Shown piece after piece: positions 1 through 64,000 of a stretch of 64,000 nucleotides of DNA. Position 1 is the stretch's first letter. Every line of letters starts with the position of its first letter. The stretch is taken from the NCBI GenBank assembly GCA_964291675.2, contig OZ219866.1, positions 3,200,001 through 3,264,000 of the forward strand. Reading direction: 5' to 3'. The notes under the pieces are model-generated. The model made no database searches. It saw only the letters and a list, made by a program, of their open reading frames with translations, and was not told the DNA's origin. The position numbers and the translations under genes were made by a program. Source of the stretch: Alphaproteobacteria bacterium (lineage in GTDB: Bacteria > Pseudomonadota > Alphaproteobacteria > MPNO01).

Positions 1-809
1 CCGAGCCCGGGCAGCATCCCGACATAGGCGCCGATCGCCGTCGAGCGCAGCACCAGCCACCGGTTGCGCCAGGCGTCGCGGATGCCGGTCATCATCCCGC
101 CCGCCATGCGGTCCTCCGGCACGCGCGAGATCGAGCTGTTGCGGATCGCGAGGTCGATCACCTCCGGCAGGGCGAACAGCCCGAGCACGACCGGGATCAG
201 CGGCAGCCCCTCCAGCAGATAGGTCGTGCCCAGCCAGTAGCGCGGCACCGCGCCGTTCTCGGCATAGCCGACATAGGAAAGGCCCAGCCCGCAGAGGGCG
301 GCGAGCAGGCCGCGCAGGATCGAATCGCCCGACAGCGAGCCCACCATGGCGAGGCCGAGCAGGCCCAGCATGAAGAACTCGGCCTGGGTGAAGGAGAGGA
401 TCAGCGGCTTGACGATGGGGATCGACAGCCCCAGCACCACCGCGCCCAGCAGACCGCCGACGGCGGACACGGTGAACGCCGCGCCGAAGGCGCGCGAGGC
501 CTCGCCCTTCATCGCCATCGGGTAGCCGTCCAGGATGGTCGCCTGCGAGGCGGCGGTCCCGGGAATGCCCAGCAGCACCGAGGCGATGGTGTCGCTGGTG
601 GTGGTGACCGCGAACATGCCGAGCAGGAAGGCGAGCGCCGGCACCGGCTCCATCGAGAAGGTGAAGGGCAGCAGGATCGCCATCCCCACCAGCCCCGACA
701 GGCCGGGGACCGCGCCGAAATAGAGCCCGATGAAGACGCCGAGGAAGAGGTACCCGATGGCCGGCCAGGCGACCACCGATACCAGCCCGCTCAGCGCCGC
801 ATCGAACAT
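1..809 (-). CDS. TctA-family tripartite tricarboxylate transporter permease (runs off window start)
   Basis: Manual minus-strand translation from ATG at 809: MFDAALSGLVSVVAWPAIGYLFLGVFIGLYFGAVPGLSGLVGMAILLPFTF...GIPGTAASQATILDGYPMA, which are typical TctA motifs. Lies downstream of a TctC-like gene. Confidence 0.88.
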   Translation of the reverse strand, partial: MFDAALSGLVSVVAWPAIGYLFLGVFIGLYFGAVPGLSGLVGMAILLPFTFSMEPVPALAFLLGMFAVTTTSDTIASVLLGIPGTAASQATILDGYPMAMKGEASRAFGAAFTVSAVGGLLGAVVLGLSIPIVKPLILSFTQAEFFMLGLLGLAMVGSLSGDSILRGLLAALCGLGLSYVGYAENGAVPRYWLGTTYLLEGLPLIPVVLGLFALPEVIDLAIRNSSISRVPEDRMAGGMMTGIRDAWRNRWLVLRSTAIGAYVGMLPGL

Positions 810-881
810 CGGGATGTCCGGACAGGACACCCGGACGGCATCGCTCCGCCCGGGTGCGTCAGTGCCTCGGGAACGCTTCGG

Positions 882-1946
882 CTACTTGCGGCCGATGAGG
901 TCCTTGAAGAAGGCGACGATCTCGGGCGAGACCTTGCCCGCCGCGTCCACATGCGCCTGCGCCGCTTCCGCGAGGATGATGTTCGGCGGCGCCTTGATCA
1001 CCTTGGTGTAGTCGGCGGCGAAGTCCTTGTCCGTGGCCACGGCGGCCCAGGCCGCGCGCAACGCCTTGACCGCCTCGTCGGGCGTACCCGCCGGGACGAA
1101 GGAGCCGCGCAGCATGCTCACCGACAGGTTGTTGATGAGCTGGAAGGCATCGTACTGCACGCCCGAGGGCGTCTTGCCCTTGAGCTTCCGATAGACGTCG
1201 AGATAGGTCGGGATGCCCTTGAGATGCGGGTTGCGCACCTCCTTGCCGTCCGCGCCGACCGCCGAGTAGTACCACAGCGCGATGGCGTGGCCGGGCTGGA
1301 TCAGGTTGGGCTCGACGTTCTTGCGGAAGCCGGGCACCGAGCCGCAGGAGAACTGGGTCTCGTTCTGCATCACGCCCGCGACCACCTTGGCGAGACCCTT
1401 GTAGCCGGTGACGTATTTGTAATCCGCGCCCAGCAGGTCGAGCGCCATGCGGAAGCGGAGATCGTGCGACGACGTGACCCGCATGCCGGCGGCCTTGAAC
1501 CCCTTGATCTTCAGCAGGTCGTCGACCTTGCTCACGCCCGCGTCCTTGCGGATGTAGCACACCTGCGGGTGGCCGATGCCGGCGAGCCAGACGAACTTGG
1601 AGAAGTCGACGCGCAGCCCGGGGTCCTGGAGCACCTGCGAGATCAGCGGCGGGGTGAAAATCGCGAGCGACAGCCCGTCCGGCCTGGCGACCTGGCCCAT
1701 GTAGTTGGACCCGGTGATGCCGCCCGCGCCGGGGACGTTCTTCACGATGATATCGGGGTTGCCCGGGATGTGCTTGCTCAGATGCTTGGCGACCAGCCGG
1801 CCCTCGATGTCGGTCGGCCCGCCCGCCGAGTAGTTGATCAGGATGGTGATGCGCTTGCCCTTGTAGAACTGCGCCTCCGCCGCGCCGGCAAGGCCGATCA
1901 CGGCGGCAACCGCGCCCGCCAGAGCTACGCTCAGCAGTCGTTTCAT
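882..1946 (-). CDS. Bug/TctC-family tripartite tricarboxylate transporter substrate-binding protein
   Basis: Signal peptide, then FYKGKRITILINYSAGGPTD and KNVPGAGG...PDG motifs. Confidence 0.88.
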   Translation of the reverse strand: MKRLLSVALAGAVAAVIGLAGAAEAQFYKGKRITILINYSAGGPTDIEGRLVAKHLSKHIPGNPDIIVKNVPGAGGITGSNYMGQVARPDGLSLAIFTPPLISQVLQDPGLRVDFSKFVWLAGIGHPQVCYIRKDAGVSKVDDLLKIKGFKAAGMRVTSSHDLRFRMALDLLGADYKYVTGYKGLAKVVAGVMQNETQFSCGSVPGFRKNVEPNLIQPGHAIALWYYSAVGADGKEVRNPHLKGIPTYLDVYRKLKGKTPSGVQYDAFQLINNLSVSMLRGSFVPAGTPDEAVKALRAAWAAVATDKDFAADYTKVIKAPPNIILAEAAQAHVDAAGKVSPEIVAFFKDLIGRK

Positions 1947-1968
1947 CGTCGTCTCTCCCCTTGATGTA

Positions 1969-2817
1969 TCAGTCCCGCTGGTCGGACAGCATCGTCCCCA
2001 GCTTGAACGGCTCGAAGGTCGGCTTGTAGCTCTTCTCGTCGAGGAACTGGCGCAGCCCGGTGTTGTAAGAGTCCTCGGCGTCGCCGACCTTGATCGACTG
2101 GCCCTTGGCGGCGAGGTAGTCGTAGGCCTGGTCGAAATCCATCGTGCGCACCTGGCGCACCGCCTGTTTGGTCGCGCGCAGCACCGCCGGGCTCTTCTTC
2201 ATCAGCTTCCCGGCGAGCTTGACGGTCTCCGCCTCCAGCTCGTCGTCCGGCACGGCGTAGTTGACCATGCCGATGCGCGCCGCCTCGTCGCCGTCGAACG
2301 GATCGCCGAGGCAGGCATAGTAGAGCGCGTGGCGGGGCAGCACCGCGTCGGAGATCGCCTTGGCGACCAGCGCGCCCGGCAGGATTCCCCAGTTGACCTC
2401 GGACAGCGAGAAGGTCGCGCTCCTGGCGGCGATCGCGAAATCGGCCGCCAGCAGCTGCATGAACGCGCCGCCCACGCAATAGCCGTGGATCATCGCGATG
2501 GTCGGCTTGTCGTAGTTGTAGAGCCGCTGCCAGCGCCAGCTATTGGCGTGGCGCTGCGCCTTCTTGCGCTCGAAGGGGTCGTTCTCCAGCTCGCGGAAGA
2601 ATTTCTTCAAGTCCTGGCCGGCGCTGAAATTGCCGCCCGCGCCGGTCACCACGATCACCCGCGCATCCGCGTCGGTCTCCAGCCGGCCGAGCGCGTCGTC
2701 CATGTCGTAGTGGAGCTGCGGGCTCATCGCGTTGCGCTTCTCGGGACGGTTCATGATCGCCCAGGCGATGCCGTCCCGCAGCTCGACCTTGACGCATTCG
2801 TAGTTGTAATCGGCCAT
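1969..2817 (-). CDS. p-hydroxycinnamoyl/feruloyl-CoA hydratase-lyase (crotonase family)
   Basis: NRPEKRNAMSP, FSAGQDLKKFFRE, LSEVNWGILPG and C-terminal GLRQFLDEKSYKP, as in HCHL/CouA-type enzymes. Confidence 0.85.
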   Translation of the reverse strand: MADYNYECVKVELRDGIAWAIMNRPEKRNAMSPQLHYDMDDALGRLETDADARVIVVTGAGGNFSAGQDLKKFFRELENDPFERKKAQRHANSWRWQRLYNYDKPTIAMIHGYCVGGAFMQLLAADFAIAARSATFSLSEVNWGILPGALVAKAISDAVLPRHALYYACLGDPFDGDEAARIGMVNYAVPDDELEAETVKLAGKLMKKSPAVLRATKQAVRQVRTMDFDQAYDYLAAKGQSIKVGDAEDSYNTGLRQFLDEKSYKPTFEPFKLGTMLSDQRD

Positions 2818-2896
2818 GACCCCTCCTTAGGACGTTCCGTCGTCGCGACCCCAAAAGCTTATCGGAGCGTGGCGGGGAGGCAAACCAGGGTAGAGC

Positions 2897-4054
2897 TCAC
2901 CCGCCGTATTCCCGCAACACGCGCCGCGCCAGCGCCATCTTGAGGATCTCGGTCGGGCCCTCGGTGATCACGAAGCTCCGCTGGTCGCGCCACATGCGCT
3001 CGATCGGCAGGTCGGTGGTGAGCCCGATGCCGCCATGGATCTGGAGGCAGCGATCCGCCGCCTCGAAGGACCGGGTGTCGCCGAGATACTTGCACATATA
3101 GGCCTCGTAGCGGACGTCCTCGCCGCGATCGGCCTTCCAGGCGGCGTGGTGGACCATCAGCCTCAGCCGGTGCAGCTCGGCATAGGTGTCGACCAGCATC
3201 CACTGCACCGCCTGGCGCTCGGCGAGCTTCTCGCCGAAGGTGACGCGCTGCCCGGCGTAGGAGGCGCCGAGCTCGAGGCAGCGCTCCATCACCCCGATGC
3301 CGCGCGCGCCGTGGCGGATCCGTCCCGCGCTGATCCAGTTCTGCGCGAACCTGAAGCCGTCGCCCTCCTCGCCGATGCGGTTCTCGACGGGAACCCGCAC
3401 CTCCTCGAAGGCGATCTCCCACGGCCGGTCGTCCATCATCGTTTCCTGCGGGCGCAGCAGCGTCACCCCGGGCGTGTCCATGTCGACGAGGAACGCGGAG
3501 ATCCCGCCGCGCGAGCCCTTGGCGCGGTCGGTGGCGGCGAACACCTGGGCGAAATCCGCCTCGTCGGCGCCGGTGATGAAGCGCTTGGTGCCGTCGATCA
3601 CGTAGTAGTCGCCGTCGCGCACGGCAGTCGAGCGCATGGCGCCCGGATCGCCGCCCGCGTCGGGCTCGGTCTGGGCGAAGCAGGCCTTCTTCTCGCCGGC
3701 GACGACCGGCAGCAGATAGCGCTCCTTCTGCGCTGCGTCGAGGAAGTAGAGGATCGGGCTCACCGCCGGTCCGAAGATGCTGGCGTTGCGCGAGGGGAGC
3801 GCGATGGTGCGGCCGAGCTCGGCCCACACCACGGCGCGGGCCAAGAGCCCGAGCCCGAGCCCGCCATATTCCTCCGGCACGTCGTAGAGCCAGAGCCCGA
3901 GCGCCTTCGCCTTGTCCTCCAGCACGGCGCGCACGTCCGGCTTGAGCTTGCCGCCCTCGCAGGTCTCGCGCTCGATCGGGATCAGCTCGCGGTCGACGAA
4001 GCGCCGCACCGTCTGCTTCAGCATCGCGAGCTCTTCCGGCAGGTCGAAATTCAT
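2897..4054 (-). CDS. Acyl-CoA dehydrogenase
   Basis: PEEYGGLG, FAQTEPDAGGD, GTKRFIT, QIHGGIG and ITEGPTEI motifs. Confidence 0.93.
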   Translation of the reverse strand: MNFDLPEELAMLKQTVRRFVDRELIPIERETCEGGKLKPDVRAVLEDKAKALGLWLYDVPEEYGGLGLGLLARAVVWAELGRTIALPSRNASIFGPAVSPILYFLDAAQKERYLLPVVAGEKKACFAQTEPDAGGDPGAMRSTAVRDGDYYVIDGTKRFITGADEADFAQVFAATDRAKGSRGGISAFLVDMDTPGVTLLRPQETMMDDRPWEIAFEEVRVPVENRIGEEGDGFRFAQNWISAGRIRHGARGIGVMERCLELGASYAGQRVTFGEKLAERQAVQWMLVDTYAELHRLRLMVHHAAWKADRGEDVRYEAYMCKYLGDTRSFEAADRCLQIHGGIGLTTDLPIERMWRDQRSFVITEGPTEILKMALARRVLREYGG

Positions 4055-6153
4055 CGCCGCGCGGTCTCCCTGATATCGACCGCCCGCACGCCGTCGCCCT
4101 CGGCGAGCACCGTCAGCGGGTTGATCTCGAACTCGGCGAGGCGGTGGCGCATGCCGGGGAACAAATCCGCGGCGGCCAGCATCGCGGCGACCAGCGCGTC
4201 GACATCGCGCGGCGCCTGGCCGCGGAACCGGCCCAGCAGCGCGGCTGCGCGAAGCGAGCCCAGCATGCCGCGCGCCTCCGCCTCGTCGATCGGCAGCAGC
4301 CGGAAGGCGAGGTCGCGCAGCACCTCCACATGGATGCCGCCGAGCCCGGCTGCGATGACCGGGCCGAATTGCGGGTCGTCCCTGAGACCGACGAAGAATT
4401 CGAGCCCGTCGACCATCTCCTGCACCAGGAACCCGTCGAGCCGCGCGCCCGGACGGGCGTCCTCCAGCCGCGCGGCCATCCGCGCCGCCGCGCGCGCGAC
4501 GGCATCCGCGTCGCCGAGCCCGAGCGCGACGGCGCCGACCTCCGTCTTGTGGACCGCCTGCGGCGAGACGATCTTGAGCGCCACCGGATAGCCGATCTCG
4601 TCGGCGAGCGCTGCCGCCTCGGCGGCGGTCGCGGCGCGCCCGCCTCGCGGACCCGGCACCCCGGCGGCGGCGAGCAAATCGGCAACCGGTTCCGGCGAGG
4701 GTACGATCTCAGGCCGGGCGGGGAGGCCGCGCCGCCGGCGTTCGGCATAGCGCCCGAGCGCCTTCAGTGCGCGCACGGTCTCCGGCAGGCCGTGCAGGAA
4801 GGGAACCCCCGCCGCCGCCTGGAATTCGCGCCCCGGCCCGGTCACGTTCTGGCCCATCCGCCCATGCGCCACCACCGAGGCCGCGCCTTGTGCCGCCGCC
4901 GCGAACACGCCGGGGTCGCCGCGCTCGCCGTCCTCCGCCGGGAGCTGGCCCTGCATCGACAGGATGTCGACCCCGGGGTCGTCGGCGATCGCCCGGCAGA
5001 TCTTGCGGAAATCGTCCTGCCGGCCGGCCAGCCCGGCGCCGCCGTCGAGCGGGTTGCCGGGGCGGAGCCCGCGGTCGAGCAGCGGCGCGATGGCCGCCGC
5101 GGTCTCCGCGCCGAGCTCCGCCACCGGCAACCCGGCCTCGCTCGCATAGTCGAGGAACAGCCCGGTCGCCCCGCCCGAATACCCGGCGAAGGCGACCCTC
5201 GGCCCCTTGGGCAGGCGCACGGTGCAGAACATCAGCGCGGTCTCGATCAGATCGTCGAGCCCGTGACAGCGCGAGATGCCGTAGCGGTCGCAGACCGCGT
5301 CAAAAATGTCGTCGTCGCCCGCCACCGCCCCGGTATGGCTCTCGGTCGCCGCCCGCCCGCGCTCGCTCGCCCCGGTCTTGACGGCGACGATGGGCTTCCC
5401 CGCCGCGAGCGCCTTTTCGGCCGCCGCCATGAACGCTTCGGGGCGGCGGATGCCCTCCAGCATGCAGGCGATCACCCGCGTGCCGGGATCGTCGACCAGG
5501 AAGGCGATGTAGTCGGCCGCGTCGAGGTCGAGCTCGTTGCCGCTGGAGACCGCGTAGCTGAAGCCGAGCCCGCGCACCGCCCCCTGGCCGAGCCAGTACT
5601 GGAAGGTGCCGCCCGACTGGAAGACCACGCCGACCCCGCCCTTGGGCAGCGCGCGCACCCGTTCCGCCGGGTAGAACAGGTTGGACTCGGGCAATCCCAG
5701 CGCGCCCATGCAGTTGGGACCGCAGACCCGGAGCCCGCGTTCGCAGAGCGCGGCCAGCGCCCGCGAACGCTCTCCCCCGGCCTCGTCCCCGCCCTCGCCG
5801 AACCGGGCGGCGAAGACCAGCGCCGTCTTCAGCCCGTGGTCGAGCCCCTCGGCCAGCGCGTCGGCGACGCGTTCCGCCGGGATCAGGGTGAGCGCGAGGT
5901 CGACCGGCTCCGGCAGGCTCGCGAAGGACGGGTGCACCTCGCGGCCCCACAGAAGGTCGCGCCGCGGGTTGATCAGATAGACCGGAACCGGGAAGCCGGC
6001 ATGCTCCAGATTGGCGTAGATCGCCCGCGGCCAGCCCCCCGCGCCGCTGTCCGAGGCACCGACGATGGCGATGGAGCGCGGCCTGAAGAGCTGCTCGACC
6101 GATCTGAACACGTCGACTCCGCCGGGACCGCGACCGGAGGCCAGTATCGGCAC
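4051..6153 (-). CDS. Acyl-CoA synthetase (ADP-forming), CoA-binding plus ATP-grasp domains
   Basis: LFRPRSIAIVGAS, GPNCMG, SHTGAVAG phospho-His motif, GYPVALK, HKTEVGAV, EINPL. The true start may be the GTG near 6111. Confidence 0.9.
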   Translation of the reverse strand: MPILASGRGPGGVDVFRSVEQLFRPRSIAIVGASDSGAGGWPRAIYANLEHAGFPVPVYLINPRRDLLWGREVHPSFASLPEPVDLALTLIPAERVADALAEGLDHGLKTALVFAARFGEGGDEAGGERSRALAALCERGLRVCGPNCMGALGLPESNLFYPAERVRALPKGGVGVVFQSGGTFQYWLGQGAVRGLGFSYAVSSGNELDLDAADYIAFLVDDPGTRVIACMLEGIRRPEAFMAAAEKALAAGKPIVAVKTGASERGRAATESHTGAVAGDDDIFDAVCDRYGISRCHGLDDLIETALMFCTVRLPKGPRVAFAGYSGGATGLFLDYASEAGLPVAELGAETAAAIAPLLDRGLRPGNPLDGGAGLAGRQDDFRKICRAIADDPGVDILSMQGQLPAEDGERGDPGVFAAAAQGAASVVAHGRMGQNVTGPGREFQAAAGVPFLHGLPETVRALKALGRYAERRRRGLPARPEIVPSPEPVADLLAAAGVPGPRGGRAATAAEAAALADEIGYPVALKIVSPQAVHKTEVGAVALGLGDADAVARAAARMAARLEDARPGARLDGFLVQEMVDGLEFFVGLRDDPQFGPVIAAGLGGIHVEVLRDLAFRLLPIDEAEARGMLGSLRAAALLGRFRGQAPRDVDALVAAMLAAADLFPGMRHRLAEFEINPLTVLAEGDGVRAVDIRETARR

Positions 6154-6251
6154 CGCCCTTCGGGCGTCAACCGGCGGCGGGCGTTCCTGGCTCGACGCCC
6201 GAGGGTCTTGAGCGTATCCGGTTCGGGTGGAACCGCCGACGCGGCCGGGAC

Positions 6252-6361
6252 CGTCCTTCGATACGCCCCCTTCGGGGGCTACTCAGGATGAGGAGGCGGT
6301 TGGTAGGCCGCAACCAAATTCCCTCATCCCGAGTAGGCGCGAAGCGCCGTATCGAGGGACG
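6252..6361. repeat. REP-like palindromic intergenic element, copy 1
   Basis: CGTCCTTCGATACG...CGTATCGAGGGACG inverted ends. Related copies at 11224 and 14304. Confidence 0.75.
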
Positions 6362-6483
6362 CGGCGCCGCATCGGTTCTACCTGAAACGGACACGCTCTA
6401 GACTGACGGGCGGAGGCCCGGATGAAGGTAGCACCGAGCGCTGGCGGCGCTGCAAGCTGACCAGTTGACGCGGCTGCGGGCCG

Positions 6484-8133
6484 ATGGAGCGGGACATGGA
6501 CGGGATCGAGGCGGTGGATCTGCTCTGCGTGGGCTCGGGGCTGGCCGGGCTCGCGGCGGCGCTCGCCGGCGCGGGGGGCGGGCTAAGAGTTTGCGTCGTC
6601 GAGAAATCGGCCCGCATCGGCGGCGGCAGCGCCATGTCGTCCGGCGGGGTGTGGATCGGGGCGAACCATCACCAGGCGGCGCACGGCCTGTCCGACAGCA
6701 AGGAGGAGACGCGCGCCTATCTCGAATTCATCGCCGGCGGGGCGTCGGTTCCCGAGAACCTCGCGGCGCTCGCCGACAGGTCCGACGAAGCCCTGGGGGC
6801 GTTCGAGGAGCTGGGCGTGTCGCTCCTGCTGCGCCCCCGCGTGCCGGACCAGTTCTACCCCCAGGCGCCGGGCTCGACTTCCGCCGGCCGGTCCTTGAAC
6901 GCCGCGCCGATCGCCCGCGCCGAGCTCGGCGCGTGGTCCGACCTGCTCCAGGACAACCCCTATTTTCCGCCCGGCATGTCGAGCACCGACATGGTCGCCT
7001 GGGGCGGGCTCGGCAGCATGAAGGACTGGGACCCCGACCTCCTGCGCGAGCGGGCCGAGAGCGGCCGGCTCGGCACCGGTCAGGCCATCGTGGGCCAGTT
7101 CCTGGCCGGGCTGAGACGCGCGGGCGTGCCCATCCTGACGGAGTTCGAGGCCGGCTCGCTGATCCTCGACGACGGAAGGGTGGCGGGAGTTCGCGGCCGG
7201 CACGCCGGCCGCCCGGCGGAGATCGCGGCGAGACGCGGCGTCGTGCTGGCGACCGGCGGCTATGAGAGCAACCCGGATCTGGTGGCGCGGTTCGAAGGCG
7301 TGCCCGGCTGGCGCTCCATGTTCCCGGCCTCGATCACCGGCGACGGGATGACCATGGCGAGCGAGATCGGCGCCGCCATCCACCGGGTGCCCGAGAATTT
7401 CTTCTTCTTTCTCGGCTACGACATCCCGGCCGAGCGGCAGGGCGAGCCGGCGCGGTTCCGCATGACCGGCTTCACCGAGCTCAGCTATCCGCATTGCATG
7501 GTGGTCAACCGGGCGGGGCGCCGGTTCTTCGACGAATCGAGCTTCCAGAAGGGGGTGAGGGCGATCAAGGCGTACGACCAGGCGAAGCGCGAGTTCGCCA
7601 ACCTGCCCTGCTTCATGATCTTCGACAGCCGGTTCCAGCAACGCTACTCCTTCGCCGGACGGCCGCCGGGCGCGCCGGCGCCGGAGTGGCTGGCGCGCGC
7701 CGATACGCTCGCCGGACTCGCCGCCGGGCTCGGCATCGACGCATCGGCGCTCGACGAGACCGCCGCCCGCTTCAACCGCGGCGCCGCCGAGGGCCGCGAT
7801 CCCGAGTTCGGCCGCGGCGAGTTCCTGTGGATCCAGGTGCTGTCGGGCGACAGCGCGCATCCGATCCACCCCAACCTGGCGCCGGTCTCCGAGCCGCCGT
7901 TCTACGGCGTCCGCCTGCATCCCAGCGGGTCGAGCTCCGCCGGCCTGCTGACCGACGCCGACGCAAGGGTGCTGCATGTGCGCGGCCACCCCATCGCCGG
8001 GCTCTATGCCTGCGGCGGCGCCGCGGCGCAGACCGATTTCGGGGTCGGCTACCAGGGCGGGCTGCTGCTGGTGCGCGGCATGACCTTCGGCTATCTCGCC
8101 GCGCGCCACGCCGCCTCGGCCGGCGGCGATTGA
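6484..8133 (+). CDS. FAD-dependent oxidoreductase (FAD_binding_2; 3-ketosteroid dehydrogenase/fumarate reductase-like)
   Basis: VGSGLAG Rossmann motif, GGGSAMSSGGVW, VVLATGGY, GDG and IAGLYACG. Confidence 0.85.
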   Translation: MERDMDGIEAVDLLCVGSGLAGLAAALAGAGGGLRVCVVEKSARIGGGSAMSSGGVWIGANHHQAAHGLSDSKEETRAYLEFIAGGASVPENLAALADRSDEALGAFEELGVSLLLRPRVPDQFYPQAPGSTSAGRSLNAAPIARAELGAWSDLLQDNPYFPPGMSSTDMVAWGGLGSMKDWDPDLLRERAESGRLGTGQAIVGQFLAGLRRAGVPILTEFEAGSLILDDGRVAGVRGRHAGRPAEIAARRGVVLATGGYESNPDLVARFEGVPGWRSMFPASITGDGMTMASEIGAAIHRVPENFFFFLGYDIPAERQGEPARFRMTGFTELSYPHCMVVNRAGRRFFDESSFQKGVRAIKAYDQAKREFANLPCFMIFDSRFQQRYSFAGRPPGAPAPEWLARADTLAGLAAGLGIDASALDETAARFNRGAAEGRDPEFGRGEFLWIQVLSGDSAHPIHPNLAPVSEPPFYGVRLHPSGSSSAGLLTDADARVLHVRGHPIAGLYACGGAAAQTDFGVGYQGGLLLVRGMTFGYLAARHAASAGGD

Positions 8134-8185
8134 CGCGCGTTCCGGGCGGGGCCGATAATCGGGAGACGGGAGGGCGATTGCCGGG

Positions 8186-8698
8186 ATGAACGACACCGCC
8201 GGGCCTGACTTCCCCACTTGGCTGCGCATCCCCTCGGATTCGCTCGCCGCGGTTGCCGGCGTGCTCATCCTGGTGATGATGGTGCATGTGACCGCCGACG
8301 TGTTCGGCCGTCTCGCCTTCAGCGCGCCGATCGACGGCACGCTGGAGATCGTCGCCGGCTACTACATGGTGGCGGTGGTGTTCCTGCCGCTCGCCCATAT
8401 CAGCCGCGGCGAGGGGCATATCTTCATCGAGCTCTTCACCCGCGGGCTGCCGCAGCGCGTGCGGTCCTGCCTCGACGCGGCGGCGGCCACGCTCACCCTG
8501 TTCTATGTCGCGCTGATGGCCTGGCAGACCGCCATCGAGGCGCTGATCCAGACCGAGGGCGGCGAGCTGTGGGAGACCGCCGACGACCTGATCGTCATCT
8601 GGCCGAGCCGCTGGCTGATCCCCATCGGCTGCGCGCTGATGGCGGTGCTGTTCGCCTGCCTGGTGCTGCGCCACGCCCGCGCGGGCAGCGCGCGGTGA
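8186..8698 (+). CDS. dctQ: TRAP transporter small permease (DctQ)
   Basis: Four hydrophobic helices; ADVFGR...PIDGTLEI and HIFIELF motifs. Confidence 0.88.
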   Translation: MNDTAGPDFPTWLRIPSDSLAAVAGVLILVMMVHVTADVFGRLAFSAPIDGTLEIVAGYYMVAVVFLPLAHISRGEGHIFIELFTRGLPQRVRSCLDAAAATLTLFYVALMAWQTAIEALIQTEGGELWETADDLIVIWPSRWLIPIGCALMAVLFACLVLRHARAGSAR

Positions 8699-10002
8699 CC
8701 CCCCTCGACATCGGCTTCATCGGGATCGGCGCGGTGATCGTGCTGATCGCGCTCCGCGTGCCGATCGGGGCTGCGCTCGGCCTCGTCGCCTTCTTCGGGA
8801 TCGTCAGCCTGCGCAATGTCGACGTCGCCTTCTCGGCGCTGAGGACGACGCCGTTCGAGTTCGCCGCCCACTGGTCGCTCTCGGCCATCCCGATGTTCCT
8901 GCTGATGGGGGCGGTCGCCTATTACTCGGGGATCAGCTCGGCGCTGTTCAACGCGGCGAGGCTGTGGCTGGGCGCGCTGCCGGGCGGGCTCGCCGTGGCG
9001 GCGACCTTCGCCTGCGCCGGCTTCGCCGCGGCGTCGGGCGCATCCATCGCCACCGCGGCGGCGATGGGCCGCATCACCATCCCGGAGATGCTCGCCATCA
9101 ACTACGACAAGGGGCTGGCGGCCGGGGTGGTGGCGAGCGCGGGCACGCTGGGGACGCTGATCCCGCCCTCGATCCTGATGGTGCTCTACGGCATCTTCGC
9201 CGAGGTCTCGGTGAGCAAGCTGTTCATCGCGGGCATTCTGCCGGGCATCCTGACGGCGTTCGTCTACAGCGCGATGATCGTGGTGCGCTGCCGGCTCAAC
9301 CCGGCGCTCGCGCCCAATATCGACTTCGAGGCCACCTGGGGCGAGCGCTTCGCCGCGCTCAAGGAGATCTGGCCGCTGGCCGCCCTGGTGGCCGGCATCA
9401 TCGGCGGGCTCTATGCCGGCGTGTTCACCGCGACCGAGGCCGGCGCCGCCGGCGCCTCGCTCGCCATCGTCATCGTATGGCTGCAGGGCAAGCTCACCCT
9501 GGAGCGGCTGAAGCTGAGCGTGCTGGAGGCGCTGAGCAGCACCGCGCGCATCTTCTTCGTCGCGGTCGGGGCGGTGCTGCTGACCCGCTTCCTGGCGCTC
9601 ACCGGGGTGCCCGGGTATCTCGCCGAGGTGGTCGGCGGCTGGGCCGGCGATCCGCTGCTGCTGGTGATCGCCGCCTCGCTGATCTACATCGTGCTCGGCA
9701 TGTTCCTCGACCCGCTCGGCGTGATGCTGCTCACGCTGCCGCTCTTCCTGCCGATGTTCACCGCGCTCGACCTGGACCTGATCTGGTTCGGCATCCTGGT
9801 CATCAAGTATCTCGAAATCGGGATGATCACCCCGCCGGTGGGCATGAACGTCTATGTCATCAAGAGCGTGGTCGGCGACAGGATCGAGCTCGAAACGATC
9901 TTCAAGGGCGTCGCGTGGTTCCTGGTCTGCGACATCGTGGTCATCGCGCTGATCGTCGCCTACCCCGACATTGCGCTGCTCCTGCCCGGCATGATGAGAT
10001 GA
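8695..10002 (+). CDS. dctM: TRAP transporter large permease (DctM)
   Basis: GTG start overlaps the dctQ stop. Motifs AIPMFLLMG, GTLGTLIPPS, TATEAG and ITPPVGMNVY. Confidence 0.92.
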   Translation: MTPLDIGFIGIGAVIVLIALRVPIGAALGLVAFFGIVSLRNVDVAFSALRTTPFEFAAHWSLSAIPMFLLMGAVAYYSGISSALFNAARLWLGALPGGLAVAATFACAGFAAASGASIATAAAMGRITIPEMLAINYDKGLAAGVVASAGTLGTLIPPSILMVLYGIFAEVSVSKLFIAGILPGILTAFVYSAMIVVRCRLNPALAPNIDFEATWGERFAALKEIWPLAALVAGIIGGLYAGVFTATEAGAAGASLAIVIVWLQGKLTLERLKLSVLEALSSTARIFFVAVGAVLLTRFLALTGVPGYLAEVVGGWAGDPLLLVIAASLIYIVLGMFLDPLGVMLLTLPLFLPMFTALDLDLIWFGILVIKYLEIGMITPPVGMNVYVIKSVVGDRIELETIFKGVAWFLVCDIVVIALIVAYPDIALLLPGMMR

Positions 10003-10031
10003 CCGCAACCGAAAAACGGGAGGAAGGGAAC

Positions 10032-11147
10032 ATGAAACGGCTTGGATACGCGGCGCTTCTGGCCGCCGGCGCGCTCGCGCTCGCGCAGCACGCCGCGGCG
10101 CGCGATCTGGTGTTCGGCAGCGCCCTGCCGCCGCAGCACAACGTCAACACAAAGGGGCTCGCCCCCACCTTCGAGGCGCTCGCCAAGGCGACCGGCGGCA
10201 AGCTCAAGTGGAAGCTGCTCACCGGCGGCCAGCTCTTCGGGCTGCGCGCCTCGCTCACCAATGTCGGCGGCGGGGTGGCGGACGGCGCGATCATCATCCC
10301 GAGCTTCGTCCAGTCCAAGATCCCGCATGTCTACACGATCACCGACATGTCGCTGTTCGCCGAGGATCCGCTGGTGGCGGCGGGTGCTTCCGCCGAGACG
10401 ATCTTCCACGACTGTCCGGAATGCCTGGCCGATTTCCGCAAGCAGAAGACCGTGCCGCTCGGCTTCTACGGGCTCAACACCTACAAGCTCCTGTGCAACA
10501 CCAGGGTGACCAGCCTCGCCGAGGTCAAGGGCAAGCGCATGCGGACCTCCGGCGCCGCCGGGCGCTGGGCCAGGGCGATGGGCGGGACGCCGGTCTCCAT
10601 GAGCGGCTCCGACATGATCGAGGCGCTGCAGCGCGGCCAGATCGACTGCGCGATCGGCCCGCTGGCCTGGGTCAAGGCCTATTCGATCGGCGAGCACATC
10701 AAATACGTGCTCGATTTCCCGATGGGCAATTTTGCCGCCGCGGCCCATTTCGTGATGAACCGGGGAGCCTGGGACGCGCTGCCGCTCGAACACAAGCAGG
10801 CGCTCGTCGACGCCATGCCGCTGTCCGGGGCGATGACCACCATCGACGGCTACGCCAGGGACGAGAAGACCGGCATCGAGATGGTGCTCTCGGCGGGCGG
10901 CGTGTTCACCAAGGGCGGCAAGGAGTTCTCCGACCTGAGGGCGGGCTACCTCGCGAAGGAGCTGGACGCCGTCATCGCCGGCGCCAAGAGGCGCCGGGTC
11001 GAGGACCCGCAGAAGGTCATCGACGCCTATCGCGCCAATGTCGCGAAGTGGGAGAAGCTGCTCGCCGGCAAGACCCGCGACACCGCGACCTTCCAGGCGC
11101 TGCTGAAGGAGCACGTCTACGACCGGATCGACCCGGCCAAGCTGTAG
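10032..11147 (+). CDS. dctP: TRAP transporter substrate-binding protein (DctP)
   Basis: ATG after a GAGGAAGG RBS, signal peptide, VKGKRMRT and EALQRGQID. Confidence 0.88.
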   Translation: MKRLGYAALLAAGALALAQHAAARDLVFGSALPPQHNVNTKGLAPTFEALAKATGGKLKWKLLTGGQLFGLRASLTNVGGGVADGAIIIPSFVQSKIPHVYTITDMSLFAEDPLVAAGASAETIFHDCPECLADFRKQKTVPLGFYGLNTYKLLCNTRVTSLAEVKGKRMRTSGAAGRWARAMGGTPVSMSGSDMIEALQRGQIDCAIGPLAWVKAYSIGEHIKYVLDFPMGNFAAAAHFVMNRGAWDALPLEHKQALVDAMPLSGAMTTIDGYARDEKTGIEMVLSAGGVFTKGGKEFSDLRAGYLAKELDAVIAGAKRRRVEDPQKVIDAYRANVAKWEKLLAGKTRDTATFQALLKEHVYDRIDPAKL

Positions 11148-11223
11148 GGCCGTTGCGGGCGGCCATGGACGGGGCCGCGACAGGCTCCGAATGCGCATGA
11201 AATTCTGAAACGGGACGCCGGGG

Positions 11224-11333
11224 CGTCCTTCGATACGCCCCCTGCGGTGGCTGCTCGGGACGAGGAGAGGTTGGTAGGGCGCAAGAAAAACCCCTCGTCC
11301 CGGGCAGGCGCATCGGCGCCGTATCGAGGGACG
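11224..11333. repeat. REP-like palindromic intergenic element, copy 2
   Basis: Same ends and internal hairpins as 6252-6361. Confidence 0.75.
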
Positions 11334-11348
11334 CCCGGCGCGGTCCAC

Positions 11349-12464
11349 ATGCGGGACCGGCTGGCGATGCACAACGCCAACCGGTTCAAGCTCGGGCTGT
11401 TCGGCGCCAACTGCTCGTCGGGCCGGGCGGTGACCGGGGTGCCCGAACGCTGGTCTGGCAACTGGCCCGACAATTTGGCGCTGGCGCGGATGGCGGACGA
11501 GGCCGGCATCGACTTCATGCTGCCGATCGGCCGCTGGAAGGGCTATGGCGGGGACACCGACTACCAGGGGGAAACCCTCGAATCGGTAACCTGGGCGACC
11601 GCGCTGCTGGCGCATACGAGGCGCATGACGGTGTTCGCGACGGTGCATGCGCCGCTGCTGCATCCGGTCATCGCCGCCAAGTCCTTCGTCACCGCCGACC
11701 TGGTGGGGGAGGGGCGGTTCGGCGTCAACATCGTCTGCGGCTGGAACGAGGGCGAGTTCGCCATGTTCGGCGTCGCCCAGCGCGACCACGAGGCGCGCTA
11801 CGCCTACGGCCAGGAATGGATCGACGCGATCCGCGCGATGTGGCAGCGCGACGACGCGTTCGATTTCGACGGTGAGTTCCTAAGACTCCGCGAGGTACGC
11901 TCCGCGCCCAAGCCCTACGGGAAGTCGCGGCCGCTGCTGATGAACGCGGGCGCTTCGCCGACCGGGCGGGAGTTCGCGGTGCGCAACTGCGATGCGCTGT
12001 TCTCGACGCGGCGGCAGGCGGCGACGATCGACGAGTTCGCCGCGGACATCCGCGCCGCCAAGCGCCTCGCCGCCGAGCACGGCCGCGAGATCGACGTCTA
12101 CTCGGTGGGCGTGGTGACCTGTCGGCCGACGATGCGGGAGGCCGAGGAGTACCACCGCCGCTGCGTCATCGACCACGCCGACTGGGCGGCGGTCGACAAC
12201 ATTCTGGCGATGCGAGGGATGCACCCGAAAGACTTTCCCGCCGCCGAGTTCGACGAGCTTCGCAGGCAGATCGCGCACGGGCTCGGCGGCATCCCGATCG
12301 TCGGCGACCCCGACCGTGTCGCCGCCGAGATCGCCCGCTTCGCCGAGGCCGGGCTGCGCGGCATCGGCGTCTCCTTCGTCAACTACGCCGCCGAGCTGCC
12401 GTTCTTCTGCGCCGAAATCCTGCCCCGCCTGGAGCGCATGGGCCTGCGCGAGAAGCGGCGGTAG
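11349..12464 (+). CDS. LLM-class flavin-dependent monooxygenase
   Basis: FKLGLFGANCSSG, RWKGYGG, GRFGVNIVCGW and NAGASPTGREFA. Confidence 0.9.
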   Translation: MRDRLAMHNANRFKLGLFGANCSSGRAVTGVPERWSGNWPDNLALARMADEAGIDFMLPIGRWKGYGGDTDYQGETLESVTWATALLAHTRRMTVFATVHAPLLHPVIAAKSFVTADLVGEGRFGVNIVCGWNEGEFAMFGVAQRDHEARYAYGQEWIDAIRAMWQRDDAFDFDGEFLRLREVRSAPKPYGKSRPLLMNAGASPTGREFAVRNCDALFSTRRQAATIDEFAADIRAAKRLAAEHGREIDVYSVGVVTCRPTMREAEEYHRRCVIDHADWAAVDNILAMRGMHPKDFPAAEFDELRRQIAHGLGGIPIVGDPDRVAAEIARFAEAGLRGIGVSFVNYAAELPFFCAEILPRLERMGLREKRR

Positions 12465-12531
12465 CGGGGCCGCCGCCCGCGAGGCGAGCGGTGGCGAGAG
12501 GTGCCGGCGCCAGTGGATGCCCGGACCGGTT

Positions 12532-12813
12532 CCATTGCTGTCCGGTTTGGTATTTCGACGCGGCCTCCGTGACCATGAGCATCGACGTCTCGGCCCCCCT
12601 TTTGTCACCCCGGACGCCGATCCGGGGGAAGCCGGGCGACGACGGTGCCCGTGGCTCTGGGCCCCGGATCAAGTCCGGGCTGACAAAAGGGGGGACAGAG
12701 ACGGCAAATGCGGACGTGCCGCGATCCGTGTCCCGATTCGGCCGATGCGCCGATATCCCGTCCGTAGCAAGGGCTTGGACCCCGTCCAACTCAGCTAAAC
12801 CGGACAGCAGTGG
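12532..12813. mobile_element. MITE-like element with about 17-bp terminal inverted repeats
   Basis: CCATTGCTGTCCGGTTT at 12532 and AAACCGGACAGCAGTGG ending at 12813. No transposase inside. Confidence 0.7.
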
Positions 12814-13010
12814 ATCGAGTCCGGCCATGACCGGGCGGCGACGTTCCGGGCATTCATGGGCGCCGCCTTTCCCCACCGGCCGCCTGGCGGGCGGAGAGGG
12901 TCGGGCCGTGTTTCCCGGCTGAAGCCGCGCGCCGCATCGACGATCGCGGCGAGAAGGCCGAAGCCTGCGAGCTCCTCGACAGCCCGCCGGATCGCGGCTA
13001 GGCTCGCGCC

Positions 13011-13283
13011 ATGTCCGCCGAGCTGATCGCCATAATCGCCGTCGGGGTCGCCTTGGGATCGCTCACGGCGGGTCTGATTCTGCGGATCGACCGGCGGATG
13101 GACCGGCTCGAAACCCGGATGGACCGGCTCGAAACCCGGCTCGAAACCCGGATCGACGGCTATATCGCCGAGGCCGGCAACGACCGCCGCGCGTTCCAGG
13201 CCGCGATGGACGACTTCCGCCGGGAGATGCAGCGCCTCGCCGAGCGCCAGTCCCACGTCGAAGGCCTGCGCGCCGCCGAGTAA
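13011..13283 (+). CDS. Small membrane-anchored coiled-coil protein, copy 1
   Basis: N-terminal TM helix and MDRLETR heptad repeats. Near-identical to two downstream copies. Confidence 0.8.
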   Translation: MSAELIAIIAVGVALGSLTAGLILRIDRRMDRLETRMDRLETRLETRIDGYIAEAGNDRRAFQAAMDDFRREMQRLAERQSHVEGLRAAE

Positions 13284-13864
13284 GCGGCCGCCTCCTCGCC
13301 GCCGTCCCTGCGGCGGCTTCCCTCGCCGTCGCCGATGCGCTCGAACCCCTCAGGGTCCGCCACGCCGACCTGCCCGCGACCTCGCAACCGATGTGGCGCG
13401 CGATCCGCGACGCGGCGGTGGGGCAAAGCGTCCTTCGACACGCCCCGGATCGGGTCCGGGGGTGTTCCACTGCTGTCCGGTCTGGATTTTCGACGCGGGC
13501 CGCACCCGGCTCTCCTTGCTCCTCCACCGCCACCACCCCGTCATGGCCGGACTTGATCCGGCCATCCATGCGGCATCCGCGCGCACGGCGATCCGGCTGG
13601 AAGGATGCCGATGGGGCGGGCCGCACCCGGCTCGCCATGCACAGCCCATGGATGCCCGGATCACCCCCGGACTTGATCCGGGGGCCGGGCATGACGACAT
13701 GAGGGCAGGTAGGACGTCGACCATGACCGGCGGCGGTCCCCTCGTCGATCCGCGCCATCCGACAGCTCGTCAAGTAATCTGGATAAGCCCCTATCGAAGA
13801 ACGGCCCCGGTGCGGAGCCTGCGAGCTCCTCGACAGCCCGCCGGATCGCGGCTAGGCTCGCGCC

Positions 13865-14158
13865 ATGTCGGCAGAGCTGATCGCCATAATCGCCGTCGGG
13901 GTCGCCCTGGGATCGCTCACGGCGGGTCTGATTCTGCGGATCGACCGCCGGATCGACCGGCTCGAAACCCGGCTTGAAGCCCGGATGGACCGGCTAGAAA
14001 CCCGGATGGACCGGCTCGAAACCCGGATCGACGGCTATATCGCCGAGGCCGGCAACGACCGCCGCGCGTTCCAGGCCGCGATGGACGACTTCCGCCGGGA
14101 GATGCAGCGCCTCGCCGAGCGCCAGTCCCACGTCGAAGGCCTGCGCGCCGCCGAGTAA
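13865..14158 (+). CDS. Small membrane-anchored coiled-coil protein, copy 2
   Basis: Same as copy 1 with a longer heptad tract (97 aa). Confidence 0.8.
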   Translation: MSAELIAIIAVGVALGSLTAGLILRIDRRIDRLETRLEARMDRLETRMDRLETRIDGYIAEAGNDRRAFQAAMDDFRREMQRLAERQSHVEGLRAAE

Positions 14159-14303
14159 ACGGCCGCCTCCTCGCCGCCGTCCCTGCGGCGGCTTGCCTCG
14201 CCGTCGCCGATGCGCTCGAACTCCTCGGGGTCCGCCACGCCGGCCTGCCCGCGACCTCGCAACCGATGTGGCGCGCGATCCGCGACGCGGCCGTGGGGCA
14301 AAG

Positions 14304-14420
14304 CGCCCTTCGATACGCCCCGGATCGGGTCCGGGGCTACTCGGGATGAGGGGTTTCTCTTTGGCCCAGCCAACCTCTCCTCATTCCCGGTGGCCCCTGA
14401 AGGGGGCGTATCGAAGAACG
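14304..14420. repeat. REP-like palindromic intergenic element, copy 3
   Basis: CCTTCGATACGCCC...GGGCGTATCGAAG ends with a CTACTCGGGATGAGG core. Confidence 0.65.
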
Positions 14421-14481
14421 GCCCCGGTGCGGAGCCTGCGAGCTCCTCGACAGCCCGCCGGATCGCGGCTAGGCTCGCGCC

Positions 14482-14721
14482 ATGTCGGTCGAGCTGATCG
14501 CCATGCTCGCCGTCGGGGTCGCCCTGGGATCGCTCACGGCGGGCCTGACTCTGCGGATCGACCAGCGGATGGACCGGCTCGAAACCCGGCTCGACGGCTA
14601 TATCGCCGAGGCCGGCAACGACCGCCGCGCGTTCCAGGCCGCGATGGACGACTTCCGCCGGGAGATGCAGCGCCTCGCCGAGCGCCAGTCCCACGTCGAA
14701 GGCCTGCGCGCCGCCGAGTAA
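14482..14721 (+). CDS. Small membrane-anchored coiled-coil protein, copy 3
   Basis: Same as copy 1 with a single heptad (79 aa). Confidence 0.8.
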   Translation: MSVELIAMLAVGVALGSLTAGLTLRIDQRMDRLETRLDGYIAEAGNDRRAFQAAMDDFRREMQRLAERQSHVEGLRAAE

Positions 14722-15150
14722 ACGGCCGCCTCCTCGCCGCCGTCCCTGCGGCGGCTTGCCTCGCCGTCGCCGATGCGCTCGAACCCCTCGGTGTCCGCCA
14801 CGCCGGCCTGCCCGCAACCTCGCAACCGATGTGGCGCGCGATCCGCGACGCGGCGGTGGGCCAGAGCGCCCTTCGATACATCCCGGATCGGGTCCGGGGG
14901 GACAAAAGGGGGGACAAGGACGGCGAATGCGGGCGTGCCGCGATCCGTGTCCCGATCCGGCCGATGCGCCGATATCCCGTCCGTACCAAGGGCTTGCACC
15001 CCGTCCAACTCAGCTGAACCGGACAGCAGTGGATCGAGTCCGGGCATGACGGTGGGGGGCGATAGCGGCTCCCCCCACCCGTCATGGCCGGACGTGATCC
15101 GGCCATCCATGCCGCCGTCCGCACGGCCGCCGGACGGAAGGGGGCGCGCC

Positions 15151-15702
15151 CTACGCCGCGAGGTGCGACGGCCAGTCGGGCGGGGCCTCGGCGTCGACGA
15201 CATTGGCCATCATCGCGGTCTTGCAGAAATGGCCGATTGCGCCGACCAGGTCGGCCATGCGGCGATAGCCCAGTACCCGTTCGGCTGCGGCGAACCCCGC
15301 GGCGTCCAGCGTGCCGGTCGCCAGCAGCTCGCGCGCCGCGTCGTGGACCGCCTCGTCCTCGCGGGTCGCGAAGCCGGGCCGCTCGCGCGCGTTCACCGCG
15401 TCGACGACCGCGCGATCCAGCCCCGCCTCCAGCGCCATCCGCGCCTGCGCCGCCCAGGGATAGGCGGCGTTCCAGCGCCTGGCCGTCAGCAGCGCCACCA
15501 GGCGAAGCTGCGGCAGGGTGAGCGAGCAGCGGTTCTCGAAATAGTCGGTCGCCGCGTTGTTGGTCTCCCACATGCCGGGCGCATGGGCGTAGCCGACGGC
15601 GGGCCCGCGCCCGACCCGCCCGGTCGCCGCCACGGTCTCGTCGTAGACCCGCTTGCCCTCGTCGTCCATCTCGTCGCGGGTGAGCGGGGGTATCCTGGTC
15701 AT
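15151..15702 (-). CDS. Carboxymuconolactone decarboxylase/AhpD-like family protein
   Basis: MTRIPPLTRDEMDDEGKRVYD start, LVALLTARRWNAAYPW and MADLVGAIGHF. Confidence 0.75.
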   Translation of the reverse strand: MTRIPPLTRDEMDDEGKRVYDETVAATGRVGRGPAVGYAHAPGMWETNNAATDYFENRCSLTLPQLRLVALLTARRWNAAYPWAAQARMALEAGLDRAVVDAVNARERPGFATREDEAVHDAARELLATGTLDAAGFAAAERVLGYRRMADLVGAIGHFCKTAMMANVVDAEAPPDWPSHLAA

Positions 15703-15718
15703 GCGTCGCCTCCGGGTT

Positions 15719-16102
15719 TCAGACCGGCCGGCCGCCGGTGTGGGAAGAGGTGATCTTGAGACGATAGCCGTCGGGGAACGGGATGGTGAAGGAGGAGTGG
15801 ATCGATCCCGAGGCGATCTCCGACGGCTCCAGCCCCATCTCGCAATAACGCGCATGCGTCGCCCGGACGTCGTCGACCATCAGGTCGATCGGCGCCATCT
15901 GGCCGTCCGCGATCTCGTGCTCCCCGGCGCGGACGATCAGATGGGTGCCGCCGCGCAGCTCCAGCACCGCGTAGGACTCCCCCCGCGTCACCGGGCGGAC
16001 CCCCAGCCGCTCCAGCAGATCGCACGCTTCGCCGAGGCTGTTGACGTCCAGCCTGACATGGCCGATCGCGACTTCCGGCCTGGGATCGCCTGGCTCGGTC
16101 AT
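15719..16102 (-). CDS. VOC/glyoxalase family protein
   Basis: IGHVRLDV, AVLELRGGTHL, IDLMVDDV and PDGY. Confidence 0.82.
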   Translation of the reverse strand: MTEPGDPRPEVAIGHVRLDVNSLGEACDLLERLGVRPVTRGESYAVLELRGGTHLIVRAGEHEIADGQMAPIDLMVDDVRATHARYCEMGLEPSEIASGSIHSSFTIPFPDGYRLKITSSHTGGRPV

Positions 16103-16193
16103 ATCGTCCCTCCCCTGTCCAGGTGCCGAGCGTGACTCGAAACCGCCCGCCAGGCAATCCGGCATCGGGCGGTAACGTGCTACAAATCCCGCC

Positions 16194-17180
16194 ATGCGCA
16201 TCCCGACCTATGACGACGTCACGGCCGCGCATGAGCGGATCGCGCCCCATGTCCACCGCACCCCGGTGCTGACCTCGGCCTCGCTCGACCGCCTGGCCGG
16301 GGCCGGGCTGTTCTTCAAATGCGAGAATTTCCAGCGCGCCGGCGCGTTCAAGGCGCGCGGCGCGTCGAACGCGGTGTTCGGCCTCTCCGGCGCGGAGGCG
16401 GCGGGCGGGGTGGCGACGCACAGCTCGGGCAATCATGCGCAGGCGCTCGCCTGGGCCGCCCGAAGGCGCGGCATCCCGTGCCACGTGGTGATGCCCGACG
16501 ACGCCGTTGCCGCCAAGAAGCAGGCGGTGGCGGGCTATGGCGGCAGGATCGTCGAGTGCGAGCCGTCCTATCCGGCGCGCGACGCGGCGCTCGCCGGGGT
16601 GCTGCGAGAGACCGGCGCCGCCTTCGTCCACCCCTACGACGATTTTAGGGTGATCGCCGGCCAGGCCACCTGCGCGCGCGAGCTGGTGGACCAGACCGGC
16701 GGGCTCGACGCAGTCATCGCCCCCATCGGCGGCGGCGGCATGGTGTCCGGGATCTGCCTTGCGCTCTCCGCCATCGCCCCGGACACCGAGGTCTACGCCG
16801 CCGAGCCCGAGCAGGCCGACGATGCCGCGCGCAGCCTGCGCGCCGGGCGCATCGTGGTCGACGAGGCGCCGCAGACCATCGCCGACGGGCTCAAGGCGCC
16901 GCTCGGCGCGCTCACCTGGCACTTCGTGTCGGGCGGCGTCGCCGACATCCTCACGGTGTCGGAACGCGAGATCGTCGCGGCGACGAAGCTGATGTGGACC
17001 CGGCTCAAGACCGTGGTCGAGCCCTCGGGCGCGGTGCCGCTCGCCGCCATCCTCAAGCACCCGGGGGTCTTTGCCGGCCGGCGGGTCGGCGTCGTGGTCA
17101 CCGGCGGCAATGTCGATCCCGACCGGCTGCCCTGGATGGCGGGCCGATGCCATCCCCATCCGGGCCGCCGTCCGATATGA
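16194..17180 (+). CDS. PLP-dependent serine/threonine dehydratase family; beta-hydroxyaspartate dehydratase (BhcB)/serine racemase-like
   Basis: FKCENFQRAGAFKARGA (PLP lysine), THSSGNHA, PIGGGG and TGGNVD. Confidence 0.87.
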   Translation: MRIPTYDDVTAAHERIAPHVHRTPVLTSASLDRLAGAGLFFKCENFQRAGAFKARGASNAVFGLSGAEAAGGVATHSSGNHAQALAWAARRRGIPCHVVMPDDAVAAKKQAVAGYGGRIVECEPSYPARDAALAGVLRETGAAFVHPYDDFRVIAGQATCARELVDQTGGLDAVIAPIGGGGMVSGICLALSAIAPDTEVYAAEPEQADDAARSLRAGRIVVDEAPQTIADGLKAPLGALTWHFVSGGVADILTVSEREIVAATKLMWTRLKTVVEPSGAVPLAAILKHPGVFAGRRVGVVVTGGNVDPDRLPWMAGRCHPHPGRRPI

Positions 17181-17214
17181 TCGGCAAGCGAGCGAAGATG
17201 GGAGCGCGATCCAA

Positions 17215-17649
17215 ATGGCACAGCGCGATTGGGCGAGGGACCACGTCAGGCGGTACCGAGCGACCGGCGGCGCCGACGGGCATATCTGGAAGGGGCATGA
17301 CGGGACGGGCAACTTCCCTTGCCTGTTGCTGACCACCACCGGGCGCAGGACCGGCGAGCCGCGGACGACGCCGCTGATCTACGGCTGCGACGGGCCGGAC
17401 TACGTCGTCATCGCCTCCCAGGGCGGTCGGCCCGAGCACCCGCACTGGTACCTCAACCTGGCGGCCGACCCGGCGGTGGACGTGCAGGTCGAGGCGGTGT
17501 CCTTCGCCGCCACCGCGCGGACCGCGCAAGGCGAGTACCGCGACCGGCTGTGGCAGATGATGGCCGCGCTCTACCCGCCCTACGACGCCTACCGGGAGAA
17601 GGCCGCCGCGACCCGCGAGATCCCGGTCGTCGTGCTGTCCAGGGCGTAG
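17215..17649 (+). CDS. Deazaflavin (F420)-dependent nitroreductase (Ddn) family protein
   Basis: LLLTTTGRRTGEPRTTPL, ASQGGRPEHPHWYLNL and REIPVVVL. Confidence 0.88.
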   Translation: MAQRDWARDHVRRYRATGGADGHIWKGHDGTGNFPCLLLTTTGRRTGEPRTTPLIYGCDGPDYVVIASQGGRPEHPHWYLNLAADPAVDVQVEAVSFAATARTAQGEYRDRLWQMMAALYPPYDAYREKAAATREIPVVVLSRA

Positions 17650-17771
17650 CCGCCGCGCCGCGTCCCGCCGGGACGCCGGGCCGGATTCGGGGCGAATGGG
17701 GGTTTTGCGCGGGCGGCTTACCATTTGCGGCACGCTCTTGAGGCGATGGATAAGTCAACAATGCTGACCAT

Positions 17772-17787
17772 TGTTTCACGTGAAACA
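17772..17787. promoter_or_regulatory. parS centromere-like site (ParB binding)
   Basis: Exact match to the 16-bp palindromic consensus TGTTTCACGTGAAACA. Confidence 0.85.
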
Positions 17788-17997
17788 TTAAATAATACAG
17801 GTTTCGGATGCGTAATCAGGCCGTATCAGCGCTTGTCAGGATTTGTATGGAGTGGGTGTTTTCTGCTTTATTCCAATAGCTTGCGGATGTATCGGATTGC
17901 CATTCGGTGGCTAGCGTTTCCCCCTCTGATCCACGGTTGACTTTCATGTGTTGAGGTTCTAGATGATATTTCGAGAGATTTTAGAGAGGGTGTCTCT

Positions 17998-19230
17998 ATG
18001 TCAACACTGTCCGGAAAACGGGTCGCCCAGCTCAAGCTCACATTGAATAAGCGCAGCGTCGAGGCCCTCATGCCGGCCGACAAACCCTTCATCGCCTGGG
18101 ACGACAGGCTGACGGGGTTCGGGGTCAGGGTACAGCCCTCGGGGGTGCGGTCCTATCTGGTGAACTACCGCGCCTCGGGCGGCGGCAGGCGGGCCGCCAA
18201 CCGGCGGCTCGTCATCGGCCGGCACGGGCGGGTCTCGGCAGAGCAGGCAAGACGCATCGCCCACGAGACGCTCGGCAAGGTCGCCGCCGGGGAGGACCCG
18301 GCGGAGGGGCGCACCCGGTCGCGGTCGACGCCCACGCTGCGCGAGGCCTTCGAGGAGTACCTGTCGATGGGGCCGGAGAGGAAGCCGCGCACCGTCGAGG
18401 TCTACCGGAGGACGGTGTATCACGATCTCGAGCCCTGGCTCGACCGGTCGCTCAACACAATCTCCCGCAAGGACGTCGAGCAGTGCTTCAACCGGCTGAC
18501 CTCCGAGATCGGCTGGGTGGGGGCCAACTCGGCGCTCATCATGCTGGGGGCGCTGTACCGGCGGCAATGCGTCGACGTCCAGGGTCTGCACAACCCGGTG
18601 GCGCAGTGGCGCGCGGCGGGCGGGCGGCTGCACCGCCAGCGGCGGCGGCGCATCCAGCCTCCGGCCGAGGTTCTGCCGCGCTGGCACAGGGGGATCGAGA
18701 AGGGGGTTCGCAACCCGGTGGCGCGGGATGCGCTGCGGCTCGGCCTCTACACCGGCATGCGCCATTCCGAGGTGCTGGAGCTACGCTGGGACATGGTGGA
18801 CCTCGATGCGATGACGCTGACGGTCGAGGAGACCAAGTCGGGCGAGCCGCTGGAGATCCCGATCGTCCGGCAGGTCGGGGAGATCCTCCGACGCCGCGCG
18901 GCCGAGCGCGGGAACTTTCCGGCGGAGAGCCGCGTCTGGGTGTTCCCGTCGGAGACCAGCGCCTCGGGGCGGCTCGTGACGACGCAGCAGCTGAACGCGC
19001 GGATCGGCGAGGCGGGCGGTGCGAAGTTCTGGTTCCATGCGCTGCGCAACTGCTTCATCACGGTGGCGGACCGGGAGCTGATGCTGCCGACCAGTCTCAC
19101 CAAGCGGCTGGTCAACCATGCGAGGCCCAGCGACGTCACCGAGGGCTACGCGTCGGACTGGACGGCGGACCAGCTCCGCGAGGCCGCGCAGCGCATCGCC
19201 GATCGCATCGATGAGCTGATCAAATGTTGA
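17998..19230 (+). CDS. Tyrosine integrase with N-terminal arm-binding domain
   Basis: WDDRLTGFGVRV arm domain. Catalytic residues in TGMRHSE, TKSG, FHALRN, VNH and EGY. Confidence 0.92.
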   Translation: MSTLSGKRVAQLKLTLNKRSVEALMPADKPFIAWDDRLTGFGVRVQPSGVRSYLVNYRASGGGRRAANRRLVIGRHGRVSAEQARRIAHETLGKVAAGEDPAEGRTRSRSTPTLREAFEEYLSMGPERKPRTVEVYRRTVYHDLEPWLDRSLNTISRKDVEQCFNRLTSEIGWVGANSALIMLGALYRRQCVDVQGLHNPVAQWRAAGGRLHRQRRRRIQPPAEVLPRWHRGIEKGVRNPVARDALRLGLYTGMRHSEVLELRWDMVDLDAMTLTVEETKSGEPLEIPIVRQVGEILRRRAAERGNFPAESRVWVFPSETSASGRLVTTQQLNARIGEAGGAKFWFHALRNCFITVADRELMLPTSLTKRLVNHARPSDVTEGYASDWTADQLREAAQRIADRIDELIKC

Positions 19231-19634
19231 GCTCAACATTTTGACTATGCACTTATCGGTCGTGCGCAGCAGGACCGATAAGAGCATTGAGCTGAGCCGC
19301 ACGGCGGAGCGGTGACTCCGAGCTACGGCAAAGTATCCGCTCAGCAAGAGTCGACTACGCCAGGAAGTCACAGAAATGGGCGCGCGGTCCGATTTCATGG
19401 TTTAACTTGTCCACAAATTCGGTTGTTCCGGTGAGGAACTGACGACCGCGAGCGGGAGAACGAAAAAAGAAGGCAATTACATACCTAACTGTGCAAACAC
19501 AGAAACCAAACTGTCCCCAACGGCATTCCAACCGGAGACTACAGGACCATCACTGATCCAAACAGGCTAACTGTGAAAACCGTCCAAAAAAACACCATAA
19601 GCCTAAGACCAAACCCCCACAAAAAACACCTTGC

Positions 19635-19663
19635 TTGACCTCCTTAGATCGCCCTGCTATTCG
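19635..19663 (+). promoter_or_regulatory. sigma70-type promoter of the tRNA-like gene
   Basis: TTGACC, 17-nt spacer, TATTCG with an extended -10 TG. Ends 8 nt before tRNA position 1. Confidence 0.6.
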
Positions 19664-19671
19664 TTCAACGT

Positions 19672-19759
19672 CTAGTAGTGGCGAAAATGGTAGACGCGAC
19701 CGATTACCAATCGGTTAAGTGTAATGCTTGTGGGGGTTCGAGTCCCTCCTACTAGACCA
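19672..19759 (+). tRNA. Atypical class II tRNA: Leu-type body, anticodon ACC (Gly), encoded CCA
   Basis: Acceptor CTAGTAG/CTACTAG plus A73 and CCA; D-arm GCG-AAAATGGTAGA-CGC; anticodon arm ACCGA-TTACCAA-TCGGT; 16-nt variable region with a stem; T-arm GGGGG-TTCGAGT-CCCTC. Confidence 0.85.
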
Positions 19760-19822
19760 GCGGGGACAGACTTCGGCATTGCTGATGTTTGGTCCCCGCA
19801 CTTCTATTTATCCACCTACAAT

Positions 19823-20167
19823 CTACTCCCCGCCGCGTTCGACCGCCTTCAAATCAGTCAACACCGAAACAGCATTGTCTATCAGATAACCCTTGGTCTG
19901 GACCAATGAATCCCCGCTATCGGAAAATACCGAGTCCATCTCGCCTTTCATTCCTTCCAAAGCCTCAATATCACGATCCGCAAGAGCATTGCCGACGTGC
20001 CCGATAAACGAGATAAGTCCATCAACCGATATATCCGAACTATCCTCCTTCAACCCGGCTAATTCCTTCACTCGTTCTAACTCTTTCAAGTATTTCCCTT
20101 TCCTCAAATCTCGCAACAAGTCCTTGAACCAATTAGGTCTCCGCTTTGCTGACTGTAGAATTGTCAT
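19823..20167 (-). CDS. Hypothetical protein (low-GC cargo)
   Basis: 114-aa ORF with a GGGGA RBS, divergent from the transposase. Confidence 0.6.
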   Translation of the reverse strand: MTILQSAKRRPNWFKDLLRDLRKGKYLKELERVKELAGLKEDSSDISVDGLISFIGHVGNALADRDIEALEGMKGEMDSVFSDSGDSLVQTKGYLIDNAVSVLTDLKAVERGGE

Positions 20168-20208
20168 CTTTCCCCACTAAAATTTATCAAACAATCACCA
20201 ATAAGCCC

Positions 20209-20237
20209 TTGACAAAAGCACCATAAAAGCCTATATT
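20209..20237 (+). promoter_or_regulatory. sigma70 promoter of IS1595 transposase
   Basis: TTGACA, 17-nt spacer, TATATT. Confidence 0.7.
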
Positions 20238-20265
20238 AACACCATCAAACAAGGGATATTAGACG

Positions 20266-21201
20266 ATGAAAGCGCCCGGCAAATCGGACAGAGACGGCAT
20301 CACAATAATTCAATTATTCAAGATGTTTCCTGATGATGATACCGCTCAGGCTTGGTTTGAAGAAAAGCGGTGGGGAAAAGACAAAGATAACCCGACTTGC
20401 CCCAAGTGTGGCACCATTGACAAGACCAAGCGCACTCCGACACACACTATGCCCTATTACTGCAATTCGTGCCGGAGAGGTTTCAGTGTCCGCACCGGAA
20501 CCGCAATGCAGAAATCTCAAATCGGCTACCAGAAATGGGCAATTGCGATCTATATGACCATTACCAGCCTGAAAGGGGTTTCCTCAATGAAGCTCCATAG
20601 GGAATTGGGGATAACCCAAAAGTCAGCTTGGTATATGGAGCATCGCATTCGCACTGGCTTTGGTGGCGTTGATCTGCCTTTCGCCGGACCGGTCGAAGCG
20701 GACGAAACCTATATCGGCGGGAAGGAAAAGAACAAGCACAAGTACAAGAAGCTGAATGCCGGACGCGGCGGGGTCGGCAAGAGTATTGTTGCTGGCATTA
20801 AGGGTCGCAAGACCAAACAGATTACCGCCAAAGTCGTTTATGAAACCTCTGCAATGACTTTACAGGGTTATGTCCGGGCGAACACCAAAGAAGGCACGAT
20901 GGTCTATACCGACGAAAGCAAGTCCTACAAGGGTCTGCCCTATCACCAGTCAGTCAATCATACCGCCAAGCAATGGGTTGTCGGACAAGCCCACACAAAC
21001 GGGATGGAGAATTTCTGGTCTATTTTCAAGCGAGCGTATCACGGAACTTTCCACCGGATGAGCGCAAAGCACCTGCATCGCTATGTCAATGAATTCGCCG
21101 GTCGGCACAATATCCGGGAAATGGACACCAAGGACCAGATGACGGCGATCTTCCAAGGGATGGTCGGCAAGAGCCTGCCCTATGCCGATCTGGTGGCTTG
21201 A
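20266..21201 (+). CDS. IS1595-family transposase
   Basis: CPKC...CNSC zinc ribbon, KGVSSMKLHRELG HTH, VEADETYIGG, YTDE and HTNGMENFWSIFKR. Confidence 0.95.
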   Translation: MKAPGKSDRDGITIIQLFKMFPDDDTAQAWFEEKRWGKDKDNPTCPKCGTIDKTKRTPTHTMPYYCNSCRRGFSVRTGTAMQKSQIGYQKWAIAIYMTITSLKGVSSMKLHRELGITQKSAWYMEHRIRTGFGGVDLPFAGPVEADETYIGGKEKNKHKYKKLNAGRGGVGKSIVAGIKGRKTKQITAKVVYETSAMTLQGYVRANTKEGTMVYTDESKSYKGLPYHQSVNHTAKQWVVGQAHTNGMENFWSIFKRAYHGTFHRMSAKHLHRYVNEFAGRHNIREMDTKDQMTAIFQGMVGKSLPYADLVA

Positions 21202-21234
21202 CAAGCCGTTTCCCTTCGTCCTAGCCTTTTCCCT

Positions 21235-21386
21235 GCTATCGCACATAGACGCGCTGAGTCGGGTCGCCCGCTGAATAGAACAGCCGCAAGACCCGGCAGG
21301 GGTAGCTCCCCCGCCCGGCGAATAGGCGGGGTCTCTCACTTTCTGTGTGCGATAGCAACGGCCCGACACCATTCGGGCCGGTTGCT
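21235..21386 (+). ncRNA. Candidate structured RNA/leader, copy A
   Basis: 14-bp closing stem (21235-21248 with 21343-21356), GGTAGCT core, following GGCCCGA...TCGGGCC hairpin, and upstream TTGACA-18-TAGCCT. Confidence 0.5.
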
Positions 21387-21409
21387 GACTGGCGCAATGG
21401 AGGCGGGAA

Positions 21410-21832
21410 ATGAAGAAGATCGTGCTGGCGGGGATGGTTGCGGCCCTTATGGGTTGGAGTGGTTCGGTGGAGGCAAAGACTACCAAGTGTATTTTGAAGG
21501 GAGTCGGTTTTTCCGATGTAGATGCTCGCCAGTCTGCGATACTGGAACAAGTAGGAGCTACTTGCGAAACGATCATAGATGGACGCGCGATACAAAGACG
21601 GCAATCAGATACTACCGATATTTGCGGGCAAGCTAAGCAGGCTTGTAGCAATGTAATTTATTCCTGTAGGCGGAACGCGAGACTCGCACAAGCCGAACGT
21701 TATATGTGCCAGAATGCCACCAGTCATCGCATTTTGCTAAGTTGTCTCAAGACAAGAAACACGGCGGCAAAGCATTGCCGGTCTGCGACAAATTGCTTGA
21801 GGCAATACGGTTGTATGGAAAGTGTCCAATGA
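21410..21832 (+). CDS. Secreted cysteine-rich hypothetical protein
   Basis: Signal peptide MKKIVLAGMVAALMGWSGSVEA, 10 Cys, GGAGG RBS. Confidence 0.75.
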   Translation: MKKIVLAGMVAALMGWSGSVEAKTTKCILKGVGFSDVDARQSAILEQVGATCETIIDGRAIQRRQSDTTDICGQAKQACSNVIYSCRRNARLAQAERYMCQNATSHRILLSCLKTRNTAAKHCRSATNCLRQYGCMESVQ

Positions 21833-22137
21833 CTGTCGTTCATGCGCTGGTGCTTGTGGCCTATAGCGCACTGGCTCAAGAAGTCACTCGGACTAAGATC
21901 ATGTCTTTTCACAAGAACCATTTCTCTTGTGTTCAGACTATGAATAAGGAACGGTTCAGGGGTCGCCGGTTACAATTCAATGAGAACTACGTCTGCCTAC
22001 AGCTACAGGATTCCCACATAGGCTCACAGCTGCTACGTATGGGCGGGAATGATCGGATTGTGATTCATGGAACCAAGCGGTTCTTTAACAAGCCAAAGCG
22101 GGATAGGTGGTATCAGAAGCGGAAATGGGATAGGTGA
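21829..22137 (+). CDS. Small hypothetical, probably secreted
   Basis: ATGA overlap with the previous stop; hydrophobic N-terminus ending in ALA. Confidence 0.55.
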   Translation: MTVVHALVLVAYSALAQEVTRTKIMSFHKNHFSCVQTMNKERFRGRRLQFNENYVCLQLQDSHIGSQLLRMGGNDRIVIHGTKRFFNKPKRDRWYQKRKWDR

Positions 22138-22334
22138 AGGAGGATGAAGGGATGACGAAAACGAAGGTTGTCAAAGGCGAGAACTTTGATATTGATCTTC
22201 AAGCCGAAATCAACGGACAATGGGAAACGGTTGTCACCATTCCTTGTTCATCGGAGGAACAGCATGAGAAACTTTCGAAAGGAATACTTGATTGGGGGCA
22301 CTATGTAATGAATGAAACTCGGTGTAGTCCTTAA
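22134..22334 (+). CDS. Small hypothetical protein
   Basis: GTGA overlap with the previous ORF; alternative ATG behind GGAGG. Confidence 0.45.
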   Translation: MKEDEGMTKTKVVKGENFDIDLQAEINGQWETVVTIPCSSEEQHEKLSKGILDWGHYVMNETRCSP

Positions 22335-22801
22335 TCCCTGTTCGTCCTTTTTGTCATATGTCTTGACGAATCGAAGCTGGTCTCGATCTAACGTGTAGAT
22401 TTGATCCACTTCACCGTTTGAACGGGTTTGGTGGAAAAGTCAATAGACAATAGTCTATTGTCTACCGGTAGGGCCTTGTTCCGTTTCGCACTGGACTTCT
22501 TCGCTGGCTCTGGCCCATTTGTGGTTGGATCGGATCACGAAGAGACAGACGACGCGGACGATGCCCAGTAAACGCAATCAAACGTATCAAATCGATGTCG
22601 AGGTAGTCACCCTGAATTCGGGTCAGCCGGCAGTTCGCCTTGCATGCCTTTGGTGCAATTGTCTCAGCCCCTCCCCGTTCCGGTCCGCGATCGCCCTCAA
22701 TTCTATCGCTCCTCGATGCAGCACAGCTGGCACAGGCTCTTTCAATAGACCTCTTTCGCGCCGTGACATGCGGTTGAAATCGCGGCTGCCGGGGCCTTTA
22801 G

Positions 22802-23134
22802 TCATGGTCCGCTCAAATTCTTGAGTTCTTCTTCGTAAAACTTCTTTCGCAAAGCCTTGTAAACCCGTTCGTATTCCCACTTCCCGGCAATACAGGTCGG
22901 CCAATAAGAGGCGTCTTTTCTGGAACAGTGGCTTAGCCTCTTTTTTCCTTCAGACGTTCCGGTTATGGCCTTGAAGGCTCGATAATAAGCCCGTTTGTAC
23001 GCCTTTTCGGACAGCTTTATTGCCGCAATCATCTCCTCGGCAAGAAGAACGTCCTCCTTCTCGCCGGAAGCCGCTTCGCTCGTCGTCGTAACCACCAACC
23101 CGACTACCACTGACACCAAGAGGACTATACGCAT
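22802..23134 (-). CDS. Secreted hypothetical protein
   Basis: Signal peptide MRIVLLVSVVVGLVVTTTSEA and GGAGG RBS. Confidence 0.7.
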   Translation of the reverse strand: MRIVLLVSVVVGLVVTTTSEAASGEKEDVLLAEEMIAAIKLSEKAYKRAYYRAFKAITGTSEGKKRLSHCSRKDASYWPTCIAGKWEYERVYKALRKKFYEEELKNLSGP

Positions 23135-23158
23135 GCCACCCTCCCCGGCTTGTGTGTC

Positions 23159-23310
23159 GGCCCCGGCTGGTGCCGGGCCGTGTCATCGTCGAGCAGAGAG
23201 CAAGAGGTTCTACCTTTTCGCCCGTGGCAGCGTAGCTACTCCCTTCCGTCGATCGGGCTCTTCGATTCAACAGAAGACGCAACGTGGCGGGCTCCGCTCG
23301 ATCAAGTGAC
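23159..23310 (-). ncRNA. Candidate structured RNA/leader, copy B
   Basis: Closing stem TCGAGCGGAG/CTCTGCTCGA, GTAGCT core and following GGCCCGGCACCAGCCGGGGCC hairpin. Same layout as copy A. Confidence 0.45.
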
Positions 23311-23735
23311 GGGAAGATGCTCCGTCGAACCGAGAAAAGCGTCAACCCCCCTGTGAGTCTTGCGGGATTTCGACGGCGATGCTACGGTGAGAAATGGTAG
23401 TCTCGGCCACAAGGGTCGGGGCACTGAATCACCGATGGGGCGGCATCCGAATCGGTTCACACAGGTCCAGCATGGATAGGCATCCCACGGCAGACTTTCC
23501 CTCGGAACGAACCTGTGACGGAACGAATTGCGTAAACCGGCCAAGCGTGCGCTCACCGGTAGGCGAGGAAACATATGGAAGACCCGCGTGCTCAATGCTT
23601 TAGGGAACTTCGAAGGCTCGAAAGTCTAGGCCATGAGGGCCTTCAGTATCTTTTTCACGAGAACCGGGAAACCGCTGAAGGCGGGATCGATGCCTGGATA
23701 ATCTGGGATCGGACCGGACAGGTCTTGGCAAGCGC

Positions 23736-23999
23736 ATGAGCCGGATCGTACGAAAAAGGAGGTCCGGATGCCGAATTGGGATAGCAACCGATGTTGCTGT
23801 TCGGGTGGCCGATCTTAAATCGGCCGGGAAAGTACCAAATGACGCGAAGTACAGAACGCTTTCTTCCGGATTGACATACAAACAGGCGAACGCTGAAGAG
23901 AAAGTACGACGACAGCGTTGTGGGCCGCATTGCGATGGAGAGTTGGGCGGTAGACCGAAGCCAGGAAGAGTATGGAGCGTCTATAGGATTGACTGGTGA
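23736..23999 (+). CDS. Small basic hypothetical protein (paralog of 24693)
   Basis: CRIGIATDV...RTL..GLTY..A...E...CGPHC pattern shared with the ORF at 24693. Confidence 0.65.
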   Translation: MSRIVRKRRSGCRIGIATDVAVRVADLKSAGKVPNDAKYRTLSSGLTYKQANAEEKVRRQRCGPHCDGELGGRPKPGRVWSVYRIDW

Positions 24000-24234
24000 T
24001 CGTTCAGTCGGCCACCAGATCCCGATACATCAGCCTGCAGCCCGTGAGCGCTGCAACGCCAGTCATCGTCTGCGCGTCCGTCTAAGCGCGCCGGGCGTTG
24101 TGCTGGCCGGAGAACTCTTTGACGTATCGTTCGGGGTACGCCTTCGAGATCTTGCGGTAGACGCATTTGTGCGCTCGTTTCAGCGTCGCAGAGAATCTCG
24201 CTATTCCCTCCGTATGAACGTCCCCGCGGACATA
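24000..24234 (-). pseudogene. IS1595 transposase C-terminal remnant
   Basis: YVRGDVHTEGIARFSATLKRAHKCVYRKISKAYPERYVKEFSGQHNAR, degenerate relative to the intact copies. Confidence 0.8.
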
Positions 24235-24692
24235 GACCGCCGCCGGCCCGCACGGCTGGGGAAAGGGAACGGCGGATACCTGCAAGGAGATGTGGAGGCA
24301 GGTCGCCGCGGACATCAATTCCCTCCCGCCCGACGTGCGCACCCGGCAATACACCTCGGCGATCGTCAAGTCCGCGCAGGCGATGTACCGCTGGTGCGAG
24401 GCGAACATGGCCTCCTGCGCGCGCCAGAGGGAGGAGGTCGAGCCGCGGGGATGCGCCCTGATCCCAGGGGTCGTCACCTATACCCTGAATCGAAAATTGT
24501 CCTGGACGGTGAACTGCACGAACACGACCTTGATGCTGCCGGGGAAGTGCTGAGCGGTGCTGCGCGACCCTCTCACTTATCTGAGGGTGAACGAGGCGGC
24601 GTGTCGGGGGAATTAGGAGTTCTGCCCCTTTCTTATTTACCCGCCCGGCCTGAGCGGGTTCAACCGTGCCGGTGGATCGGGAGATTGGCGAT

Positions 24693-25055
24693 ATGAAGTG
24701 CTGGGTCGGCATCTCTATGGACGTTGCGGCTCATGTCGCCCCGCTCAAGGCCGCGAACTTGGTCCCGGCCGACGCCTCGTGGAGGACGCTGGCCGAGAAG
24801 CTTACCTACGACGAGGCCGTGGTTCTCGAATACTCCGAGCGAAGGGAATGCGGCCCCCTTTGCCGGGGCGCGGGTCGCGCCGAAGAAGCGCCGGATCGCC
24901 ACCTCGGGTCCGTGATCTCCGGGGCGGCGTGCCCCGCCAACCCGAGACCCTGCAACCCCCAACCCGACACCGACCAACTCAAATCACGGCGCTACGAAGG
25001 CGTCGAACACCCCCATGCGCGCGCAAAATCAGGCGACAATCGCTCTGTTCCATGA
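24693..25055 (+). CDS. Hypothetical protein, paralog of 23736 (C-terminus possibly degenerate)
   Basis: MKCWVGISMDVAAHVAPLKAANLVPADASWRTLAEKLTYDEA...CGPLC. Confidence 0.5.
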   Translation: MKCWVGISMDVAAHVAPLKAANLVPADASWRTLAEKLTYDEAVVLEYSERRECGPLCRGAGRAEEAPDRHLGSVISGAACPANPRPCNPQPDTDQLKSRRYEGVEHPHARAKSGDNRSVP

Positions 25056-25652
25056 ATAAGTCGGGCTACCACGTCGAGCCGTACACCCCCCATGCGACGG
25101 CGCCGATGGGCACATGGGGGAACGTCGGCGGCGCACTCTCAGCGCAGACCGTCGCGAGCTCGTTCAAGAGCGACTTCTCGGCACCATCCACTACCGCTAC
25201 AACGTGGTGGCCACCGCAGTCCCCGCGAACGGCTATGTCTACGAGGTTCGCGGAAACCATTTCTACGACACCTACATTCCTTCCGGGGCAACAACCGAGC
25301 GCTGGCGGCAGCGCGCCGATCCGCCGGGATGGCTGGGCGAGGGCAACCGGACGGAGCTTCTGTCCCGTACGAGCGCCACGGGCGACTGGGGCTACGTCAC
25401 CCACTCCAACAGGGTCGAATACCTGAGGGCCTTCACAGCGGGCACGGCCGAGCATACAGAGCCGATCTGGACTCGGCTCGGGACGGCGGCGGAGGGACGA
25501 CCAACGTCTTCGACTGGGCGAGACGCTGGAAGACTACGAGGATCGGGTCCCGGCGGACGATGCGATCGCCGCCGCGGCCGTGGAGGCGAGGCGCGAGGCG
25601 CATGCGGGGTGCACCGGCGATGGCTGATCACATGAAATCCCGTCGACGCCCC

Positions 25653-26225
25653 TCAGCGCGCCGCGCGCAGGGACAACTGCGATGACAGATGGCGCAGGTT
25701 TCGGTGAATGAACTCGATAAAAAAAGATATGTCTTCCATATAGTGCCGCGCTTCGAGTCGCTCCACCTGCTCATACGAGTAGCGCGCCTTATAAACCATC
25801 ACGTCTTGGTCGAAATACTCGAGAATATCTTCCAAAGTGGACAGCCTACGGCGGGCAGGCGGTACGGGAGGGTTGGCGGGGTCTTCGAAGTGCAGGTAGG
25901 CGACCATCTTAGTGTTGCAGCCTATGTCCTGGGAGAGCCTGTTGAGGCGCACCTTCTCCAGATTGGGCAGGAGGCTGTACAGTTTTACCAGACCGTGCGT
26001 GTTGTCGTATGGAAGTTCACTTATCCGGAGCATCAGCTTGAACATTAGCTCTAGGGATGTTCCTAAATTGAAGTGCGAGACCGCCTTCATGGACGCGCAG
26101 GCGTCGGAGTTCTCGTCCACATTGGCCTTTCGTATCCACGCTTCCAAGAGGCGGGCGGCCTCCTTGAAGTCATGAATATTTTGGCAGAGAAACGTGAGGG
26201 CGAGCCTCTGTTCTGGGTTAGACAT
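25653..26225 (-). CDS. HEPN-like domain protein
   Basis: FNLGTSLELMFK...THGLVKLY...ARYSYE pattern; lower GC than its flanks. Confidence 0.6.
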   Translation of the reverse strand: MSNPEQRLALTFLCQNIHDFKEAARLLEAWIRKANVDENSDACASMKAVSHFNLGTSLELMFKLMLRISELPYDNTHGLVKLYSLLPNLEKVRLNRLSQDIGCNTKMVAYLHFEDPANPPVPPARRRLSTLEDILEYFDQDVMVYKARYSYEQVERLEARHYMEDISFFIEFIHRNLRHLSSQLSLRAAR

Positions 26226-26952
26226 TATTGGGTTTCCTTCTCTAGCGCGACCCTGGAAGACTACGAGGACCGGGTCGCGGCCGACGATGCGATCTCCGCC
26301 GCCGCGCTCAAGGCCTCGCGGGACGCGCACGGGGTGTGCGCCGGGCATAGCTGATGGGGGACGCTACATATCGCCCAACGTAGCCGCCCCCGGGCGAAAC
26401 GGCACGATCACGCCGTTGTCGCCGGTTTTCCTCTCCGCGATTTCTCCGTCATCGGTACCACCGCCGAAGACATTTCGGCAAGGCGGTGGAGCATAGCCGG
26501 TCGGGTTACTCCGGCGCCCCCTGTTGGCGATCATAGTTCGATTGCGGCGCCGGCACCGCGTTCATCACCGCATGGCTCGCATGGGTGTGCCGAGAGTCGT
26601 GCGGCAAGAAACGTATAGGCGCCGGGGATGCGATCAATTCGCACGCATGCGACTGTCGCCGGTACCACCATTGGCATCGGTCGCTGCCGCGCCGACTCAA
26701 CCCCGTCTCCGCGCGCGGCGCATCGCGCGCTGCCGGTGCCATCGCCGCCACCCGTTCCTTCCATTCGAGGCGGCGCGATGGTCGTGTCCCCACGATGGGT
26801 CTGACCACCGTGACGAGTTGCGCCCGGCCATCGTCATCCTCCTCCATCGCCTGTGCGTATCTCTCCATCCCCGTCACCAGATTGCGCGTCCCCGCGCACG
26901 CGCCGGCGGGAGCGAGGGTCTGGCCGGGAGCGGGGCGGCCGGGCGGCGCTGC

Positions 26953-27205
26953 AGAGAGCCCCCGGCCTTCGCCATCGCAGACCAATGGGAGGCACGCCAT
27001 GCGGATTCGCCGGCCGTCGCAGCGCAGCGCACACACGTGCCGAGATCAAGCGCCGAACCAACGTCGTCGGCATCTTCCCCAACGAAGACGCCGTCACCCG
27101 CCTTCGGCGCCTGGTTCGGACGTATTCTGCGGAGAGAGCCCCCGGCCTTCGCCATCGCAGACCAATGGGAGGCACGCCATGCGGATTCGCCGGCCGTCGC
27201 AGCGC
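26953..27205. repeat. 73-bp direct repeat flanking an IS256 transposase fragment
   Basis: 26953-27025 is identical to 27133-27205. The spacer encodes EIKRRTNVVGIFPNEDAVTRL. Confidence 0.8.
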
Positions 27206-27484
27206 GGGCTCGACGGGGAGCGCTACGTGGTCGAGCGCTTCCGCTCCCGGCCCGACGGGCAGATCGACCCGATCGAGGCCGACCAGCCGAAGGCGAAGAA
27301 GGCCGGACGCAGGCCGCGGCGCACCGTCGTCAGCGCGGGCGAGGTCAAGAAGATGAAGCGCGAGCGCGACGAGATCATCATCTGCACCGCACTCGATCTC
27401 AAAGCCTCCGGGGTGCAGCTATGGGGGCTGGCGGCCGGAGGGATTTCCGCAATGCGCTACGCGCGCTGAGCGGGGGCGCCGGTC

Positions 27485-28294
27485 ATGGCCGACCAGGTTC
27501 CCGCGAAGGAGAGCGCCAACGCTCGCCTGCGCCGGCGCCACGCCGCGCGCGTCGCGAGCGGGCTTTGTACCCGGTGCGCCAAGGGTCCACCGGAACCCGG
27601 CCTCAAGGTGTGCGAGAGCTGCGCCGAGAAACGCCGCGCCGCCGACAAGGCCCGCCGCGCCAGGGCCCAGGCCAAGCCCTACGCCGGGCGCGATCCGGTC
27701 AAGTGCCGCCGCGCCAACCGCGCCGGCGACGGGCGCCGCCGCCGGGCGCGGCGCGAAGCGGGACTGTGCGCGGATTGCGGCCTTCGCCAACCCGCCGACG
27801 GCCGTTCGGTCTGCGAGACTTGCCGCGAGGCACAGCGGGCAGCCGAACGCTCCCGGTATGCCGCGCGGCGGGCTGCCGGTCTCTGCGTGCGCTGCGGCGA
27901 GCCGGCGATCGGAGGCACGTCCCGCTGCGCCCGACACGCAGCGCTGGAGGCGGAACGGGTCTCGCCCGAGCGCAAGAGAGCCGTTGATCGAAAACGCTAT
28001 TCCCGGCGCCGCGCCCGAGGCGTTTGCGTGGATTGCGGTGTCTACTCGGCCGGCGCTGCCCGCTGCCCGGCCTGCGCGTACCGCTCCAATACGCGCGCCC
28101 CCGCCTGGCACGCCGCCCGGGTGGGGCCGCCGTTCTACGCCGTGATCGAGGCGGAGTCGGGCATCGACCACGGCACCTATGACACCGAAGCGGAGGCGGC
28201 GGCCTGCCTGGTCTTCCTCGGGCTCCGCATCGACCAGGTGGAAATCCTCTCCAACATGCCTCTCATGGCCCCATCGCTCACCGGAGTGCCGTAG
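27485..28294 (+). CDS. Arg-rich multi-CxxC (putative zinc-finger repeat) protein
   Basis: Four repeats of G[LV]CxxC-x10/11-CxxC/H. Confidence 0.75.
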   Translation: MADQVPAKESANARLRRRHAARVASGLCTRCAKGPPEPGLKVCESCAEKRRAADKARRARAQAKPYAGRDPVKCRRANRAGDGRRRRARREAGLCADCGLRQPADGRSVCETCREAQRAAERSRYAARRAAGLCVRCGEPAIGGTSRCARHAALEAERVSPERKRAVDRKRYSRRRARGVCVDCGVYSAGAARCPACAYRSNTRAPAWHAARVGPPFYAVIEAESGIDHGTYDTEAEAAACLVFLGLRIDQVEILSNMPLMAPSLTGVP

Positions 28295-28772
28295 CCCTTC
28301 CGCAACCGGGACCAGGGCACCCGCCCAAAACGTGGAAACGCGCGGGAGCCGAACAGGACCTCCAGCGCCCGCGCGTCCAACGGGAGAGTCGCGCATGAAC
28401 GCGGCGAGGCTACATCGCGATCGCCACGCCCCTCAAGACCCGCGGGGGCCCCATCCCACTTAGTGCGCGGATGCCGGCCCCCACCCGGCTTCCACGCTGG
28501 GCGCTTCGCGCCGCGCGGGTGCCGTCCCGCCGGCATCGGTTGTTCCCGTCGACGGCGCCGCTTTCCCGGCACCGGCGCCACGGCCGTGCTCTGCGCCGCG
28601 CCGCCATCCGGTGCGGCCGGCAAGGCTGGCGGCTTCGCGGCAAGCACCGGAGCGGACGGCAGGCGAGAGGAGGTGAGGAGCTTTTGGAGGGGCGAACGGG
28701 AAGGGGATCGAGAGGGTCTCCTCGCCGTTCGTCAACCATCGTCAGCAACCTGGAGAGATAGGAGACACGATC

Positions 28773-29231
28773 ATGGCGTTTGGACTCAACTCCGCGCAGA
28801 TCATTGGCCGCCTCGGCGACGACGTCAGCATCAACCACCTGGCCTCCGGCGGGCGCGTGGCCAACATGAGCATCGCCACCGACGAGAGCTACATCGACCG
28901 GAACGGCGGGGGCGAACGGATCGACAAGACCGAATGGCACCGCGTCGTGACGTTCCAGAGCGGTCTGGTCGACATGCTGGAAAAGCACGCGAAGAAGGGC
29001 CGTCTGGTCTACGTCGCGGGCAAGCTGCAGACCCGCAGGTGGCGCAAGGACGGCGAGGACTCGGACCGCTTCTCCACCGAGATCCTGCTGGTTCCCGGCG
29101 GGCGCGTACAGTTCCTGGACAAGCCCGCCAACGGCAACGGCGCCCCGGCGTCGAACGGTGAGGCGACCGCCCAGACCGCCGCGTCTGGCACCGCCGATCC
29201 CGACGAGACCGCAGGCGAGATTCCCTTCTGA
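28773..29231 (+). CDS. ssb: Single-stranded DNA-binding protein
   Basis: LNSAQIIGRLG, TEWHRVV, GKLQTRRW and acidic tail ending in EIPF. Confidence 0.95.
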   Translation: MAFGLNSAQIIGRLGDDVSINHLASGGRVANMSIATDESYIDRNGGGERIDKTEWHRVVTFQSGLVDMLEKHAKKGRLVYVAGKLQTRRWRKDGEDSDRFSTEILLVPGGRVQFLDKPANGNGAPASNGEATAQTAASGTADPDETAGEIPF

Positions 29232-29263
29232 ATCCCAACTTCGGCATCCTCCCTGCAACTCAG

Positions 29264-29291
29264 GCCGGCGCCTCGCGCGCCGGCTTTTTTC
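29264..29291 (+). terminator. Rho-independent terminator after ssb
   Basis: GCCGGCGC-ctcgc-GCGCCGGC followed by a T-run. Confidence 0.7.
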
Positions 29292-29492
29292 TTGCCGCCG
29301 GGCCAGAGTCACCGGCCGGGCGGGACGGCATGGGTCGCGCTCCGCGCATCGCCCGCCGTCCCGGCGCCGCCGGGAGGCCGGGTGCCGGCCGGGACCCGGG
29401 CGCATCCCACGCAGCATCGAGAGAGGTCCGGCCATGCGTCCCATCCCCGCTCACGGTCCCGGCTTCGCCGGCCCGCTCGCGAGACGTGCGCG

Positions 29493-30524
29493 GTGAACGC
29501 CGCACGCGTCGCTGCCGCCCTTGCCGGGCGCGCCGAGGAAGTGTGCCGGCGCTACCTCCCCCACGGACGCAGGAGCGGCCGCTACTGGATCGCCGGCGAC
29601 ATTCATGGCGCCAGGGGCCGCTCGCTCTTCGTTCGTCTCGCGCCTCCCGGCACGCCCGGCAAGTGGACCGATTCCGCCGAGGGCACGCATGGCGACCTGC
29701 TCGACCTCGTCCGCATCGCCTCCGGCGCGAGCTCGCTGCGCGCGGCGCTGGCCGAGGCACGCGCCTTCCTCTCGCTGCCGCCCATACCGGCTCCAACCGG
29801 CCCCGACAACCATGATCGGACCGAGGCGGCACGCCGCCTGTGGCGGCGCTGCCGCGCCATCGACGGCACTCATGCCGAGGCCTATCTCCGCGCCCGCGCC
29901 ATCGATCGCTGCCGCTTCCCCGCGCTCCGCTTCCACCCCGCGCTGCTCCATCGCGACGACGGCGGCGTGCGCCGCCTGCCGGCGCTGGTCGCCGCCGTCA
30001 CCGGCGCCGCAGGGGAACACCCTGGTCCAGGGGAACACCCCGGTCACGGCACGCTCACCGGCGTGCACCGCACATGGCTGGACCCGCAGCGGCCCGCCAA
30101 GGCGGCCGTGGCGCGCCCGCGCAAGGCGCTGGGCCGCGTCCACGGCCACGCCGTCCGCTTCGGCGATCCGGCTACCCGCACGCTGCTGGTGGGCGAGGGG
30201 ATCGAGACGGTGCTGTCGGTCGTCACGGCGTTGCCGGATACCGTCGCAGCCGCGGCGCTCTCGGCCGGCAGCCTCGGCGCGTTCGCGCCTCCGCCCGGCC
30301 ACGCCCGCCTCGTCATCGCCCGCGACAACGACCCCGAAGGCGAGCGCGCGGCGGAACGCCTCGCCCGGCGCTGCGCGCGGGCGGGCGTCGCCGCCATCGT
30401 CCTCACGCCCGACGGGGATGACTTCAACGACGACCTCGTTGCCCTCGGTCCCGCCGCGCTCGCCGCCCGCCTCGCGCCGGTCTTTCGCTGCTCGGGAGGC
30501 GGGGGGCCGCGTGCATTGGCCTGA
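29493..30524 (+). CDS. Plasmid/ICE-type Toprim primase-like protein
   Basis: GDLLDL, AEAYLRAR, GVHRTWL, VGEGIET, IARDND and DFNDDL. Confidence 0.85.
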   Translation: MNAARVAAALAGRAEEVCRRYLPHGRRSGRYWIAGDIHGARGRSLFVRLAPPGTPGKWTDSAEGTHGDLLDLVRIASGASSLRAALAEARAFLSLPPIPAPTGPDNHDRTEAARRLWRRCRAIDGTHAEAYLRARAIDRCRFPALRFHPALLHRDDGGVRRLPALVAAVTGAAGEHPGPGEHPGHGTLTGVHRTWLDPQRPAKAAVARPRKALGRVHGHAVRFGDPATRTLLVGEGIETVLSVVTALPDTVAAAALSAGSLGAFAPPPGHARLVIARDNDPEGERAAERLARRCARAGVAAIVLTPDGDDFNDDLVALGPAALAARLAPVFRCSGGGGPRALA

Positions 30525-30580
30525 ACGAAGCGCGGGACGGAGAGAGAGAACCCGCCGCAACCCCCGAAGGGGACATTCCG

Positions 30581-30817
30581 ATGGGACGCTACAGAACCGA
30601 CCTCGCCTTCAAGCTCGCCGCCCCCGACGAGGTGCGAGTCTTTCGAGACGGCGAGCACGTCGGCGACATCTTCAAGGACGAGGACATCCTCGATCCGGGC
30701 CGGTTCCACTACCTCATCCATCTCACGGAGGACTGGCGCGGCTGGAAGCGCGTGACCGAGCGCAGCAAGCTGCGCGAGACCGTCGAGCGCTGGGTCGAGA
30801 CCCACCCCCTGCTCTGA
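30581..30817 (+). CDS. Small hypothetical protein
   Basis: 78 aa with GC3-biased codons and a RBS. Confidence 0.65.
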   Translation: MGRYRTDLAFKLAAPDEVRVFRDGEHVGDIFKDEDILDPGRFHYLIHLTEDWRGWKRVTERSKLRETVERWVETHPLL

Positions 30818-30917
30818 GCCGGCGCCGTTCGCACAGGCCCGCTTCCCGGAAAACCTTCTCGCGGCGGTCGCGTCCGCGGACGCGAAGCGGCTGGCGCCGC
30901 TTGGGACGGACAGGGGA

Positions 30918-31186
30918 CTGTGCCCCGTCGTGATCTCCAATTCTGCCACGCGTGCTCGGTCCGCCAACCGGGGGTCCTCCGCTGCGCTCCGGCGCGGCGG
31001 GCTGCGCTAGACAACGGCGCGCGGCGACCGTGGCTCAGGCCCAACCTCCGCCGGGCTCGTTCCTCGCCAGGCTCCGCTACGGCCTTGCGCCCGCACCACT
31101 CGCCCCGCACCGCCGCCAAGCTCCGCCAGCACCGCGTGGCTCCCCTGCGCGCGCGTGTCCGAAGTGGAGATCACGACGGGGCACAG
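30918..31186. repeat. 22-bp perfect inverted repeat enclosing a structured spacer
   Basis: CTGTGCCCCGTCGTGATCTCCA (30918-30939) and TGGAGATCACGACGGGGCACAG (31165-31186). Confidence 0.8.
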
Positions 31187-31218
31187 GGCCCTGGAGGATG
31201 AACCGAAAGGAACTCGAT

Positions 31219-32136
31219 ATGTTCGATACCGGCGCCACACAGACCGCATCGCCCACCGCCGCCGTCTGCGAGAGCATGGCCCTCTACGGCGCCGCGCCCG
31301 AGCGCGGCGAGCTCGACAGCCGCGACGTCTGGGACGAGGACGACGCCATCGACGCGCTGAGCGAAGCCATTCGCGTCATGGTGGAGGGCATCACCGTCGA
31401 GGGGACGCAGATGGCCGACGAGCGCGAGAGCCTGCTGTGGGGCTTCGTCAACTGCTTCCATTCCCAGGTCGCCCGCCTCGACCGGACCATCGACCGCATC
31501 GTCCCGGAGATGAAGGACCTGGAGCGCGCCCAGGACGGCACCGAGGTCAAGGCGCACGAGCTCGAGACCCTGACCGACCGGGCGCGGAACCTCGGCGACC
31601 GCAGGGACGCGTTCGAGACCATGCGCGACGTCGCCGCCGACGCCTACCGCGTCCACACCGGCGACGTCTGGCGCCCGCGCCACGGATCGCACGCCAGCCA
31701 GACCGGAACGCTCACCTCGGCCGCCATCGACGCCCGCGACTTCCGCCGCGCCCGCAAGGACCGCGAGACCCGCGCGCATCTGCCCGACGGCACCCTGGTG
31801 GCGATCGCCGGCGGCAAGAGCGTCGCCGATGCGGACGCGGTCTGGACCACGCTGGACCGCGCGCGCGAGAAGTACGGCGACATGGTTCTGCTGCACGGCG
31901 GCGGTCCCGGCATCGAGAAGATCGCCGCAAGCTGGGCGAACGCGCGCGGCGTCGACCAGGTGGTCTGCCGCCCGGACTGGAGCGCCCACGGCAAGGCCGC
32001 CCCGTTCCGCAGGAACGACGAGCTGCTGAACCTGCTGCCGAAGGGCGTCATCGCGTTCCCCGGCTCCGGGATCACCGGAAACCTCGTCGACAAGGCGAGG
32101 CAGCTGGGCATACCCGTGTATTCCGTCGCGGCGTGA
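31219..32136 (+). CDS. DUF2493/YspA-like SLOG domain protein
   Basis: VLLHGG, IAASWA, AAPFRRND and FPGSGITGNLVDKARQLGIPV. Confidence 0.85.
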   Translation: MFDTGATQTASPTAAVCESMALYGAAPERGELDSRDVWDEDDAIDALSEAIRVMVEGITVEGTQMADERESLLWGFVNCFHSQVARLDRTIDRIVPEMKDLERAQDGTEVKAHELETLTDRARNLGDRRDAFETMRDVAADAYRVHTGDVWRPRHGSHASQTGTLTSAAIDARDFRRARKDRETRAHLPDGTLVAIAGGKSVADADAVWTTLDRAREKYGDMVLLHGGGPGIEKIAASWANARGVDQVVCRPDWSAHGKAAPFRRNDELLNLLPKGVIAFPGSGITGNLVDKARQLGIPVYSVAA

Positions 32137-33593
32137 TGCGGCACTTCCCCCTCTCCCGGGAGCCGGTCCTCGCAAACGTGAGGACCGGCTCCCCCCTTTT
32201 GCTCCGTTGCCAGAGCCGCGCATCGACGCTGAGCGTCCGGCGCGGCGCTTCGCGCCGGCGCCGGGCGCTCGCCGGTCGTTCCTCTCCAGCGGCTGTCCCT
32301 CCCTTCTCAGCGCGGCGGCTCGCCGTTCTGCGAACGGCATATCGCCGCCGCGCTTCGCGCGCCGCCATCGGCCCCGTATCAGCTCTTCCTTCTCCCCGAA
32401 CCCGCATTGGACGCCGCCACCGTTCCGTTTGTGGCGGCCCTGGTGGGGCATTCCCCGAACCCTGTCGCTTGTAGCACAACTTCCATTGTCCCCGGTGACG
32501 GCCTGCCGTCGTCCGCGCCGTCGGTCGAAAGGGTTGGGCGCCCGCCCGGTCCTTCGGACCGGTCGCCGGGCTCTATTCCGCCGGGCGCGGCTTCGCCACG
32601 CCCGGCTCCACGAAGCCCGCTTCGCGGTCTTCGCCGTTCGGTGACGATCCCTGGCGCTTGCCGGTGCGGACGACAGGGCCCCGTCCTTCCGCCGCCGTGG
32701 CTCGGTCGCTCCGCTCCCATCGCCGGCGGCTCTCCCCGATACCTTGTCCAGTCGCCTCGCCGCCCTTCGGCGGCTCGCCTTCCCCCATGGCCTCGCAACA
32801 GGCTCGGCGCTTCGCGCCATCGCTCTCTCCCACACCGTCATCGAAGATGAACAGCAGCGCTCCCTGCGCCATCGTATTCAGGCCTGCCGCGATCCCGATC
32901 GTCCTCGTCGAACACGCAGTGTTCCGCGCTCCCGCGCTCAACTCGTCCAGCCGCTCTCCCCGCCCAGGGTCGTCTTGAGACCAAGCCCGCCCGGCCCGAT
33001 GCGACGTTCTGTCAACGCTCACTCCGATCACGTGACCGTCACGCGCTCCGCCTCTTGCTCGAGCTTGCGCTCTCGCAAGCGGCCTCGCTCTCATTCGAGG
33101 TCCCGCATCAACGGGATCGGTTTCTCCGGATCGTTCCCCATTGCCTCTGCCTCGACCCCCGCTCCAATGGACGGCGTCGCCACTGGAATCGGAGCCCTCA
33201 CGACGAATTTCTCCACCTGAATCGCATTGACGACCAATTTTTTTCGCCGTGGTAACGCGTAGCCAAGCCCATACATGTGGTGACTACGTTCCCCGGAGGC
33301 CCCACATATGGTGTTCGCAATGAGGACCGTGCTATGCAGGCAGCATGCTTCGTCGGAAACAAGTCACTGAAAAAGGCAGCTTCTCACACCTGTGCATGCT
33401 GGCGCATGCGGGAGCGAGCCGGAGCCACGGAATCGGCCCACGGGGACGGCACACCACAACACCTATACAAGGATTTTCCGAGCTTTGTCGGGTCGCTTCA
33501 GCCGGTTGCTGAGAGGCTGTGCGTGCCGGATCGCATGAACACCGTCCCGGCAGGAATGGGCACGCACACCAGTCGCCAGCGGGCGGGTGCGCC

Positions 33594-36500
33594 ATGGTAG
33601 CCACCATCGGCCAGATGGCGTCGGCGGAGTACTACCTGGAGAGCCAGCGCTCGTTCCGCCATCCCAACGAGTACTACACGGCGGGCGAGGAGCCGGACGG
33701 CACCTGGTTCAACCCCAGGGGCCTGCTCGGGCTGGAGGACGGGCAGAAGGTGGATTCCGGCCACTTCCACCGCCTCTACTCGGGCTTCTCTCCCGACGGC
33801 TCGGACAAGCTGGTACAGCGGGCCGGCAACCCGGCGCGCTCTCCCGGCGTCGACCTGACGTTCTCGGTGGACAAGAGCGTGTCGTCGCTCTGGGCCCTCG
33901 CCGAGCCGCAGATGCGCCAAGAAATCGAGGCGATGGCGGTGGCCGCCGCCAGGGCGGCGATCGAGGACACCGTGTTCAGGTATTGCGCCTACACCCGTGT
34001 CGGCAGCAACGGCGTGACCCGTCCTTCGGAGGCCGACCTCATGGGAGCCACCTTCGTGCACGGCACGAGCCGGGAGAACGACCCGCAGCTTCACGTCCAC
34101 TGCACGATCTTCAACCTCGCGAGGACCCGGGAGGACGGCAGGTGGCGGGCGCATCACCAGTACCCGGTCTACAGCTGGAAGAAGGCGGCGGGTGCGCTGT
34201 TCCGCGCGTACATGGCCTGGGACCTGCAACAGAACCTGGGCGTGCGCATGGATCAGTACGGTCCCAACGCCGAGTTCACCCGTATCGAGGGGATGCCGGA
34301 GGATTTGCAGTCCTTCTGGTCGAAGCGGCGTAAGGCCATCGTCGCCAAGGCCGGGGAGCTGGGCATTCCCTCGCTCGGCAACGCTTCGCGCATGGCGGGC
34401 GTGAACAAGCTGACCAGGGCGGGCAAGTCACATGACAACGACCCCGAGGTCCGTCACCGCCGCTGGCGCGAGGAAGCGCAAGACTATGTCGAGCGCGAGG
34501 CGCTGATCCGGTCCGTGACAGGCCATAAGGTCGAGATCGGGCGAGAACGGATCCGGGAGCTGACCGACAGGCTCGACGATCTTCCTGCCCACCTTGCGCG
34601 TGAGGAAGCCGTGTTCCGGCGCCCGGACATGGTGGAGGCGGCGGCGAACGCGGCAGCGGGACTGCTGGGCCGGGACGCGGTGGGGACGGCCATCGAGCGG
34701 CTGCGGCGCAACCCGGAGATCGAGCGGCTGGAGCCCAAGAAGCCGACGGCGGAGTCCCTGGCCGGCATGGCTCACACCGAGGTCTACTCCACCCGCCATA
34801 ACCTCGGCCTGGAGCAGGCGGTCAAGGACATGGCCGAGGCCATGGCGGCCGACACCGGCCACGGCCTGCCGGAACAGGCGGTCAAGGAGAAGGTGGAGAC
34901 CCTGCTTGAACGGGGCTATCCGCTGAGCCAGGAGCAGTCGCTGGCGATCCGCCACGCCACCGCGAGGGGCGGCCGGGTCGCGGTGATCGAGGGCGCGGCG
35001 GGCTCGGGCAAGACCACCACCTTGAGGCCCATCACCGACCTTCACAGGGAGCACGGCTACGAGATCGTGCCGACGGCGGTGGCCTGGCGGACGGCGGTGG
35101 CGCTGGGCGACGACTGCGACGCGCGCGCCTACTGCGTCGACAAGCTCCTCAAGCTCGCGGCCAAGGGACAGATCGAGATTGGCGCCAAGACCCTGATCGT
35201 GGTGGACGAGGCGGGGATGCTGTCGACCCGCCAGGCCCATCACATCCTTCAGCTCTCCGAGCGCCACGGCGCCAAGGTGGTGTTCGCCGGCGACACGCGC
35301 CAGCAGCAGCCGGTGGAGGCGGGGCCGGGGTTGAGATTGATCCGCGACGTGGCGGGCAGCGTGCGCGTCGACCGCATCCGGCGCCAGAAGGCGGACCTGG
35401 AGGACGTGCTCGTCCATGTTCACGAGGAGACGCCGGAGCAGGCGCGCTTCCGGGCGGGGCTCACGAACCCGCAGGAGCGTGACGCCATCATGGCCGGCTA
35501 CGAGGCGACGGACCGCAAGCCGGTGTTCACCCCGTGGCAGGTGGCGGTGTCGGAGGCGCTTCGAGACGGCGAGGCCGGGAAAGCCATCGAGGCGTGGCAT
35601 TTGCGGGGCCGCCTTCATCTCTGTCACGACGAGGAGAAGACCCTGGCGAAGCTGGTGGACGACTGGGCGCGGCACGTCAAGGCCGAGCCGGACTCGTCCG
35701 CCGTCGTTCTCGCGCGCACGCGGGCGGAGACGCGCGCGCTGTCGTGGCTGATGCGGGAGCGGGTGCTCGGCAAGACGCCCGATGCGGAGCGCGCCGTCAT
35801 CGAGGTGAGCCGCGAGGTGGACGGGCGCAAGACGGAGCCTCTGGAGATCGCCGTCGGCGACCGGTTGCGCATCGGGGCGACGCAGTGGGAGAAGCTGCTC
35901 TTCAACGGCACCGTGGTCACCGTCGAGCGCATAGAGATGCACCGGGAGGTGCAGCGGGCAGCAGACCCTGCGGTGTCGGACACGGCGGTGTCCCGCAAGG
36001 CCCGGAACCGGCGAGCCGGCGGGGCCGCCGGGCGCGGGGCCGGGACGGAGGCGAGAGACCGCAAGCCCGGAGAGGACGAACCCTCCCTTCTGATCACCGC
36101 CCGCACGGATGATGGGCGCAAGGTGACGTTCCGCCACGACGAGATCCGCGATTTTCACGGCAACGTCCGCCTCGACTACGGCTATGCCATGACCATCGCC
36201 TCCGCCCAGGGGCTCACCGTGGACAGGGCCTTCCTGCTGGTGGACGACCGGCCGGCGCGGGAGACGATCTACCCGGCCGCGACCCGGCACCGGGAGGGGA
36301 TCGACGTCTACGTCAACCGCTCACCCATCGCCTTCGACATCGCCGAGCGGCGGCCGGAGGACAATGCCGACATGCCGGTGACGGACTCGGAAGTCCGCGG
36401 GTATCTGGCCGAGCGCTGGTCGCGCTCCGAGCCCAAGGAGGCGGCGCTCGACTACGTCGCGGGCGGCGCATGGCGCGATCCCCGGGAAGCGGCGCGCAAC

Positions 36501-37691
36501 AGCCGGGCCCGCCCGGACGGCATGCGGCAGGCCGGCACGGCCCAGGCCAACGCCGCCGCGAACGACAACGCGCTGGACCGCATCGCGGGCGAGATCCGCT
36601 ACGCCGTCAACGGCTGGCGTCACGGCGCTGCCGTCGACGCATTCGCGGCCGAGCGGGCCGAAGTTCTGGCCGCCTGGGACGACCTCCGCGCGCGCGTCCG
36701 GGACGAGGGCGAGGCGATCGCGCTCAGCCCGGCCTTCCGCGAGACCCTCGACCGCCACGGCGCGCTGATGAAGCAGGCCGCGTCCTTCACGGCCCGCCCC
36801 CGGACCTTCGAGCGGCTTCTCTCCGAGCGCGCCGGGATCGGCGACGGCGAGCTGCGGGAGCTGCGCGACGTGCATGCCCGGGCCGGCAGCTACCTCCGCT
36901 CCGCCGCCGCCAGGGCGGCGCACACACGGCAGAACACGGAGGGAGCGAGCGAGCAGGCGCGCCAGGACACCGAGACGGAGAGCGAGCACGCGCGTCGGGA
37001 CGGGGAACCGGCTCCCGAGCCCGCACGGCAGACCGCATCCACCGCAGAGACCGCCCATACCGACCGGCCTGCCGCGCAGACGAGCCGGGATACCGGCGCC
37101 GACGCCGCTCCGGTCAGGCCGGCCGCCGAGGCGCCCGCGCGGAGCGAGGCGTCCGGCCCGGACCTGTCCCGGGCGGCCTATCGCCGGCTCCGGCGCAACT
37201 GGCAGGCGCACCTCGACCGGGCCGGGAGGCAGGGCGAGCATCGCTTCGACCTCGACGGCGCCAACGCGCTCATCGAGCGCATCGCCGCCTTCTCCGGGAG
37301 CCAGTGGCTTGCCGCAGAGGCGCGCGCGCGTCTGGAGGAGATCGTCGGGCAGTACCGGGCGCACGCCGCGGCGCGCGAGAGGGTGCGCGGCTTCCTGCGC
37401 GACGTGGAACGCCACTGGCTGCGCTACCGGACCATTACCCACCGCGAACGCGACCTCGACATCCCGCGCCAGGAGCAGCGCTCCTGGCCGATCTGGCTGG
37501 ACCGGAACGAAAGCCTGCTGCGGGAGGGCCGCGCGATCCTCGACGACTTCGCGACCTACCGCGCCCATCTCGACCGCGTCGAAGACGGGCGCGAGCGCCT
37601 GCCGGCAGAGGTCTCCCGGCTGGAACGGTTCTCGTCGGCGTACCGCACGCAGTCCCGGTCCCGCGACAGCGGGCGCTCGTGGAGCATGTGA
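33594..37691 (+). CDS. MobF (TrwC/TraA-like) conjugative relaxase-helicase
   Basis: N-terminal YY...YY, DLTFSVDKSVS, HGTSRENDPQLHVH (HUH), GAAGSGKTT, VDEAGM and AQGLTVD. Confidence 0.93.
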   Translation: MVATIGQMASAEYYLESQRSFRHPNEYYTAGEEPDGTWFNPRGLLGLEDGQKVDSGHFHRLYSGFSPDGSDKLVQRAGNPARSPGVDLTFSVDKSVSSLWALAEPQMRQEIEAMAVAAARAAIEDTVFRYCAYTRVGSNGVTRPSEADLMGATFVHGTSRENDPQLHVHCTIFNLARTREDGRWRAHHQYPVYSWKKAAGALFRAYMAWDLQQNLGVRMDQYGPNAEFTRIEGMPEDLQSFWSKRRKAIVAKAGELGIPSLGNASRMAGVNKLTRAGKSHDNDPEVRHRRWREEAQDYVEREALIRSVTGHKVEIGRERIRELTDRLDDLPAHLAREEAVFRRPDMVEAAANAAAGLLGRDAVGTAIERLRRNPEIERLEPKKPTAESLAGMAHTEVYSTRHNLGLEQAVKDMAEAMAADTGHGLPEQAVKEKVETLLERGYPLSQEQSLAIRHATARGGRVAVIEGAAGSGKTTTLRPITDLHREHGYEIVPTAVAWRTAVALGDDCDARAYCVDKLLKLAAKGQIEIGAKTLIVVDEAGMLSTRQAHHILQLSERHGAKVVFAGDTRQQQPVEAGPGLRLIRDVAGSVRVDRIRRQKADLEDVLVHVHEETPEQARFRAGLTNPQERDAIMAGYEATDRKPVFTPWQVAVSEALRDGEAGKAIEAWHLRGRLHLCHDEEKTLAKLVDDWARHVKAEPDSSAVVLARTRAETRALSWLMRERVLGKTPDAERAVIEVSREVDGRKTEPLEIAVGDRLRIGATQWEKLLFNGTVVTVERIEMHREVQRAADPAVSDTAVSRKARNRRAGGAAGRGAGTEARDRKPGEDEPSLLITARTDDGRKVTFRHDEIRDFHGNVRLDYGYAMTIASAQGLTVDRAFLLVDDRPARETIYPAATRHREGIDVYVNRSPIAFDIAERRPEDNADMPVTDSEVRGYLAERWSRSEPKEAALDYVAGGAWRDPREAARNSRARPDGMRQAGTAQANAAANDNALDRIAGEIRYAVNGWRHGAAVDAFAAERAEVLAAWDDLRARVRDEGEAIALSPAFRETLDRHGALMKQAASFTARPRTFERLLSERAGIGDGELRELRDVHARAGSYLRSAAARAAHTRQNTEGASEQARQDTETESEHARRDGEPAPEPARQTASTAETAHTDRPAAQTSRDTGADAAPVRPAAEAPARSEASGPDLSRAAYRRLRRNWQAHLDRAGRQGEHRFDLDGANALIERIAAFSGSQWLAAEARARLEEIVGQYRAHAAARERVRGFLRDVERHWLRYRTITHRERDLDIPRQEQRSWPIWLDRNESLLREGRAILDDFATYRAHLDRVEDGRERLPAEVSRLERFSSAYRTQSRSRDSGRSWSM

Positions 37692-37744
37692 GCGCTATGG
37701 GAGAGAGCGGAACGTCCCGGCAATTGTCCGGCGCGAGTGGGGCA

Positions 37745-38472
37745 CTATGACCCGCCGCTCACCAGAACCCCGTAGCCGCCGTTCATCAGCCAGAGCGCGC
37801 GCTTCACCCGCCAGCGCACCCGCGCCTTCATCGAGCCGTCGCGCGACCAGTCCGCGGCAACCCGCCGCCTGCCGTAGAGCTCGATCGCGATCCCGCGCAG
37901 GCTGCGGCCGGCGAGCCTCGCGTCGAGCACCCTCAGCAGCTCCTCGTCGGGGATGCGGAGACGCCGCCTGTCCCGTCTTTTTTGGTCTCGACCGCCGCGA
38001 CCGGCCACAGGTCCCCGGCCCCGTGCAGGCGCACGCCAAGGTCGAGCCCGGTGGCCAGGCCGATCAGCACCCCACCCGCCGGATCGAACTTTTGGCCGTC
38101 ATCGATCCGGATCTGCAAGGATGCCTCGCCCTGCTCGACCTTGACCGCCGCGCCCCCGTCCGCGAGACGCAGCCCCGACAACCGCACCCCCGGCCCCGCC
38201 AGCAGCGCCGTCAGCGGCGGCGCCCCGGGCACGGGGATGCCCCGCAGCGCCGGCGCCTCCGTCCAGAAGGGGGAACCCTCCTCGGCGAGCGGATCCTCCC
38301 ACGCCATCAGTCCCCATGCCGCCGCCGCGCGGTCCGCGGGCGACTGCGTTCGCATCGGAAGCGGTCCGCTCTCCGCCGGCGGCATGGTGTCGGCCGCCGC
38401 CTCCCATTCAGCCGCGTAGTCCGGGTTCCGCTTCAGGAACCGCCAGGCCCTCCCCGCTCCGGTATTGCTCAT
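37745..38472 (-). CDS. DUF2285 (FseA-like) transcriptional activator, split by a frameshift near 37980
   Basis: AWRFLKRNPDY...WGL...EDP is in one frame; LRVLDARLAGRSLRGIAIELYG...LMNGGY is in the -1 frame. Confidence 0.7.
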
Positions 38473-38621
38473 GATCCTCCTCCTTCGGGTTGCCCTCTCA
38501 CGCAAAGGACCCCGGCCCCTGCCTCCCGCGTGGGAGGACCGGGACCGGGGTCCGGTGGAATAGCCGGCTCAACGCCGTTCCATGGATGTGAACGGAACCG
38601 CGGCGCGCCGCGCGCCGCGCC

Positions 38622-41600
38622 TCACCAGCGCATCGCGCCCCTGAGCATCACCCCGTGCACCGGTGGATCGGCGTCGTTCGCGGGCTCGCTCCGCGTCGCG
38701 TCGAGGCTCACCTCGAAGCCCCCGGCGCTCGCACGAGCCGGCGCGAGCCGCCAGCCGATGCGCCAGTCGCGCGCGCCGCCGTCCGACAGCCCGAAGCCGA
38801 GGTTGGGCGTGCCGGTGAAGGCGCCGCCGAACGCAGGCCACCCGTAGCCGATCTCGCCCTCCAGACGGCGCGACGCATGGAAGCCGCTCGAGCCGTCCTC
38901 GCCCTCGGCGGGCGCAAGGCCCACCAGCGTCTCGCGCCCGAGCAACGCGTCCATCCCGCCCGAAGGCGTGCCGCCCCAGCTCTGGGTCAAGGTCAGCGAG
39001 AGGCCCCGGCCGCTCTCCGGGCGGGGATCCCAGCCGAAGGACGCGCCCGCGCCCCACTCGCGGAAGCCCTCCGCCTGGTGCGCAACCAGCGCCCGCGCCC
39101 GGGCTTCAAAGACCAGCCCGTGCCGCGAATCGGCGAACGCGAGGCCGCCGCCCATGTCGGCGCCCAGGCCCGTCTCCGCATCGCCCCCGTCGCGCCGTAT
39201 CCCGAGCTCGAAGGACGGGGTGAGCGTGGCGCCGTCCCCGCCCAGCGGGAAGGGCCGCGAGCCCTCGAGCCCCGCGCGAACCAGCCACGCGTCCGCGTCC
39301 GCCGCCGCCAGGTTGCCCGACGACGAGCGCACCGCCTCCGAAGACGTCCGGGTGAAACGCGCATCGCCCTTGAGCGCAAGCAGGAGACCGTCGCCGCCCT
39401 CCGGCCGCAGCACCTCGCTGCGCATCCCGGCCGCCCCCATCGTCATGGTGAGGTCCGCCGACAGGCCGGGCCCGTTCCCGCCCTCGGGCGCCTCGGGCGT
39501 CACCGTCACCTCGCCCGCGCCGTGACCCGCCGCCGCCCACAGCGAGAGGCGATCCGTCAGATCGATCCCCGCATAGGGGTAGAGGCCCGTCAGGGTGGCG
39601 TCGATGGCGCCGCCGCAGTTGGGAGCGCAGTCGCCGCCCCTGCGGTAGCCGCCCGCACCGGTGGAATGACCCACGGCCAGGCCCGCCGTCCAGCGTTCGC
39701 TCGCCCAGTCCGCGCCGATCAGGCCCGTGGTCACCTCGCCGTCCACCGTGAGCGATCCCTCGCGGCCGTCAAAGCCCGCGATCGAGCCCCAGCCCCACAG
39801 CGAGGCGAAGCCGCCGCCCTCCGAAGAGCCCCCGGTCAGCGCAAACGACGTGCCCAGCACGAAGTCGCGGCCGCTCAGCGCACGGGTCTCGAACTCACGC
39901 CCGTCCTCGTCGCCATGCCCGCCGAAGCCGGCCGCGCCCCGGCCGTCGGGACCCGTCTGCGACAACCACGCCGTCACCGCCGCCAGACCCGCGCGGGCCT
40001 CGGCATCCTCGCGCCGCTCCCGCGCCGCGTCGGCGTCCTCGTTCAGGGCCGCCGCTTCGCCGTCCCGCCACGACGGCAGCGCCTGGCCCGCGAGGCTCGC
40101 CTCCACGCCCGCCGCGCGCGGCGCGGACAAGCGCGCCTCCACCGCGTCGAGCACCTGGCCCGTCACCGTGCGCCCGAACCGCGCCAGCCACGCCTTCGGA
40201 ACGGGGTCGGAGTTGGTGATGGTCCCCGTCGCGCTCCCGTCCGCGATGGTCGCCCCCGCCGCGTTCGAGAGCGTCAGCGTCAGCGTCTCGCTGCCCTCGT
40301 CATGGGCATCGTCGAGCACCGCCACCGCCACCGTCTTCGCGCTCTCGCCCGCCGCAAAGGTCAGCGTTCCGGACGTGGCCGTGTAGTCCTCGCCCGCCGC
40401 CGCGCTCCCGTCCGACGTTGCATAGTCCACCGTCACTGTCCCGGTCGACGACCGGTCGAGCGTCACCACGAAGTCCAGCGTCGCATCCGTCCCTTCCTCC
40501 GCGCGCGCGTCCGCAACGGACAATGTCCCCGCCGAGGCCGCCGCGCCCGCGCGCACGAACACCGGCGAGAGCGCATAGATCCGGCGATGCAACTGCCGCT
40601 CGGTCGTCGTTCCCGGGTCGTTCAGCTCCACCCCGGCCACCTTCGCCCGGCCGATGGCGATGCGCCCGGCGCTGCCGAGCTCCAGCCCGTCCTGGCCCGT
40701 CCCGTCGCCCGCGCACCCGGTGAACACCCGCACCGAGCGCCCGGGCACCGCCTCGCCGCGCTCGTCGCGCGGCGCGTTGCTCGCCCAGCTCCCGTCGTAG
40801 AGGTCCCCATAGCCGTCGGCCACCTTGTCGCCGCCGAGCCAGTACACCGGAACCCCCGCGCCGGTCGTGCCCGTCTGGTCGCGCGCGTCCACCGCCGCCG
40901 TGCACACCAGCGCCCGGAACTTCGAGCCATGCTCGCGGATGGCCGCATGGCCCGCCGCCGCCAGGCTCCGGGCATGGCCGTCATATGACGAGATCCCCGA
41001 CGCCTCGGCGGTCCGGCTCTGCGACGTCACCACCAGCAGCCGGAAGCCCCCGCCGGGGCCGACGCCCGCCGGCAGCAGGGCCCAGTCGGCCGGGACCTCG
41101 ATCCCATCGATGCGCGGCACGACCGCCACCGGCGCCGCCGCGCGCGTCAGCACCCATTCGCGGAACTGCGTGCCGCCGTCCCGCAGCAGGCGCGCGCCCC
41201 CCGCGTCCGGAACCAGCACCAACAGCTTGGCGCCCTCCGCGCGGCGGTCCTCCCTGTTGAACACCGATACCGTGACCGGGCCCGCCGAGTCGAAATTGCG
41301 CCGGCCGAACTCGGCCCGCCACGTCCCGTCCGCCCCGCGATCCACCTTCGCGCCGTCGACCCGGATCTCGAAATGGTCCTCGTCCGCCGCCGCTTTGCCG
41401 GTCAGCCGCGGATCGGGCGATACCTCCGGATGCATCGCGAAGGTCACCGGAAAGCCGCCCCAGGTCAGCCCGCCCCCGGGCGCCAGGAAGGTGGCCGTCG
41501 CCTCGTCACCCACGTCGATCGCGCTGTCCGAAAGACGCACCTGCAGCGCCGGCGGCGGCGCCGTCGCATCCTCGATCGTGACATAGGCATGCTGGTAATC

Positions 41601-41783
41601 ACCAATTATTCTCAATCTGACCTGAGCTCCGCGGGACACACGAATGGCGAACCGTTCGTCGCCCTCGAGACGGCCGTCCGAATGTATGGCGACATTCGGA
41701 GCCGTCTCTGGTTGATTCACCGTCACCGAGACAAGCCCCTTGGCGGTCTTCTTGCAAGATTGCTGAGGGGCACCCCCCATCAC
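38622..41783 (-). CDS. Autotransporter-like surface protein with Calx-beta domain (probably 5'-truncated)
   Basis: TVTVDYATSDGSAAAGEDYTATSGTLTFAAGE (Calx-beta), PKAWLARFGRTV and a beta-barrel C-terminus ending in W. No signal peptide. Confidence 0.8.
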   Translation of the reverse strand: MMGGAPQQSCKKTAKGLVSVTVNQPETAPNVAIHSDGRLEGDERFAIRVSRGAQVRLRIIGDYQHAYVTIEDATAPPPALQVRLSDSAIDVGDEATATFLAPGGGLTWGGFPVTFAMHPEVSPDPRLTGKAAADEDHFEIRVDGAKVDRGADGTWRAEFGRRNFDSAGPVTVSVFNREDRRAEGAKLLVLVPDAGGARLLRDGGTQFREWVLTRAAAPVAVVPRIDGIEVPADWALLPAGVGPGGGFRLLVVTSQSRTAEASGISSYDGHARSLAAAGHAAIREHGSKFRALVCTAAVDARDQTGTTGAGVPVYWLGGDKVADGYGDLYDGSWASNAPRDERGEAVPGRSVRVFTGCAGDGTGQDGLELGSAGRIAIGRAKVAGVELNDPGTTTERQLHRRIYALSPVFVRAGAAASAGTLSVADARAEEGTDATLDFVVTLDRSSTGTVTVDYATSDGSAAAGEDYTATSGTLTFAAGESAKTVAVAVLDDAHDEGSETLTLTLSNAAGATIADGSATGTITNSDPVPKAWLARFGRTVTGQVLDAVEARLSAPRAAGVEASLAGQALPSWRDGEAAALNEDADAARERREDAEARAGLAAVTAWLSQTGPDGRGAAGFGGHGDEDGREFETRALSGRDFVLGTSFALTGGSSEGGGFASLWGWGSIAGFDGREGSLTVDGEVTTGLIGADWASERWTAGLAVGHSTGAGGYRRGGDCAPNCGGAIDATLTGLYPYAGIDLTDRLSLWAAAGHGAGEVTVTPEAPEGGNGPGLSADLTMTMGAAGMRSEVLRPEGGDGLLLALKGDARFTRTSSEAVRSSSGNLAAADADAWLVRAGLEGSRPFPLGGDGATLTPSFELGIRRDGGDAETGLGADMGGGLAFADSRHGLVFEARARALVAHQAEGFREWGAGASFGWDPRPESGRGLSLTLTQSWGGTPSGGMDALLGRETLVGLAPAEGEDGSSGFHASRRLEGEIGYGWPAFGGAFTGTPNLGFGLSDGGARDWRIGWRLAPARASAGGFEVSLDATRSEPANDADPPVHGVMLRGAMRW

Positions 41784-42439
41784 CCATCAAATAACTTGAG
41801 CGGATTCCCCCGGAATCCCATCAAACAAACTGCGCCCTCTCAGTCGGGTCCCTGTCGATCACGCCGGCGTCAGTCTCGACGCTCCAGGCACCCAACGCGA
41901 TTCGGCACTTCGAGCGCCGTAACCTGTTCTTGCGGCTCCATAATTTGCCCCAGCAGAACCGCAACCGCTTTTGCAGACTAGGACCGCGTGCAGCAGCGTC
42001 TCGTCACCGTCCAGCGCTGCTCAGACCCAATCAGGTCACGAGCGGTCTTGAGCGCCCTGGAGGTAGAATTCGGATGATTCCCATGGGATTCCATCTTCGA
42101 ACGCCAAGGCCACAGAGCCCGGACGTCGCTCCTTGCCGTCGTCCAGACTTCTCTCGCCCACCTCGGTCGTGCCCGCCCCCATGTGGTCACGTGCGCGATG
42201 TGGCCCAGGGCCGGTGAGGCGACGAAATCGCCGGCAAACGCAAACGGAAGACACGAATGCATGAAGACAGCTATGGTTTGTGTCGCTGGTTTCTTCCTCT
42301 GGACATCCGGTCCCCGCCAGATTCGGCCAGAGCATGGCCTCCAGCAGGCTAAAGGTGGTCCGGCTCTGCGGGCAATGCCGGCAAGCGACGCGTTCCTCCA
42401 CGAATTCACCGGTGTGCCATGGTGTGCCATGGCCTCTCA

Positions 42440-42870
42440 GCCGACGCCGACGCATCCAGGCCTCGAGGCGTGCGCCCGCCTCGAGACGCCGGGTGTAGCG
42501 GCGAGCCACGACCCGGAGGCGCCGACGCGGTTCGGCGGGCAAGTTCTGGTTGCTCGCGAACTCGCCGATACGCCCGATGAGCTCTGCCGCCCCGTCGAGG
42601 TCGAAGGGGGACATGCCGGAGCGTTCCGCCCGCGCGGCACGACGCTGCCAGTCGGTGCGGAGTTGCCGGTACGCCTCTTCTGAATGCTCCGGCGACGGAG
42701 CTACGGCGGGTTCGGTGGAGATCGGCCGAACCGGGCGCAGCTCTCCCAAGCCCGGCTGCCGGACTTCCGCGGCGCACTCCGGCGGACGGGTAGACGTCTC
42801 AACGGGAGCCTCCGCCTGCGCGAGCTCCTGCGACTGCCCCGTGTCGGTCTGCTTGGAGCGCGCCGCCTAG
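42440..42870 (-). pseudogene. Remnant of a second relaxase C-terminal region
   Basis: AYRQLRTDWQRRAARAERSGMSPFDLDGAAELIGRI aligns with AYRRLRRNWQAHLDRAGRQGEHRFDLDGANALIERI of the relaxase at 33594. Confidence 0.7.
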
Positions 42871-42983
42871 CCGGCGACGGAGCGGCGGTAGCTGCCGGCC
42901 CGGGTATTTACTTCGCTGGCAGAGGAGCACCTCCTTTCATTGACGCCCTCACAGGCTTGCAGGAAGGTGACCATCCTCCGAAT

Positions 42984-45900
42984 TCAGCTAGCCAGCTGAT
43001 AGCGTCGACCGACCTTCTGGATCACAACGCCTTGTCTAGCCGCCACCAACTCGATCGCATTCGCGATTGTGTCCCTGATATGCCATTCTGTTTTCTCGTC
43101 GTGAAGGCTGATGAGGCGCTGAAGCGCCCCGGCATCACCAACCGCTTGGAGCGCGATAATGCCACAAGTCGCCACGTTGTATCGTACCGACGCTACAATT
43201 TTCTCAACCAAGGCTGGAGAGAGGACCGGATTTCGTTGTCTTAACTCTCTCAACGCATGACTAAGCGTGTGTCCCTCCGCATCGCCCTCGATCCACTCTG
43301 GCCCATCCATGTCGTCGATCGCGAAAACCTCCGCTTCCAACTTTTCTCTTGCTCGTTCGCAGCCTAGTTGCGCCGCTACTGTCATCACGGCGAGACGGTC
43401 TCCCGGTGAAAGGTCAGCTTGTTCCAACCATACTTCCAGTAACTCCAGCCATGCAGCGACACCTGGATGAAGGGGCGCGGGATGCAGCGTGCCACTGAAC
43501 CCGAAGTCCATTTCGAAAACGTATAACATGCCTGTGCCCACGGAATTTGCAAATCGCGTCATTTCCTGCGCAGACAACTCTCGCTCTCTCGTTAGTGCCG
43601 CCGCACGTTCAGCAAGCTTTTGCTCAGGAAAATGACCAAATAGTGCGACGGTGGTTGCAGCATACTCTACAGGGATATGCCCGATACTTTCGACAAGATT
43701 AACAAATGCCACTCGATCACCGAAACGAGCTTCAAAGAGTTGTAGAGTCATTTTGATCTCATCATGAATCGACAAATCATAAATACACGTCCGAAAGAAG
43801 GCTTGTCGCGCTTCTGTATCGGGAAGCACGGTGGTGACATCACCCGCTAGCTCCCGCCTGCGCTTTAGTGGAATGGACGTATCACGAAGTAGCTCGCCCA
43901 AGAACCGTGCAGGTTCCGAGTGTACACTGACCAATTGATCCGCCTCATATTGTCGGCTCCAATCATCATGACGGAATGCGGCTAAAGCAAGCTCTATACC
44001 ATCATCTGGAAGTGGCTTTCCGGCGAGCTTATATGCACGCATCCGCGCTTGAGCGGGAAGGCGCAAGTTGCGTGCTATAGAGAGCGCGAGCTCTCGCGAA
44101 ACTGTTCCCTCTGGGAAGTTTGAGAGGAGGCTAGAGATTTCAATAATTTCATCTTCATCTTGTGTCTGGGGGTCCATCTTGTCGGCAATTGCTCTCAACG
44201 CTGTATCTCCGACGGCGCGGAACGCGGGCTTGAGACTGTGATAAGTCATGATGCTACTTCGATCACGCTCGATTATGCTGTTCACTACGCTAAGTGTCAC
44301 GTTGGGGTCATTCAGCTTGGAGATGATGTCCCCAGCTCCGTCGTTGATTAGCCACCGATGGTGTAGCGCCGCGATCATGGCATCGGACGGTGGACTCGAG
44401 AAGCCGTCGGCAAGCAAGCGCCCAACACGCTCGCGAGATCGCGAAGGTGCGTGGACCCAATACTCCACAAGGCGATTGCCGACCTCTTCCCGCAGTTCCC
44501 TACTGACCCTCGCACCGTTGGCGATACAACGGCCGACCAAACGAAGGCCAGTACTGAAGGCATCATCCGGTCGAGCCAACATTGCTTGCATGATTGGCTC
44601 AGGGGCAGAATGTAGTTCAAGTCCGAATTGTATTGCTTGAGCCCAAGGGCGCTGCAAAGCATCCTCAATACGCTGTTCTAGGCTATCCGAATAGCATTCG
44701 ACAAGATGACAAGCAGCAAGATATTCCTGCACGATAGGATACGGAAACTGTAGCCGGATAGTACTCTGTGACTTGAGAATCCCATTCGCCTTGAGCTGCT
44801 CGAATAGTATTTCCGCTTCTGAAGGCGAAGCCGCAATGCGGTTGACTACATCGCGCACCTCTCGTTCGGTCGCACCGATTTCTTGACGTTCAAGACGTTC
44901 GAATGCCAGTACTTCCGCTATCGCTCGAAGGGCTACCGATCGGTCAACTGGATCTTGCACGCGCTTATGCTGGGCAGGATAGAAAAGGGTCTTTAGATAA
45001 GCTTCTATCAGATCTGACCGCTTCAGCGCTTTTTGCTTCCCGAGATCGGTGGTGACCAGTAGCATCACGAGGAAGAGTGGAATTCGCGCGAGCCGATAGA
45101 GGTCCGGGTAGAGTTCAAGGCGATCTGCAATTTTCCAGTCATCCACTGAACCAAAATGGTTCTTCATAGTTGTAGTGAAGCGCTCGATGTCGTCATCGTT
45201 GAGCGCAAGCAACTCCACAATTCTCGCGTCGGGCAGACCCGTTACCACCGCCGAATCTCGTACCGTGAGCATCCATGAGGCGCGAGGATAGCGAGCCGAG
45301 AAGGTTGCGATGCGATGCATGAGCATCGGGCGCGAGCCAGAGGGTACCTCGTCTAAGCCATCCAGCAATAGGACCAGCAACCCCTGCTCGGCAAGCAGGC
45401 GCCAATCAGCGCTCAAATCGAGCTCCTTGCTGGTACTATTGGTCAGGAACGAAATGATGCTGCTGTCGGCCGAAGCCAGCGAGGCTAGCGGAATTGGCAC
45501 TGGTACCAAGGGGCCTTCAGCCAACTTCCCACTAATCGAGGTTAGAAGCGCCGATTTGCCATAGCCCGGACCGGCTACCACCACGACGCGATCAAGATGG
45601 TCATTTGGGAAGCTACGTAGATCAAGGACAACATTTTCGTCCCAACTAACGAATGCTGGGTCCTCGTCCTCGAAACCGGTAGACCGCGTGCCATCATGGT
45701 CGCGTGCGCGGGGCCAAACAAACAGCTCTTCTGCAGGACCGGCGACACCCGTACCCGGCACCTCGATCCTTGAGAGCTCCTTTATTGTTGCCCGATAGGA
45801 ATCGAGACCCCAATCCAGCGGTTCACCAAGCAATAGGCCATGCTCGAGTTTGAGACGACGTCTGAGCGGGGCCGGCTGAAAAAGGCCCCTTCGTCGGGCC

Positions 45901-46505
45901 TCTCCTCCGGCCATATCCCGAAGGATGGGCAGCAGTGTCGGAGGTGGCGACCGGGTCCCCGCTAGACGCCGACGGCCAAGCTCCCGCTCTATTTCGTCCA
46001 AAGCAAGATGCAGAACACTGGTTTGCCGGAGCAATTCGAATGCAGCGGTGCTCGAGCCCAGAATGCTCACGATGCTATTGAGTGCCGAGACTTGCCCAGA
46101 CATAAGGCGGGCTCGAAGTTCGTGCTCGTCGACTGATGACGCCGCGCGCTCGCAAATCGCTGCCACGGCTTCGCTGTCCTTTGACCTTACCTCCACCACA
46201 AGCGTCAGCCGATCATCGCCGCCAAACTTCGTGGAACCGCGCTGAGCGTTGAGGCTGCGCCACAACCCTGACCACGCGCTATTTGCCACCCGAATGCTGA
46301 GCTTGACATTCCGAAACTCACGATGCCCGTCGGCGAACCGCAGTACGATGTCGTCAACCTCTTCAGGAGCCTCAAGCCTAACCTCAACGACACGCTCTCG
46401 GGCAATTTGCTGGTCAAGCACCAGAAGGTCAGCAAGCGCAAGCGCTGCAACACTGTTCTGGTAGAAGATTCCGGTCTGTGTCGCCGCTCCACCCGATTCA
46501 GGCAT
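42984..46505 (-). CDS. Nuclease-NACHT/STAND NTPase, Avs/bacterial NLR-like anti-phage protein
   Basis: N-terminal GIFYQ...VDDIVL...NVK restriction-endonuclease-like motif, Walker A GPGYGKS, Walker B LLLDGLDE, F..PIVQEYLAA and a helical C-terminus. Lower GC. Confidence 0.82.
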   Translation of the reverse strand: MPESGGAATQTGIFYQNSVAALALADLLVLDQQIARERVVEVRLEAPEEVDDIVLRFADGHREFRNVKLSIRVANSAWSGLWRSLNAQRGSTKFGGDDRLTLVVEVRSKDSEAVAAICERAASSVDEHELRARLMSGQVSALNSIVSILGSSTAAFELLRQTSVLHLALDEIERELGRRRLAGTRSPPPTLLPILRDMAGGEARRRGLFQPAPLRRRLKLEHGLLLGEPLDWGLDSYRATIKELSRIEVPGTGVAGPAEELFVWPRARDHDGTRSTGFEDEDPAFVSWDENVVLDLRSFPNDHLDRVVVVAGPGYGKSALLTSISGKLAEGPLVPVPIPLASLASADSSIISFLTNSTSKELDLSADWRLLAEQGLLVLLLDGLDEVPSGSRPMLMHRIATFSARYPRASWMLTVRDSAVVTGLPDARIVELLALNDDDIERFTTTMKNHFGSVDDWKIADRLELYPDLYRLARIPLFLVMLLVTTDLGKQKALKRSDLIEAYLKTLFYPAQHKRVQDPVDRSVALRAIAEVLAFERLERQEIGATEREVRDVVNRIAASPSEAEILFEQLKANGILKSQSTIRLQFPYPIVQEYLAACHLVECYSDSLEQRIEDALQRPWAQAIQFGLELHSAPEPIMQAMLARPDDAFSTGLRLVGRCIANGARVSRELREEVGNRLVEYWVHAPSRSRERVGRLLADGFSSPPSDAMIAALHHRWLINDGAGDIISKLNDPNVTLSVVNSIIERDRSSIMTYHSLKPAFRAVGDTALRAIADKMDPQTQDEDEIIEISSLLSNFPEGTVSRELALSIARNLRLPAQARMRAYKLAGKPLPDDGIELALAAFRHDDWSRQYEADQLVSVHSEPARFLGELLRDTSIPLKRRRELAGDVTTVLPDTEARQAFFRTCIYDLSIHDEIKMTLQLFEARFGDRVAFVNLVESIGHIPVEYAATTVALFGHFPEQKLAERAAALTRERELSAQEMTRFANSVGTGMLYVFEMDFGFSGTLHPAPLHPGVAAWLELLEVWLEQADLSPGDRLAVMTVAAQLGCERAREKLEAEVFAIDDMDGPEWIEGDAEGHTLSHALRELRQRNPVLSPALVEKIVASVRYNVATCGIIALQAVGDAGALQRLISLHDEKTEWHIRDTIANAIELVAARQGVVIQKVGRRYQLAS

Positions 46506-46934
46506 ACATTGTTCCTCTCATTTGAAAGGTTTCCTACGCGTCCGTTGATTGAGACCCCGTGTTGCTAGTAAGTAGTCGTGACCAACTGAACGGTTCGTCG
46601 TTCAGCAAAGTGCGCCCAACGACAATTGCCAGATTCCTCGCTTCGGGCACCACCCAGCCTAGTCGACCTCACTCAATCGGGATAGGCCGACTTCGCCCCG
46701 CCGATACCAGCCGTTCAATCGCTAGCTTCCACACCGTCGGCGACACGCCATGCCTCGACCTCGTGGGACATGCAGCGGTTGTCGCGGACCCGTGACGCCT
46801 ATTCGTCCACTCGATAAGAGAGGTAGAGGACGCAATCGATCCGGTTTCAGGCAAGTGAGACCCAACTTGATGGTGTGGATGCCGTCGGGTGGGGGCATCC
46901 ACACCATCATGTTGGGTGAGATACGCAAGGAGCA

Positions 46935-47172
46935 TGCCCGCCTTCCCTGTCTCCCCGCATGGGCCAGCAGGTTGCGCATTAAGTGGATGCGGCAGCGCGC
47001 GGCCAGGAGGCGTCGAGGATGCGGGTAGTGGCGGTCTTGAGCCCCTTGTGGTAGTCGGAGATCAGCAGCTTGACGCCGCCGAGCCCGCGGCCGGCCAGCG
47101 AGCGCAGGAACGCGGTCCAGAAGGTCTCGGCCTCGTCGTGGCCGATCGCCATGCCGAGCACCTCGCGCCGGC
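46935..47172 (-). pseudogene. IS256 transposase fragment
   Basis: GRREVLGMAIGHDEAETFWTAFLRSL..RGLGGVKLLISDYHKGLK and MRNLLAHAG. Confidence 0.8.
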
Positions 47173-47425
47173 CCAGGGCTACGAGGATCTGATCGATCAC
47201 GATACGCTGCCCCACGATCTGGTGCTGGCTGGCAAGCTGGCGGCGAAGCTGCGGGGCTGCGCGCCGCTGATCGGCAAGCCTCCTACCCCGCGATGACGAC
47301 AACCCATGGGTGATTGCCAACCACAAGTCGACCTGATATCTCACCGACCTTCAGCAGCCTCGGCACCGTAAACGGTCGCGCGCTGTGCTCGATGATGTTC
47401 GGATCCAGGACCTCCGACAAATTTT
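47173..47425 (+). pseudogene. IS1380 transposase fragment followed by a tyrosine integrase fragment
   Basis: GYEDLIDHDTL...LAGKLAA...CAPLIGK, then NPWVIA...LTDLQQP...LDDVRIQDLR. Confidence 0.6.
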
Positions 47426-47488
47426 GGGAATTATATACTTGACTAAATAAGTCGCGATCCCCATATTCAGTGTGAAGGGAGACGCGAC

Positions 47489-48466
47489 ATGGCCAAGGCC
47501 CCCGGAAAGAACCACCGCGAAGGCATCACCGTCATGGAGATGGCCGACCTGTTCCCGACCGATGAGGCGGCGCGGGAATGGTTCGAGGCGAAGGTCTGGC
47601 CGGACGGGCGGCATTGCCCGCGCTGCGGATCGGTCGAGACGGTCGAGTGCAAGGGAACCCCGCCGATGCCCTACTGGTGCCCGGCGTGCAAGCGGCATTT
47701 CAGCGTCCGTATCGGCACCGTCATGGAGGGATCGCCCCTTCCCCTGCGGAAGTGGGTCTATGCGATCTACCTGCACCTGACGAGCCTCAAGGGCGTCTCC
47801 AGCATGAAGCTGCATCGCGACTTGGGCGTGACCCAGAAAACCGCGTGGTTCATGCTCCAGCGCATCCGCAAGGCGTTCGAGCGCGACGACGACGATCCGC
47901 CCTTCGGCGGGCCGGCGGAAGCGGATGAGGTCTACTTGGGCGGGCTGCGGAAGAACATGCACAAGGACAAGCGAGAAGAGCTGACGGGCCGCGCCGCGGT
48001 CGGGAAAGAGGTCGCGGTCGGCGTGAAGGATCGCTACACCAGCGAGGTCCGGGCCCGGCATGTCCACGGCACGGACGCCGCGCATCTGGCGGGCTTCGCC
48101 GTCGAGACGGCCAAGTTCGGCGCGACGGTCTACAGCGACGATGCCGCCGTTTATCAGACGCTGGCGCCGTGGTACGATCACGAAAGCGTCAATCACTCGG
48201 CTGGCGAGTATGTCCGCCAGCAGGCGCACAAGAACGGGATCGAGAGCTTCCGGTCGATGCTGAAACGGGCGCACAAGGGCATCTATCACAAGTTCAGCTC
48301 GAAGCATCTGCATCGATACATCGCCGACTTCGCCGGGCGTCACAACGTCCGCGAGGCCGACACGCTGTCGCAGATGGCCGGGCTGGCGTTCGGGATGGCG
48401 GGGAAGCGGCCGACCTACGCCTCGCTGATCGCTGACAACGGCTTGCCGAGTAGGGCGCGGGCGTGA
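47489..48466 (+). CDS. IS1595-family transposase
   Basis: CPRC/CPAC, KGVSSMKLHRDLG, EADEVYLGG, YSDD and NGIESF. Confidence 0.95.
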   Translation: MAKAPGKNHREGITVMEMADLFPTDEAAREWFEAKVWPDGRHCPRCGSVETVECKGTPPMPYWCPACKRHFSVRIGTVMEGSPLPLRKWVYAIYLHLTSLKGVSSMKLHRDLGVTQKTAWFMLQRIRKAFERDDDDPPFGGPAEADEVYLGGLRKNMHKDKREELTGRAAVGKEVAVGVKDRYTSEVRARHVHGTDAAHLAGFAVETAKFGATVYSDDAAVYQTLAPWYDHESVNHSAGEYVRQQAHKNGIESFRSMLKRAHKGIYHKFSSKHLHRYIADFAGRHNVREADTLSQMAGLAFGMAGKRPTYASLIADNGLPSRARA

Positions 48467-48480
48467 CGCCGCAAGAACAA

Positions 48481-48729
48481 TCAGTGAAGGTGCGGGCTGG
48501 GGTCGATGCCGGCGCGAAATTTCTCGAGCTCTCGCGCAAGGATGCGGCGCGCCCGAGGCGACAGGGACTGAAACGCTTCCTGTTCTGGAAGCGCATCGAC
48601 GATCCTGCACATGAGCGCGCCAACATCCGGCCCCAAGGCGCCGATTAAGCTGCTGATGATCGTCGCCTGAACCGCGACGATGGAGCGAAGTTCCTCCACT
48701 TCGTCGCGCAAGGGCCGCTTCGTGGTCAT
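48481..48729 (-). CDS. Small hypothetical protein
   Basis: 82 aa with a GGGAGA RBS, directly downstream of the R-M gene. Confidence 0.45.
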   Translation of the reverse strand: MTTKRPLRDEVEELRSIVAVQATIISSLIGALGPDVGALMCRIVDALPEQEAFQSLSPRARRILARELEKFRAGIDPSPHLH

Positions 48730-48741
48730 CGCGTTCTCCCT

Positions 48742-51534
48742 TTAGGCGACTCTGTTGCAAACAGACGGTTCCCGGCTGATTGCGGCCCGCCATTTCGCCA
48801 CTTGTAAGCCGTTTAGGCGCGCAACACGGGCGGCGGCCGAATCGATTTCGATTCGCGCCGGGTCGTCAGCCATGTTTGGCAACGGCTCCAGCCTCGCTTT
48901 TCTGGTTCTCTCGAAGGCGTCAATGAGCGGCTGCAAATCAACCGATTTCGGATTGGGGCATGGAAGGGCGCGCAAGTTTTCAAGAGGAAATGCCGGATAG
49001 GTCAGTTCTTTCGTCCGGCGAGCCAAAAGACCTAATATGCCCGGCGTTGAGTTGAGCCATGCAGCCCATGCCTTTTCGGTTTGCGCCGTGCCTCCATCTA
49101 TAGGGGTGATGGGGCACCATGCGCTTCTAAGTGCCATCTCTCCGGTCCAGACCGCAGTCGTCCGAACAAGATTGATGCGCATTTTGTTGCCGACGAGCAG
49201 CCGTCCGGCCTTCGGCCACAATCGGCGCTCGGCATACCGTTCCTTGCCCTCCCTGGGCCGCATACGGCGATCCGGCGTTGTCTCGATAGACTGCTGCCGA
49301 TCGGTCTCATGCCGCCATAGCAGGGCATATTCGCCGGTCATGCTTTCATCGCTGGGGAACGCATCACGGATTCGCCGACCTTCCGGCCCTACATGCGCCA
49401 TGTCGCGCAACGGGCGAAGCCGGTCCCCCATGAGCGCCTCTATTTCGTCAATCGCCTCGATCAGTTCGGCGTCGTAGAACAGGGCGGCAATCCAGTCGCC
49501 GCGCTTCATCCGGGCGGCGGGCCACACGGTCTCCCGTCCCCACTCCGCCAGATCGCCGTTGTCCCGCAAGCAGCTTTCCAGTGCCAGCGCCTCGGCCTTG
49601 TTCGTCGGGTTGCGGTGAAGCTGAATGAAGCGCGTCGGCTTCGCTTCGTCCCTGGCGGCCGTCGCAACGATCATGCTTTCGTGAATCCTGGTATTCCCCG
49701 AGAAATAGATCCGCGTTGGATCGTGTGCTGTTATGACGGTCTCGATTTGGAAGCGCGTCGCCAGCAGTTCGCGCTCCGCCTGCCCGGAAGGCGCAGTCAT
49801 GGCGGTTGTGGGAAGAACCGTCGCCAGCGTCCGCGCTCCGGTTTTCAGTATCTTGTCGGCCAAGGGAGTGAAGAATGTTCGCGCACTGGTCTGGTCTATG
49901 CCTTTGGCGGCGTCCTTGTCCTGCGCCTCAAGCCGCTCAGCTATATCCTGTTCGCGCTTCTGCACCTGTCTCCGCGCCTCCGGCGTGAGTTGCCGGTTGC
50001 GAATGTCGTTCCGCGTAAAGGGTGGGTTCATTATCACCAAGTCAAACGGATCCGAAATGTCCTTCCCAAATTGCTCACCTTCGCTACGGCCAGTTTCAAT
50101 TTCCTCCTCTGCCTTCGGACGGCCCAAATCCAGCGCCAGTTCGCCGGGGCTGTCCTGCAACAGCAGTTCAAGGGACCCTGCCCATGCGCGCTCGGCGTCA
50201 CCATCTGGGAGCACTCCGTGCTTCGCCGTATAGAGCGGCATTCGGTGATAATCGACGCGCGGCGAACTGAGTGTGAGATTGCAGGCCGCGAGCTGTACGG
50301 CGTGGCGGTTGATGTCGAGGCCATGCAACACCCGCTGGACCATCTCGAGATGCACCATCTCAATCGATGTGCGGTCGTTGGTGGTCGCGCTATGAAGGTC
50401 GCGGACGGCGTGTTGTGCGGCCAGCAACAGCGTTCCGGTCCCGCAAGCCGGGTCGATGATCCGTAGCCGTGCGATTGCCTCGGGATCGCGCCAGTCGCAA
50501 TCCACATGTGAAAGGGCAAGGCGTGCGAGCAACATGGCGGCTGGCGGGGTCGTATAGAACGATCCGTCATACCGCGCACTTTCGAGCAATCGGTGGTAGA
50601 TCGGCCCCGCAACGTCGTATTCCAAGGCCCCGAGGGCGTGTGCGCAAGAGTCCGCAGCGCAGCGCAGCGTTTCGAGAACCCACTCGGTTTCCACTTCGTC
50701 AGGAAGCGCGAGCAAACAGGCGAGAGCCGGTTCAAATATCGGCTTGTAATCGACGGCAAGGATTTGCTCCCATCGTCTCGTCAACAGGCTCTTCGCCGTC
50801 TCGTTCGGCGTTGCCTGTGGAAGCGGAACATCTGACCAGATTGCTTCGAGTCGCCGGTCAAGAAGACAACCGTTAGCGAGCATCACGGACGCTATACGCA
50901 GAACCCTGTCATCGCCTGCTTTCGGCGGCTGCATGTTGAGAGCCAAGGCGAGCAACTCGGTAGCCGCCTCGCGGTGGCTCACCCAGATATTCGCGGACTC
51001 CACGATGATCCCTGTCAGCAGGGTTTCTATGTCGCCGCGGCGATCGGAAACGTTACGGATTTCCGTCGCAAGGGTTGCCGCCCCTCCTCGGCGCCATGCT
51101 TCGCCGCCCGCGCCGGCGAACACCCACTCCAGCCCCTGCGTTTGGCGCAAACAGGATGCTATTTCGGGAGGCGTGAGATCGCCCCTGATCTCATCTGGGT
51201 AGCAAAGAGCGAGAGCAAGCCGCTTCGGTGCGTTCTGTGGCTGATCCTTCGTCCACCGGCGCGCTTGCTCGGACGCTTCTCGTTTCGCCTTGTCGCTAGT
51301 CCCGAATTTCGCTTCGCCGAATATCGTGTGAGGGCAATCGAGAGTCGGACGAATTGTCAGGTCCGGCGTCTTGCTCCGCCCGTGGACACGCTGTTCAGGG
51401 ACCGTCCGGAGATTGTGGTCTTCGGTCAATACCCCGGCAAGGATCGTGTTAATTGCCTCTTCCCGGCTTCCCTTGGCCGCCCCAGACTGCCCCTGTCTCA
51501 GCCTATCCCGGTTTTCGCCGTCCGTCTCGACCAT
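48742..51534 (-). CDS. Type IIG-like fused restriction endonuclease / N6-adenine methyltransferase
   Basis: N-terminal PDLTI...EAK (PD-(D/E)xK), FYTT, IDPACGTGTLL, VIMNPPF and a C-terminal TRD-like region. Confidence 0.87.
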   Translation of the reverse strand: MVETDGENRDRLRQGQSGAAKGSREEAINTILAGVLTEDHNLRTVPEQRVHGRSKTPDLTIRPTLDCPHTIFGEAKFGTSDKAKREASEQARRWTKDQPQNAPKRLALALCYPDEIRGDLTPPEIASCLRQTQGLEWVFAGAGGEAWRRGGAATLATEIRNVSDRRGDIETLLTGIIVESANIWVSHREAATELLALALNMQPPKAGDDRVLRIASVMLANGCLLDRRLEAIWSDVPLPQATPNETAKSLLTRRWEQILAVDYKPIFEPALACLLALPDEVETEWVLETLRCAADSCAHALGALEYDVAGPIYHRLLESARYDGSFYTTPPAAMLLARLALSHVDCDWRDPEAIARLRIIDPACGTGTLLLAAQHAVRDLHSATTNDRTSIEMVHLEMVQRVLHGLDINRHAVQLAACNLTLSSPRVDYHRMPLYTAKHGVLPDGDAERAWAGSLELLLQDSPGELALDLGRPKAEEEIETGRSEGEQFGKDISDPFDLVIMNPPFTRNDIRNRQLTPEARRQVQKREQDIAERLEAQDKDAAKGIDQTSARTFFTPLADKILKTGARTLATVLPTTAMTAPSGQAERELLATRFQIETVITAHDPTRIYFSGNTRIHESMIVATAARDEAKPTRFIQLHRNPTNKAEALALESCLRDNGDLAEWGRETVWPAARMKRGDWIAALFYDAELIEAIDEIEALMGDRLRPLRDMAHVGPEGRRIRDAFPSDESMTGEYALLWRHETDRQQSIETTPDRRMRPREGKERYAERRLWPKAGRLLVGNKMRINLVRTTAVWTGEMALRSAWCPITPIDGGTAQTEKAWAAWLNSTPGILGLLARRTKELTYPAFPLENLRALPCPNPKSVDLQPLIDAFERTRKARLEPLPNMADDPARIEIDSAAARVARLNGLQVAKWRAAISREPSVCNRVA

Positions 51535-51961
51535 CGCGCCCCTCCCGTGGTAGGAAGGGCGGACGCTACCGGCCTACGGATATTTAGGCAAGTATATAAT
51601 TCCCGAATTCTTCCCGCGCACAGCTAGAGATCCCGGCCGATGAGGAGGAGGGACCGCAATGCCCGTGAGCGTGAGCACGATAATCGGTGAGAGGACTTCA
51701 CGGCATTCGATGGACTCCGGGGCCGGTATGGGCGGCAATCGCAAAGCGGTCATTAGCAGCGTGATCGAGTACCCGACACCGCACCATGGCGAGCTACACC
51801 CATCTCGCGTGCAAATTCTGGCCGCATTTGACGGAGATTCCGGCGTTATTTGACGGTCCGGGTCCGGTTTTCAGCCGGCCCTGAGGATCGTCGGCGTGGC
51901 CAGCACTCTGGATTAAAGGGCACGATTAGGCCCAGACCTGGGCCGGGATTGAGGATCTTCT

Positions 51962-52549
51962 TTAGTAACTGCCAGACAGGTCTTTCGGCCACAGCCGGTA
52001 AAGATCAGAGCTGCGCACGCGCAATCCGGTGTAGCCGATTGGCTCCTCGGTCTCTGCAAGAGGATCTGTCACCACCGCTTCATCAATGAGATCGAACCGC
52101 ACTCCTTGGGGCGATGCCGGGTTCTTCGGGACAAATATTCTGATCGGTTTGAGACGTCTACATTGCCGGAGAGAAAGACGTTTGGGCATGCCTCTCTCGC
52201 CTTTGGTCCCGATGACTGGAAGCTTGCCGGTGCACATCGCCTTGTGAAGCACCTCAAAGGCGTGACGGTCGGCCCCATCTCGGTAGGAATGGGGGAACGT
52301 CCGAACGTAATGGTCGACGGCTTCTCGGATCGGCATGTCGAATGAGTGGAGGTCCTTGGCGGGAATCTTCCATTTCTGAAAGCCCAGCCGAATTTCATTC
52401 CGATATGTCGCCAGCAGCCAAAAGAACGCGAGCGCTCCGGCTACAAGCCACCAAGTGCCAGCAGAGACATTCGGCCACGCCATTTCTGCTCCCTGTTCCA
52501 AGCAGAAAATGACGGCCGCCCCGACGAGCAAGCTGAACGCTTTTGGCAT
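51962..52549 (-). CDS. Hypothetical membrane protein
   Basis: Two N-terminal hydrophobic segments; 195 aa. Confidence 0.65.
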   Translation of the reverse strand: MPKAFSLLVGAAVIFCLEQGAEMAWPNVSAGTWWLVAGALAFFWLLATYRNEIRLGFQKWKIPAKDLHSFDMPIREAVDHYVRTFPHSYRDGADRHAFEVLHKAMCTGKLPVIGTKGERGMPKRLSLRQCRRLKPIRIFVPKNPASPQGVRFDLIDEAVVTDPLAETEEPIGYTGLRVRSSDLYRLWPKDLSGSY

Positions 52550-52789
52550 CTGCCCCTTCTGTCAGCGAGAGCATCAAGCGTCAACTCTGAGCTTGGCGGT
52601 GCCGATGAGCGTGTACATCGCCGCCGCGCGCACGGCCGCCTCGGTCCGAGCCGGTGAACAGCCACGACTTCCCGGCCAAAGCGATCGTGCATTCATTCTG
52701 CCCATATCGGGCAGGATTGCGTCATCCACTACCGCTGGCACGCACTGTTCGGCCGTTGAGTACGCTCTGAAGCTATCGAACAGCGTGCC

Positions 52790-52890
52790 GACGCTCCATC
52801 GCCTCCGTCGAGGTAGAGCCGGGGCTGGTCATCAAGATAATCGCCGGATCGATCCCGCGAATGGCGGAACAGCGCCGCCGGCGGGTCCGG
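52790..52890 (-). pseudogene. Distal fragment of IS66 tnpC
   Basis: PDPPAALFRHSRDRSGD continues in frame from ...VRDDAPFGGPD at 57300. Confidence 0.75.
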
Positions 52891-53216
52891 TGAGCGCGCG
52901 CACGTTGTTTGATGGTGCGGATTTCGCGTTATTCGATGGGGATCGTCTGCCGTTTGCAGGAAGGCCGGGCGGGGAGTGTCGCGAGGCCGTCGGCGCTTCA
53001 AGCCGCTTCGCGGCTCCTTCGCTCCGCTACGGCCCTTCGGGTGACCCGCCGCCGTCCCCGCGCCAGAGGGCTGCCATGGCCGTAAGCAGAGCTTTCGGCC
53101 ATTGGCCGATCGCTTCAGGCAGTTTCGTGGGGCATTGTGCGCTGGTGTTCCCGTTCCCGTTCCCTGCAACGCTTAAGGGTTCGCCGGAACGGGAACGGGA
53201 AGAGGGGCTGCTTCGC

Positions 53217-54206
53217 CTACGGGTTGTGGCTGTCCGTCGGGTTGTCGGCTTGGTTCGCCGCGGTTCCGAGGAAGCGGTAGCGACCTCCCGTCCCGCGCTC
53301 GACCCGTCCCTCGCGCACAAGCCCGTGCAGTGCCGCGGAGACAGTCGCGTTGCGTACCCCGGCGCGTTTTCGGATCTCGGACTGCACGAGTGGGGATTCG
53401 GCTGTCGCGAGCACCTGGGCGATCCGCTGTTCGGCGCTGTCCGGCTGCGGCGGAGCCTGGTGAGGTCCTGTCCGCCGGAGCTGCAGCGCTGGTCCTTCGC
53501 CGTCATCGGCAAGCTCGATCTCGATATTGTTGAGGCCGGGTGCGGCGCGATGCTCGGCGGTCATGACGATCTGCCCGTCGCGCCGGCGCAGGTAGAGATT
53601 GCTGTCGCCCCAGGCATGCAGCTCGCTGCTGCCGCGCAGCGCCTGGCCGGGGCGGCTGGCGCCACTCTTGCGAGCGTGGTGGACGAGCAGCACAGCGGTC
53701 CCGAAGCGGCGCTGCAGGTCGCGCAGGAAGCCGAGGATGGGAGCGACTTCCGCAACCGCGTTCTCGTCGACGCCATGCAGGCGGACCAGGGGATCGAGGA
53801 CGAGGAGGCGCGGTCCGATCCGTTCGACGGTCTCCAGCAGCCGCTGCCGGTCGAGGCGATGATCGAGGCGGAGCGTGGGCACGTCGATGACGGCGATGTC
53901 GAGGGCCTCGAAGTCGGCGCCGGCGGCCCGGGCGATGCCCTTGAGGCGGTCGCGCACGATGTGACCGGCGTCCTCGGCGGCGAAGAGCAACACGGTGCCG
54001 CTTGCCGCGGGGCGGAAGTGGCGCAGGCAGGGCACTCCTGCAGCCACCGCGACGGCGAGGTCCAGCGCGAGGAAGGACTTGCCGCACTTGGGCTCGCCGC
54101 CGACGATGCCGACCCCCTGTTCGCTCCACAGGGCATCGACCAGCCACTGCCGCTCCCGCGGCCGCTCCTCGAGTTCGGCCGGTGGCCGTGTCGGGAAGCC
54201 GGTCAT
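53217..54206 (-). CDS. RecA/RepA-like (AAA_25) ATPase with C-terminal winged HTH
   Basis: GEPKCGKS, FAAED, LLVLDP, LVHHARK and LRGSSEL. Confidence 0.88.
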   Translation of the reverse strand: MTGFPTRPPAELEERPRERQWLVDALWSEQGVGIVGGEPKCGKSFLALDLAVAVAAGVPCLRHFRPAASGTVLLFAAEDAGHIVRDRLKGIARAAGADFEALDIAVIDVPTLRLDHRLDRQRLLETVERIGPRLLVLDPLVRLHGVDENAVAEVAPILGFLRDLQRRFGTAVLLVHHARKSGASRPGQALRGSSELHAWGDSNLYLRRRDGQIVMTAEHRAAPGLNNIEIELADDGEGPALQLRRTGPHQAPPQPDSAEQRIAQVLATAESPLVQSEIRKRAGVRNATVSAALHGLVREGRVERGTGGRYRFLGTAANQADNPTDSHNP

Positions 54207-55036
54207 CGCCGGGCCCGCCTGGCTGGCGGTGCCTCGCCGAGGGTCTCGATGAAGAGCTTCTCGTCGAGCACCTCGCGATCCTTCTCGGCACCGGCTGCGA
54301 GCACGGCATCAGCCATGACGGTGAGTGCCCTGGGGTTTCCTGCGGCATGGGTGACGAGGGTGTCCCTGAGCCCGGCGGTCATCAGCGCCGGATTGCCGGC
54401 CTCTTCGAGCAGATGGTCGAGCAGGCCGGCCAGGTCGGCGTCCTCGGTCCGGGTCATCAGCAGACGCTGTCGGATACGCGAGGCGATGGGCTGCAGGTCG
54501 GGCTGGCGGAGCCGGTCGAGCAGGCGGTTGTCACCGGCGAAGACGACGGAGAGGATGGCGCGCGAGTCGAAGTCGGTCGACGCGAGCAGGCGGATCTCGG
54601 AGAACACCGAGGGCAGCAGTTCCTGGGCCTCGTCGATGAGCAACACCGGGCGCATGCGGGTGTCATCGAGATGCGCGAGCCAGCGCTGGCGCAGGTTTTT
54701 GAAGCTGGCCCAGCGATTGTTGTACAGCAGGTCGACGCCAAACAGCTCGCCGATCTCGCGGTAGAAGTCCGACAGTCTCGAGGACGGGTGGGTGATGGCG
54801 GCGACCCTGAGCCCGTCGCATCGCCCGAGCCGGTGGGCGAGCAGGCGCAGGGCAACGCTCTTTCCGGTTCCGGGCTCTCCGGCGATCAGTGCGAAGCCGC
54901 CGTGGCGCACGAGATGGCGTTCGATCCTGAGGCAGAAGCTGTCGACGGCGCCAGTCGCCATCAGGCTGTCGACCGGGAGGTCAGGGGCGAACGGGTTCCA
55001 CTTGAGCCCGTACAGGGTGAGGTGTTCGCGGTTCAT
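54203..55036 (-). CDS. ExeA/TniB-like AAA+ transposition ATPase
   Basis: YGLKWNPF, GEPGTGKS, LLIDEAQ and GNPR. Confidence 0.88.
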   Translation of the reverse strand: MNREHLTLYGLKWNPFAPDLPVDSLMATGAVDSFCLRIERHLVRHGGFALIAGEPGTGKSVALRLLAHRLGRCDGLRVAAITHPSSRLSDFYREIGELFGVDLLYNNRWASFKNLRQRWLAHLDDTRMRPVLLIDEAQELLPSVFSEIRLLASTDFDSRAILSVVFAGDNRLLDRLRQPDLQPIASRIRQRLLMTRTEDADLAGLLDHLLEEAGNPALMTAGLRDTLVTHAAGNPRALTVMADAVLAAGAEKDREVLDEKLFIETLGEAPPARRARR

Positions 55037-56490
55037 CAGCGTTCTCCATCATCGCGGGTGTCATCGAAGGCAAGCCATGCCGGCGGCAGGCCGGTTGCAG
55101 CCTGCGCGTCGAGCATGCTCTTGAGCAGCGGCGGCAGTCCGCCTGTCCCCTCGCCGCCCTTGCCATCGTCGTCGCCGGGGCCGATGGGACGGCGCACACC
55201 ATCGGCGTTGCCGCGCTTGTCGAGGGGATAGAGCGTGCACAGCCGTTCGCCGCCCCGGCCGTCGACCAGATCGACGCTGCTGAGGTCCCAGCGCGCATAG
55301 CGGACCCAGGCCTCGCGCAGGTGGCGCCACGGCGGCGGTATCTGGTAGCGGATGTTCTCGACCGAGACGGTGCCGTCCGAGCGCCGGAGCATGCGCTTCC
55401 TCGTGATGCGGAAGGCCGCCTTGAGCTCGGCCGCGCCGGGGCAGGGCCGCGATGCGTCGACGCTCCCGGCGAGGCGCCGATGCGGCGACATGCCGAGTTC
55501 GCGGTGCTCGCGGCGGTGATAGTCCTGCTCCAGCCAGGCGACGGTGGCGTCGTTGAGCATCTTCAGGGTGAGCGCGTCGACGCCTTCGAGCTGGGCCATC
55601 AGGCGTGATTCGACCGTGCCCCAGAAAGTCTCGATCTTTCCATTTTGATGCGGGCTGTACGCGAGCGTCGTGACCCCCGCGATGCCGAGCCGGAGCAACC
55701 CTTCCTCGACCTCGCCGGCGGTCATCGCCGAGCCGTTGTCGGTCAGCAGGGACCGCGGCAGGCCCCGCTTCATCAACGCCTGGCACAGCCCATGGACGAA
55801 GACCTCTGCGGTCTCGGCGAGATACCACTGAAGGTGGCAGCCGAGCCGGGAGTGGTCGTCGAGAAAGCCCAGAAGGATCGGCGTCTTCCACTCGCCCGAG
55901 GCCGTCAGCACACGACACTTGGCGGTATGCATATCGCTGTGCCACAGGGCGTGGCTGCGCGTGACCTCGTAGCTCAGTACCTCGCGGGCCTGGACAGGCG
56001 GCCGCGCCTCGCTCTCGTGCCACTTGCGCCGGCGCTTGCGCACCAGCCCGCGAGCCCGCATCGCCCGGGTGAGCGTCGCATAGGACGGCATCGGGCCGAG
56101 CGCCGGATCGGCCGCGACCAGCGCCGCCAGGTTCTCATGGTGCAGCTGTGCCGACCACGACGGATGCGCCCGGTACTGATCGCGCAACACCTCGATCAGT
56201 GCCGCCGATATCGCCCGTTCGCGGCCGATGTCGGCCCGTGGCTTTCGGCGAAGCGCCTTGACCGGGTCCTGCTCCTGCGCCCGCGCCTGGTAGTACCAGC
56301 GCTCGATCGTGGAGGCCGAGAAGCGCACCGGCCCCTTGCCGGACGGATGTTCCCACTCGCGTCCGGCCAGCCGCTCCAGCTCGGCCCGCAGCTTCCCCTT
56401 CGGCGGCGGCGAGGCCAGAAGCGGCCCGACCACCGCGAAGCGCAGCCGCGCCCACCGGTCGCGACGCTCGCTCCCGTCGTTGCTGTCCAT
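55036..56490 (-). CDS. DDE integrase/transposase (rve plus Mu-like C-terminus)
   Basis: LWHSD, LDDHSR, TDNGS and NGKIETFW. Confidence 0.92.
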   Translation of the reverse strand: MDSNDGSERRDRWARLRFAVVGPLLASPPPKGKLRAELERLAGREWEHPSGKGPVRFSASTIERWYYQARAQEQDPVKALRRKPRADIGRERAISAALIEVLRDQYRAHPSWSAQLHHENLAALVAADPALGPMPSYATLTRAMRARGLVRKRRRKWHESEARPPVQAREVLSYEVTRSHALWHSDMHTAKCRVLTASGEWKTPILLGFLDDHSRLGCHLQWYLAETAEVFVHGLCQALMKRGLPRSLLTDNGSAMTAGEVEEGLLRLGIAGVTTLAYSPHQNGKIETFWGTVESRLMAQLEGVDALTLKMLNDATVAWLEQDYHRREHRELGMSPHRRLAGSVDASRPCPGAAELKAAFRITRKRMLRRSDGTVSVENIRYQIPPPWRHLREAWVRYARWDLSSVDLVDGRGGERLCTLYPLDKRGNADGVRRPIGPGDDDGKGGEGTGGLPPLLKSMLDAQAATGLPPAWLAFDDTRDDGER

Positions 56491-56539
56491 CCCGGCATCC
56501 CTCCCTCGCCCTGTTGGGGAGATGCCGGTGTAAGAGCCC

Positions 56540-57154
56540 CTATCCGTTCATGACAGAAACGCTTTCTGCGGGCGAAGCCGGCCCGGCGCCGAGCGCGCAA
56601 GAACCGGTCCACGGCATCAGCCAGACCAGGCTCCGCAGCAGCCGCGCCCGCAGGCCCCGGCCCCGCATCAGGCGCAGCAGCCGGCGCACAGGCGCTTCCC
56701 CGGCCGGTGTCGCCAGCTCGCCCCGCTTCGCCGCCCACTCCGGGGTCGCCGGGAAGGCGTCCAGCCACCAGCGACGCCAGCGCTTCAGCGTCGAGACCGG
56801 AACCCCACAGCGCCGCGCGATCGTCTGCAACCGCACCCCGCCGGTCAGCGCCAGTGCGCTCACCAGCAGGAACAGCGCACCGACGTAGAACCTCCGACCG
56901 AAGAAACGCACCGAGGCAGGACGCACCCGGCGCCTGCACACCGAACAGCACAGGCTGAAGCGCCGCACATCGTCCCGAAGATCCGCCGCCAGACCGTACG
57001 GCTTGCGAGGGTAGGCCGCGCTGTGAAGCGTCCCGCCGCAGTGAGGACAGCCCACCGCACGGCAGGCCTCCGCCTCGGCTGCGTCGACCTGCTTCAGAAA
57101 GTCCCAAACCCGGGCGTTGCAGAGGATGGAGTGACGGAACAGCTTGTGCGACAT
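56540..57154 (-). CDS. Zinc-ribbon/HTH accessory protein of the transposon (DUF6431-like)
   Basis: CPHCGG...YPRKP...CCSVCRRR..P.SVRF, then HTH-like VPVSTLKRWRRWW. Confidence 0.75.
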   Translation of the reverse strand: MSHKLFRHSILCNARVWDFLKQVDAAEAEACRAVGCPHCGGTLHSAAYPRKPYGLAADLRDDVRRFSLCCSVCRRRVRPASVRFFGRRFYVGALFLLVSALALTGGVRLQTIARRCGVPVSTLKRWRRWWLDAFPATPEWAAKRGELATPAGEAPVRRLLRLMRGRGLRARLLRSLVWLMPWTGSCALGAGPASPAESVSVMNG

Positions 57155-57299
57155 TGGGGCGTCTCAGTTGATGTAGCTGTCACCGAGACAAGCCCTCCGG
57201 CGGCCTTCTTGCAAGATCGCCGGGGGGCACCTTCCCCAAAACCTCGATTAATCCAAGCGGATCAGCCCCCAATCCCCGCTGAAAGCCTGCGCCTGCTCA

Positions 57300-58141
57300 T
57301 CCGGACCGCCGAACGGCGCATCGTCGCGCACATAGACCCACGCCCGGCCGGTGGCGCACTTGCCCCTGGCCAGCACCGGCACCGGGGTATCGTCGCCGTG
57401 CAGCCGGTCCGCCGCCAGCACATGCGCCGCGATCAGGTCGTGCAAGGGTCGGAGCGCCACGGTGCAGGCGCCGACCTGGTCGGCCAGGGTCGACAGGCTG
57501 AGATCGACGCCTTCGCGCGCGTAACGGTCGCGCTGGCGGTTCAAAGGCTGATGCTGCCCATACTTCTCGAACAGGATCATCGCCAGCAGGTTGGGACCCG
57601 CCCAGCCCCGGGGCGTCGCATGAAACGGCGCCGGCGGCTGGCTGATCTTCTCGCAACGCCGGCAGGTGAACTTCTCGCGCACCGTCTGGATCACCTTCCA
57701 CCGGCGCGGGATCGCCTCCAGCGTCTCGGTGATGTCCTCGCCGATCTTCGACAGCTCCGCCGAGCCGCAGCACGCGCAGGATGTCGGCGCGGGCACCACC
57801 ACCCGCTCGCGCGGCAGCTGCGCAGGCAACGGCTTGCGGGCCGGCCTGCGCCGGGTGAACCCTTCAACCCGCGTGGTCTCCGCCGCCGCCTTCTCGGCCG
57901 CCAGCTCGTCCTCCGTCGCGCTCGCCTCGAGTTCGTCGAGCTGGAGTTCGAGTTGGTCGAGAAGACGCTGCTTGCGCTCCGAGCGAGAGCCGAAGAACTC
58001 GCGCCGGAGCTTCTCGATGGTCAGCTTCAGAAAGGCGATCTCGGCCTCGGCGTCGGACATCTTCGCCTCGGCGTTCGCGGCCCGCGCCTCCGCCGCCGCG
58101 AGGGCCGTCTTCAGGGCTGCGATGTCGGTCCCGTCGGGCAT
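57300..58141 (-). pseudogene. tnpC: IS66 transposase TnpC, interrupted
   Basis: FGSRSER, LPAQLPRERVV, KYGQHQPLNRQ and LHGDDTPVPVL. Cut at the transposon end. Confidence 0.9.
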
Positions 58142-58209
58142 CGGCGGGATCGAATCACAGCGCCCGATTCGCCGCTACAGCAATCCTGGCGGCCGACCCG
58201 CTTTGCCGC

Positions 58210-58557
58210 TCAGCCCGCGCGCGACGGTCGCCAGGCCTGGACCGGGTTCCGCCAATCGATCCCCTCAAGCAGGGAGCCGAGCTGCGCCGCGCCGATCGAC
58301 ACCGCGCCGCCCGACGTCACCGGCCACTGGAACCGGCCGCGTTCCAGGCGCTTGGCATAGAGCGAGGTCCCAACCCCGTCACTCCAGAGAATCTTGACGA
58401 GGTCGCCTTTGCGTCCGCGGAAAATATAGAGATCGCCCGCGTGAGGGTCGCGACCGAGATCCTCCTGGACCTGGAGCGCCAGCGTGTTCATGCCGCGCCG
58501 CATGTCCGTGACCCCGGTCGCCAGCCAGACACGGACGCCGCCAGGAACCGGGATCAT
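58210..58557 (-). CDS. tnpB: IS66 accessory protein TnpB
   Basis: VWLATGVTDMRRGMNTL and KRLERGRFQWP. Confidence 0.93.
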   Translation of the reverse strand: MIPVPGGVRVWLATGVTDMRRGMNTLALQVQEDLGRDPHAGDLYIFRGRKGDLVKILWSDGVGTSLYAKRLERGRFQWPVTSGGAVSIGAAQLGSLLEGIDWRNPVQAWRPSRAG

Positions 58558-58937
58558 CGCCGCGCCAGAACCGAAAGAACCCGCCCCAGAGCCGCGCCGT
58601 CCACCTCCCGGTCGACAATCACACGCGACCCGTCCGCCAGCGCGATCTCGATCCGCCCCGTCGTCGGCTCGGCGCCCGCACCGGCATCCTTCGGAGGCGA
58701 CAGCATGCGATCCGGCTCGACAACCACCGGCACGAAACCGCCTTGCTCGCGAAACTTCCGGCGCCAGTTGAAAACCAGGTTGGCGTTCAAATCATTGCGC
58801 CGAGCGACCAGCGCGACCGAAACCCCCGGCTGATAGCTCTCCGCAACGATCCGGCGCTTCGCCGCCTCGCTCCAGCGGCGCCGCGAAGCAGCCGGCCGTG
58901 CCGGCAACCGCACCCGCTTCTCCTCTGCATCCGACAT
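58554..58937 (-). CDS. tnpA: IS66 accessory protein TnpA (HTH_Tnp_1)
   Basis: RRRWSEAAKRRIVAES and VARRNDLNANLVFNWRR. Confidence 0.88.
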   Translation of the reverse strand: MSDAEEKRVRLPARPAASRRRWSEAAKRRIVAESYQPGVSVALVARRNDLNANLVFNWRRKFREQGGFVPVVVEPDRMLSPPKDAGAGAEPTTGRIEIALADGSRVIVDREVDGAALGRVLSVLARR

Positions 58938-59042
58938 CTGCGATCGTGTCCACTTGGTCCTCGGTGGACATTTCCCAAGTGTCCACTCCCGATCGCACAG
59001 CCTCACACGGTCACACTAATCCGGGAAGGCGGCCCTCGCCGG

Positions 59043-60013
59043 CTTTCAATTACCCACAATTTCGGCTTGCAGGGTTGCTCCGAGTGTTATGTCGTTCAGA
59101 CGGGAGAGACCGCGCCACATGACGATGTTTCCCGGCGGCGGGTCTTTGGCGCGGGCGAGATAGCCTCCGAGCCGGGCGATCTTGGTGAGATACAACGAGA
59201 GTGTCCTTGGCACGGGGAGATCATGGGCTGGGTCGGGGACCAGGCGATCGAGCATGGTCGTTTCCATGTCGGTCAGCACCAAGGCCGGTTCGAGGTCCGG
59301 CTCGGCCCGGTTGAGCATCGTCAGCCAGAACACGCGCCAGCTTAGGATGCAGAACACCGCGAGCAACCGGACCAGCCGCTCGGCGGTTCGCAATCGTGCC
59401 TGTTCCGCCCGACAGCCAGATTTCAGGATCTTGTGGAAGACCTCAATTTTCCAGCGCATGGCATACCCTTGAACTTCTTGCGGTTCCAGAACTTGACCGC
59501 GGCCATCCCCAAGGGCAGCCCGTCCGTCGTCACCGCCAGGCTCGCGTGCATCAGCAGCCCGCAGACCGTGTGCAGGCGGTCGCGGCCCGCCTTGTCCCGG
59601 CCGCTTGCGCCGCCAAGAGAACTCCGTCGTGTCATGCAGTACCAGAATCGGGCCCGCACTGGCCGCAAAGCGGCGCTGCGTGGCATCGAAATGGCCCCGC
59701 AGAATGTCCTCTTCGCTCACCCGGTCGTTGGAAAAGAACCGATAGGCCGCCTTGGTGCCGGCCCAGTCCTGACATGCCGGAGGAATACTCTCTCCGAACC
59801 CGACTTCCATGCGTGCGACCAGCTCGCGAAGACGACCATCCAAACGACCGTCGCCAAGCCGGCACGTCGCAAGTTCCCGATCAAACCACCGTTCCTCCGT
59901 CATCTGCACCTCTCCCCGCGATTCGGTGCCAGACAAGGAATCTCATTCGATTCCGGCTACAGAACAACTTGTGGTCACAGCCGGTCCAATATCAAGATGT
60001 GGGTAATTGAAAG
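59043..60013 (-). mobile_element. Internally deleted IS4-family (IS50/Tn5-like) element
   Basis: 16-bp TIRs CTTTCAATTACCCACA and 9-bp TSD CCTCGCCGG (59034-59042, 60014-60022). ORF 59046-59936 has LGDGRL, HDTTE, YAMRWKIEVFHKILK and PPGNIVMWRG but lacks the middle. Confidence 0.9.
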
Positions 60014-60030
60014 CCTCGCCGGAGGCTTAC
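60014..60030 (-). mobile_element. IS66 left terminal repeat
   Basis: Minus strand begins GTAAGCCTCCGGCGAGG, an IS66-type GTAA end, upstream of tnpA. Confidence 0.65.
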
Positions 60031-60420
60031 GTTTCATGGTCGCCCGCGGCAGATCCTCTTTGTCGTGGATGCGGAGAACCTCGCCGGTGGCGGTCGGCGG
60101 AGCAATTGGGTCCACGGGTGCACTCACACCTCATCTGAGTACTGAACTACAGCAGAACTTGAGCTTCTCGCCTGACCCGCAGGCGCATCGACAAACCGGC
60201 GAGGAGCCGTCCTGCCCCTAATCGTCACGCTGGCTCCCACCGTCAGCCACTTGCTCTGCTTCGACCAGCGCTGCCTCCCGCCGAATCATGTGAAAGAAAT
60301 GAGCCGGTACACGAAAATCACGACATTAGGCTGCTGGTGTTGAACTTTCTGCTTGGCATTCAACGGACACCTCACTAACCTGTATTTCAAACTATCCTCA
60401 GAAAGCCGAGGACAGAATCG

Positions 60421-61722
60421 ATGCGGCTAGCGTTGGAAGAAGTGCGTCTTGTCCGGCACTTTGCTCGGGTTGACCAGATCAATTCACGAGGCGGTGAACT
60501 GCCGAGGCACCACTCGACAAGAGATTTTCCCGGTCTTCGCTCAACAATTGCCTTTCTTGTATGTATAATTGTCGGCGTTTCTGACACGAATGTTCAGGCT
60601 AGTAATAATCACTGCCTTCAGCTGATCAAGAATTCGCGAACAGTGTCTACAACAATAAAGGATGAAACAGATTTTTCCGACACAGTGGCACGCTTTTGCA
60701 AGGAGTATTCCCGTTCAATACAATCTGGCGAAAGCAAGAATTACGATGGTAGCTACAAGTTCCTTAAACTATCGTTGGGGCAATCTAGGAGTAACGAGGA
60801 CGTCTTAGCGAAGAGATATTGCCGTCATGATCGCGATAAAGACTTTCGCCGTGCCAGTTATAAGCGATACCTGGAGACCATTGCTCCCGGCGCCTACCAG
60901 GCGTACCTGGCTTGTATCGATTCAACCGAGGTGTCTTTCAGCCTTCTGAGCCCTCCGACTCCAAGTAGTCTTGAACTGGTAGTTCAATATAGAACTGATG
61001 ACTCAAACGCATCGACGACATTGAGTTGGTCTTCGCCGTCTAGACCTAATGTCAATTGCATATGGGAGAACGTTGAGCATCAGAATTCTACCACGACAAG
61101 CCTTGCATCGAACCGAAAAACTCGATTGATGTGCACTCGTAAGGATGTTAGAGCTGCGCCTATCGCACAGCCAGACCATGTGAATGTTGTTCGAATAGAC
61201 GGAGGAAAAGGGGATATCAACATACCTTGGCAAAAATACAATAATAACAATGAGCCAATTGCGACTCTTGGAGACATTGGAAGACAGCTTGACCGCAAGC
61301 TTCAACATATGCAAGATGAGATTGAGACACTCAAGAGTCTAACCAAAGTGTTGAAAGAACGCTCGCAAATCTCCAAGAAAAGAATAAACCAATATTTCAA
61401 TCGAAAATGGTACAATGTGAAACGTGATCGCAAGAAAAACACTTGCTACAAGAACGAATCGGCTTATCCAATTGAAGTGGCGGCCAGCACATCAATAGGT
61501 AAAGGGAACTTTTGTAATGTCCAATTGTTTATCGGTAAACACCGGTTGGTTAAACAATCTGACAATAATCCAGATTGGGCTAAGGTTTGTGCGATTGTCG
61601 CAACTGTCCCACCCAAGAAGGTGTACAAAGTCAGTGCCGATGGTTACAAAAAGGGACACATAATATTGTGGAGTGAGCTGAGGGCTGTCGGGGACGCCGT
61701 CAAGAAAGTTCGTTGTCCTTAG
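60421..61722 (+). CDS. Low-GC hypothetical exported protein with coiled coil and tail-fibre-tip-like C-terminus
   Basis: Hydrophobic segment IAFLVCIIVGVSDTNVQA, coiled coil LGDIGRQLDRKLQHMQDEIETLK, and C-terminal WYNV...Y.N...PIEV...VPP...YKV...WSELR. Start uncertain. Confidence 0.7.
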   Translation: MRLALEEVRLVRHFARVDQINSRGGELPRHHSTRDFPGLRSTIAFLVCIIVGVSDTNVQASNNHCLQLIKNSRTVSTTIKDETDFSDTVARFCKEYSRSIQSGESKNYDGSYKFLKLSLGQSRSNEDVLAKRYCRHDRDKDFRRASYKRYLETIAPGAYQAYLACIDSTEVSFSLLSPPTPSSLELVVQYRTDDSNASTTLSWSSPSRPNVNCIWENVEHQNSTTTSLASNRKTRLMCTRKDVRAAPIAQPDHVNVVRIDGGKGDINIPWQKYNNNNEPIATLGDIGRQLDRKLQHMQDEIETLKSLTKVLKERSQISKKRINQYFNRKWYNVKRDRKKNTCYKNESAYPIEVAASTSIGKGNFCNVQLFIGKHRLVKQSDNNPDWAKVCAIVATVPPKKVYKVSADGYKKGHIILWSELRAVGDAVKKVRCP

Positions 61723-62071
61723 CACACACCATGCAACGGCACCTAACTGATTGTACAGATACGGTATTTGGTTGGGATGCCGCCAGCGGGCGCCCGGTAG
61801 TCGGCCGATCAACCCGTCCACATCGGGGGTTTGGTAGTTCCTTCGTATCTCGCACAACTGGTGGCGTTAATTGGCCATGATTTCGTAGGCCCTGGCCCTT
61901 GAGACGTTGTTCATTCCGCTGGCACCCCCAGCCCGCCCCGGAATGTGACCCGGGGCGGGCTCAGTCTGCACCCTGCTTTGGGGTTCGGCGGATGGGCTCG
62001 CGTCCTTGGTGTATGAAGTTCGGCTCCGGGCACCGGTTAATCAAGAAGGGTGCGGTAGCTACTTTCACCGC

Positions 62072-62480
62072 ATGTGATCGGTTGGGGTCAAGGCGCTGAA
62101 TAATCGGTTGAGCGAATATTTCCGGCTCGCGGCCTCGGGCGAGACCTTACTGGTGACCGACGGCAACCGTGTCGCGGCGAAGCTCGGCGCGCTGCGGGAA
62201 GCTGGAGCCTGGTCTTCGCCGATGCTTTCCTTGCTGAGACGGTGTGGTCGGGCGTGCTTGCACCGCCGGCATTGACGGGATCGGGGACCGCCGCCCAAGC
62301 CCGCCCCGGTCGCCGGTCTGGACGAAGATCCAGCCAAACTCGACGAGAGCCGGTGCGACCGGTGATCTTTCCTGACACGTCGGTCGGGCTGGCCTGGCTG
62401 CAGACGGAGGACCGCTGGCCCTGGCGGCCCTCTGGGACGAGAAACGAGTCTCCATTGTCAGCGCCGATTGACAGTCAAGA
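62072..62480 (+). pseudogene. Decayed Phd/YefM antitoxin - VapC (PIN) toxin pair
   Basis: M*SVGVKALNNRLSEYFRLAASGETLLVTD (stop at codon 2), then overlapping GTG IFPDTSVGLAWLQTEDR, frameshifted. Confidence 0.65.
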
Positions 62481-62824
62481 GCCGAGTTTCTCGCTGTTGA
62501 GCCACGCCGTGGACGATCGTCATCGCCCTTGCTGAGTGTTCGCAGAATTAATGCACAATCCCAAAGCGGAGCCATGTGCGGCAAAGATGCTCTTTACCTC
62601 CCCACCGAAGACCGATCGGGTTTCCGCATTCGAATGGATGGTATAGCGGGCGGTGGGACAGAGCTGTGACGAAGGATCCATCCGGGCCTCGTTCAATCAG
62701 AGTAAATGGTCGGTCGACCGGCATTCGGTGCGGGTATGAACCAACTTCAACAATAGGATTTCAAAACTGCGCGTAGTTTGATCGGTTTATCATTGCCTCC
62801 GAGGCGGATGGGGACTCTGGATCA

Positions 62825-63433
62825 ATGGATATTCGGCCTGACGAGCGCGTCGCGGTCTTCATCGACGGCGCCAACGTGCACGCCACGACGCGCGCGCTCG
62901 GCTTCGACATCGACTTCCGCAAGCTGCTGGAGATCATGGCGGCGCGCGGCCGGCTGGTGCGGGCGTATTACTATACCGCGCTGGTCGAGGTCGAGGATCA
63001 CTCGCCCGTCCGTCCGCTGGTCGACTGGCTCGAATACAACGGCTACACGACCGTCACCAAGCCCGCGAAGGAATTCGCCGACGCCACCGGGCGGCGCCGG
63101 GTCAAAGGCAATATGGGCGTAGAGATCGCGGTCGACATGATGGCGATGGCGGGGAAGGTCGATCACGCTGTGCTGTTCTCCTGCGACGGCGACTTCCACC
63201 GCCTGGTGGAGGCGGTTCAGCGCACCGGCGCGCGGGTGAGCGTAGTCTCGACGCGGCGCACGTCGCCGCCGGCGGTGGCGGACGACCTGCGCCGCCAGGC
63301 CGACGCGTTCGTCGAGCTCGACGACCTCGCGCCACTGATCTCGCGCGAGCGTCCGGTCTCGCGCAAGCGTCCGGCGGAGCTCCGCGCGCCCACCCGGGCG
63401 CGGCCTGGACCGGACGAAGCTGGGTTCGGGTAA
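62825..63433 (+). CDS. NYN (LabA/DUF88) domain protein
   Basis: FIDGAN, VRAYYY, KGNMGVEIAVD, SCDGDF and LRRQADAFVEL. Confidence 0.92.
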   Translation: MDIRPDERVAVFIDGANVHATTRALGFDIDFRKLLEIMAARGRLVRAYYYTALVEVEDHSPVRPLVDWLEYNGYTTVTKPAKEFADATGRRRVKGNMGVEIAVDMMAMAGKVDHAVLFSCDGDFHRLVEAVQRTGARVSVVSTRRTSPPAVADDLRRQADAFVELDDLAPLISRERPVSRKRPAELRAPTRARPGPDEAGFG

Positions 63434-63541
63434 GGGAAGGGGCGACGCCGATCCAATGTCCCGTCCGTTGCGGCGGAAGGCGCGGGCAGGTATTGCTTCA
63501 GCCACGTGACGATCGTTTGACACAGATGGGGAAATCGACCG

Positions 63542-64000
63542 GTGGCGAAGAGATTGGCGAGCACGGCGGCCACGCTCTCGGCGTTGATCGCAGAAGTCGA
63601 GGCCGAGGCTTATGCTCGCGGACGGGCCGACGCGCGGAACGAGCTGCTGGAGGCGCTGAGCACAGGGAAAGTGACGAAGCGGCAGACGCAGGCAGAGCGC
63701 GGTGGACGGGCAGCGAAGGCGACGCGTCGGACCCGCGGACGCGGGCGTGCGCCGCGCGGCTCGGTGCGCCGGTTCGTCGAACGGGTGCTCGGCGAACATC
63801 CGGGCTCGACGGTGGACGAAATCGTCGGCCGTGCCGCCGACGATATCGAGCGTTCGATCAAGGCGTCGTCGATCCGGGTCGAATTGCGCAACGGACGGGC
63901 ACAGCAACGCTACCTTTCCAACAACCGCCGCTGGTCGCTGGCGCCGGCCGATGCAGGCATCGAGGAAGACGTGTCCGGGGCCGGCGGGGAGGACACGCCG
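63542..64000 (+). CDS. Hypothetical protein with winged-HTH-like region (runs off window end)
   Basis: Manual translation: LIAEVEAEAYARGRADARNELLEAL...RAPRGSVRRFVERVLGEHPGSTVDEI...SIRVELRNG. Confidence 0.6.
   Translation, partial: MAKRLASTAATLSALIAEVEAEAYARGRADARNELLEALSTGKVTKRQTQAERGGRAAKATRRTRGRGRAPRGSVRRFVERVLGEHPGSTVDEIVGRAADDIERSIKASSIRVELRNGRAQQRYLSNNRRWSLAPADAGIEEDVSGAGGEDTP

What the first reader, a model, noticed from the sequence alone, without database searches (positions are those of the whole stretch)
19472..22465. The odd tRNA and secreted-protein genes appear to be passengers of an IS1595 element
Seen: GGCAATTACATACCTAACT at 19472 matches 15 of 19 positions of the clear IS1595 TIR at 47426 and marks the start of a low-GC block. 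The block holds the tRNA, a 114-aa ORF, the transposase, a structured RNA and three small ORFs. Known: IS1595 members form transporter ISs with protein cargo. Inference: a tRNA as IS cargo would spread a decoding modifier. I could not find a well-matched right TIR.
Basis: partly seen in the sequence, partly recalled or inferred. Interest (0 to 1): 0.7.

Follow-up and report, generated by a model that had tools for sequence, protein, structure and literature searches.

The report
Jumping gene carrying an odd tRNA
A cargo-carrying IS1595 jumping gene in this bacterium holds, just inside its left end, a leucine-type tRNA with a glycine anticodon, and related jumping genes in many other bacteria carry similarly mismatched tRNAs that could change how codons are read.

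Summary
GGCAATTACATACCTAACT at 19472 is a genuine IS1595-type end. The motif GG.AATTA[TC]ATAC occurs 4 times in the 4.8-Mb genome, each time at an end of one of its three IS1595 copies.

In a second public run, one contig joins 19471 directly to 22427. The skipped block, 19472-22426 (2955 bp), starts at the first base of that end. It holds the tRNA, ORF114, the transposase, a structured leader RNA and three small ORFs.

Among 122 well-bounded relatives (IR at least 16/20, perfect 8-bp duplication), median size is 2939 bp. Twenty have more than 250 nt between left end and transposase, and 5 hold a tRNA-like gene inside.

These internal tRNAs are odd: arginine-like or serine-like bodies carrying serine, glycine or leucine anticodons. 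The tRNA here has a leucine-type body with anticodon ACC.

Still open:
- No right inverted repeat or target duplication exists at 22426, so canonical transposition of the block is not shown.
- Charging and decoding by the tRNA are inferred, not tested.

Notes from this scan report similar IS1595 elements with mismatched tRNAs on other DNA. I found no paper describing tRNA cargo in IS1595 elements.

The parts
17998..19230 (+). P4-type tyrosine integrase of the genomic island that holds the element (context, not part of the IS)
   Evidence: Pfam Arm-DNA-bind_3 and Phage_integrase. Backbone similarity to relatives ends near 17650-17790. Among the listed matches, 19242-26900 has no match in 30 relatives apart from the RNA repeat.
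19472..19490 (+). Left terminal inverted repeat (IRL) of the IS1595-family element E1
   Evidence: 15/19 to the end at 47426 and 16/20 to the E3 end (read). The motif occurs 4 times in the genome, all at IS1595 ends. The run X2 joint starts at 19472. The flank AAAAAGAA is A-rich like the family's targets.
19567..19575 (+). Second copy of CTAACTGTG, the inner part of the IRL
   Evidence: The only two copies in the window are at 19485 and 19567. An 8-mer of the inner repeat recurs in the leader in 12 of 86 relatives, against 1 of 86 shuffled leaders.
19593..19660 (+). tRNA upstream region, a diverged duplicate of the transposase promoter region
   Evidence: CACCA(A)TAA..GCC occurs at 19593, 20196 and 20219 only. 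Repeat families D1/D4 are 75% identical.
19672..19759 (+). Class II tRNA with a leucine-type body, anticodon ACC, discriminator A73 and encoded CCA
   Evidence: ARAGORN. Rfam 50.8 bits. Its four best matches among 44 host tRNAs are the tRNA-Leu genes. The D-arm motif GGTAGACGC is found only in host tRNA-Leu genes and this gene.
19760..19811 (.). Hairpin GCGGGGAC...GTCCCCGC followed by a T-rich tail, between the convergent tRNA and ORF114
   Evidence: Read. The simple scan lists only the inner stem at 19773-19785.
19823..20167 (-). ORF114, of unknown function, divergent from the transposase
   Evidence: No Pfam or NCBIfam family. Best Atlas score 0.77. No tblastn hit in 240 related loci.
20209..20237 (+). 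Transposase promoter, TTGACA-17-TATATT
   Evidence: 11 of 12 consensus positions.
20266..21201 (+). IS1595-family DDE transposase, 311 aa, intact
   Evidence: PF12762 at 2.5e-36 and PF12760. 49% identical to the window's second copy. Closest relatives are 71-77% identical.
21210..21394 (+). Structured leader RNA directly upstream of the secreted-protein operon
   Evidence: nhmmer finds 6 copies in the genome and 13 in 240 loci, and all 13 lie inside IS bounds. The consensus fold has 27 pairs, 13 with compensatory changes. Weak Rfam match to sRNA-Xcc1: 26.8 bits against a gathering score of 53.
21410..21832 (+). ORF140, with an N-terminal signal-peptide-like stretch and many cysteines
   Evidence: Translation. 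No family.
21829..22137 (+). ORF102, whose start overlaps the ORF140 stop (ATGA), with a signal-peptide-like N-terminus
   Evidence: Read. No family.
22152..22334 (+). ORF60, the last small ORF of the operon
   Evidence: No family.
22426..22427 (.). Right border of the polymorphic block, with no inverted repeat and no target duplication
   Evidence: Run X2 contig joins 19471 to 22427 (depth 7.5, side 30, both 0), while other X2 contigs bridge 22426/22427. No repeat found.
22802..24288 (-). Remnant of a second, inverted IS1595 element (context)
   Evidence: Transposase C-terminal fragment at about 23986-24288. Leader RNA copy at 23160-23329. ORF110 with a signal-peptide-like start at 22802-23134. 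GC content is 0.56-0.67 over the transposase fragment.
47426..51604 (+). E2, the window's second IS1595 transporter element, used as the reference for the ends
   Evidence: Ends match 18/19. Transposase at 47489-48466. The cargo includes a 930-aa adenine methyltransferase-like protein.

Best explanation
Window 19472-22426 is a 2.96-kb passenger-carrying ('transporter') insertion sequence of the IS1595 family. It lies in the cargo of an integrase-bounded island.

**Layout**
- The left end is a genuine terminal repeat at 19472.
- Between that end and the transposase gene the usual short leader is expanded to 794 nt. It holds a complete class II tRNA gene (encoded CCA, hairpin behind it) and a divergent 114-aa ORF.
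- Downstream of the transposase lie a conserved structured leader RNA and an operon of three small ORFs, two of them with signal-peptide-like starts.
- So the tRNA and the secreted-protein genes are both passengers.

**The tRNA.** It has a leucine-type body (D-arm, long variable arm, A73) and the anticodon ACC. By established identity rules, LeuRS does not read the anticodon. The inference is therefore that the tRNA is charged with leucine and reads the glycine codon GGU, which is rare in this host.

**The right end.** It has no inverted repeat and no target duplication. This copy is therefore probably crippled, or moved or was lost by a non-canonical event.

**Shown:** the left end, the contents, the polymorphic block, and the family pattern. 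**Inferred:** expression, charging, decoding and mobility.
For: **The end and the block**
- The end motif occurs 4 times in the genome, all at IS1595 ends.
- A run X2 contig joins 19471 to 22427, while other X2 contigs carry 19522-26462 unchanged.
- GC content from the end through the cargo is about 0.40-0.58 (0.60-0.65 over the structured RNA at 21200-21399), the same as in the transposase gene.

**Fit to the family**
- Block size is 2955 bp against a family median of 2939 bp.
- 20 of 122 strict relatives have more than 250 nt between left end and transposase, for example 839, 696 and 504 nt.
- 5 of 122 hold a tRNA-like gene inside. Examples are L117 and L159, each with 20/20 ends and a perfect duplication. 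Their Rfam tRNA scores are 57-66 bits.
- All 10 tRNAs in the flanks of those loci have ordinary anticodons and sizes for their class. The inside ones are class I with serine anticodons ACT or GCT, arginine-like with GCC, or serine-like with leucine anticodons.

**The tRNA itself**
- It is nearest to host tRNA-Leu.
- It shares a Leu-only D-arm motif and A73.
- A second Leu-like ACC tRNA, in a Chitinophagaceae prophage-like contig, has the identical anticodon loop. Of 20 stem pairs, 8 show compensatory changes and none is broken.

**Signs that the tRNA is integrated into the IS leader**
- The inner part of the end repeat recurs 82 nt further in.
- The tRNA's upstream region duplicates the transposase promoter region.
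Against: - No right inverted repeat: the best match is 12/19.
- No 8-bp duplication. The left flank is AAAAAGAA, the last 8 bases of the block are TGAACGGG, and the right flank is TTTGGTGG. In the looser set of 176 relatives, most do have a duplication.
- The X2 joint rests on one contig with 30 letters on its shorter side, and the tool reports 'between: not known'.
- No close homologue's DNA could be read. Accessible relatives are at most 58% identical.
- tRNA density in cargo (5 in 271 kb) is no higher than in flanks (10 in 704 kb).
- The element's own transposase uses GGT at the invariant Gly223 and Gly279. A Leu-inserting ACC tRNA would therefore damage it.
- No expression data are available.
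Confidence: 0.65

Rival explanations
1. The end at 19472 does not belong to the 20266 transposase. It is an orphan end, or the far end of the inverted, degraded IS1595 copy whose transposase fragment lies at 23986-24288 on the minus strand. On this reading the tRNA is cargo of that older element or of the island, and the intact transposase gene sits there without ends of its own.
For: - A transposase fragment, a second leader RNA copy and a secreted-protein ORF lie on the minus strand at 22802-24288, pointing towards the block.
- In L117, L159 and L211 the tRNA lies near the far end on the strand opposite the transposase, as it would here.
- The 20266 gene has no recognisable repeat next to its promoter.
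Against: - The fragment is GC-rich (0.56-0.67), whereas the end, tRNA and intact transposase share about 0.40-0.58.
- This reading needs an intact transposase gene with no ends at all. The main reading needs only one lost end.
- The X2 polymorphic block runs from 19472 to 92 nt past the last ORF of the intact element's operon, not to the fragment.
- The block's size equals the family median.
Confidence: 0.15
2. The tRNA-ORF114 segment (about 19604-20207) is a later insertion or rearrangement that split the IS leader. It is not selected cargo, and the element has been dead since.
For: - The segment is flanked by CACCA(A)TAAGCC at 19593 and 20196.
- The leader is ten times the family median of 81.5 nt.
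- The right end is missing.
- Run X2 also holds a variant that lacks 20024-20725.
Against: - The transposase ORF is intact and has an 11/12 promoter.
- 20 of 122 bounded relatives with perfect duplications also have long leaders.
- The segment's GC content matches the rest of the block.
- Even on this reading the tRNA lies inside the element.
Confidence: 0.1
3. The tRNA does not act in decoding. It is a decoy or shield against tRNA-cutting toxins or defence nucleases, a regulatory RNA, or a decaying copy.
For: - The element's own transposase needs glycine at its GGT codons.
- Mukai et al. [quoted passage not shown]
- C1-G72 is unlike any of the 16 host Leu, Arg, Gly, Ser and Tyr tRNAs listed.
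Against: - The cloverleaf is perfect, with encoded CCA.
- The anticodon loop is identical, with 8 compensatory stem changes, in an unrelated contig. That argues for selection on a tRNA with this anticodon, not for decay.
Confidence: 0.3

Closest known systems
IS1595-family transporter IS (tIS). The ISNwi1-type group with passenger genes is as I recall it from ISfinder and Siguier et al. 2009; neither was read here.
   Same: - DDE_Tnp_IS1595 plus zinc-ribbon transposase.
- An end beginning GG..ATTA.ATAC.
- A size of about 3 kb with passengers.
- The TnCentral preprint states that tIS are restricted to the IS1595 and IS66 families (10.1101/2021.05.26.445724, passage read).
   Different: - A tRNA gene among the passengers, placed between the left end and the transposase.
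- No right repeat and no 8-bp duplication in this copy.
Hybrid-identity (mistranslating) bacterial tRNAs, such as tRNAProX of Streptomyces
   Same: The body of one amino-acid class carries the anticodon of another, and A34 is present. This follows the review PMC11415595, of which I read passages of sections 17 and 23 and the whole of section 18.
   Different: - A leucine-type class II body with the glycine anticodon ACC.
- U33 is kept.
- No dedicated synthetase gene in the block: none of the block's ORFs matches a synthetase family.
- Carried by an insertion sequence.
allo-tRNAs and irregular tRNA polycistrons (Mukai et al. 2017, PMC5389517)
   Same: These are irregular tRNAs with missense or nonsense anticodons. 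[quoted passage not shown]
   Different: - This tRNA has the canonical 7/5 acceptor and T-stem arrangement, not 8/4 or 9/3.
- It lies inside an element with a defined end.
sRNA-Xcc1 (Rfam RF02221)
   Same: The leader RNA aligns over the whole 87-position model.
   Different: The score is 26.8 bits against a gathering score of 53, so it is not a member by Rfam's threshold. Here the RNA sits directly upstream of secreted-protein genes.

Membership tests
IS1595 family insertion sequence | DDE transposase with the ISXO2-like domain and an N-terminal zinc ribbon | tested here: met
   PF12762 at 125.4 bits and PF12760 at 25.8 bits.
IS1595 family insertion sequence | Terminal inverted repeats at both ends | tested here: not met
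   The left end is present. For the right end the best match is 12/19.
IS1595 family insertion sequence | 8-bp target-site duplication | tested here: not met
   Left flank AAAAAGAA against TGAACGGG (last 8 bases of the block) and TTTGGTGG (right flank). The X2 joint has 'both 0'.
Transporter IS (tIS) | Passenger genes lie between the ends | tested here: inconclusive
   The genes lie between the left end and the polymorphic right border, but the right end is not a repeat.
tRNA-Leu (bacterial class II) | Long variable arm, discriminator A73 and a Leu-type D-arm | tested here: met
tRNA-Leu (bacterial class II) | A leucine anticodon | tested here: not met
   The anticodon is ACC.
tRNA-Gly (bacterial) | Class I body with discriminator U73, as in the host's Gly tRNAs | tested here: not met
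   88 nt with a long variable arm, A73 and C1-G72. The host's Gly tRNAs have U73.
allo-tRNA | 8/4 or 9/3 acceptor and T-stem arrangement | tested here: not met
   The ARAGORN drawing shows 7/5.
sRNA-Xcc1 (RF02221) | Score at or above Rfam's gathering threshold | tested here: not met
   26.8 bits against 53.
Mistranslating tRNA | Charged with an amino acid that differs from the codon's meaning | not testable with these tools
   Needs aminoacylation assays or mass spectrometry.

The most novel reading that the evidence does not exclude
IS1595 transporter elements are vehicles for hybrid-identity tRNAs: leucine-, serine- or arginine-type bodies with foreign anticodons. These act as mobile decoding modifiers that move between phyla by transposition. 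The copy here would insert leucine at the rare GGU glycine codon of a 70% GC host, and the same elements also spread a conserved leader-RNA plus secreted-protein module.
Probability: 0.3. Interest if true: 0.9.

Novelty: new variant of a known kind. Interest (0 to 1): 0.72.

Why it matters
Passenger-carrying IS1595 elements are known, and so are a few natural tRNAs whose body and anticodon disagree.

What seems undescribed in the papers I could search is the combination: a simple insertion sequence with mapped ends that carries such tRNAs.

If the tRNAs are charged as their bodies suggest, a 3-kb transposon could move a change in codon meaning between unrelated bacteria. That makes the question of natural, transferable mistranslation testable with defined, small DNA pieces.

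The same elements also point to an uncharacterised structured RNA that precedes secreted-protein genes.

Tried and rejected
**Right repeat.** Searched five ways; nothing above 12/19.

**Close homologues' DNA**
- The first genome-contig scan gave at most 58% identity.
- The single metagenome scan gave at most 43%.
- The plasmid protein search found all 417 records below 60%.
- DNA of the block has no match in plasmids or phages.

**The tRNA elsewhere.** An exact 30-mer of it was found in neither genome contigs nor viral contigs.

**Function of the passengers**
- No Pfam or NCBIfam family for ORF114, ORF140, ORF60 or ORF110; for ORF102, NCBIfam on its own frame and Pfam on the longer ORF143 reading.
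- The Atlas best score for ORF114 is 0.77, below a useful level.
- No tblastn hit in 240 loci for ORF114, ORF140, ORF143, ORF66 or ORF110.

**Expression.** No RNA holder was listed among the runs.

**Runs X3-X5.** They cover only short parts of the stretch and give no information on the block.

It suggested the tRNA's anticodon arm matches a neighbouring small RNA. I found no such match here. The only match is an 11-nt complementarity between 19612-19622 and the tRNA's T-arm side.

**Extra Rfam check.** On 13 further related loci it found 0 tRNAs, so tRNA cargo is occasional in this sample.

**Recoding of the element's own genes.** Rejected: GGT encodes invariant glycines of the transposase.

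**Supplements.** Supplementary files of Mukai et al. 2017, which may list loci of irregular tRNAs beside transposases, could not be seen.
Full report
**What is there**

The window is about 70% GC.
- A P4-type integrase gene (17998-19230; Arm-DNA-bind_3 and Phage_integrase) opens an island.
- Among the listed matches, the island's interior (19242-26900) matches none of 30 related genomes apart from one 150-nt repeat; 137 weaker matches were not listed.
- The sequence GGCAATTACATACCTAACT starts at 19472, 242 nt after the integrase stop. From about 19400 to 22600, GC content is 0.40-0.58, apart from 0.60-0.65 over the structured RNA at 21200-21399.

The block holds:
- an 88-nt tRNA at 19672-19759 (ARAGORN Gly-ACC; Rfam tRNA 50.8 bits);
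- ORF114 on the minus strand;
- an intact 311-aa IS1595 transposase at 20266-21201, behind an 11/12 sigma-70 promoter;
- a structured RNA;
- three small ORFs, two of them with signal-peptide-like starts.

**Is the 19472 sequence a real IS end?**

Yes.
- It matches the 19-mer at 47426 in 15 of 19 positions. That 19-mer has an inverted partner ending at 51604 (18 of 19), which defines a 4179-bp element, E2.
- The genome holds a third full copy, E3, at C2:1580432-1585213. Its ends match 17 of 19 and its flanks are TTTCGCAT/TTTCGTAT.
- The motif GG.AATTA[TC]ATAC occurs 4 times in 4.8 Mb: the left ends of E1, E2 and E3 and the right end of E2.
- The left flank AAAAAGAA is A-rich, like the family's target duplications.

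**Does the tRNA lie inside the element?**

Three lines of evidence say so.

1. *A polymorphism in another run.* A public run of another study (X2) holds 0.97 of the block's words.
   - Its contigs carry 19522-26462 without a difference.
   - One contig (depth 7.5, against about 22-27 for the filled form) joins 19471 directly to 22427.
   - The skipped 2955 bp start at the first base of the end repeat and stop 92 nt after the last small ORF.
   - The neighbouring contigs break at 22427-22456, as expected for a branch in the assembly graph. That last point is my reading of table 8.
2. *Composition.* The end, tRNA, ORF114, transposase and operon share one GC level, whereas the inverted transposase fragment further right is GC-rich.
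3. *Family anatomy.* A profile-guided scan gave 80 loci with transposases 51-58% identical, from MAGs of many phyla. With the two earlier scans that makes 240 loci.
   - 208 of the 240 had an end-repeat candidate and 176 passed a looser filter.
   - 122 distinct insertions passed a strict filter: ends at least 16/20 and a perfect 8-bp duplication.
   - In the strict set the median size is 2939 bp, so nearly all carry passengers.
   - The median distance from left end to transposase is 81.5 nt, but 20 of 122 exceed 250 nt. E1's 794 nt is unusual, not unprecedented.

Two further details tie the tRNA to the leader.
- The inner part of the end repeat, CTAACTGTG, recurs once, 82 nt further in.
- The tRNA's upstream region is a diverged duplicate of the transposase promoter region: CACCA(A)TAA..GCC at 19593, 20196 and 20219.

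**tRNAs in relatives**

- ARAGORN finds a tRNA in 25 of 240 loci.
- Inside strict bounds there are 5 in 122 elements:
  - L117 and L159, anticodon ACT;
  - L211, GCT;
  - L223, GCC;
  - L186, TAG.
- The looser set adds L105 (ACT) and L178 (GCC). It also adds L104, which holds an ordinary Leu-TAA tRNA inside doubtful bounds.
- L208 (GGA) lies inside an alternative pair of ends matching 17/20.
- Rfam scores these at 39-66 bits and finds a second tRNA in L223, at 8000-8098.
- A further 13 loci gave none.

tRNA density in cargo (5 in 271 kb) is no higher than in flanks (10 in 704 kb), so the number alone proves nothing. The kind differs, though.
- All 10 flank tRNAs have ordinary anticodons and sizes for their class.
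- The inside ones fall into three groups:
  - class I molecules with serine anticodons;
  - arginine-like bodies, with the host-Arg-only motif GGATAGAGC, carrying ACT, GCT or GCC;
  - serine-like class II bodies carrying the leucine anticodons TAG or TAA.
- All the arginine-like ones keep C35. From established identity rules (recalled), C35 is a major ArgRS determinant.

**The tRNA here**

- The cloverleaf is regular: a 7-bp acceptor stem, a 3-bp D stem, a 4-bp variable-arm stem and a 5-bp T stem, with encoded CCA.
- Its four best matches among 44 host tRNAs are tRNA-Leu.
- It shares GGTAGACGC with host tRNA-Leu only, and it has the Leu discriminator A73. Host Gly tRNAs are class I with U73.
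- A pattern scan of 185,579 species' genomes found one more such gene, in a Chitinophagaceae prophage-like contig. The anticodon loop TTACCAA is identical and A73 is shared. Of 20 stem pairs, 10 are the same, 2 changed on one side, 8 changed on both sides and 0 are broken.
- This speaks for a selected tRNA with this anticodon.
- LeuRS does not use the anticodon (established knowledge, recalled), so leucine at GGU is the likeliest outcome. GGU is rare in the host, at 4.8 per 1000 codons against 63.9 for GGC.
- Against a benign role: the element's own transposase uses GGT at the invariant Gly223 and Gly279.

**The other passengers**

- The RNA at 21210-21394 has 6 copies in this genome, including one inside E3 and one at window 23160-23329 on the minus strand.
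- It also has copies in 13 of 240 loci, and all 13 lie inside IS bounds.
- Seventeen copies fold into a common structure of 27 pairs, 13 of them with compensatory changes.
- In 10 of 19 copies the next ORF on the same strand starts with a signal-peptide-like or lipoprotein-like stretch. That count is my reading; no predictor was run.
- The RNA plus secreted-protein genes of E1 are therefore a typical cargo module of this clade.

**What does not fit**

- There is no right repeat and no duplication at 22426.
- The X2 joint has no shared letters ('both 0'), and the tool cannot say whether other letters lie between the two sides.
- Either this copy lost its right end, or the block came or went by a non-canonical event.
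- X2 also holds a variant lacking 20024-20725, which would remove the transposase's start.
- An inverted, GC-rich IS1595 remnant at 22802-24288 offers a rival owner for the 19472 end. I rate this at 0.15, on grounds of composition, parsimony and the X2 block.

**Known or new**

- Transporter IS are described for the IS1595 and IS66 families (TnCentral preprint, passage read).
- Hybrid-identity tRNAs are reviewed in PMC11415595, of which I read passages of sections 17 and 23 and the whole of section 18.
- Mukai et al. 2017 suggest irregular tRNAs may be linked to transposable elements (passages read).
- My seven searches found no paper describing tRNA genes as IS1595 cargo.
- Earlier notes of this scan, which are unchecked AI notes, report seven or eight similar IS1595 elements with mismatched tRNAs in other genomes. 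The scan has therefore seen this pattern before on other DNA. My counts above are independent of those notes.

Noticed in passing
window 47426-51604: A second IS1595 transporter element (4179 bp, ends 18/19). Its cargo includes a 930-aa adenine methyltransferase-like protein with weak matches to type II and BREX methylases. Its flanks CAAATTTT/GAATTCTT are not a duplication.
   Followed up: partly
window 21210-21394 and 23160-23329 (-); loci L008, L189, L202, L208, L211, L217, L223, L235, L238, L240, L249, L252, L253: A conserved structured RNA of about 150 nt (27 consensus pairs, 13 with compensatory changes) found only inside IS1595 bounds in the related loci. It is often directly followed by a gene with a signal-peptide-like start. 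It matches Rfam sRNA-Xcc1 only weakly.
   Followed up: partly
window 22802-24288 (-): A remnant of an inverted IS1595 copy: the C-terminal third of a transposase, a leader RNA copy and a 110-aa ORF with a signal-peptide-like start. No ends were found.
   Followed up: partly
window 20024-20725: Run X2 holds a contig (depth 13) that skips these 702 bases. That would delete the start of ORF114, the transposase promoter and the first 153 codons of the transposase.
   Followed up: no
L254 4833-4921 (-): A second leucine-like tRNA with anticodon ACC, in a Chitinophagaceae contig that looks like a prophage (integrase, recombination genes). It lies next to a tRNA-Trp gene.
   Followed up: partly
L255 9862-9936; L256 11084-11158: Two viral contigs carry arginine-like tRNAs with anticodon ACT and no IS1595 transposase nearby.
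   Followed up: no
L223 6328-6401 and 8000-8098: One bounded IS1595 element (4446 bp, duplication AAAATAAG) carries two odd tRNAs: an arginine-like one with GCC, and a serine-like class II one with the leucine anticodon TAA.
   Followed up: partly
window 19612-19622: An 11-nt stretch upstream of the tRNA is complementary to the tRNA's variable-arm and T-stem junction. This is the only such match in the block.
   Followed up: no
window 22443-22463: A near-perfect palindrome, TAGACAATAG-T-CTATTGTCTA, lies 17 nt right of the polymorphic border. Its role is unknown.
   Followed up: no
window 17650-17990: The island's left junction has no tRNA or known RNA gene. Runs X2 and X5 show rearranged joints at 17750-17789.
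   Followed up: no

What the first reader, a model, noticed from the sequence alone, without database searches (positions are those of the whole stretch)
19635..19759. Mobile tRNA with a leucine-type body but a glycine (ACC) anticodon: candidate mistranslating or decoy tRNA
Seen: a complete 88-nt cloverleaf with encoded CCA and its own sigma70-type promoter. It has A73, a 3-bp D-stem GCG/CGC around AAAATGGTAGA, and a long variable arm, yet the anticodon (19706-19708) is ACC. Known: these body features mark bacterial tRNA-Leu; LeuRS largely ignores the anticodon; bacterial tRNA-Gly is class I with U73 and G1-C72; A34 Gly tRNAs are essentially absent from bacteria. Inference: if charged by LeuRS it would put Leu at GGU codons. 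Alternatively, U32-A38 and U33-A37 can pair to leave a 3-nt loop, so it may be a non-decoding mimic such as a nuclease decoy or regulatory RNA.
Basis: partly seen in the sequence, partly recalled or inferred. Interest (0 to 1): 0.9.

Follow-up and report, generated by a model that had tools for sequence, protein, structure and literature searches.

The report
Leucine-type tRNA with glycine anticodon
A mobile DNA island in this bacterium carries a perfectly formed tRNA gene whose body looks like a leucine tRNA but whose anticodon reads a glycine codon, so if it is made and charged it would put the wrong amino acid into proteins, though nothing yet shows that it is used.

Summary
Window 19672-19759 (+) is a complete 88-nt class II tRNA gene with A73, encoded CCA and anticodon ACC at 19706-19708. 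Contigs from two sequencing studies match it with 0 differences, so it is not an assembly error. Its nearest host tRNAs are four tRNA-Leu at 67-69% identity. Its 7-nt anticodon loop has the same context as the host's tRNA-Gly(GCC) loop. It lies 1.9 kb inside a 46.6-kb integrative, relaxase-bearing island that relatives lack. A very stable hairpin follows it; the promoter-like site upstream is weak. I found no close homologue.

Pattern scans found 21 distinct other Leu-bodied tRNA-likes with a Gly-type NCC loop in metagenomes and viral contigs. Only 3 of them keep a full acceptor stem, and all 3 have A73.

Best reading, at about 0.4: a hybrid-identity tRNA, leucylated through A73 and its Leu body, that reads the rare GGU codon. 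The closest parallel is the nematode nev-tRNAs. Decoy, inert passenger and true glycine acceptor remain open. No expression or charging data exist.

The parts
19672..19759 (+). 88-nt class II tRNA gene: Leu-type body, A73, encoded CCA, anticodon ACC
   Evidence: ARAGORN; Rfam tRNA 50.8 bits; sequence; 0 differences in contigs of two runs
19706..19708 (+). anticodon ACC inside the loop UUACCAA (19704-19710), the same loop context as the host's tRNA-Gly(GCC)
19635..19663 (+). weak promoter-like site: TTGACC, 17-nt spacer, TATTCG; the second hexamer ends 8 nt before tRNA position 1
   Evidence: read; not reported by the consensus scan; the same spacing pattern matches upstream of the L010 tRNA-like
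19760..19799 (+). stable hairpin directly after the CCA, followed by a U-containing tail; terminator-like, lying between the tRNA and the convergent ORF114
   Evidence: fold: -27.3 kcal/mol, z -5.17, 0 of 200 shuffles as stable
17998..19230 (+). tyrosine integrase at the left end of the island; multi-copy in this genome and genus
   Evidence: Pfam Arm-DNA-bind_3 and Phage_integrase; paralogues at 69-87% identity
17791..64000 (.). integrative mobilizable island that runs on to about window position 64350, just past the window end (about 46.6 kb). It is inserted at an intergenic palindromic site; relatives carry the empty site
   Evidence: relatives' flanks join window 17650/17790 to C2:3264351-3264420; TrwC relaxase, Toprim/DUF7146, SSB, R-M and IS genes
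19231..24000 (.). low-GC block (41-60% against about 70% for the host) that holds the tRNA, ORF114, an IS1595 copy and largely non-coding DNA; single copy in the genome
19823..20167 (-). ORF114, a small conserved protein of unknown function, convergent with the tRNA
   Evidence: 5 homologues at 58-87% identity; no Pfam, NCBIfam or PADLOC hit
20266..21201 (+). IS1595-family transposase gene
   Evidence: Pfam DDE_Tnp_IS1595 2.5e-36 and its zinc ribbon

Best explanation
This is a horizontally acquired, structurally intact hybrid-identity tRNA: a tRNA-Leu body joined to a glycine-type anticodon loop. It is carried as cargo 1.9 kb inside a 46.6-kb integrative, relaxase-bearing island.

The likely working, all inferred:
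1. It is transcribed as its own short unit from a weak promoter-like site and ends at the stable hairpin.
2. The host's single LeuRS leucylates it, because bacterial LeuRS reads A73 and the Leu-type D-arm and tertiary core and ignores the anticodon.
3. With unmodified A34 it reads mainly GGU on the ribosome.
4. GGU is the host's rarest glycine codon, so the result would be low-level Gly-to-Leu substitution, as with the nematode nev-tRNAs.

Shown here: the gene, its anatomy, its foreign and mobile setting, and the rarity of GGU. Inferred: transcription, leucylation and decoding.
For: - Complete cloverleaf, with 25 of 25 stem pairs standard or G-U, A73 and encoded CCA.
- The nearest host tRNAs are four tRNA-Leu at 67-69% identity. 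The D arm has the same length and differs at two positions from the host Leu D arms. A at 15 and U before the T stem are kept.
- The whole 7-nt loop, not only the triplet, is glycine-type: U32 U33 NCC A37 A38, as in the host's tRNA-Gly(GCC). Reaching it needs three changes from any of the host's five Leu anticodons, and two from the rare AAG type, while no stem pair is broken. This is not the pattern of neutral decay.
- The sequence is identical in contigs from two studies.
- A very stable hairpin follows the CCA, and a promoter-like site lies at the right distance upstream.
- There is one bacterial-type leuS in the genome.
- GGT makes up 5.3% of Gly codons, or 5.2 per 1000 codons, in 1833 long high-GC3 ORFs. 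The load would therefore be limited. nev-tRNAs also correspond to rare codons (PMC3333845, passages read).
- The same design recurs with an intact acceptor in 3 other distinct sequences (L012, L081, L146). All 4 intact ones, this gene included, have A73.
Against: - There is no evidence of transcription, charging or misincorporation.
- The promoter match is only 8 of 12 and the scan did not report it.
- The gene is private. It was not found in 60 relatives, and no close copy turned up in the plasmid, phage, viral or species-genome collections. Purifying selection therefore cannot be measured.
- The surrounding low-GC block is full of IS remains and has little coding capacity. The tRNA may be a silent passenger.
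- C1-G72 is unlike the host's tRNA-Leu acceptor stems, which all start with G1.
- 18 of 22 distinct Leu-bodied NCC-loop tRNA-likes lack a full 7-pair acceptor stem, with mispairing concentrated in the top pairs. Whatever keeps that design alive elsewhere mostly does not need aminoacylation.
- In viral contig L081 the GCC version sits in a phage tRNA array, and GGT is that phage's commonest Gly codon, 121 of 261. That fits a true glycine decoder better than a mistranslator.
- Its body is no closer to the ACC set (mean 70.5%) than to ordinary viral tRNA-Leu (mean 70.7%).
Confidence: 0.4

Rival explanations
1. Inert passenger. The design was shaped in some donor, but in this host the gene is silent or so weakly expressed that it does nothing. 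It persists only because the island was acquired recently.
For: - The gene is private to this genome among 61 searched and single copy.
- It lies in a decaying, IS-ridden low-GC block with few credible ORFs.
- The promoter-like site is weak.
- An 88-nt gene would not have had time to decay in a recent acquisition, so its intactness here proves little.
Against: - A stable terminator-like hairpin and a correctly spaced promoter-like site suggest a working transcription unit.
- The CCA is encoded and all stems are intact.
- The element is present unchanged in runs from two studies.
Confidence: 0.3
2. Non-decoding tRNA mimic. The RNA is made but works off the ribosome, as a decoy or ligand for a factor that recognises a tRNA body plus a glycine-type anticodon loop. 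Such a factor could be an anticodon-directed nuclease or modifier in conflicts between mobile elements or phages and their hosts.
For: - Among 22 distinct Leu-bodied tRNA-likes with a UU[A/G]CCAA loop, anticodon stems are paired in 109 of 110 cells, T stems in 109 of 110 and D stems in 65 of 66. Acceptor pair 1 is paired in only 10 of 22 and pair 2 in 9 of 22.
- Rfam matches to several of them stop short of the model ends. The design is therefore kept without a chargeable end.
- Some lie beside defence-type genes: PIN_8, HNH, a KAP/PifA-like NTPase and an AbiC/AbiP-like protein (2 of 8 neighbours tested hit PADLOC).
- Our island carries an R-M enzyme and a NYN-domain protein.
Against: - Unlike those relatives, this gene keeps a perfect acceptor stem, A73 and CCA, which a pure decoy would not need.
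- No shared neighbour gene links the loci.
- No specific relatedness to the acceptor-less set is shown.
- No nuclease or partner is adjacent here. ORF114 and the other block ORFs hit nothing in PADLOC.
- The host has no T-box for such a mimic to bind.
Confidence: 0.2
3. True glycine tRNA in an unusual class II body. GlyRS charges it through C35 and C36, and it supplies extra GGU decoding.
For: - C35, C36 and the full glycine-type loop are present.
- The GCC version L081 sits in a phage tRNA array in a contig where GGT and GGC are the main Gly codons.
Against: - It lacks every acceptor feature shared by the host's three tRNA-Gly (U73, G1-C72, C2-G71, G3-C70). It has A73, C1-G72, U2-A71 and A3-U70.
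- The long variable arm and Leu-type D arm argue against it.
- GGU is rare in the host, so there is no demand for extra decoding.
- From recall: bacterial GlyRS depends strongly on U73 and the first acceptor pairs.
Confidence: 0.07

Closest known systems
Nematode nev-tRNAs (nev-tRNA-Gly(CCC), nev-tRNA-Ile(UAU)); PMC3333845, abstract and passages read
   Same: Both have a class II, tRNA-Leu-derived body with A73 and a non-Leu anticodon, including a glycine one. Both anticodons correspond to rare codons. nev-tRNAs are charged only with leucine and decode GGG as Leu in vitro.
   Different: nev-tRNAs are eukaryotic chromosomal gene families, reported as present only in nematodes, and carry CCC rather than ACC. 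Here the gene is a single bacterial copy on an integrative mobile island. It has A34 and an encoded CCA. No expression or charging data exist.
Actinomycete tRNAProX (tRNAProA/N/T); review PMC11415595, passages read
   Same: These are natural bacterial tRNAs with dual identity, and their anticodons also begin with A34 (AGC, AUU, AGU).
   Different: They have a Pro body, not a Leu body. From recall, they are paired with a dedicated ProRS paralogue. No aaRS paralogue was seen here: there is one leuS in the genome and none among the island ORFs scanned.
Ordinary bacterial tRNA-Leu
   Same: It shares the D arm, long variable arm, A73 and T arm. The T arm is identical to that of the host's tRNA-Leu(UAG).
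   Different: The anticodon loop is glycine-type, the acceptor stem starts with C1-G72, and GC content is 50% against a host tRNA mean of 62%. Identity to the host Leu tRNAs is only 67-69%.
Leu-bodied tRNA-likes with a UU[A/G]CCAA loop found here in metagenome, MAG and viral contigs (L010-L030, L046, L079, L081, L146-L149)
   Same: They have the same combination of a Leu-type D arm, a long variable arm and a glycine-type loop. Three have a full acceptor stem and A73.
   Different: Most have an unpaired acceptor top and no CCA. Several have their own promoter-like and terminator-like signals or sit at the end of tRNA operons. No specific sequence relatedness to the window's gene is shown.

Membership tests
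bacterial tRNA-Leu (LeuRS substrate) | class II long variable arm | tested here: met
   16-nt variable region with a 5-pair stem; the Rfam alignment shows the insertion
bacterial tRNA-Leu (LeuRS substrate) | discriminator A73 | tested here: met
   A at 19756 before the CCA
bacterial tRNA-Leu (LeuRS substrate) | Leu-type D arm (3-bp stem, loop length, GG position) and A15/U48 | tested here: met
   same length as the host's Leu D arms and two differences from them; the four nearest host tRNAs are all Leu
bacterial tRNA-Leu (LeuRS substrate) | a leucine anticodon | tested here: not met
   ACC
bacterial tRNA-Leu (LeuRS substrate) | aminoacylation with leucine | not testable with these tools
   needs in vitro charging or tRNA-seq with an aminoacylation readout
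bacterial tRNA-Gly | C35 and C36 in a U32 U33 NCC A37 A38 loop | tested here: met
   loop UUACCAA against the host tRNA-Gly(GCC) loop UUGCCAA
bacterial tRNA-Gly | class I body, U73, G1-C72, C2-G71, G3-C70 | tested here: not met
   class II body, A73, C1-G72, U2-A71, A3-U70; the host's three tRNA-Gly all have the Gly features
hybrid-identity (mistranslating) tRNA of the nev-tRNA kind | Leu body with A73 plus a non-Leu anticodon | tested here: met
hybrid-identity (mistranslating) tRNA of the nev-tRNA kind | anticodon matches a rare codon | tested here: met
   GGT is 5.3% of Gly codons
hybrid-identity (mistranslating) tRNA of the nev-tRNA kind | expressed, leucylated and used on the ribosome | not testable with these tools
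   no RNA run listed
tRNAProX-type system | dedicated aaRS paralogue encoded with the tRNA | tested here: not met
   one leuS in the genome; no aaRS domain among 38 island or flanking ORFs scanned in Pfam
tRNA gene used as an integration site (attB) | copy of the tRNA 3' part at the other island end, with the integrase next to the tRNA 3' end | tested here: not met
   no second copy of the 3' 28-mer (up to 3 mismatches) or 19-mer in the window; the island's target is an intergenic palindrome 1.9 kb to the left

The most novel reading that the evidence does not exclude
The gene may be the chargeable form of an undescribed, recurrent class of RNAs on phages and mobile elements: a tRNA-Leu body carrying a glycine-type NCC anticodon loop.

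The class would exist in two forms. One is a full tRNA with A73, and sometimes CCA, that delivers leucine to GGY codons. The other is an acceptor-less tRNA-like small RNA that cannot be charged.

Both would act in conflicts between mobile elements, phages and hosts. They could do so by codon-specific mistranslation, or by decoying a factor aimed at the tRNA-Gly anticodon loop.
Probability: 0.2. Interest if true: 0.85.

Novelty: new variant of a known kind. Interest (0 to 1): 0.6.

Why it matters
Natural tRNAs that break the genetic code on purpose are known from only a few lineages: nematode nev-tRNAs, actinomycete tRNAProX and the Candida CUG tRNA. A transferable bacterial gene that would insert leucine at a glycine codon would be a new case, and the first on a mobile element that can move between hosts. 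It would also be easy to test: express it, charge it, and read a GGU reporter.

The side finding may matter more if it holds. About twenty unrelated-looking Leu-bodied RNAs share a glycine-type loop, and most have lost only the acceptor end. That points to a use of the tRNA shape plus anticodon loop outside aminoacylation.

If the gene turns out to be silent, the result is still useful. It would be a documented example of an isotype/anticodon conflict that annotation pipelines label 'tRNA-Gly'.

Tried and rejected
**Assembly error.** Rejected: 0 differences in contigs of two runs. The raw-read run X4 laid nothing, so it was no test.

**Close homologues.**
- None in 60 relatives. Eight relatives gave only weak partial hits of 34-72 nt at 74-88% identity, presumably ordinary class II tRNAs; I did not check them.
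- None in plasmids or phages.
- None in viral contigs with the 5' or 3' half of the tRNA.
- The species-genome scan found one other Leu-bodied ACC tRNA-like, L010.

**Integration-site remnant.** No repeat of the tRNA 3' end in the window or in 28 related loci.

**Passenger inside the IS1595 copy.** No convincing terminal inverted repeats enclose the tRNA.

**Shared partner gene.** All-against-all BLASTP of 432 ORFs around 22 loci gave no family common to the different lineages.

**ORF114 as a partner.**
- It is a real small family with 5 homologues.
- It was not found in viral contigs, plasmids, 400 genomes of the class or the 77 other genomes of the order.

**Repair of mismatched acceptor tops by a Thg1-like enzyme.** No Thg1 domain in G000 or in L010's genome. 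Only two genomes could be tested.

**T-box decoy.** No T-box in G000.

**Defence annotation of the block.** 0 of 10 ORFs hit PADLOC or NCBIfam.

**Is ACC special among mismatched anticodons?**
- Other non-Leu anticodons therefore occur too. L058 'AGA' was a mis-registered Leu-UAG, and L132 'AGT' does not look like a tRNA.
- Full viral scans gave 7 loci for GCC and 1 for ACC. I ran no further control triplets.

**Expression.** No RNA holder was listed.

**Literature.** Searches listed no paper on a bacterial or phage Leu-bodied tRNA with a glycine anticodon. I saw listings only, and read passages of PMC3333845, PMC11415595 and PMC8450103. Supplements were not opened. Those of the tRNAscan-SE 2.0 paper (its isotype-conflict lists) could hold such cases.

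Full report
**1. What is there.**
ARAGORN finds exactly one tRNA in the window, at 19672-19759 (+), and calls it tRNA-Gly with anticodon ACC. Rfam's tRNA model matches 19672-19756 over its full length at 50.8 bits, E 6e-08. It is the only gathering-level RNA hit in the 64 kb.

The sequence gives:
- a 7-pair acceptor stem beginning C1-G72, then U8
- a 3-bp D stem (GCG/CGC) around an 11-nt loop with GG
- a 5-bp anticodon stem and the loop UUACCAA, with ACC at 19706-19708
- a 16-nt variable region that can form a 5-pair stem
- a 5-bp T stem with the TTCGA loop
- A73 and an encoded CCA

**2. Is it an error?**
No. Contig pieces from two public runs belonging to two studies cover the gene with 0 differences: X1 record 7 (19254-25000) and X2 record 11 (19522-20773). 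No alternative letter is listed at 19706-19708. X1 may be the sample the genome came from. X2 has another organism label and study. The raw-read run X4 laid nothing and is no test.

**3. Which body, which loop.**
The genome (4.8 Mb, 2 contigs, 69% GC) already has tRNA-Leu with anticodons GAG, UAA, CAG, CAA and UAG, and tRNA-Gly with GCC, CCC and UCC.
- Among all ARAGORN calls in the genome, the four most similar to our gene are tRNA-Leu, at 67-69% identity. The best tRNA-Gly reaches 62.5%.
- The D arm has the same length as the host's Leu D arms and differs from them at two positions. The T arm is identical to that of the host's tRNA-Leu(UAG).
- The host's three tRNA-Gly are class I with G1-C72 and U73. 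Our gene has none of these.
- The 7-nt anticodon loop is glycine-type as a whole. The host's tRNA-Gly(GCC) has UUGCCAA and ours has UUACCAA.

The loop needs three changes from any of the host's five Leu anticodons, and two from the rare AAG type seen in viral locus L119. Yet no stem pair is disturbed. The gene is thus a chimera by design, not a Leu gene with one unlucky mutation.

ViennaRNA extends the anticodon stem to leave a 3-nt loop. The same would apply to the normal tRNA-Gly(GCC) loop, so this is not evidence for a non-decoding RNA.

**4. Signals around it.**
The promoter-like site is TTGACC (19635-19640), a 17-nt spacer and TATTCG (19658-19663), ending 8 nt before position 1. It scores 8 of 12 and lacks the conserved last T, and the consensus scan did not list it. 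A pattern with the same spacing also matches upstream of the L010 tRNA-like.

Directly after the CCA lies a hairpin at 19760-19799. Its free energy is -27.3 kcal/mol, with z -5.17 and 0 of 200 shuffles as stable. A U-containing tail follows. The hairpin sits between the tRNA and the convergent ORF114. The gene therefore looks like a self-contained short transcription unit, but expression is not shown. No RNA run was listed.

**5. Setting: cargo of a mobile island.**
The gene lies in a low-GC block, about 19231-24000 at 41-60% GC, within a host of about 70% GC. At 50% GC it is the lowest-GC CCA-ending tRNA in the genome; the mean of 45 is 62%.

To the left is a tyrosine integrase (17998-19230), which has paralogues in this genome and genus at 69-87% identity. 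To the right are ORF114 (19823-20167, minus strand) and an IS1595 transposase (20266-21201).

In relatives G010, G001 and G009, the host DNA that ends at window 17650-17790 continues directly with sequence that in our genome lies at C2:3264351-3264420, just past the window's end. The island therefore spans about 17791 to 64350 (46.6 kb). It sits in an intergenic palindromic site, which G009 shows empty.

Its other genes include:
- SSB
- a DUF7146-Toprim protein
- a YspA/SLOG protein
- a 1390-aa TrwC relaxase-helicase
- a Calx-beta protein
- a second IS1595 transposase
- a 930-aa Eco57I/N6-methylase type enzyme
- IS66, Tn5-like and rve/AAA_22 transposition genes
- a NYN-domain protein

. It is an integrative mobilizable or conjugative element with much IS damage.

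None of the listed matches from 11 congeners fall in window 19243-27127, although 385 lower-scoring matches were not listed. The tRNA with 100-nt flanks has no close match in 60 relatives. The block is single copy in the genome. 'Mobile tRNA' is supported. It is not the island's attachment site, because no repeat of its 3' end exists in the window.

**6. Relatives elsewhere.**
I found no close homologue in plasmids or phages, or in viral contigs with either half of the tRNA.

A pattern asking only for a Leu-type D-arm 3' half, the loop TTACCAA and the T loop, and leaving all stems free, gave:
- 1 locus in 185,579 species genomes, L010 from a Nitrospinales MAG
- 1 locus in viral contigs, L011
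- with two degenerate positions added, 19 loci in metagenome contigs

The GCC version gave 7 viral loci. All are recognised as tRNA by ARAGORN and/or Rfam. L014 was called only by Rfam.

Of the 29 loci, 27 could be parsed; L016 and L026 lie at contig ends. They give 22 distinct sequences, counting ours. Pairing across these 22:

| Stem | Paired |
|---|---|
| anticodon stem | 109 of 110 cells, with 3-5 pair types per position |
| T stem | 109 of 110 |
| D stem | 65 of 66 |
| acceptor pairs 5-7 | 65 of 66 |
| acceptor pair 4 | 20 of 22 |
| acceptor pair 3 | 16 of 22 |
| acceptor pair 2 | 9 of 22 |
| acceptor pair 1 | 10 of 22 |

Only four have 7 of 7 acceptor pairs: ours, L012, L081 and L146. 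All four have A at position 73. Overall, position 73 is A in 11, G in 6 and T in 5. CCA is encoded in ours and in L081.

So the combination of Leu body and glycine loop recurs. Mostly it recurs in a form that keeps the L-shaped body and loop under selection but cannot be aminoacylated as encoded. Rfam alignments of several stop short of the model ends, in agreement.

Some stand at the end of tRNA operons before a terminator (L021, L022, L025, L027). Others have what look like their own promoter and terminator. The Bacteroidota promoter motif I read there is recalled, not tested.

Neighbours differ between lineages, and no shared family emerged among 432 ORFs. They include a PIN_8 protein, an HNH protein, a KAP/PifA-like NTPase and an AbiC/AbiP-like protein (2 of 8 hit PADLOC). 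No att-like duplicate of the 3' end lies in the held flanks.

**7. Cautions on that family.**
- The loop was fixed by my search, so its conservation is not a finding. The free stems are.
- Our gene's body, with the loop masked, is no closer to the ACC set (mean 70.5%, 19 sequences) or the GCC set (73.5%, 7) than to 97 ordinary viral tRNA-Leu (70.7%, best 79%). Common descent is not shown, and the design may have arisen several times.
- Glycine is not the only mismatch. L123 (UGC) and L092 (UGU) have perfect acceptors and ACCA ends.
- In L081 the GCC form sits in a phage tRNA array after Val, Thr and Asn, and GGT is the commonest Gly codon in that contig's long ORFs, 121 of 261. A leucine-inserting tRNA would hurt that phage, so either it is glycylated or it is not used in decoding.

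**8. How it most likely works here.**
From established knowledge (recalled), bacterial LeuRS recognises A73 and the tertiary core set by the D arm, and it ignores the anticodon. Bacterial GlyRS needs U73 and the first acceptor pairs besides C35 and C36. TadA edits A34 in a UACG context, not UACC.

On that basis the gene should be leucylated by the single leuS, keep A34, and read mainly GGU. GGT is the rarest Gly codon in the host: 4809 of 90832 Gly codons (5.3%), or 5.2 per 1000 codons, in 1833 long ORFs chosen by GC3. It is also read by the resident tRNA-Gly(GCC).

The expected effect is low-level, codon-specific Gly-to-Leu substitution. This matches the nematode nev-tRNAs, which are Leu-derived, keep A73, are charged only with leucine, decode GGG as Leu in vitro and match rare codons (PMC3333845, passages). 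Actinomycete tRNAProX shows that bacteria can keep A34 dual-identity tRNAs (PMC11415595, passages).

I put this reading at about 0.4, an inert passenger at about 0.3, a non-decoding mimic at about 0.2 and a true glycine acceptor at about 0.07.

**9. Novelty and verdict.**
Five literature searches listed no report of a bacterial or phage Leu-bodied tRNA with a glycine anticodon. I saw listings and passages only, and supplements were closed.

The gene is a new variant of a known kind, natural hybrid-identity tRNAs. It is notable for being on a transferable island and for A34 in the glycine box.

Function remains untested. It stays well above ordinary because the design is clearly non-accidental, recurs elsewhere, and is directly testable.

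Noticed in passing
L010-L030, L046, L079, L147-L149 (metagenome, MAG and viral contigs): Leu-bodied tRNA-like RNAs with a glycine-type UU[A/G]CCAA loop. Their D, anticodon, variable and T arms are almost perfectly paired with compensatory changes, but acceptor pairs 1-2 (sometimes 3-4) are unpaired and no CCA is encoded. Some have their own promoter-like and terminator-like signals, and some end tRNA operons. Neighbours include PIN_8, HNH, PifA-like KAP NTPase and AbiC/AbiP-like genes. Their function is unknown.
   Followed up: partly
L081 2939-3027; L123 173-258; L092 1281-1369; L146 195-281: Viral contigs carry Leu-bodied tRNAs with full acceptor stems and A73 but non-Leu anticodons: GCC (L081, L146), UGC (L123) and UGU (L092). 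Three of the four also encode CCA. L081's sits in a phage tRNA array in a contig where GGT is the commonest Gly codon.
   Followed up: partly
window 17791-64000 (island continues to about 64350): A 46.6-kb integrative mobilizable island at an intergenic palindromic site. It carries a TrwC relaxase, DUF7146-Toprim, SSB, an Eco57I-like R-M enzyme, a NYN-domain protein and many IS genes. Its integrase family is multi-copy in the genus, and other copies diverge from this one near 19300.
   Followed up: partly
whole genome G000 and relative G001: No glycyl-tRNA synthetase gene of either known type was detected. glyQ (PF02091), glyS (PF02092) and the dimeric GlyRS (TIGR00389) are below cut-off or absent in both genomes. 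tblastn of ORFs from a congener's glyQ locus (L154), run against G000 only, gave no glyQ or glyS hit there. Five of 6 other congeners have glyQ. G000 is 93.7% complete, but G001 is rated 100% in one contig. This may be a missing replicon or an unrecognised enzyme.
   Followed up: partly
G000 C2:881603-884407: The single leuS matches its model in two different reading frames, with positions 1-479 in one frame and 474-842 in another, joining near C2:883.28 kb. This looks like a frameshift and is probably an assembly indel.
   Followed up: partly
window 19823-20167 (-): ORF114 is a small conserved protein with 5 homologues at 58-87% identity and 37 invariant positions. It has no family annotation. 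It was not found in 477 other genomes of the class and order, nor in the plasmid or viral collections searched. A sponge metagenome run holds 267 nt of it with 1 difference.
   Followed up: partly
window 19612-19622 and 19728-19738: An 11-nt stretch upstream of the promoter-like site is perfectly complementary to the junction of variable arm and T stem in the tRNA. About 0.7 such pairs are expected by chance in the 2.5 kb examined, so this is probably chance.
   Followed up: no
window 12468-15150: This segment lies between two stretches that are directly adjacent in relatives G010 and G001. It is therefore a second, smaller insertion to the left of the island.
   Followed up: no
window 23981-24480 (-): An inverted, degraded second IS1595-type transposase remnant lies at the right edge of the low-GC block. 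An ORF end there resembles the intact copy's C-terminus, and inverted matches link 20935-21197 with 23987-24036. IS1595 copies in inverted orientation thus bracket 20266-24480, and the tRNA lies just outside this bracket. I did not run this remnant through Pfam.
   Followed up: no

Follow-up and report, generated by a model that had tools for sequence, protein, structure and literature searches.

A widespread sRNA-Xcc1-like RNA found near IS1595 transposases and its possible role as a two-state translational gate

sRNA-Xcc1 (Rfam RF02221) is reportedly called a trans-acting sRNA in the title of Chen et al. 2011. This Xanthomonas campestris RNA is a discrete molecule of 88 nt, detected on Northern blots and with mapped ends (PMC2996969). 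Other accounts place it in multiple copies in mobile DNA: integron cassettes, Xylella islands and APSE phages (PMC12189769; bioRxiv 10.1101/2025.06.18.660453; bioRxiv 10.1101/2020.03.17.996009). The C4 RNA of phages P1 and P7 (immI operon) lies on the same transcript as the gene that it silences and just upstream of it, and its specificity covaries between RNA and target (PMC8198154).

The window analysed here is a 64,000-nt stretch of an alphaproteobacterial genome (contig OZ219866.1, positions 3,200,001 to 3,264,000). It contains two look-alike, convergent RNA copies, copy A at 21231-21388 (+) and copy B at 23151-23313 (−), which have a core in common (mean column identity 76% over 243 columns). 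Both folded better than 200 of 200 dinucleotide shuffles (z of −4.20 for A and −3.54 for B). A covariance model derived from three further family members recovered A at 125 bits and B at 59 bits (59.4, E 1e-10); the same scan, with filters off, gave no further match above 15.3 bits in the rest of the window. The two copies are members of an RNA family of ~160 nt that is uncatalogued in Rfam and widespread.

Copy A starts 30 nt from the end of an intact IS1595-family transposase gene (20266-21201, +; PF12762 at 125.4 bits, PF12760 at 25.8 bits). The −35 hexamer TTGACA (21198-21203) overlaps the transposase stop codon, a weak −10 box, TAGCCT, can be read at 21222-21227, and the predicted transcript start lies at or beside S5′ (21234-21249). 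S5′ is the 5′ arm of a long closing stem, S, and pairs with S3′ (21342-21357; 16 nt, 94% complementary). It is followed by segment a (GUCGGGUCG; 21258-21266), the 5′ strand of helix P1, which pairs with 21359-21367. The conserved core (21267-21330) comprises helix b (21267-21271 with 21326-21330), an internal loop between b and c (UGAAUAGAACA opposite GAAUAG), helix c (21283-21286 with 21316-21319) and hairpin d, whose loop is UAGCU according to a loop survey (21295-21315). The switching segment (21331-21357) consists of J2, a pyrimidine-rich anti-SD stretch (21331-21341), and S3′; it can pair with S5′ or, alternatively, with 21381-21407, which includes the SD. Terminal hairpin T (21359-21380, followed by ACC) uses as its 5′ arm the same nucleotides, 21359-21367, that form the 3′ strand of P1. 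The hairpin sequence begins ACGGCCCG.CACC at 21358 in copy A and at 23181 in copy B. In copy A, T has no U-tract and a terminator scan made no call. The SD, GGAGG (21399-21403), precedes an ORF of 140 aa (21410-21832) with a signal peptide and no Pfam family.

On the minus strand, copy B has the same parts in the same order: a −35 hexamer TTGACG (23345-23340), S5′ (23310-23292) pairing with S3′ (23198-23182), segment a as 5′ strand of P1 (23283-23275), core (23274-23209), J2 (23208-23201), a T hairpin (23180-23158), an SD (23146-23139) and an ORF of 110 aa (23134-22802), again with a signal peptide and no Pfam family. Its transposase gene is a remnant, ~700 nt away at about 24011-24477 (−), with a PF12762 score of 26.9 bits against a cut-off of 27 (24082-24477) and a tblastn E of 6e-11. 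The homologous C-terminal end of the remnant lies near 24011-24036, and an inverted repeat links the remnant to the intact gene's 3′ end. The two ORF proteins gave no BLASTP alignment at E ≤ 100. A simple consensus promoter scan called neither promoter because the −10 boxes are weak. An earlier note on this DNA had described just such a pair: a TTGAC(A/G) hexamer before each copy, closing stems that pair in both, a common core, a hairpin, SD and signal-peptide ORF behind, unrelated downstream proteins and an upstream IS1595 transposase, intact or remnant. Each of these parts could be located in the sequence.

Searched against Rfam, the RNA matched no family at gathering score and no riboswitch. 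C4 antisense RNA (RF01695) gave no match at E ≤ 10 in 21100-23450, nor at E ≤ 1 in 30 further loci. The sole hit was RF02221: it matched copy A at 26.8 bits (E 0.076), below its gathering cut-off of 53 bits, and did not match copy B at E ≤ 10, 20 further long-form loci at E ≤ 1 or G000 at E ≤ 0.001. Its best match among relatives was to a copy from a Sphingomonas (locus L094; 38.2 bits against the cut-off of 53). Conversely, our long-form covariance model found 0 of 20 genuine sRNA-Xcc1 loci. Of 151 genomes sampled from the phylum, 24 contain a match to RF02221 itself that exceeds the cut-off. The Rfam search that the earlier note had called for, naming C4, thus returned neither C4 nor any family at cut-off, and it did bring out the sub-threshold kinship with sRNA-Xcc1.

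Compared part by part, the two RNAs are much alike. Both are closed by an outer helix of 9 bp (GUCGGG.../...CCCGRC) with NCC behind it, P1 being the counterpart of this helix when aligned to the Rfam consensus. Inside it, both have helix b and then helix c, separated by an A-rich, asymmetric internal loop (AAUAnAAnA facing GAAUA), and a variable segment lies between the 3′ strands of b and P1. In both cases a promoter lies immediately before the RNA, an SD-led ORF comes 25-45 nt behind it, and the RNA is multi-copy in mobile DNA. In the long form, an S5′ arm pairs with the variable segment and makes a pseudoknot with P1, whereas sRNA-Xcc1 begins at P1 and folds this segment into a local hairpin, P3. 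The long form also carries the extra hairpin d (loop UAGCU) where sRNA-Xcc1 has a tetraloop, and it ends in a conserved hairpin at ~160 nt rather than 88 nt. The outer helix with its CC tail and the arrangement of b, A-rich loop and c are therefore present in the long form; an RF02221 gathering score, a local P3 and a length of ~88 nt are not. Because the core architecture is the same, we read the leader as a long form of an sRNA-Xcc1 type RNA. The earlier note had spoken of an unrecognised ncRNA or leader: a covarying, promoter-proximal leader with no Rfam model at gathering score was indeed found, but as an apparent long relative of sRNA-Xcc1 it is not wholly unrecognised.

The further homologues and covariation for which the earlier note had proposed a covariance model were both obtained. 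The model found seven copies in the own genome and matches in 10 of 11 genomes of the genus and 18 of 78 of the order. A pattern search for the motif yielded at least 120 stretches, of which 80 loci, from MAGs of at least 10 phyla, were tested with the model; among the matches listed, 78 were full-length, in 77 of the 80 loci. The literature searched, which did not extend to the Weinberg et al. 2017 supplements or to Chen et al. 2011, describes neither the long form nor a role as leader. The former supplements reportedly contain c4-related motifs and may bear on the novelty of the long form.

Of 117 family members, 61 have TTGAC at 31-35 nt ahead of the model start. Behind the RNA, 114 of 118 copies have an ORF of 45 aa or more that begins within 150 nt (102 with an SD; median offset, 30 nt), and 75 of the 114 ORFs look exported. 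One conserved RNA precedes differing ORFs.

The closing stem S covaries at all 17 of its base pairs, with four to six pair types, G-U included, and the structure is therefore one of a sense-strand RNA. In alignment A9 (46 distinct rows), 92.6% of cells were paired against 72.9% after shuffling, and 31 of 40 pairs had double changes; the covariation of 0.488 compares with 0.141 for shuffled alignments (0 of 500 reached it) and 0.04-0.05 for slid partners. For A10, with 77 distinct rows, 94.6% of cells were paired and the covariation was 0.620 against 0.186. Both alignments were made with the covariance model and so lean towards its structure. P1 was paired in 95.5% (A9) and 91.4% (A10) of cells, and its two inner pairs showed 11 and 10 double changes; positions 1-6 are invariant, and fixed by the search pattern in A10, so that only three P1 pairs can covary. 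The core helices were 93-99% paired, with double changes. T forms in nearly all of 118 sequences and shows a GC to AU double change at one pair (A9). The copies are homologous, and S, b, c, d, P1 and T covary among them. S3′ pairs with an arm upstream of P1, which gives S and P1 a pseudoknot topology.

An integron attC site or cassette was considered and rejected. The base of the closing stem is TGCAA/TTGCA. The attC core-site consensus served as yardstick, and inspection by eye found no attC-type core sites. The compensatory changes in the stem include G-U pairs, in the sense strand only, and therefore indicate RNA pairing rather than a recombination site.

The linkage of the RNA family to IS1595 is real. 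Thirteen fetched RNA-bearing places have an IS1595 transposase homologue within ~1.5 kb, and three of the four IS1595 genes or remnants of the own genome lie at most 2.5 kb from an RNA copy. In a relative (G003, L205:3730-6475), a 2746-bp IS1595 element, present in two identical copies, encloses RNA, ORF and transposase between 54-nt terminal inverted repeats starting GGGGATTATA, with an 8-bp target duplication. IS ends of the same kind are present in the own genome. The description of the RNA as IS1595 cargo, first made from this window, therefore holds as a recurrent context. We take ISNwi1/ISNha5-like IS1595 elements with passenger genes, as described in ISfinder, to be the likely vehicle. 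The G003 element resembles such elements in its DDE_Tnp_IS1595 transposase, terminal repeats and 8-bp target duplication; they would be the vehicle and not the RNA itself. A nearby recombinase has Phage_integrase and Arm-DNA-bind_3 domains.

This co-location could mean that the element, as RNA or as DNA, works for the transposon itself: as a gene-capture or recombination site, an IS1595 guide RNA or a regulator of transposition. Judged by eye, some copies begin ~55 nt in from an IS end and have their −35 box within its terminal repeat, and the conserved RNA with differing ORFs behind it would also suit such a role. However, a transposase was found in none of 36 downstream ORFs scanned, so the RNA never precedes it there, and the transposase lies anywhere from 30 nt to > 1 kb away, on the same strand as the RNA or convergent with it. 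For many copies the flanks that were fetched contain no IS, and the IS1595 cargo element at 47426-51604 of the window carries no RNA copy. The G-U pairs and the copy-specific SD pairing point to a function in the mRNA. Inverted-repeat searches found no terminal repeats or transposon ends around A or B, although transposase genes are present. We consider a transposon-serving element very improbable, and the suggestion of a cassette or gene-capture element in the earlier note found no support: the stem changes are compensatory, and neither attC-like core sites (by eye) nor transposon ends around A and B were seen.

The reading that we favour, and hold to be rather probable, is that the leader would act as a bistable translational gate that hides or exposes the SD within a self-contained expression module. 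Each module would consist of a sigma-70-type promoter, the ~160-nt structured 5′ leader, the SD and an exported-protein gene. One contiguous stretch, J2-S3′-AA-T5′, would serve both states. In the open state, S3′ would pair with the 5′-terminal arm S5′ (17 bp) and T5′ with segment a, forming P1 and closing the core b-c-d, and the SD would be free. In the closed state, T5′ and T3′ would fold into the terminal hairpin, around which J2+S3′ would pair with the pre-SD/SD region and bury the SD. An alternation of the two states in vivo, with translation as output, is what we infer from these pairings, and the balance may be set by a ligand, a protein or RNase P processing sensed through the conserved core.

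We compared the predicted pairing energies of cognate and control sequences, using those of the 118 sequences that passed the anchor and ORF rules (55, 58, 58, 83 and 71 in the respective tests). J2+S3′ paired with its own translation start region at −18.55 kcal/mol versus −14.52 kcal/mol for non-cognate regions (38 of 55 better, p 7e-5). Against composition-preserving shuffles the values were −18.7 versus −14.3 and −13.7 kcal/mol, the native sequence being better in 59 and 61 of 71 cases (p 5e-9 and 4e-10). The complementarity of S3′/J2 to the start region is thus copy-specific. In a narrower test, with the SD from −16 to +3 against the whole leader, there was no excess over shuffles (−17.5 versus −17.2). 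Minimum free energy folds of the 3′ part contained at least six pairs between J2+S3′ and the start region, with T nested, in 53 of 58 sequences, and the SD was paired in 51 of 58. Cognate constructs scored 0.91 and 0.86, chimeric ones 0.68 and 0.62 (p 4e-5); the chimeric controls often pair because J2 is a generic anti-SD. In copy A, the 3′ part folded at −42 kcal/mol (z −3.86) with the SD paired, while for copy B only a weak J2+S3′ pairing with the SD region is predicted, and the closed-state fold is no better than shuffles (−33 kcal/mol, z −0.57). Genuine sRNA-Xcc1 loci follow the same logic, with a variable segment complementary to the downstream start region: their P3 region paired with it at −15.4 versus −10.5 kcal/mol (14 of 16 better, p 6e-4).

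When the two states were constrained, they came out close in energy, the open state being on average 6.5 kcal/mol more stable (mean −80.0 versus −73.5 kcal/mol, 83 sequences) in nested-fold predictions that leave out the P1/S pseudoknot energy. For single copies the nested folds gave −83.1 (open) versus −80.4 (closed) kcal/mol in A and −71.4 versus −72.3 kcal/mol in B. Unconstrained minimum free energy folds keep S, and the closed state may therefore need S5′ removed or held. The stability of the open state, and a stem that begins at the predicted +1, would also suit a passive 5′ stabiliser or insulator, whose sole effect, with no switching, would be to protect the mRNA or to make expression uniform in new hosts. 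We regard such a role as improbable: it leaves unexplained the invariant core loops, the covarying P1/T alternative and the copy-specific complementarity to the start region.

The core loops show little or no variation, between helices that covary. A true riboswitch would account for this if loops and junction bound a small molecule or ion, stabilised P1 and so opened or closed the start region, co-regulating surface and secreted cargo. Second-messenger riboswitches, such as c-di-GMP class I, precede many envelope and secreted-protein genes, and the long form shares with envelope-gene riboswitches covarying helices, invariant loops, an alternative pairing of the closing helix and many copies per genome. 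Its position before envelope and exported genes and the predicted, mutually exclusive pairings of one stretch fit as well. Nevertheless, we find a riboswitch doubtful. The downstream genes form no metabolic pathway and include no coherent pathway or transporter that would hint at a ligand, and T keeps its place and shape across the family, where expression platforms typically vary. The per-copy variable address helix and the lack of an Rfam riboswitch match also set the long form apart.

The address is central to a further alternative that overlaps with the translational gate, an antisense RNA that is processed and acts in trans, like C4 of phages P1 and P7. A nuclease (RNase P or other) would cut at the 5′ end of P1 and release an Xcc1-like RNA, whose variable S3′ address would repress matching start regions both in cis and in trans. 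Cargo copies with the same address would then be subject to dosage control or would exclude one another. In C4 RNA, as in the long form, a variable antisense segment covers the ribosome-binding region of the next gene in the same transcript; downstream lies an antirepressor operon rather than exported cargo proteins. The upstream copy of the C4 target, a1b1, parallels S5′, and S5′ together with the downstream mimic resembles the a1b1/a2b2 layout of the c4 locus. Citron and Schuster 1990 and Hartmann et al. 1995 are said to have described this layout and the making of C4 by RNase P. Of 114 distinct sequences, 93 have NCC directly behind the P1 3′ strand (42 have NCCA), which may represent a tRNA-like tail. 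Each copy has its own S3′/start-region address. C4 shares an operon with its targets icd-ant (PMC8198154), and sRNA-Xcc1, whose ends have been mapped, shows up as a discrete RNA of 88 nt on Northern blots (PMC2996969). On the other hand, there is no Rfam C4 match at E ≤ 10, and the addresses differ between copies within a genome, so that trans action would be limited to identical duplicates. We therefore hold this alternative to be possible, if on the unlikely side.

Under the preferred reading, a gated leader, the modules would be accessory genes that often ride in IS1595-family cargo transposons and genomic islands, which would explain their spread across phyla. A bolder version seems unlikely to us: that the core is a sensor (a new riboswitch-like class or a factor-binding domain) common to at least 10 phyla, moved on IS1595 cargo and switching on the adjoining surface or secreted gene by a self-addressed three-partner RNA lock, with sRNA-Xcc1 as the short form of the same cis-acting device and not a trans-acting sRNA.

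With a covariance model for the long form, hundreds of intergenic regions that are now blank could be annotated and IS1595 cargo modules marked. An address helix particular to each copy, its decoy lying upstream and its target downstream, would be a compact natural design for orthogonal gene control. If the model holds, sRNA-Xcc1, widely annotated yet functionally obscure, would be recast as a cis-acting translational leader, and horizontally moving surface and secreted proteins of many phyla would have a portable RNA gate.

The two stretches belong to a real family of leader RNAs that spans several phyla. It is a variant of the sRNA-Xcc1/C4 kind, long and with a pseudoknot, here called the long form. 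The two copies in the window, each of ~160 nt, are convergent. As read from the sequence, copy A (+) has a −35 hexamer, TTGACA, at 21198-21203, a closing stem S formed by 21234-21249 and 21342-21357, and a terminal hairpin T at 21359-21380; a Shine–Dalgarno (SD) sequence follows at 21399-21403 and an ORF at 21410-21832. In copy B (−), the hexamer TTGACG is at 23345-23340, stem S at 23310-23292 and 23198-23182, hairpin T at 23180-23158, the SD at 23146-23139 and the ORF at 23134-22802. The earlier note had placed both stretches correctly, all parts being found again in the sequence at these coordinates. Mean column identity between the copies was 76% (243 aligned columns), and each folded better than 200 of 200 dinucleotide shuffles (z = −4.20 for copy A and −3.54 for copy B). 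The two ORF products gave no BLASTP alignment to each other and matched no Pfam family. Two small ORFs between the modules (21706-22137 and 22134-22334), following and overlapping the copy A ORF, also have no Pfam family. Both copies are contained in an island of 45-60% GC (19500-26500; genome ~70% GC) that starts at a P4-type tyrosine recombinase gene (17998-19230) and the odd tRNA next to it (19672-19759; 85-88 nt, with a long variable arm), which scored 50.8 bits in Rfam and was called Gly(acc) by ARAGORN.

The recurrence that the earlier note had seen in two copies extends beyond the window. A blastn search turned up more copies, both elsewhere in this genome and in relatives (16 of 61 genomes). 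Because the variable stem slipped register in MAFFT alignments (A3-A6), a covariance model (R1) was built from a seed alignment (A8) of three copies of equal geometry, with 40 pairs. The model found seven copies in this genome and 71 matches in the order (18 of 78 genomes; 10 of 11 in the genus). With filters off, the rest of the window held no match beyond copies A and B, the next best scoring 15.3 bits. A 28-nt IUPAC core pattern matched at least 120 stretches in a species-representative genome collection. The titles of the 80 loci taken, among the matches listed, name MAGs of Alpha- and Gammaproteobacteria, Nitrospirales, Gemmatimonadota, Latescibacterota, Binatia, Longimicrobiales, Terriglobia, Chloroflexota, Rhodothermales and Spirochaetia, plus one Sphingomonas isolate; the covariance model gave 78 full-length matches in 77 of these 80 loci (of at least 120). 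The Sphingomonas copy (L094) led by blastn to one Sphingomonas plasmid, copy A to none, and the pattern matched one viral contig.

The structure is borne out by covariation. The order-level alignment had 63 rows, of which 46 were distinct. In it, 92.6% of cells paired versus 72.9% after shuffling, double changes occurred at 31 of 40 pairs, and the covariation score was 0.488 versus 0.141 (reached by 0 of 500 shuffles; 0.04-0.05 with slid partners). The cross-phylum alignment (77 distinct rows) gave 94.6% paired cells and a score of 0.620 versus 0.186; both alignments were made by the model and so lean towards its structure. Stem S comprises 15-20 bp per sequence, unrelated in sequence between copies, with four to six pair types at 17 of 17 pairs. 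G-U is among these types, which fixes the strand and identifies the pairing as that of RNA. Between helices b and c of the core lies an invariant asymmetric loop (UGAAUAGAACA opposite GAAUAG); the core is completed by hairpin d. By eye, a possible GCUG/CAGC hairpin within the A-rich loop gave a mixed picture. The loop of hairpin d (e.g. window 21295-21315 and 23239-23232) reads UAGCU in 42 of 58 surveyed copies. Many other d loops appear by eye as 4-6-nt palindromes (GAUC, GGCC, UUGCAA, UAAUUA), and about a dozen are UCGCU. The palindromic loop is suggestive only, and may reflect either a kissing-loop dimer contact or plain sequence conservation.

Segment a (GUCGGGUCG) forms helix P1 with the 5′ arm of hairpin T (T5′), paired in 95.5% and 91.4% of cells in the two alignments. 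At the two inner pairs of P1, the wide set contains 11 and 10 double changes; positions 1-6 are invariant, in the wide set fixed by the search pattern. Nearly all of 118 sequences form hairpin T; its 3′ arm varies, and one pair shows a GC to AU double change. Since CCCGRC is common to both, P1 and T are mutually exclusive. As modelled, the topology of S plus P1 is a pseudoknot. A different pseudoknot, of segment a with the GACCC linker, was discarded (only 68.8% paired); segment a with the upstream CCCG was 93% paired and nearly invariant. Hairpin T was also rejected as an intrinsic terminator, most copies having no U-tract and a terminator scan making no call. The tail 3′ of helix P1 (e.g. 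window 21368-21371) reads NCC in 93 of 114 distinct copies (NCCA in 42, NCCC in 41). C4 RNA of phage P1 is matured by RNase P, and the c4 locus has target copies both upstream and downstream; the long form has, after helix P1, a tRNA-like NCC tail. Its resemblance to a tRNA acceptor end hints at possible recognition by RNase P.

The earlier note had suggested an unrecognised ncRNA or leader, or else a cassette or gene-capture element. At Rfam gathering thresholds the first of these readings holds, with tRNA the only family in the window; it needs qualifying in E-value mode, where sRNA-Xcc1 (RF02221), the only family returned, matched copy A below its cut-off (26.8 bits; cut-off 53). Copy B had no sRNA-Xcc1 match in that mode and neither did 20 more loci at E ≤ 1; the Sphingomonas copy scored 38.2 bits. 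In the Rfam alignments, the two RNAs correspond in P1, helix b, the A-rich loop, helix c and the CACC tail. Genuine sRNA-Xcc1 is common: of 151 sampled genomes of the phylum, 24 have a match above the cut-off; this genome has none. By eye, the genuine RNA has the same core, with P1 starting right after a promoter and an SD-led ORF next. Model R1 detected none of 20 genuine loci. Given this and the lack of matches above the cut-off, the long form lies outside sRNA-Xcc1, with the same architecture. It is absent from Rfam, and we found no description of it in the literature searched. In published reports, sRNA-Xcc1 is an RNA of 88 nt whose ends have been mapped (PMC2996969). It precedes symE in integron cassettes of Xanthomonas (bioRxiv 10.1101/2025.06.18.660453), occurs in seven Xylella copies, five of them tandem in an island (PMC12189769), and lies ahead of an ORF in APSE phages (bioRxiv 10.1101/2020.03.17.996009).

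In genuine sRNA-Xcc1, the region of the second-hairpin loop is copy-specific in sequence and complementary to the SD surroundings of the next gene. Among 20 loci, four of them without a called ORF, the cognate start region paired better in 14 of 16 (−15.4 versus −10.5 kcal/mol for non-cognate; p = 6e-4). At these catalogued loci of other genomes (L213-L232) the RNA sits between promoter and SD-led ORF, and the loop plus the UUUUCG after it is complementary to both sides of the SD. From sequence, the genuine family looks like a cis-acting leader.

The long-form equivalent of this variable segment is the pyrimidine-rich stretch J2 plus the 3′ arm of stem S (S3′), which pairs with the 5′ arm (S5′) and shows complementarity to the start region of its own copy as well. 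Its duplex was stronger with cognate than with non-cognate start regions (−18.55 versus −14.52 kcal/mol; better in 38 of 55, p = 7e-5), and at −18.7 kcal/mol exceeded those with a shuffled start region (−14.3; 59 of 71, p = 5e-9) or a shuffled segment (−13.7; 61 of 71, p = 4e-10). At least six pairs between segment and start region formed in a fraction of 0.91 of cognate sequences versus 0.68 of chimeras (p = 4e-5 on pair counts), and the SD was paired in 0.86 versus 0.62; chimeras still pair often because J2 is a generic anti-SD. Folded alone, the 3′ part gave a long hairpin tipped by T in 53 of 58 sequences, with the SD paired in 51. A narrower comparison, of SD positions −16 to +3 against the whole leader, showed no gain over shuffles (−17.5 versus −17.2 kcal/mol; 52 sequences). 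We therefore rejected SD sequestration by any conserved leader segment; the signal appeared only for S3′/J2 against the wider start region.

By constrained folding of 83 sequences the two states differ little in energy, averaging −80.0 kcal/mol with the start region free and −73.5 kcal/mol with S5′ free; the respective values were −83.1 and −80.4 for copy A and −71.4 and −72.3 for copy B. The closed hairpin was strong in copy A (−42 kcal/mol, z = −3.86) and weak in copy B (z = −0.57). These pairing and energy results define one contiguous stretch with partners both upstream (S5′, segment a) and downstream (T3′, start region). By swapping partners, the J2-S3′-T5′ stretch would act as a bistable translational gate, a two-state model that is well supported in silico. 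The balance might be set by the invariant core binding a ligand or a protein, or alternatively by removal of S5′ through processing. The structure and genomic context of the leader family are firm.

The earlier note had described both modules as IS1595 cargo. An IS1595 transposase gene (PF12762, 125 bits) stops 30 nt ahead of copy A, and on the upstream side of copy B, ~700 nt away, there is a remnant (26.9 bits, cut-off 27; tblastn E = 6e-11). IS1595 proved to be a frequent vehicle: in the loci fetched, tblastn with the window transposase matched 13 distinct places that carry the RNA. Of the four IS1595 genes or remnants of this genome (three PF12762 matches and the remnant), three have one of its seven leader copies no more than 2.5 kb away. 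Orientation and distance vary, the transposase being upstream on the same strand or downstream of the ORF and convergent. In a relative (G003), two 100% identical 2746-bp elements hold the RNA, a GIY-YIG ORF and a convergent transposase. Their terminal repeats are imperfect, 54 nt long and start GGGGATTATA; they also have an 8-bp direct repeat. By eye, several cross-phylum copies begin ~55 nt inside such an IS end, with the −35 box within the repeat. Around copies A and B themselves, IS ends were looked for and none was found. This weighs against the idea that the leader serves the transposon itself, as do the absence of an IS from the flanks of many copies and the fact that the RNA never leads the transposase.

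Elsewhere in the window, inverted GGGAATTATA ends (47426-47435, +; 51595-51604, −) bound ~4.2 kb in which the genome's third IS1595 DDE match lies (47906-48346); 47426-51604 resembles an IS1595 cargo transposon that has no leader copy. A second island of this genome (L210; G000:C2:1572000-1590000) has three leader copies. It contains an IS1595 gene with an in-frame TAG, IS ends (GGGAATTATATACC...) at 8428-8454 and 13193-13219, a ~400-bp element (13192-13596) with ends of this type on both sides and, upstream of a divergent pair of leader copies, an inverted duplication of ~480 nt.

In 61 of 117 copies, TTGAC occurs 31-35 nt ahead of where the model begins; by eye, the remainder mostly have TTGCA-, TTGCG- or TTTAC-type sequences at the −35 place and a TAnnnT-type −10 box. 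From this spacing, stem S begins at or beside the predicted +1. An ORF of at least 45 aa follows within 150 nt in 114 of 118 copies, 102 of them with an SD, starting at a median of 30 nt past the middle of hairpin T. By a crude hydrophobicity rule, which missed some obvious signal peptides where the start was mis-called, 75 of the 114 products appear to be exported, and a lipobox is present in 34. Among 36 order-level products, Pfam identified YrbL-PhoP_reg, a GIY-YIG domain, bPH_3, SNase, Peptidase_S8 and an OMP beta-barrel once each, CsgG twice and weak TbpB-like matches three times; 24 had no match and none was a transposase. A promoter, an SD-led ORF and products that look exported are together characteristic of a leader acting in cis on accessory envelope genes. 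Several non-exported products behind the leader (L122, L149, L162, L022 and L066) resemble by eye glycosyltransferases of surface-glycan synthesis; L022 and L066, the two scanned against Pfam, had no match. If right, this resemblance would fit the envelope or surface theme.
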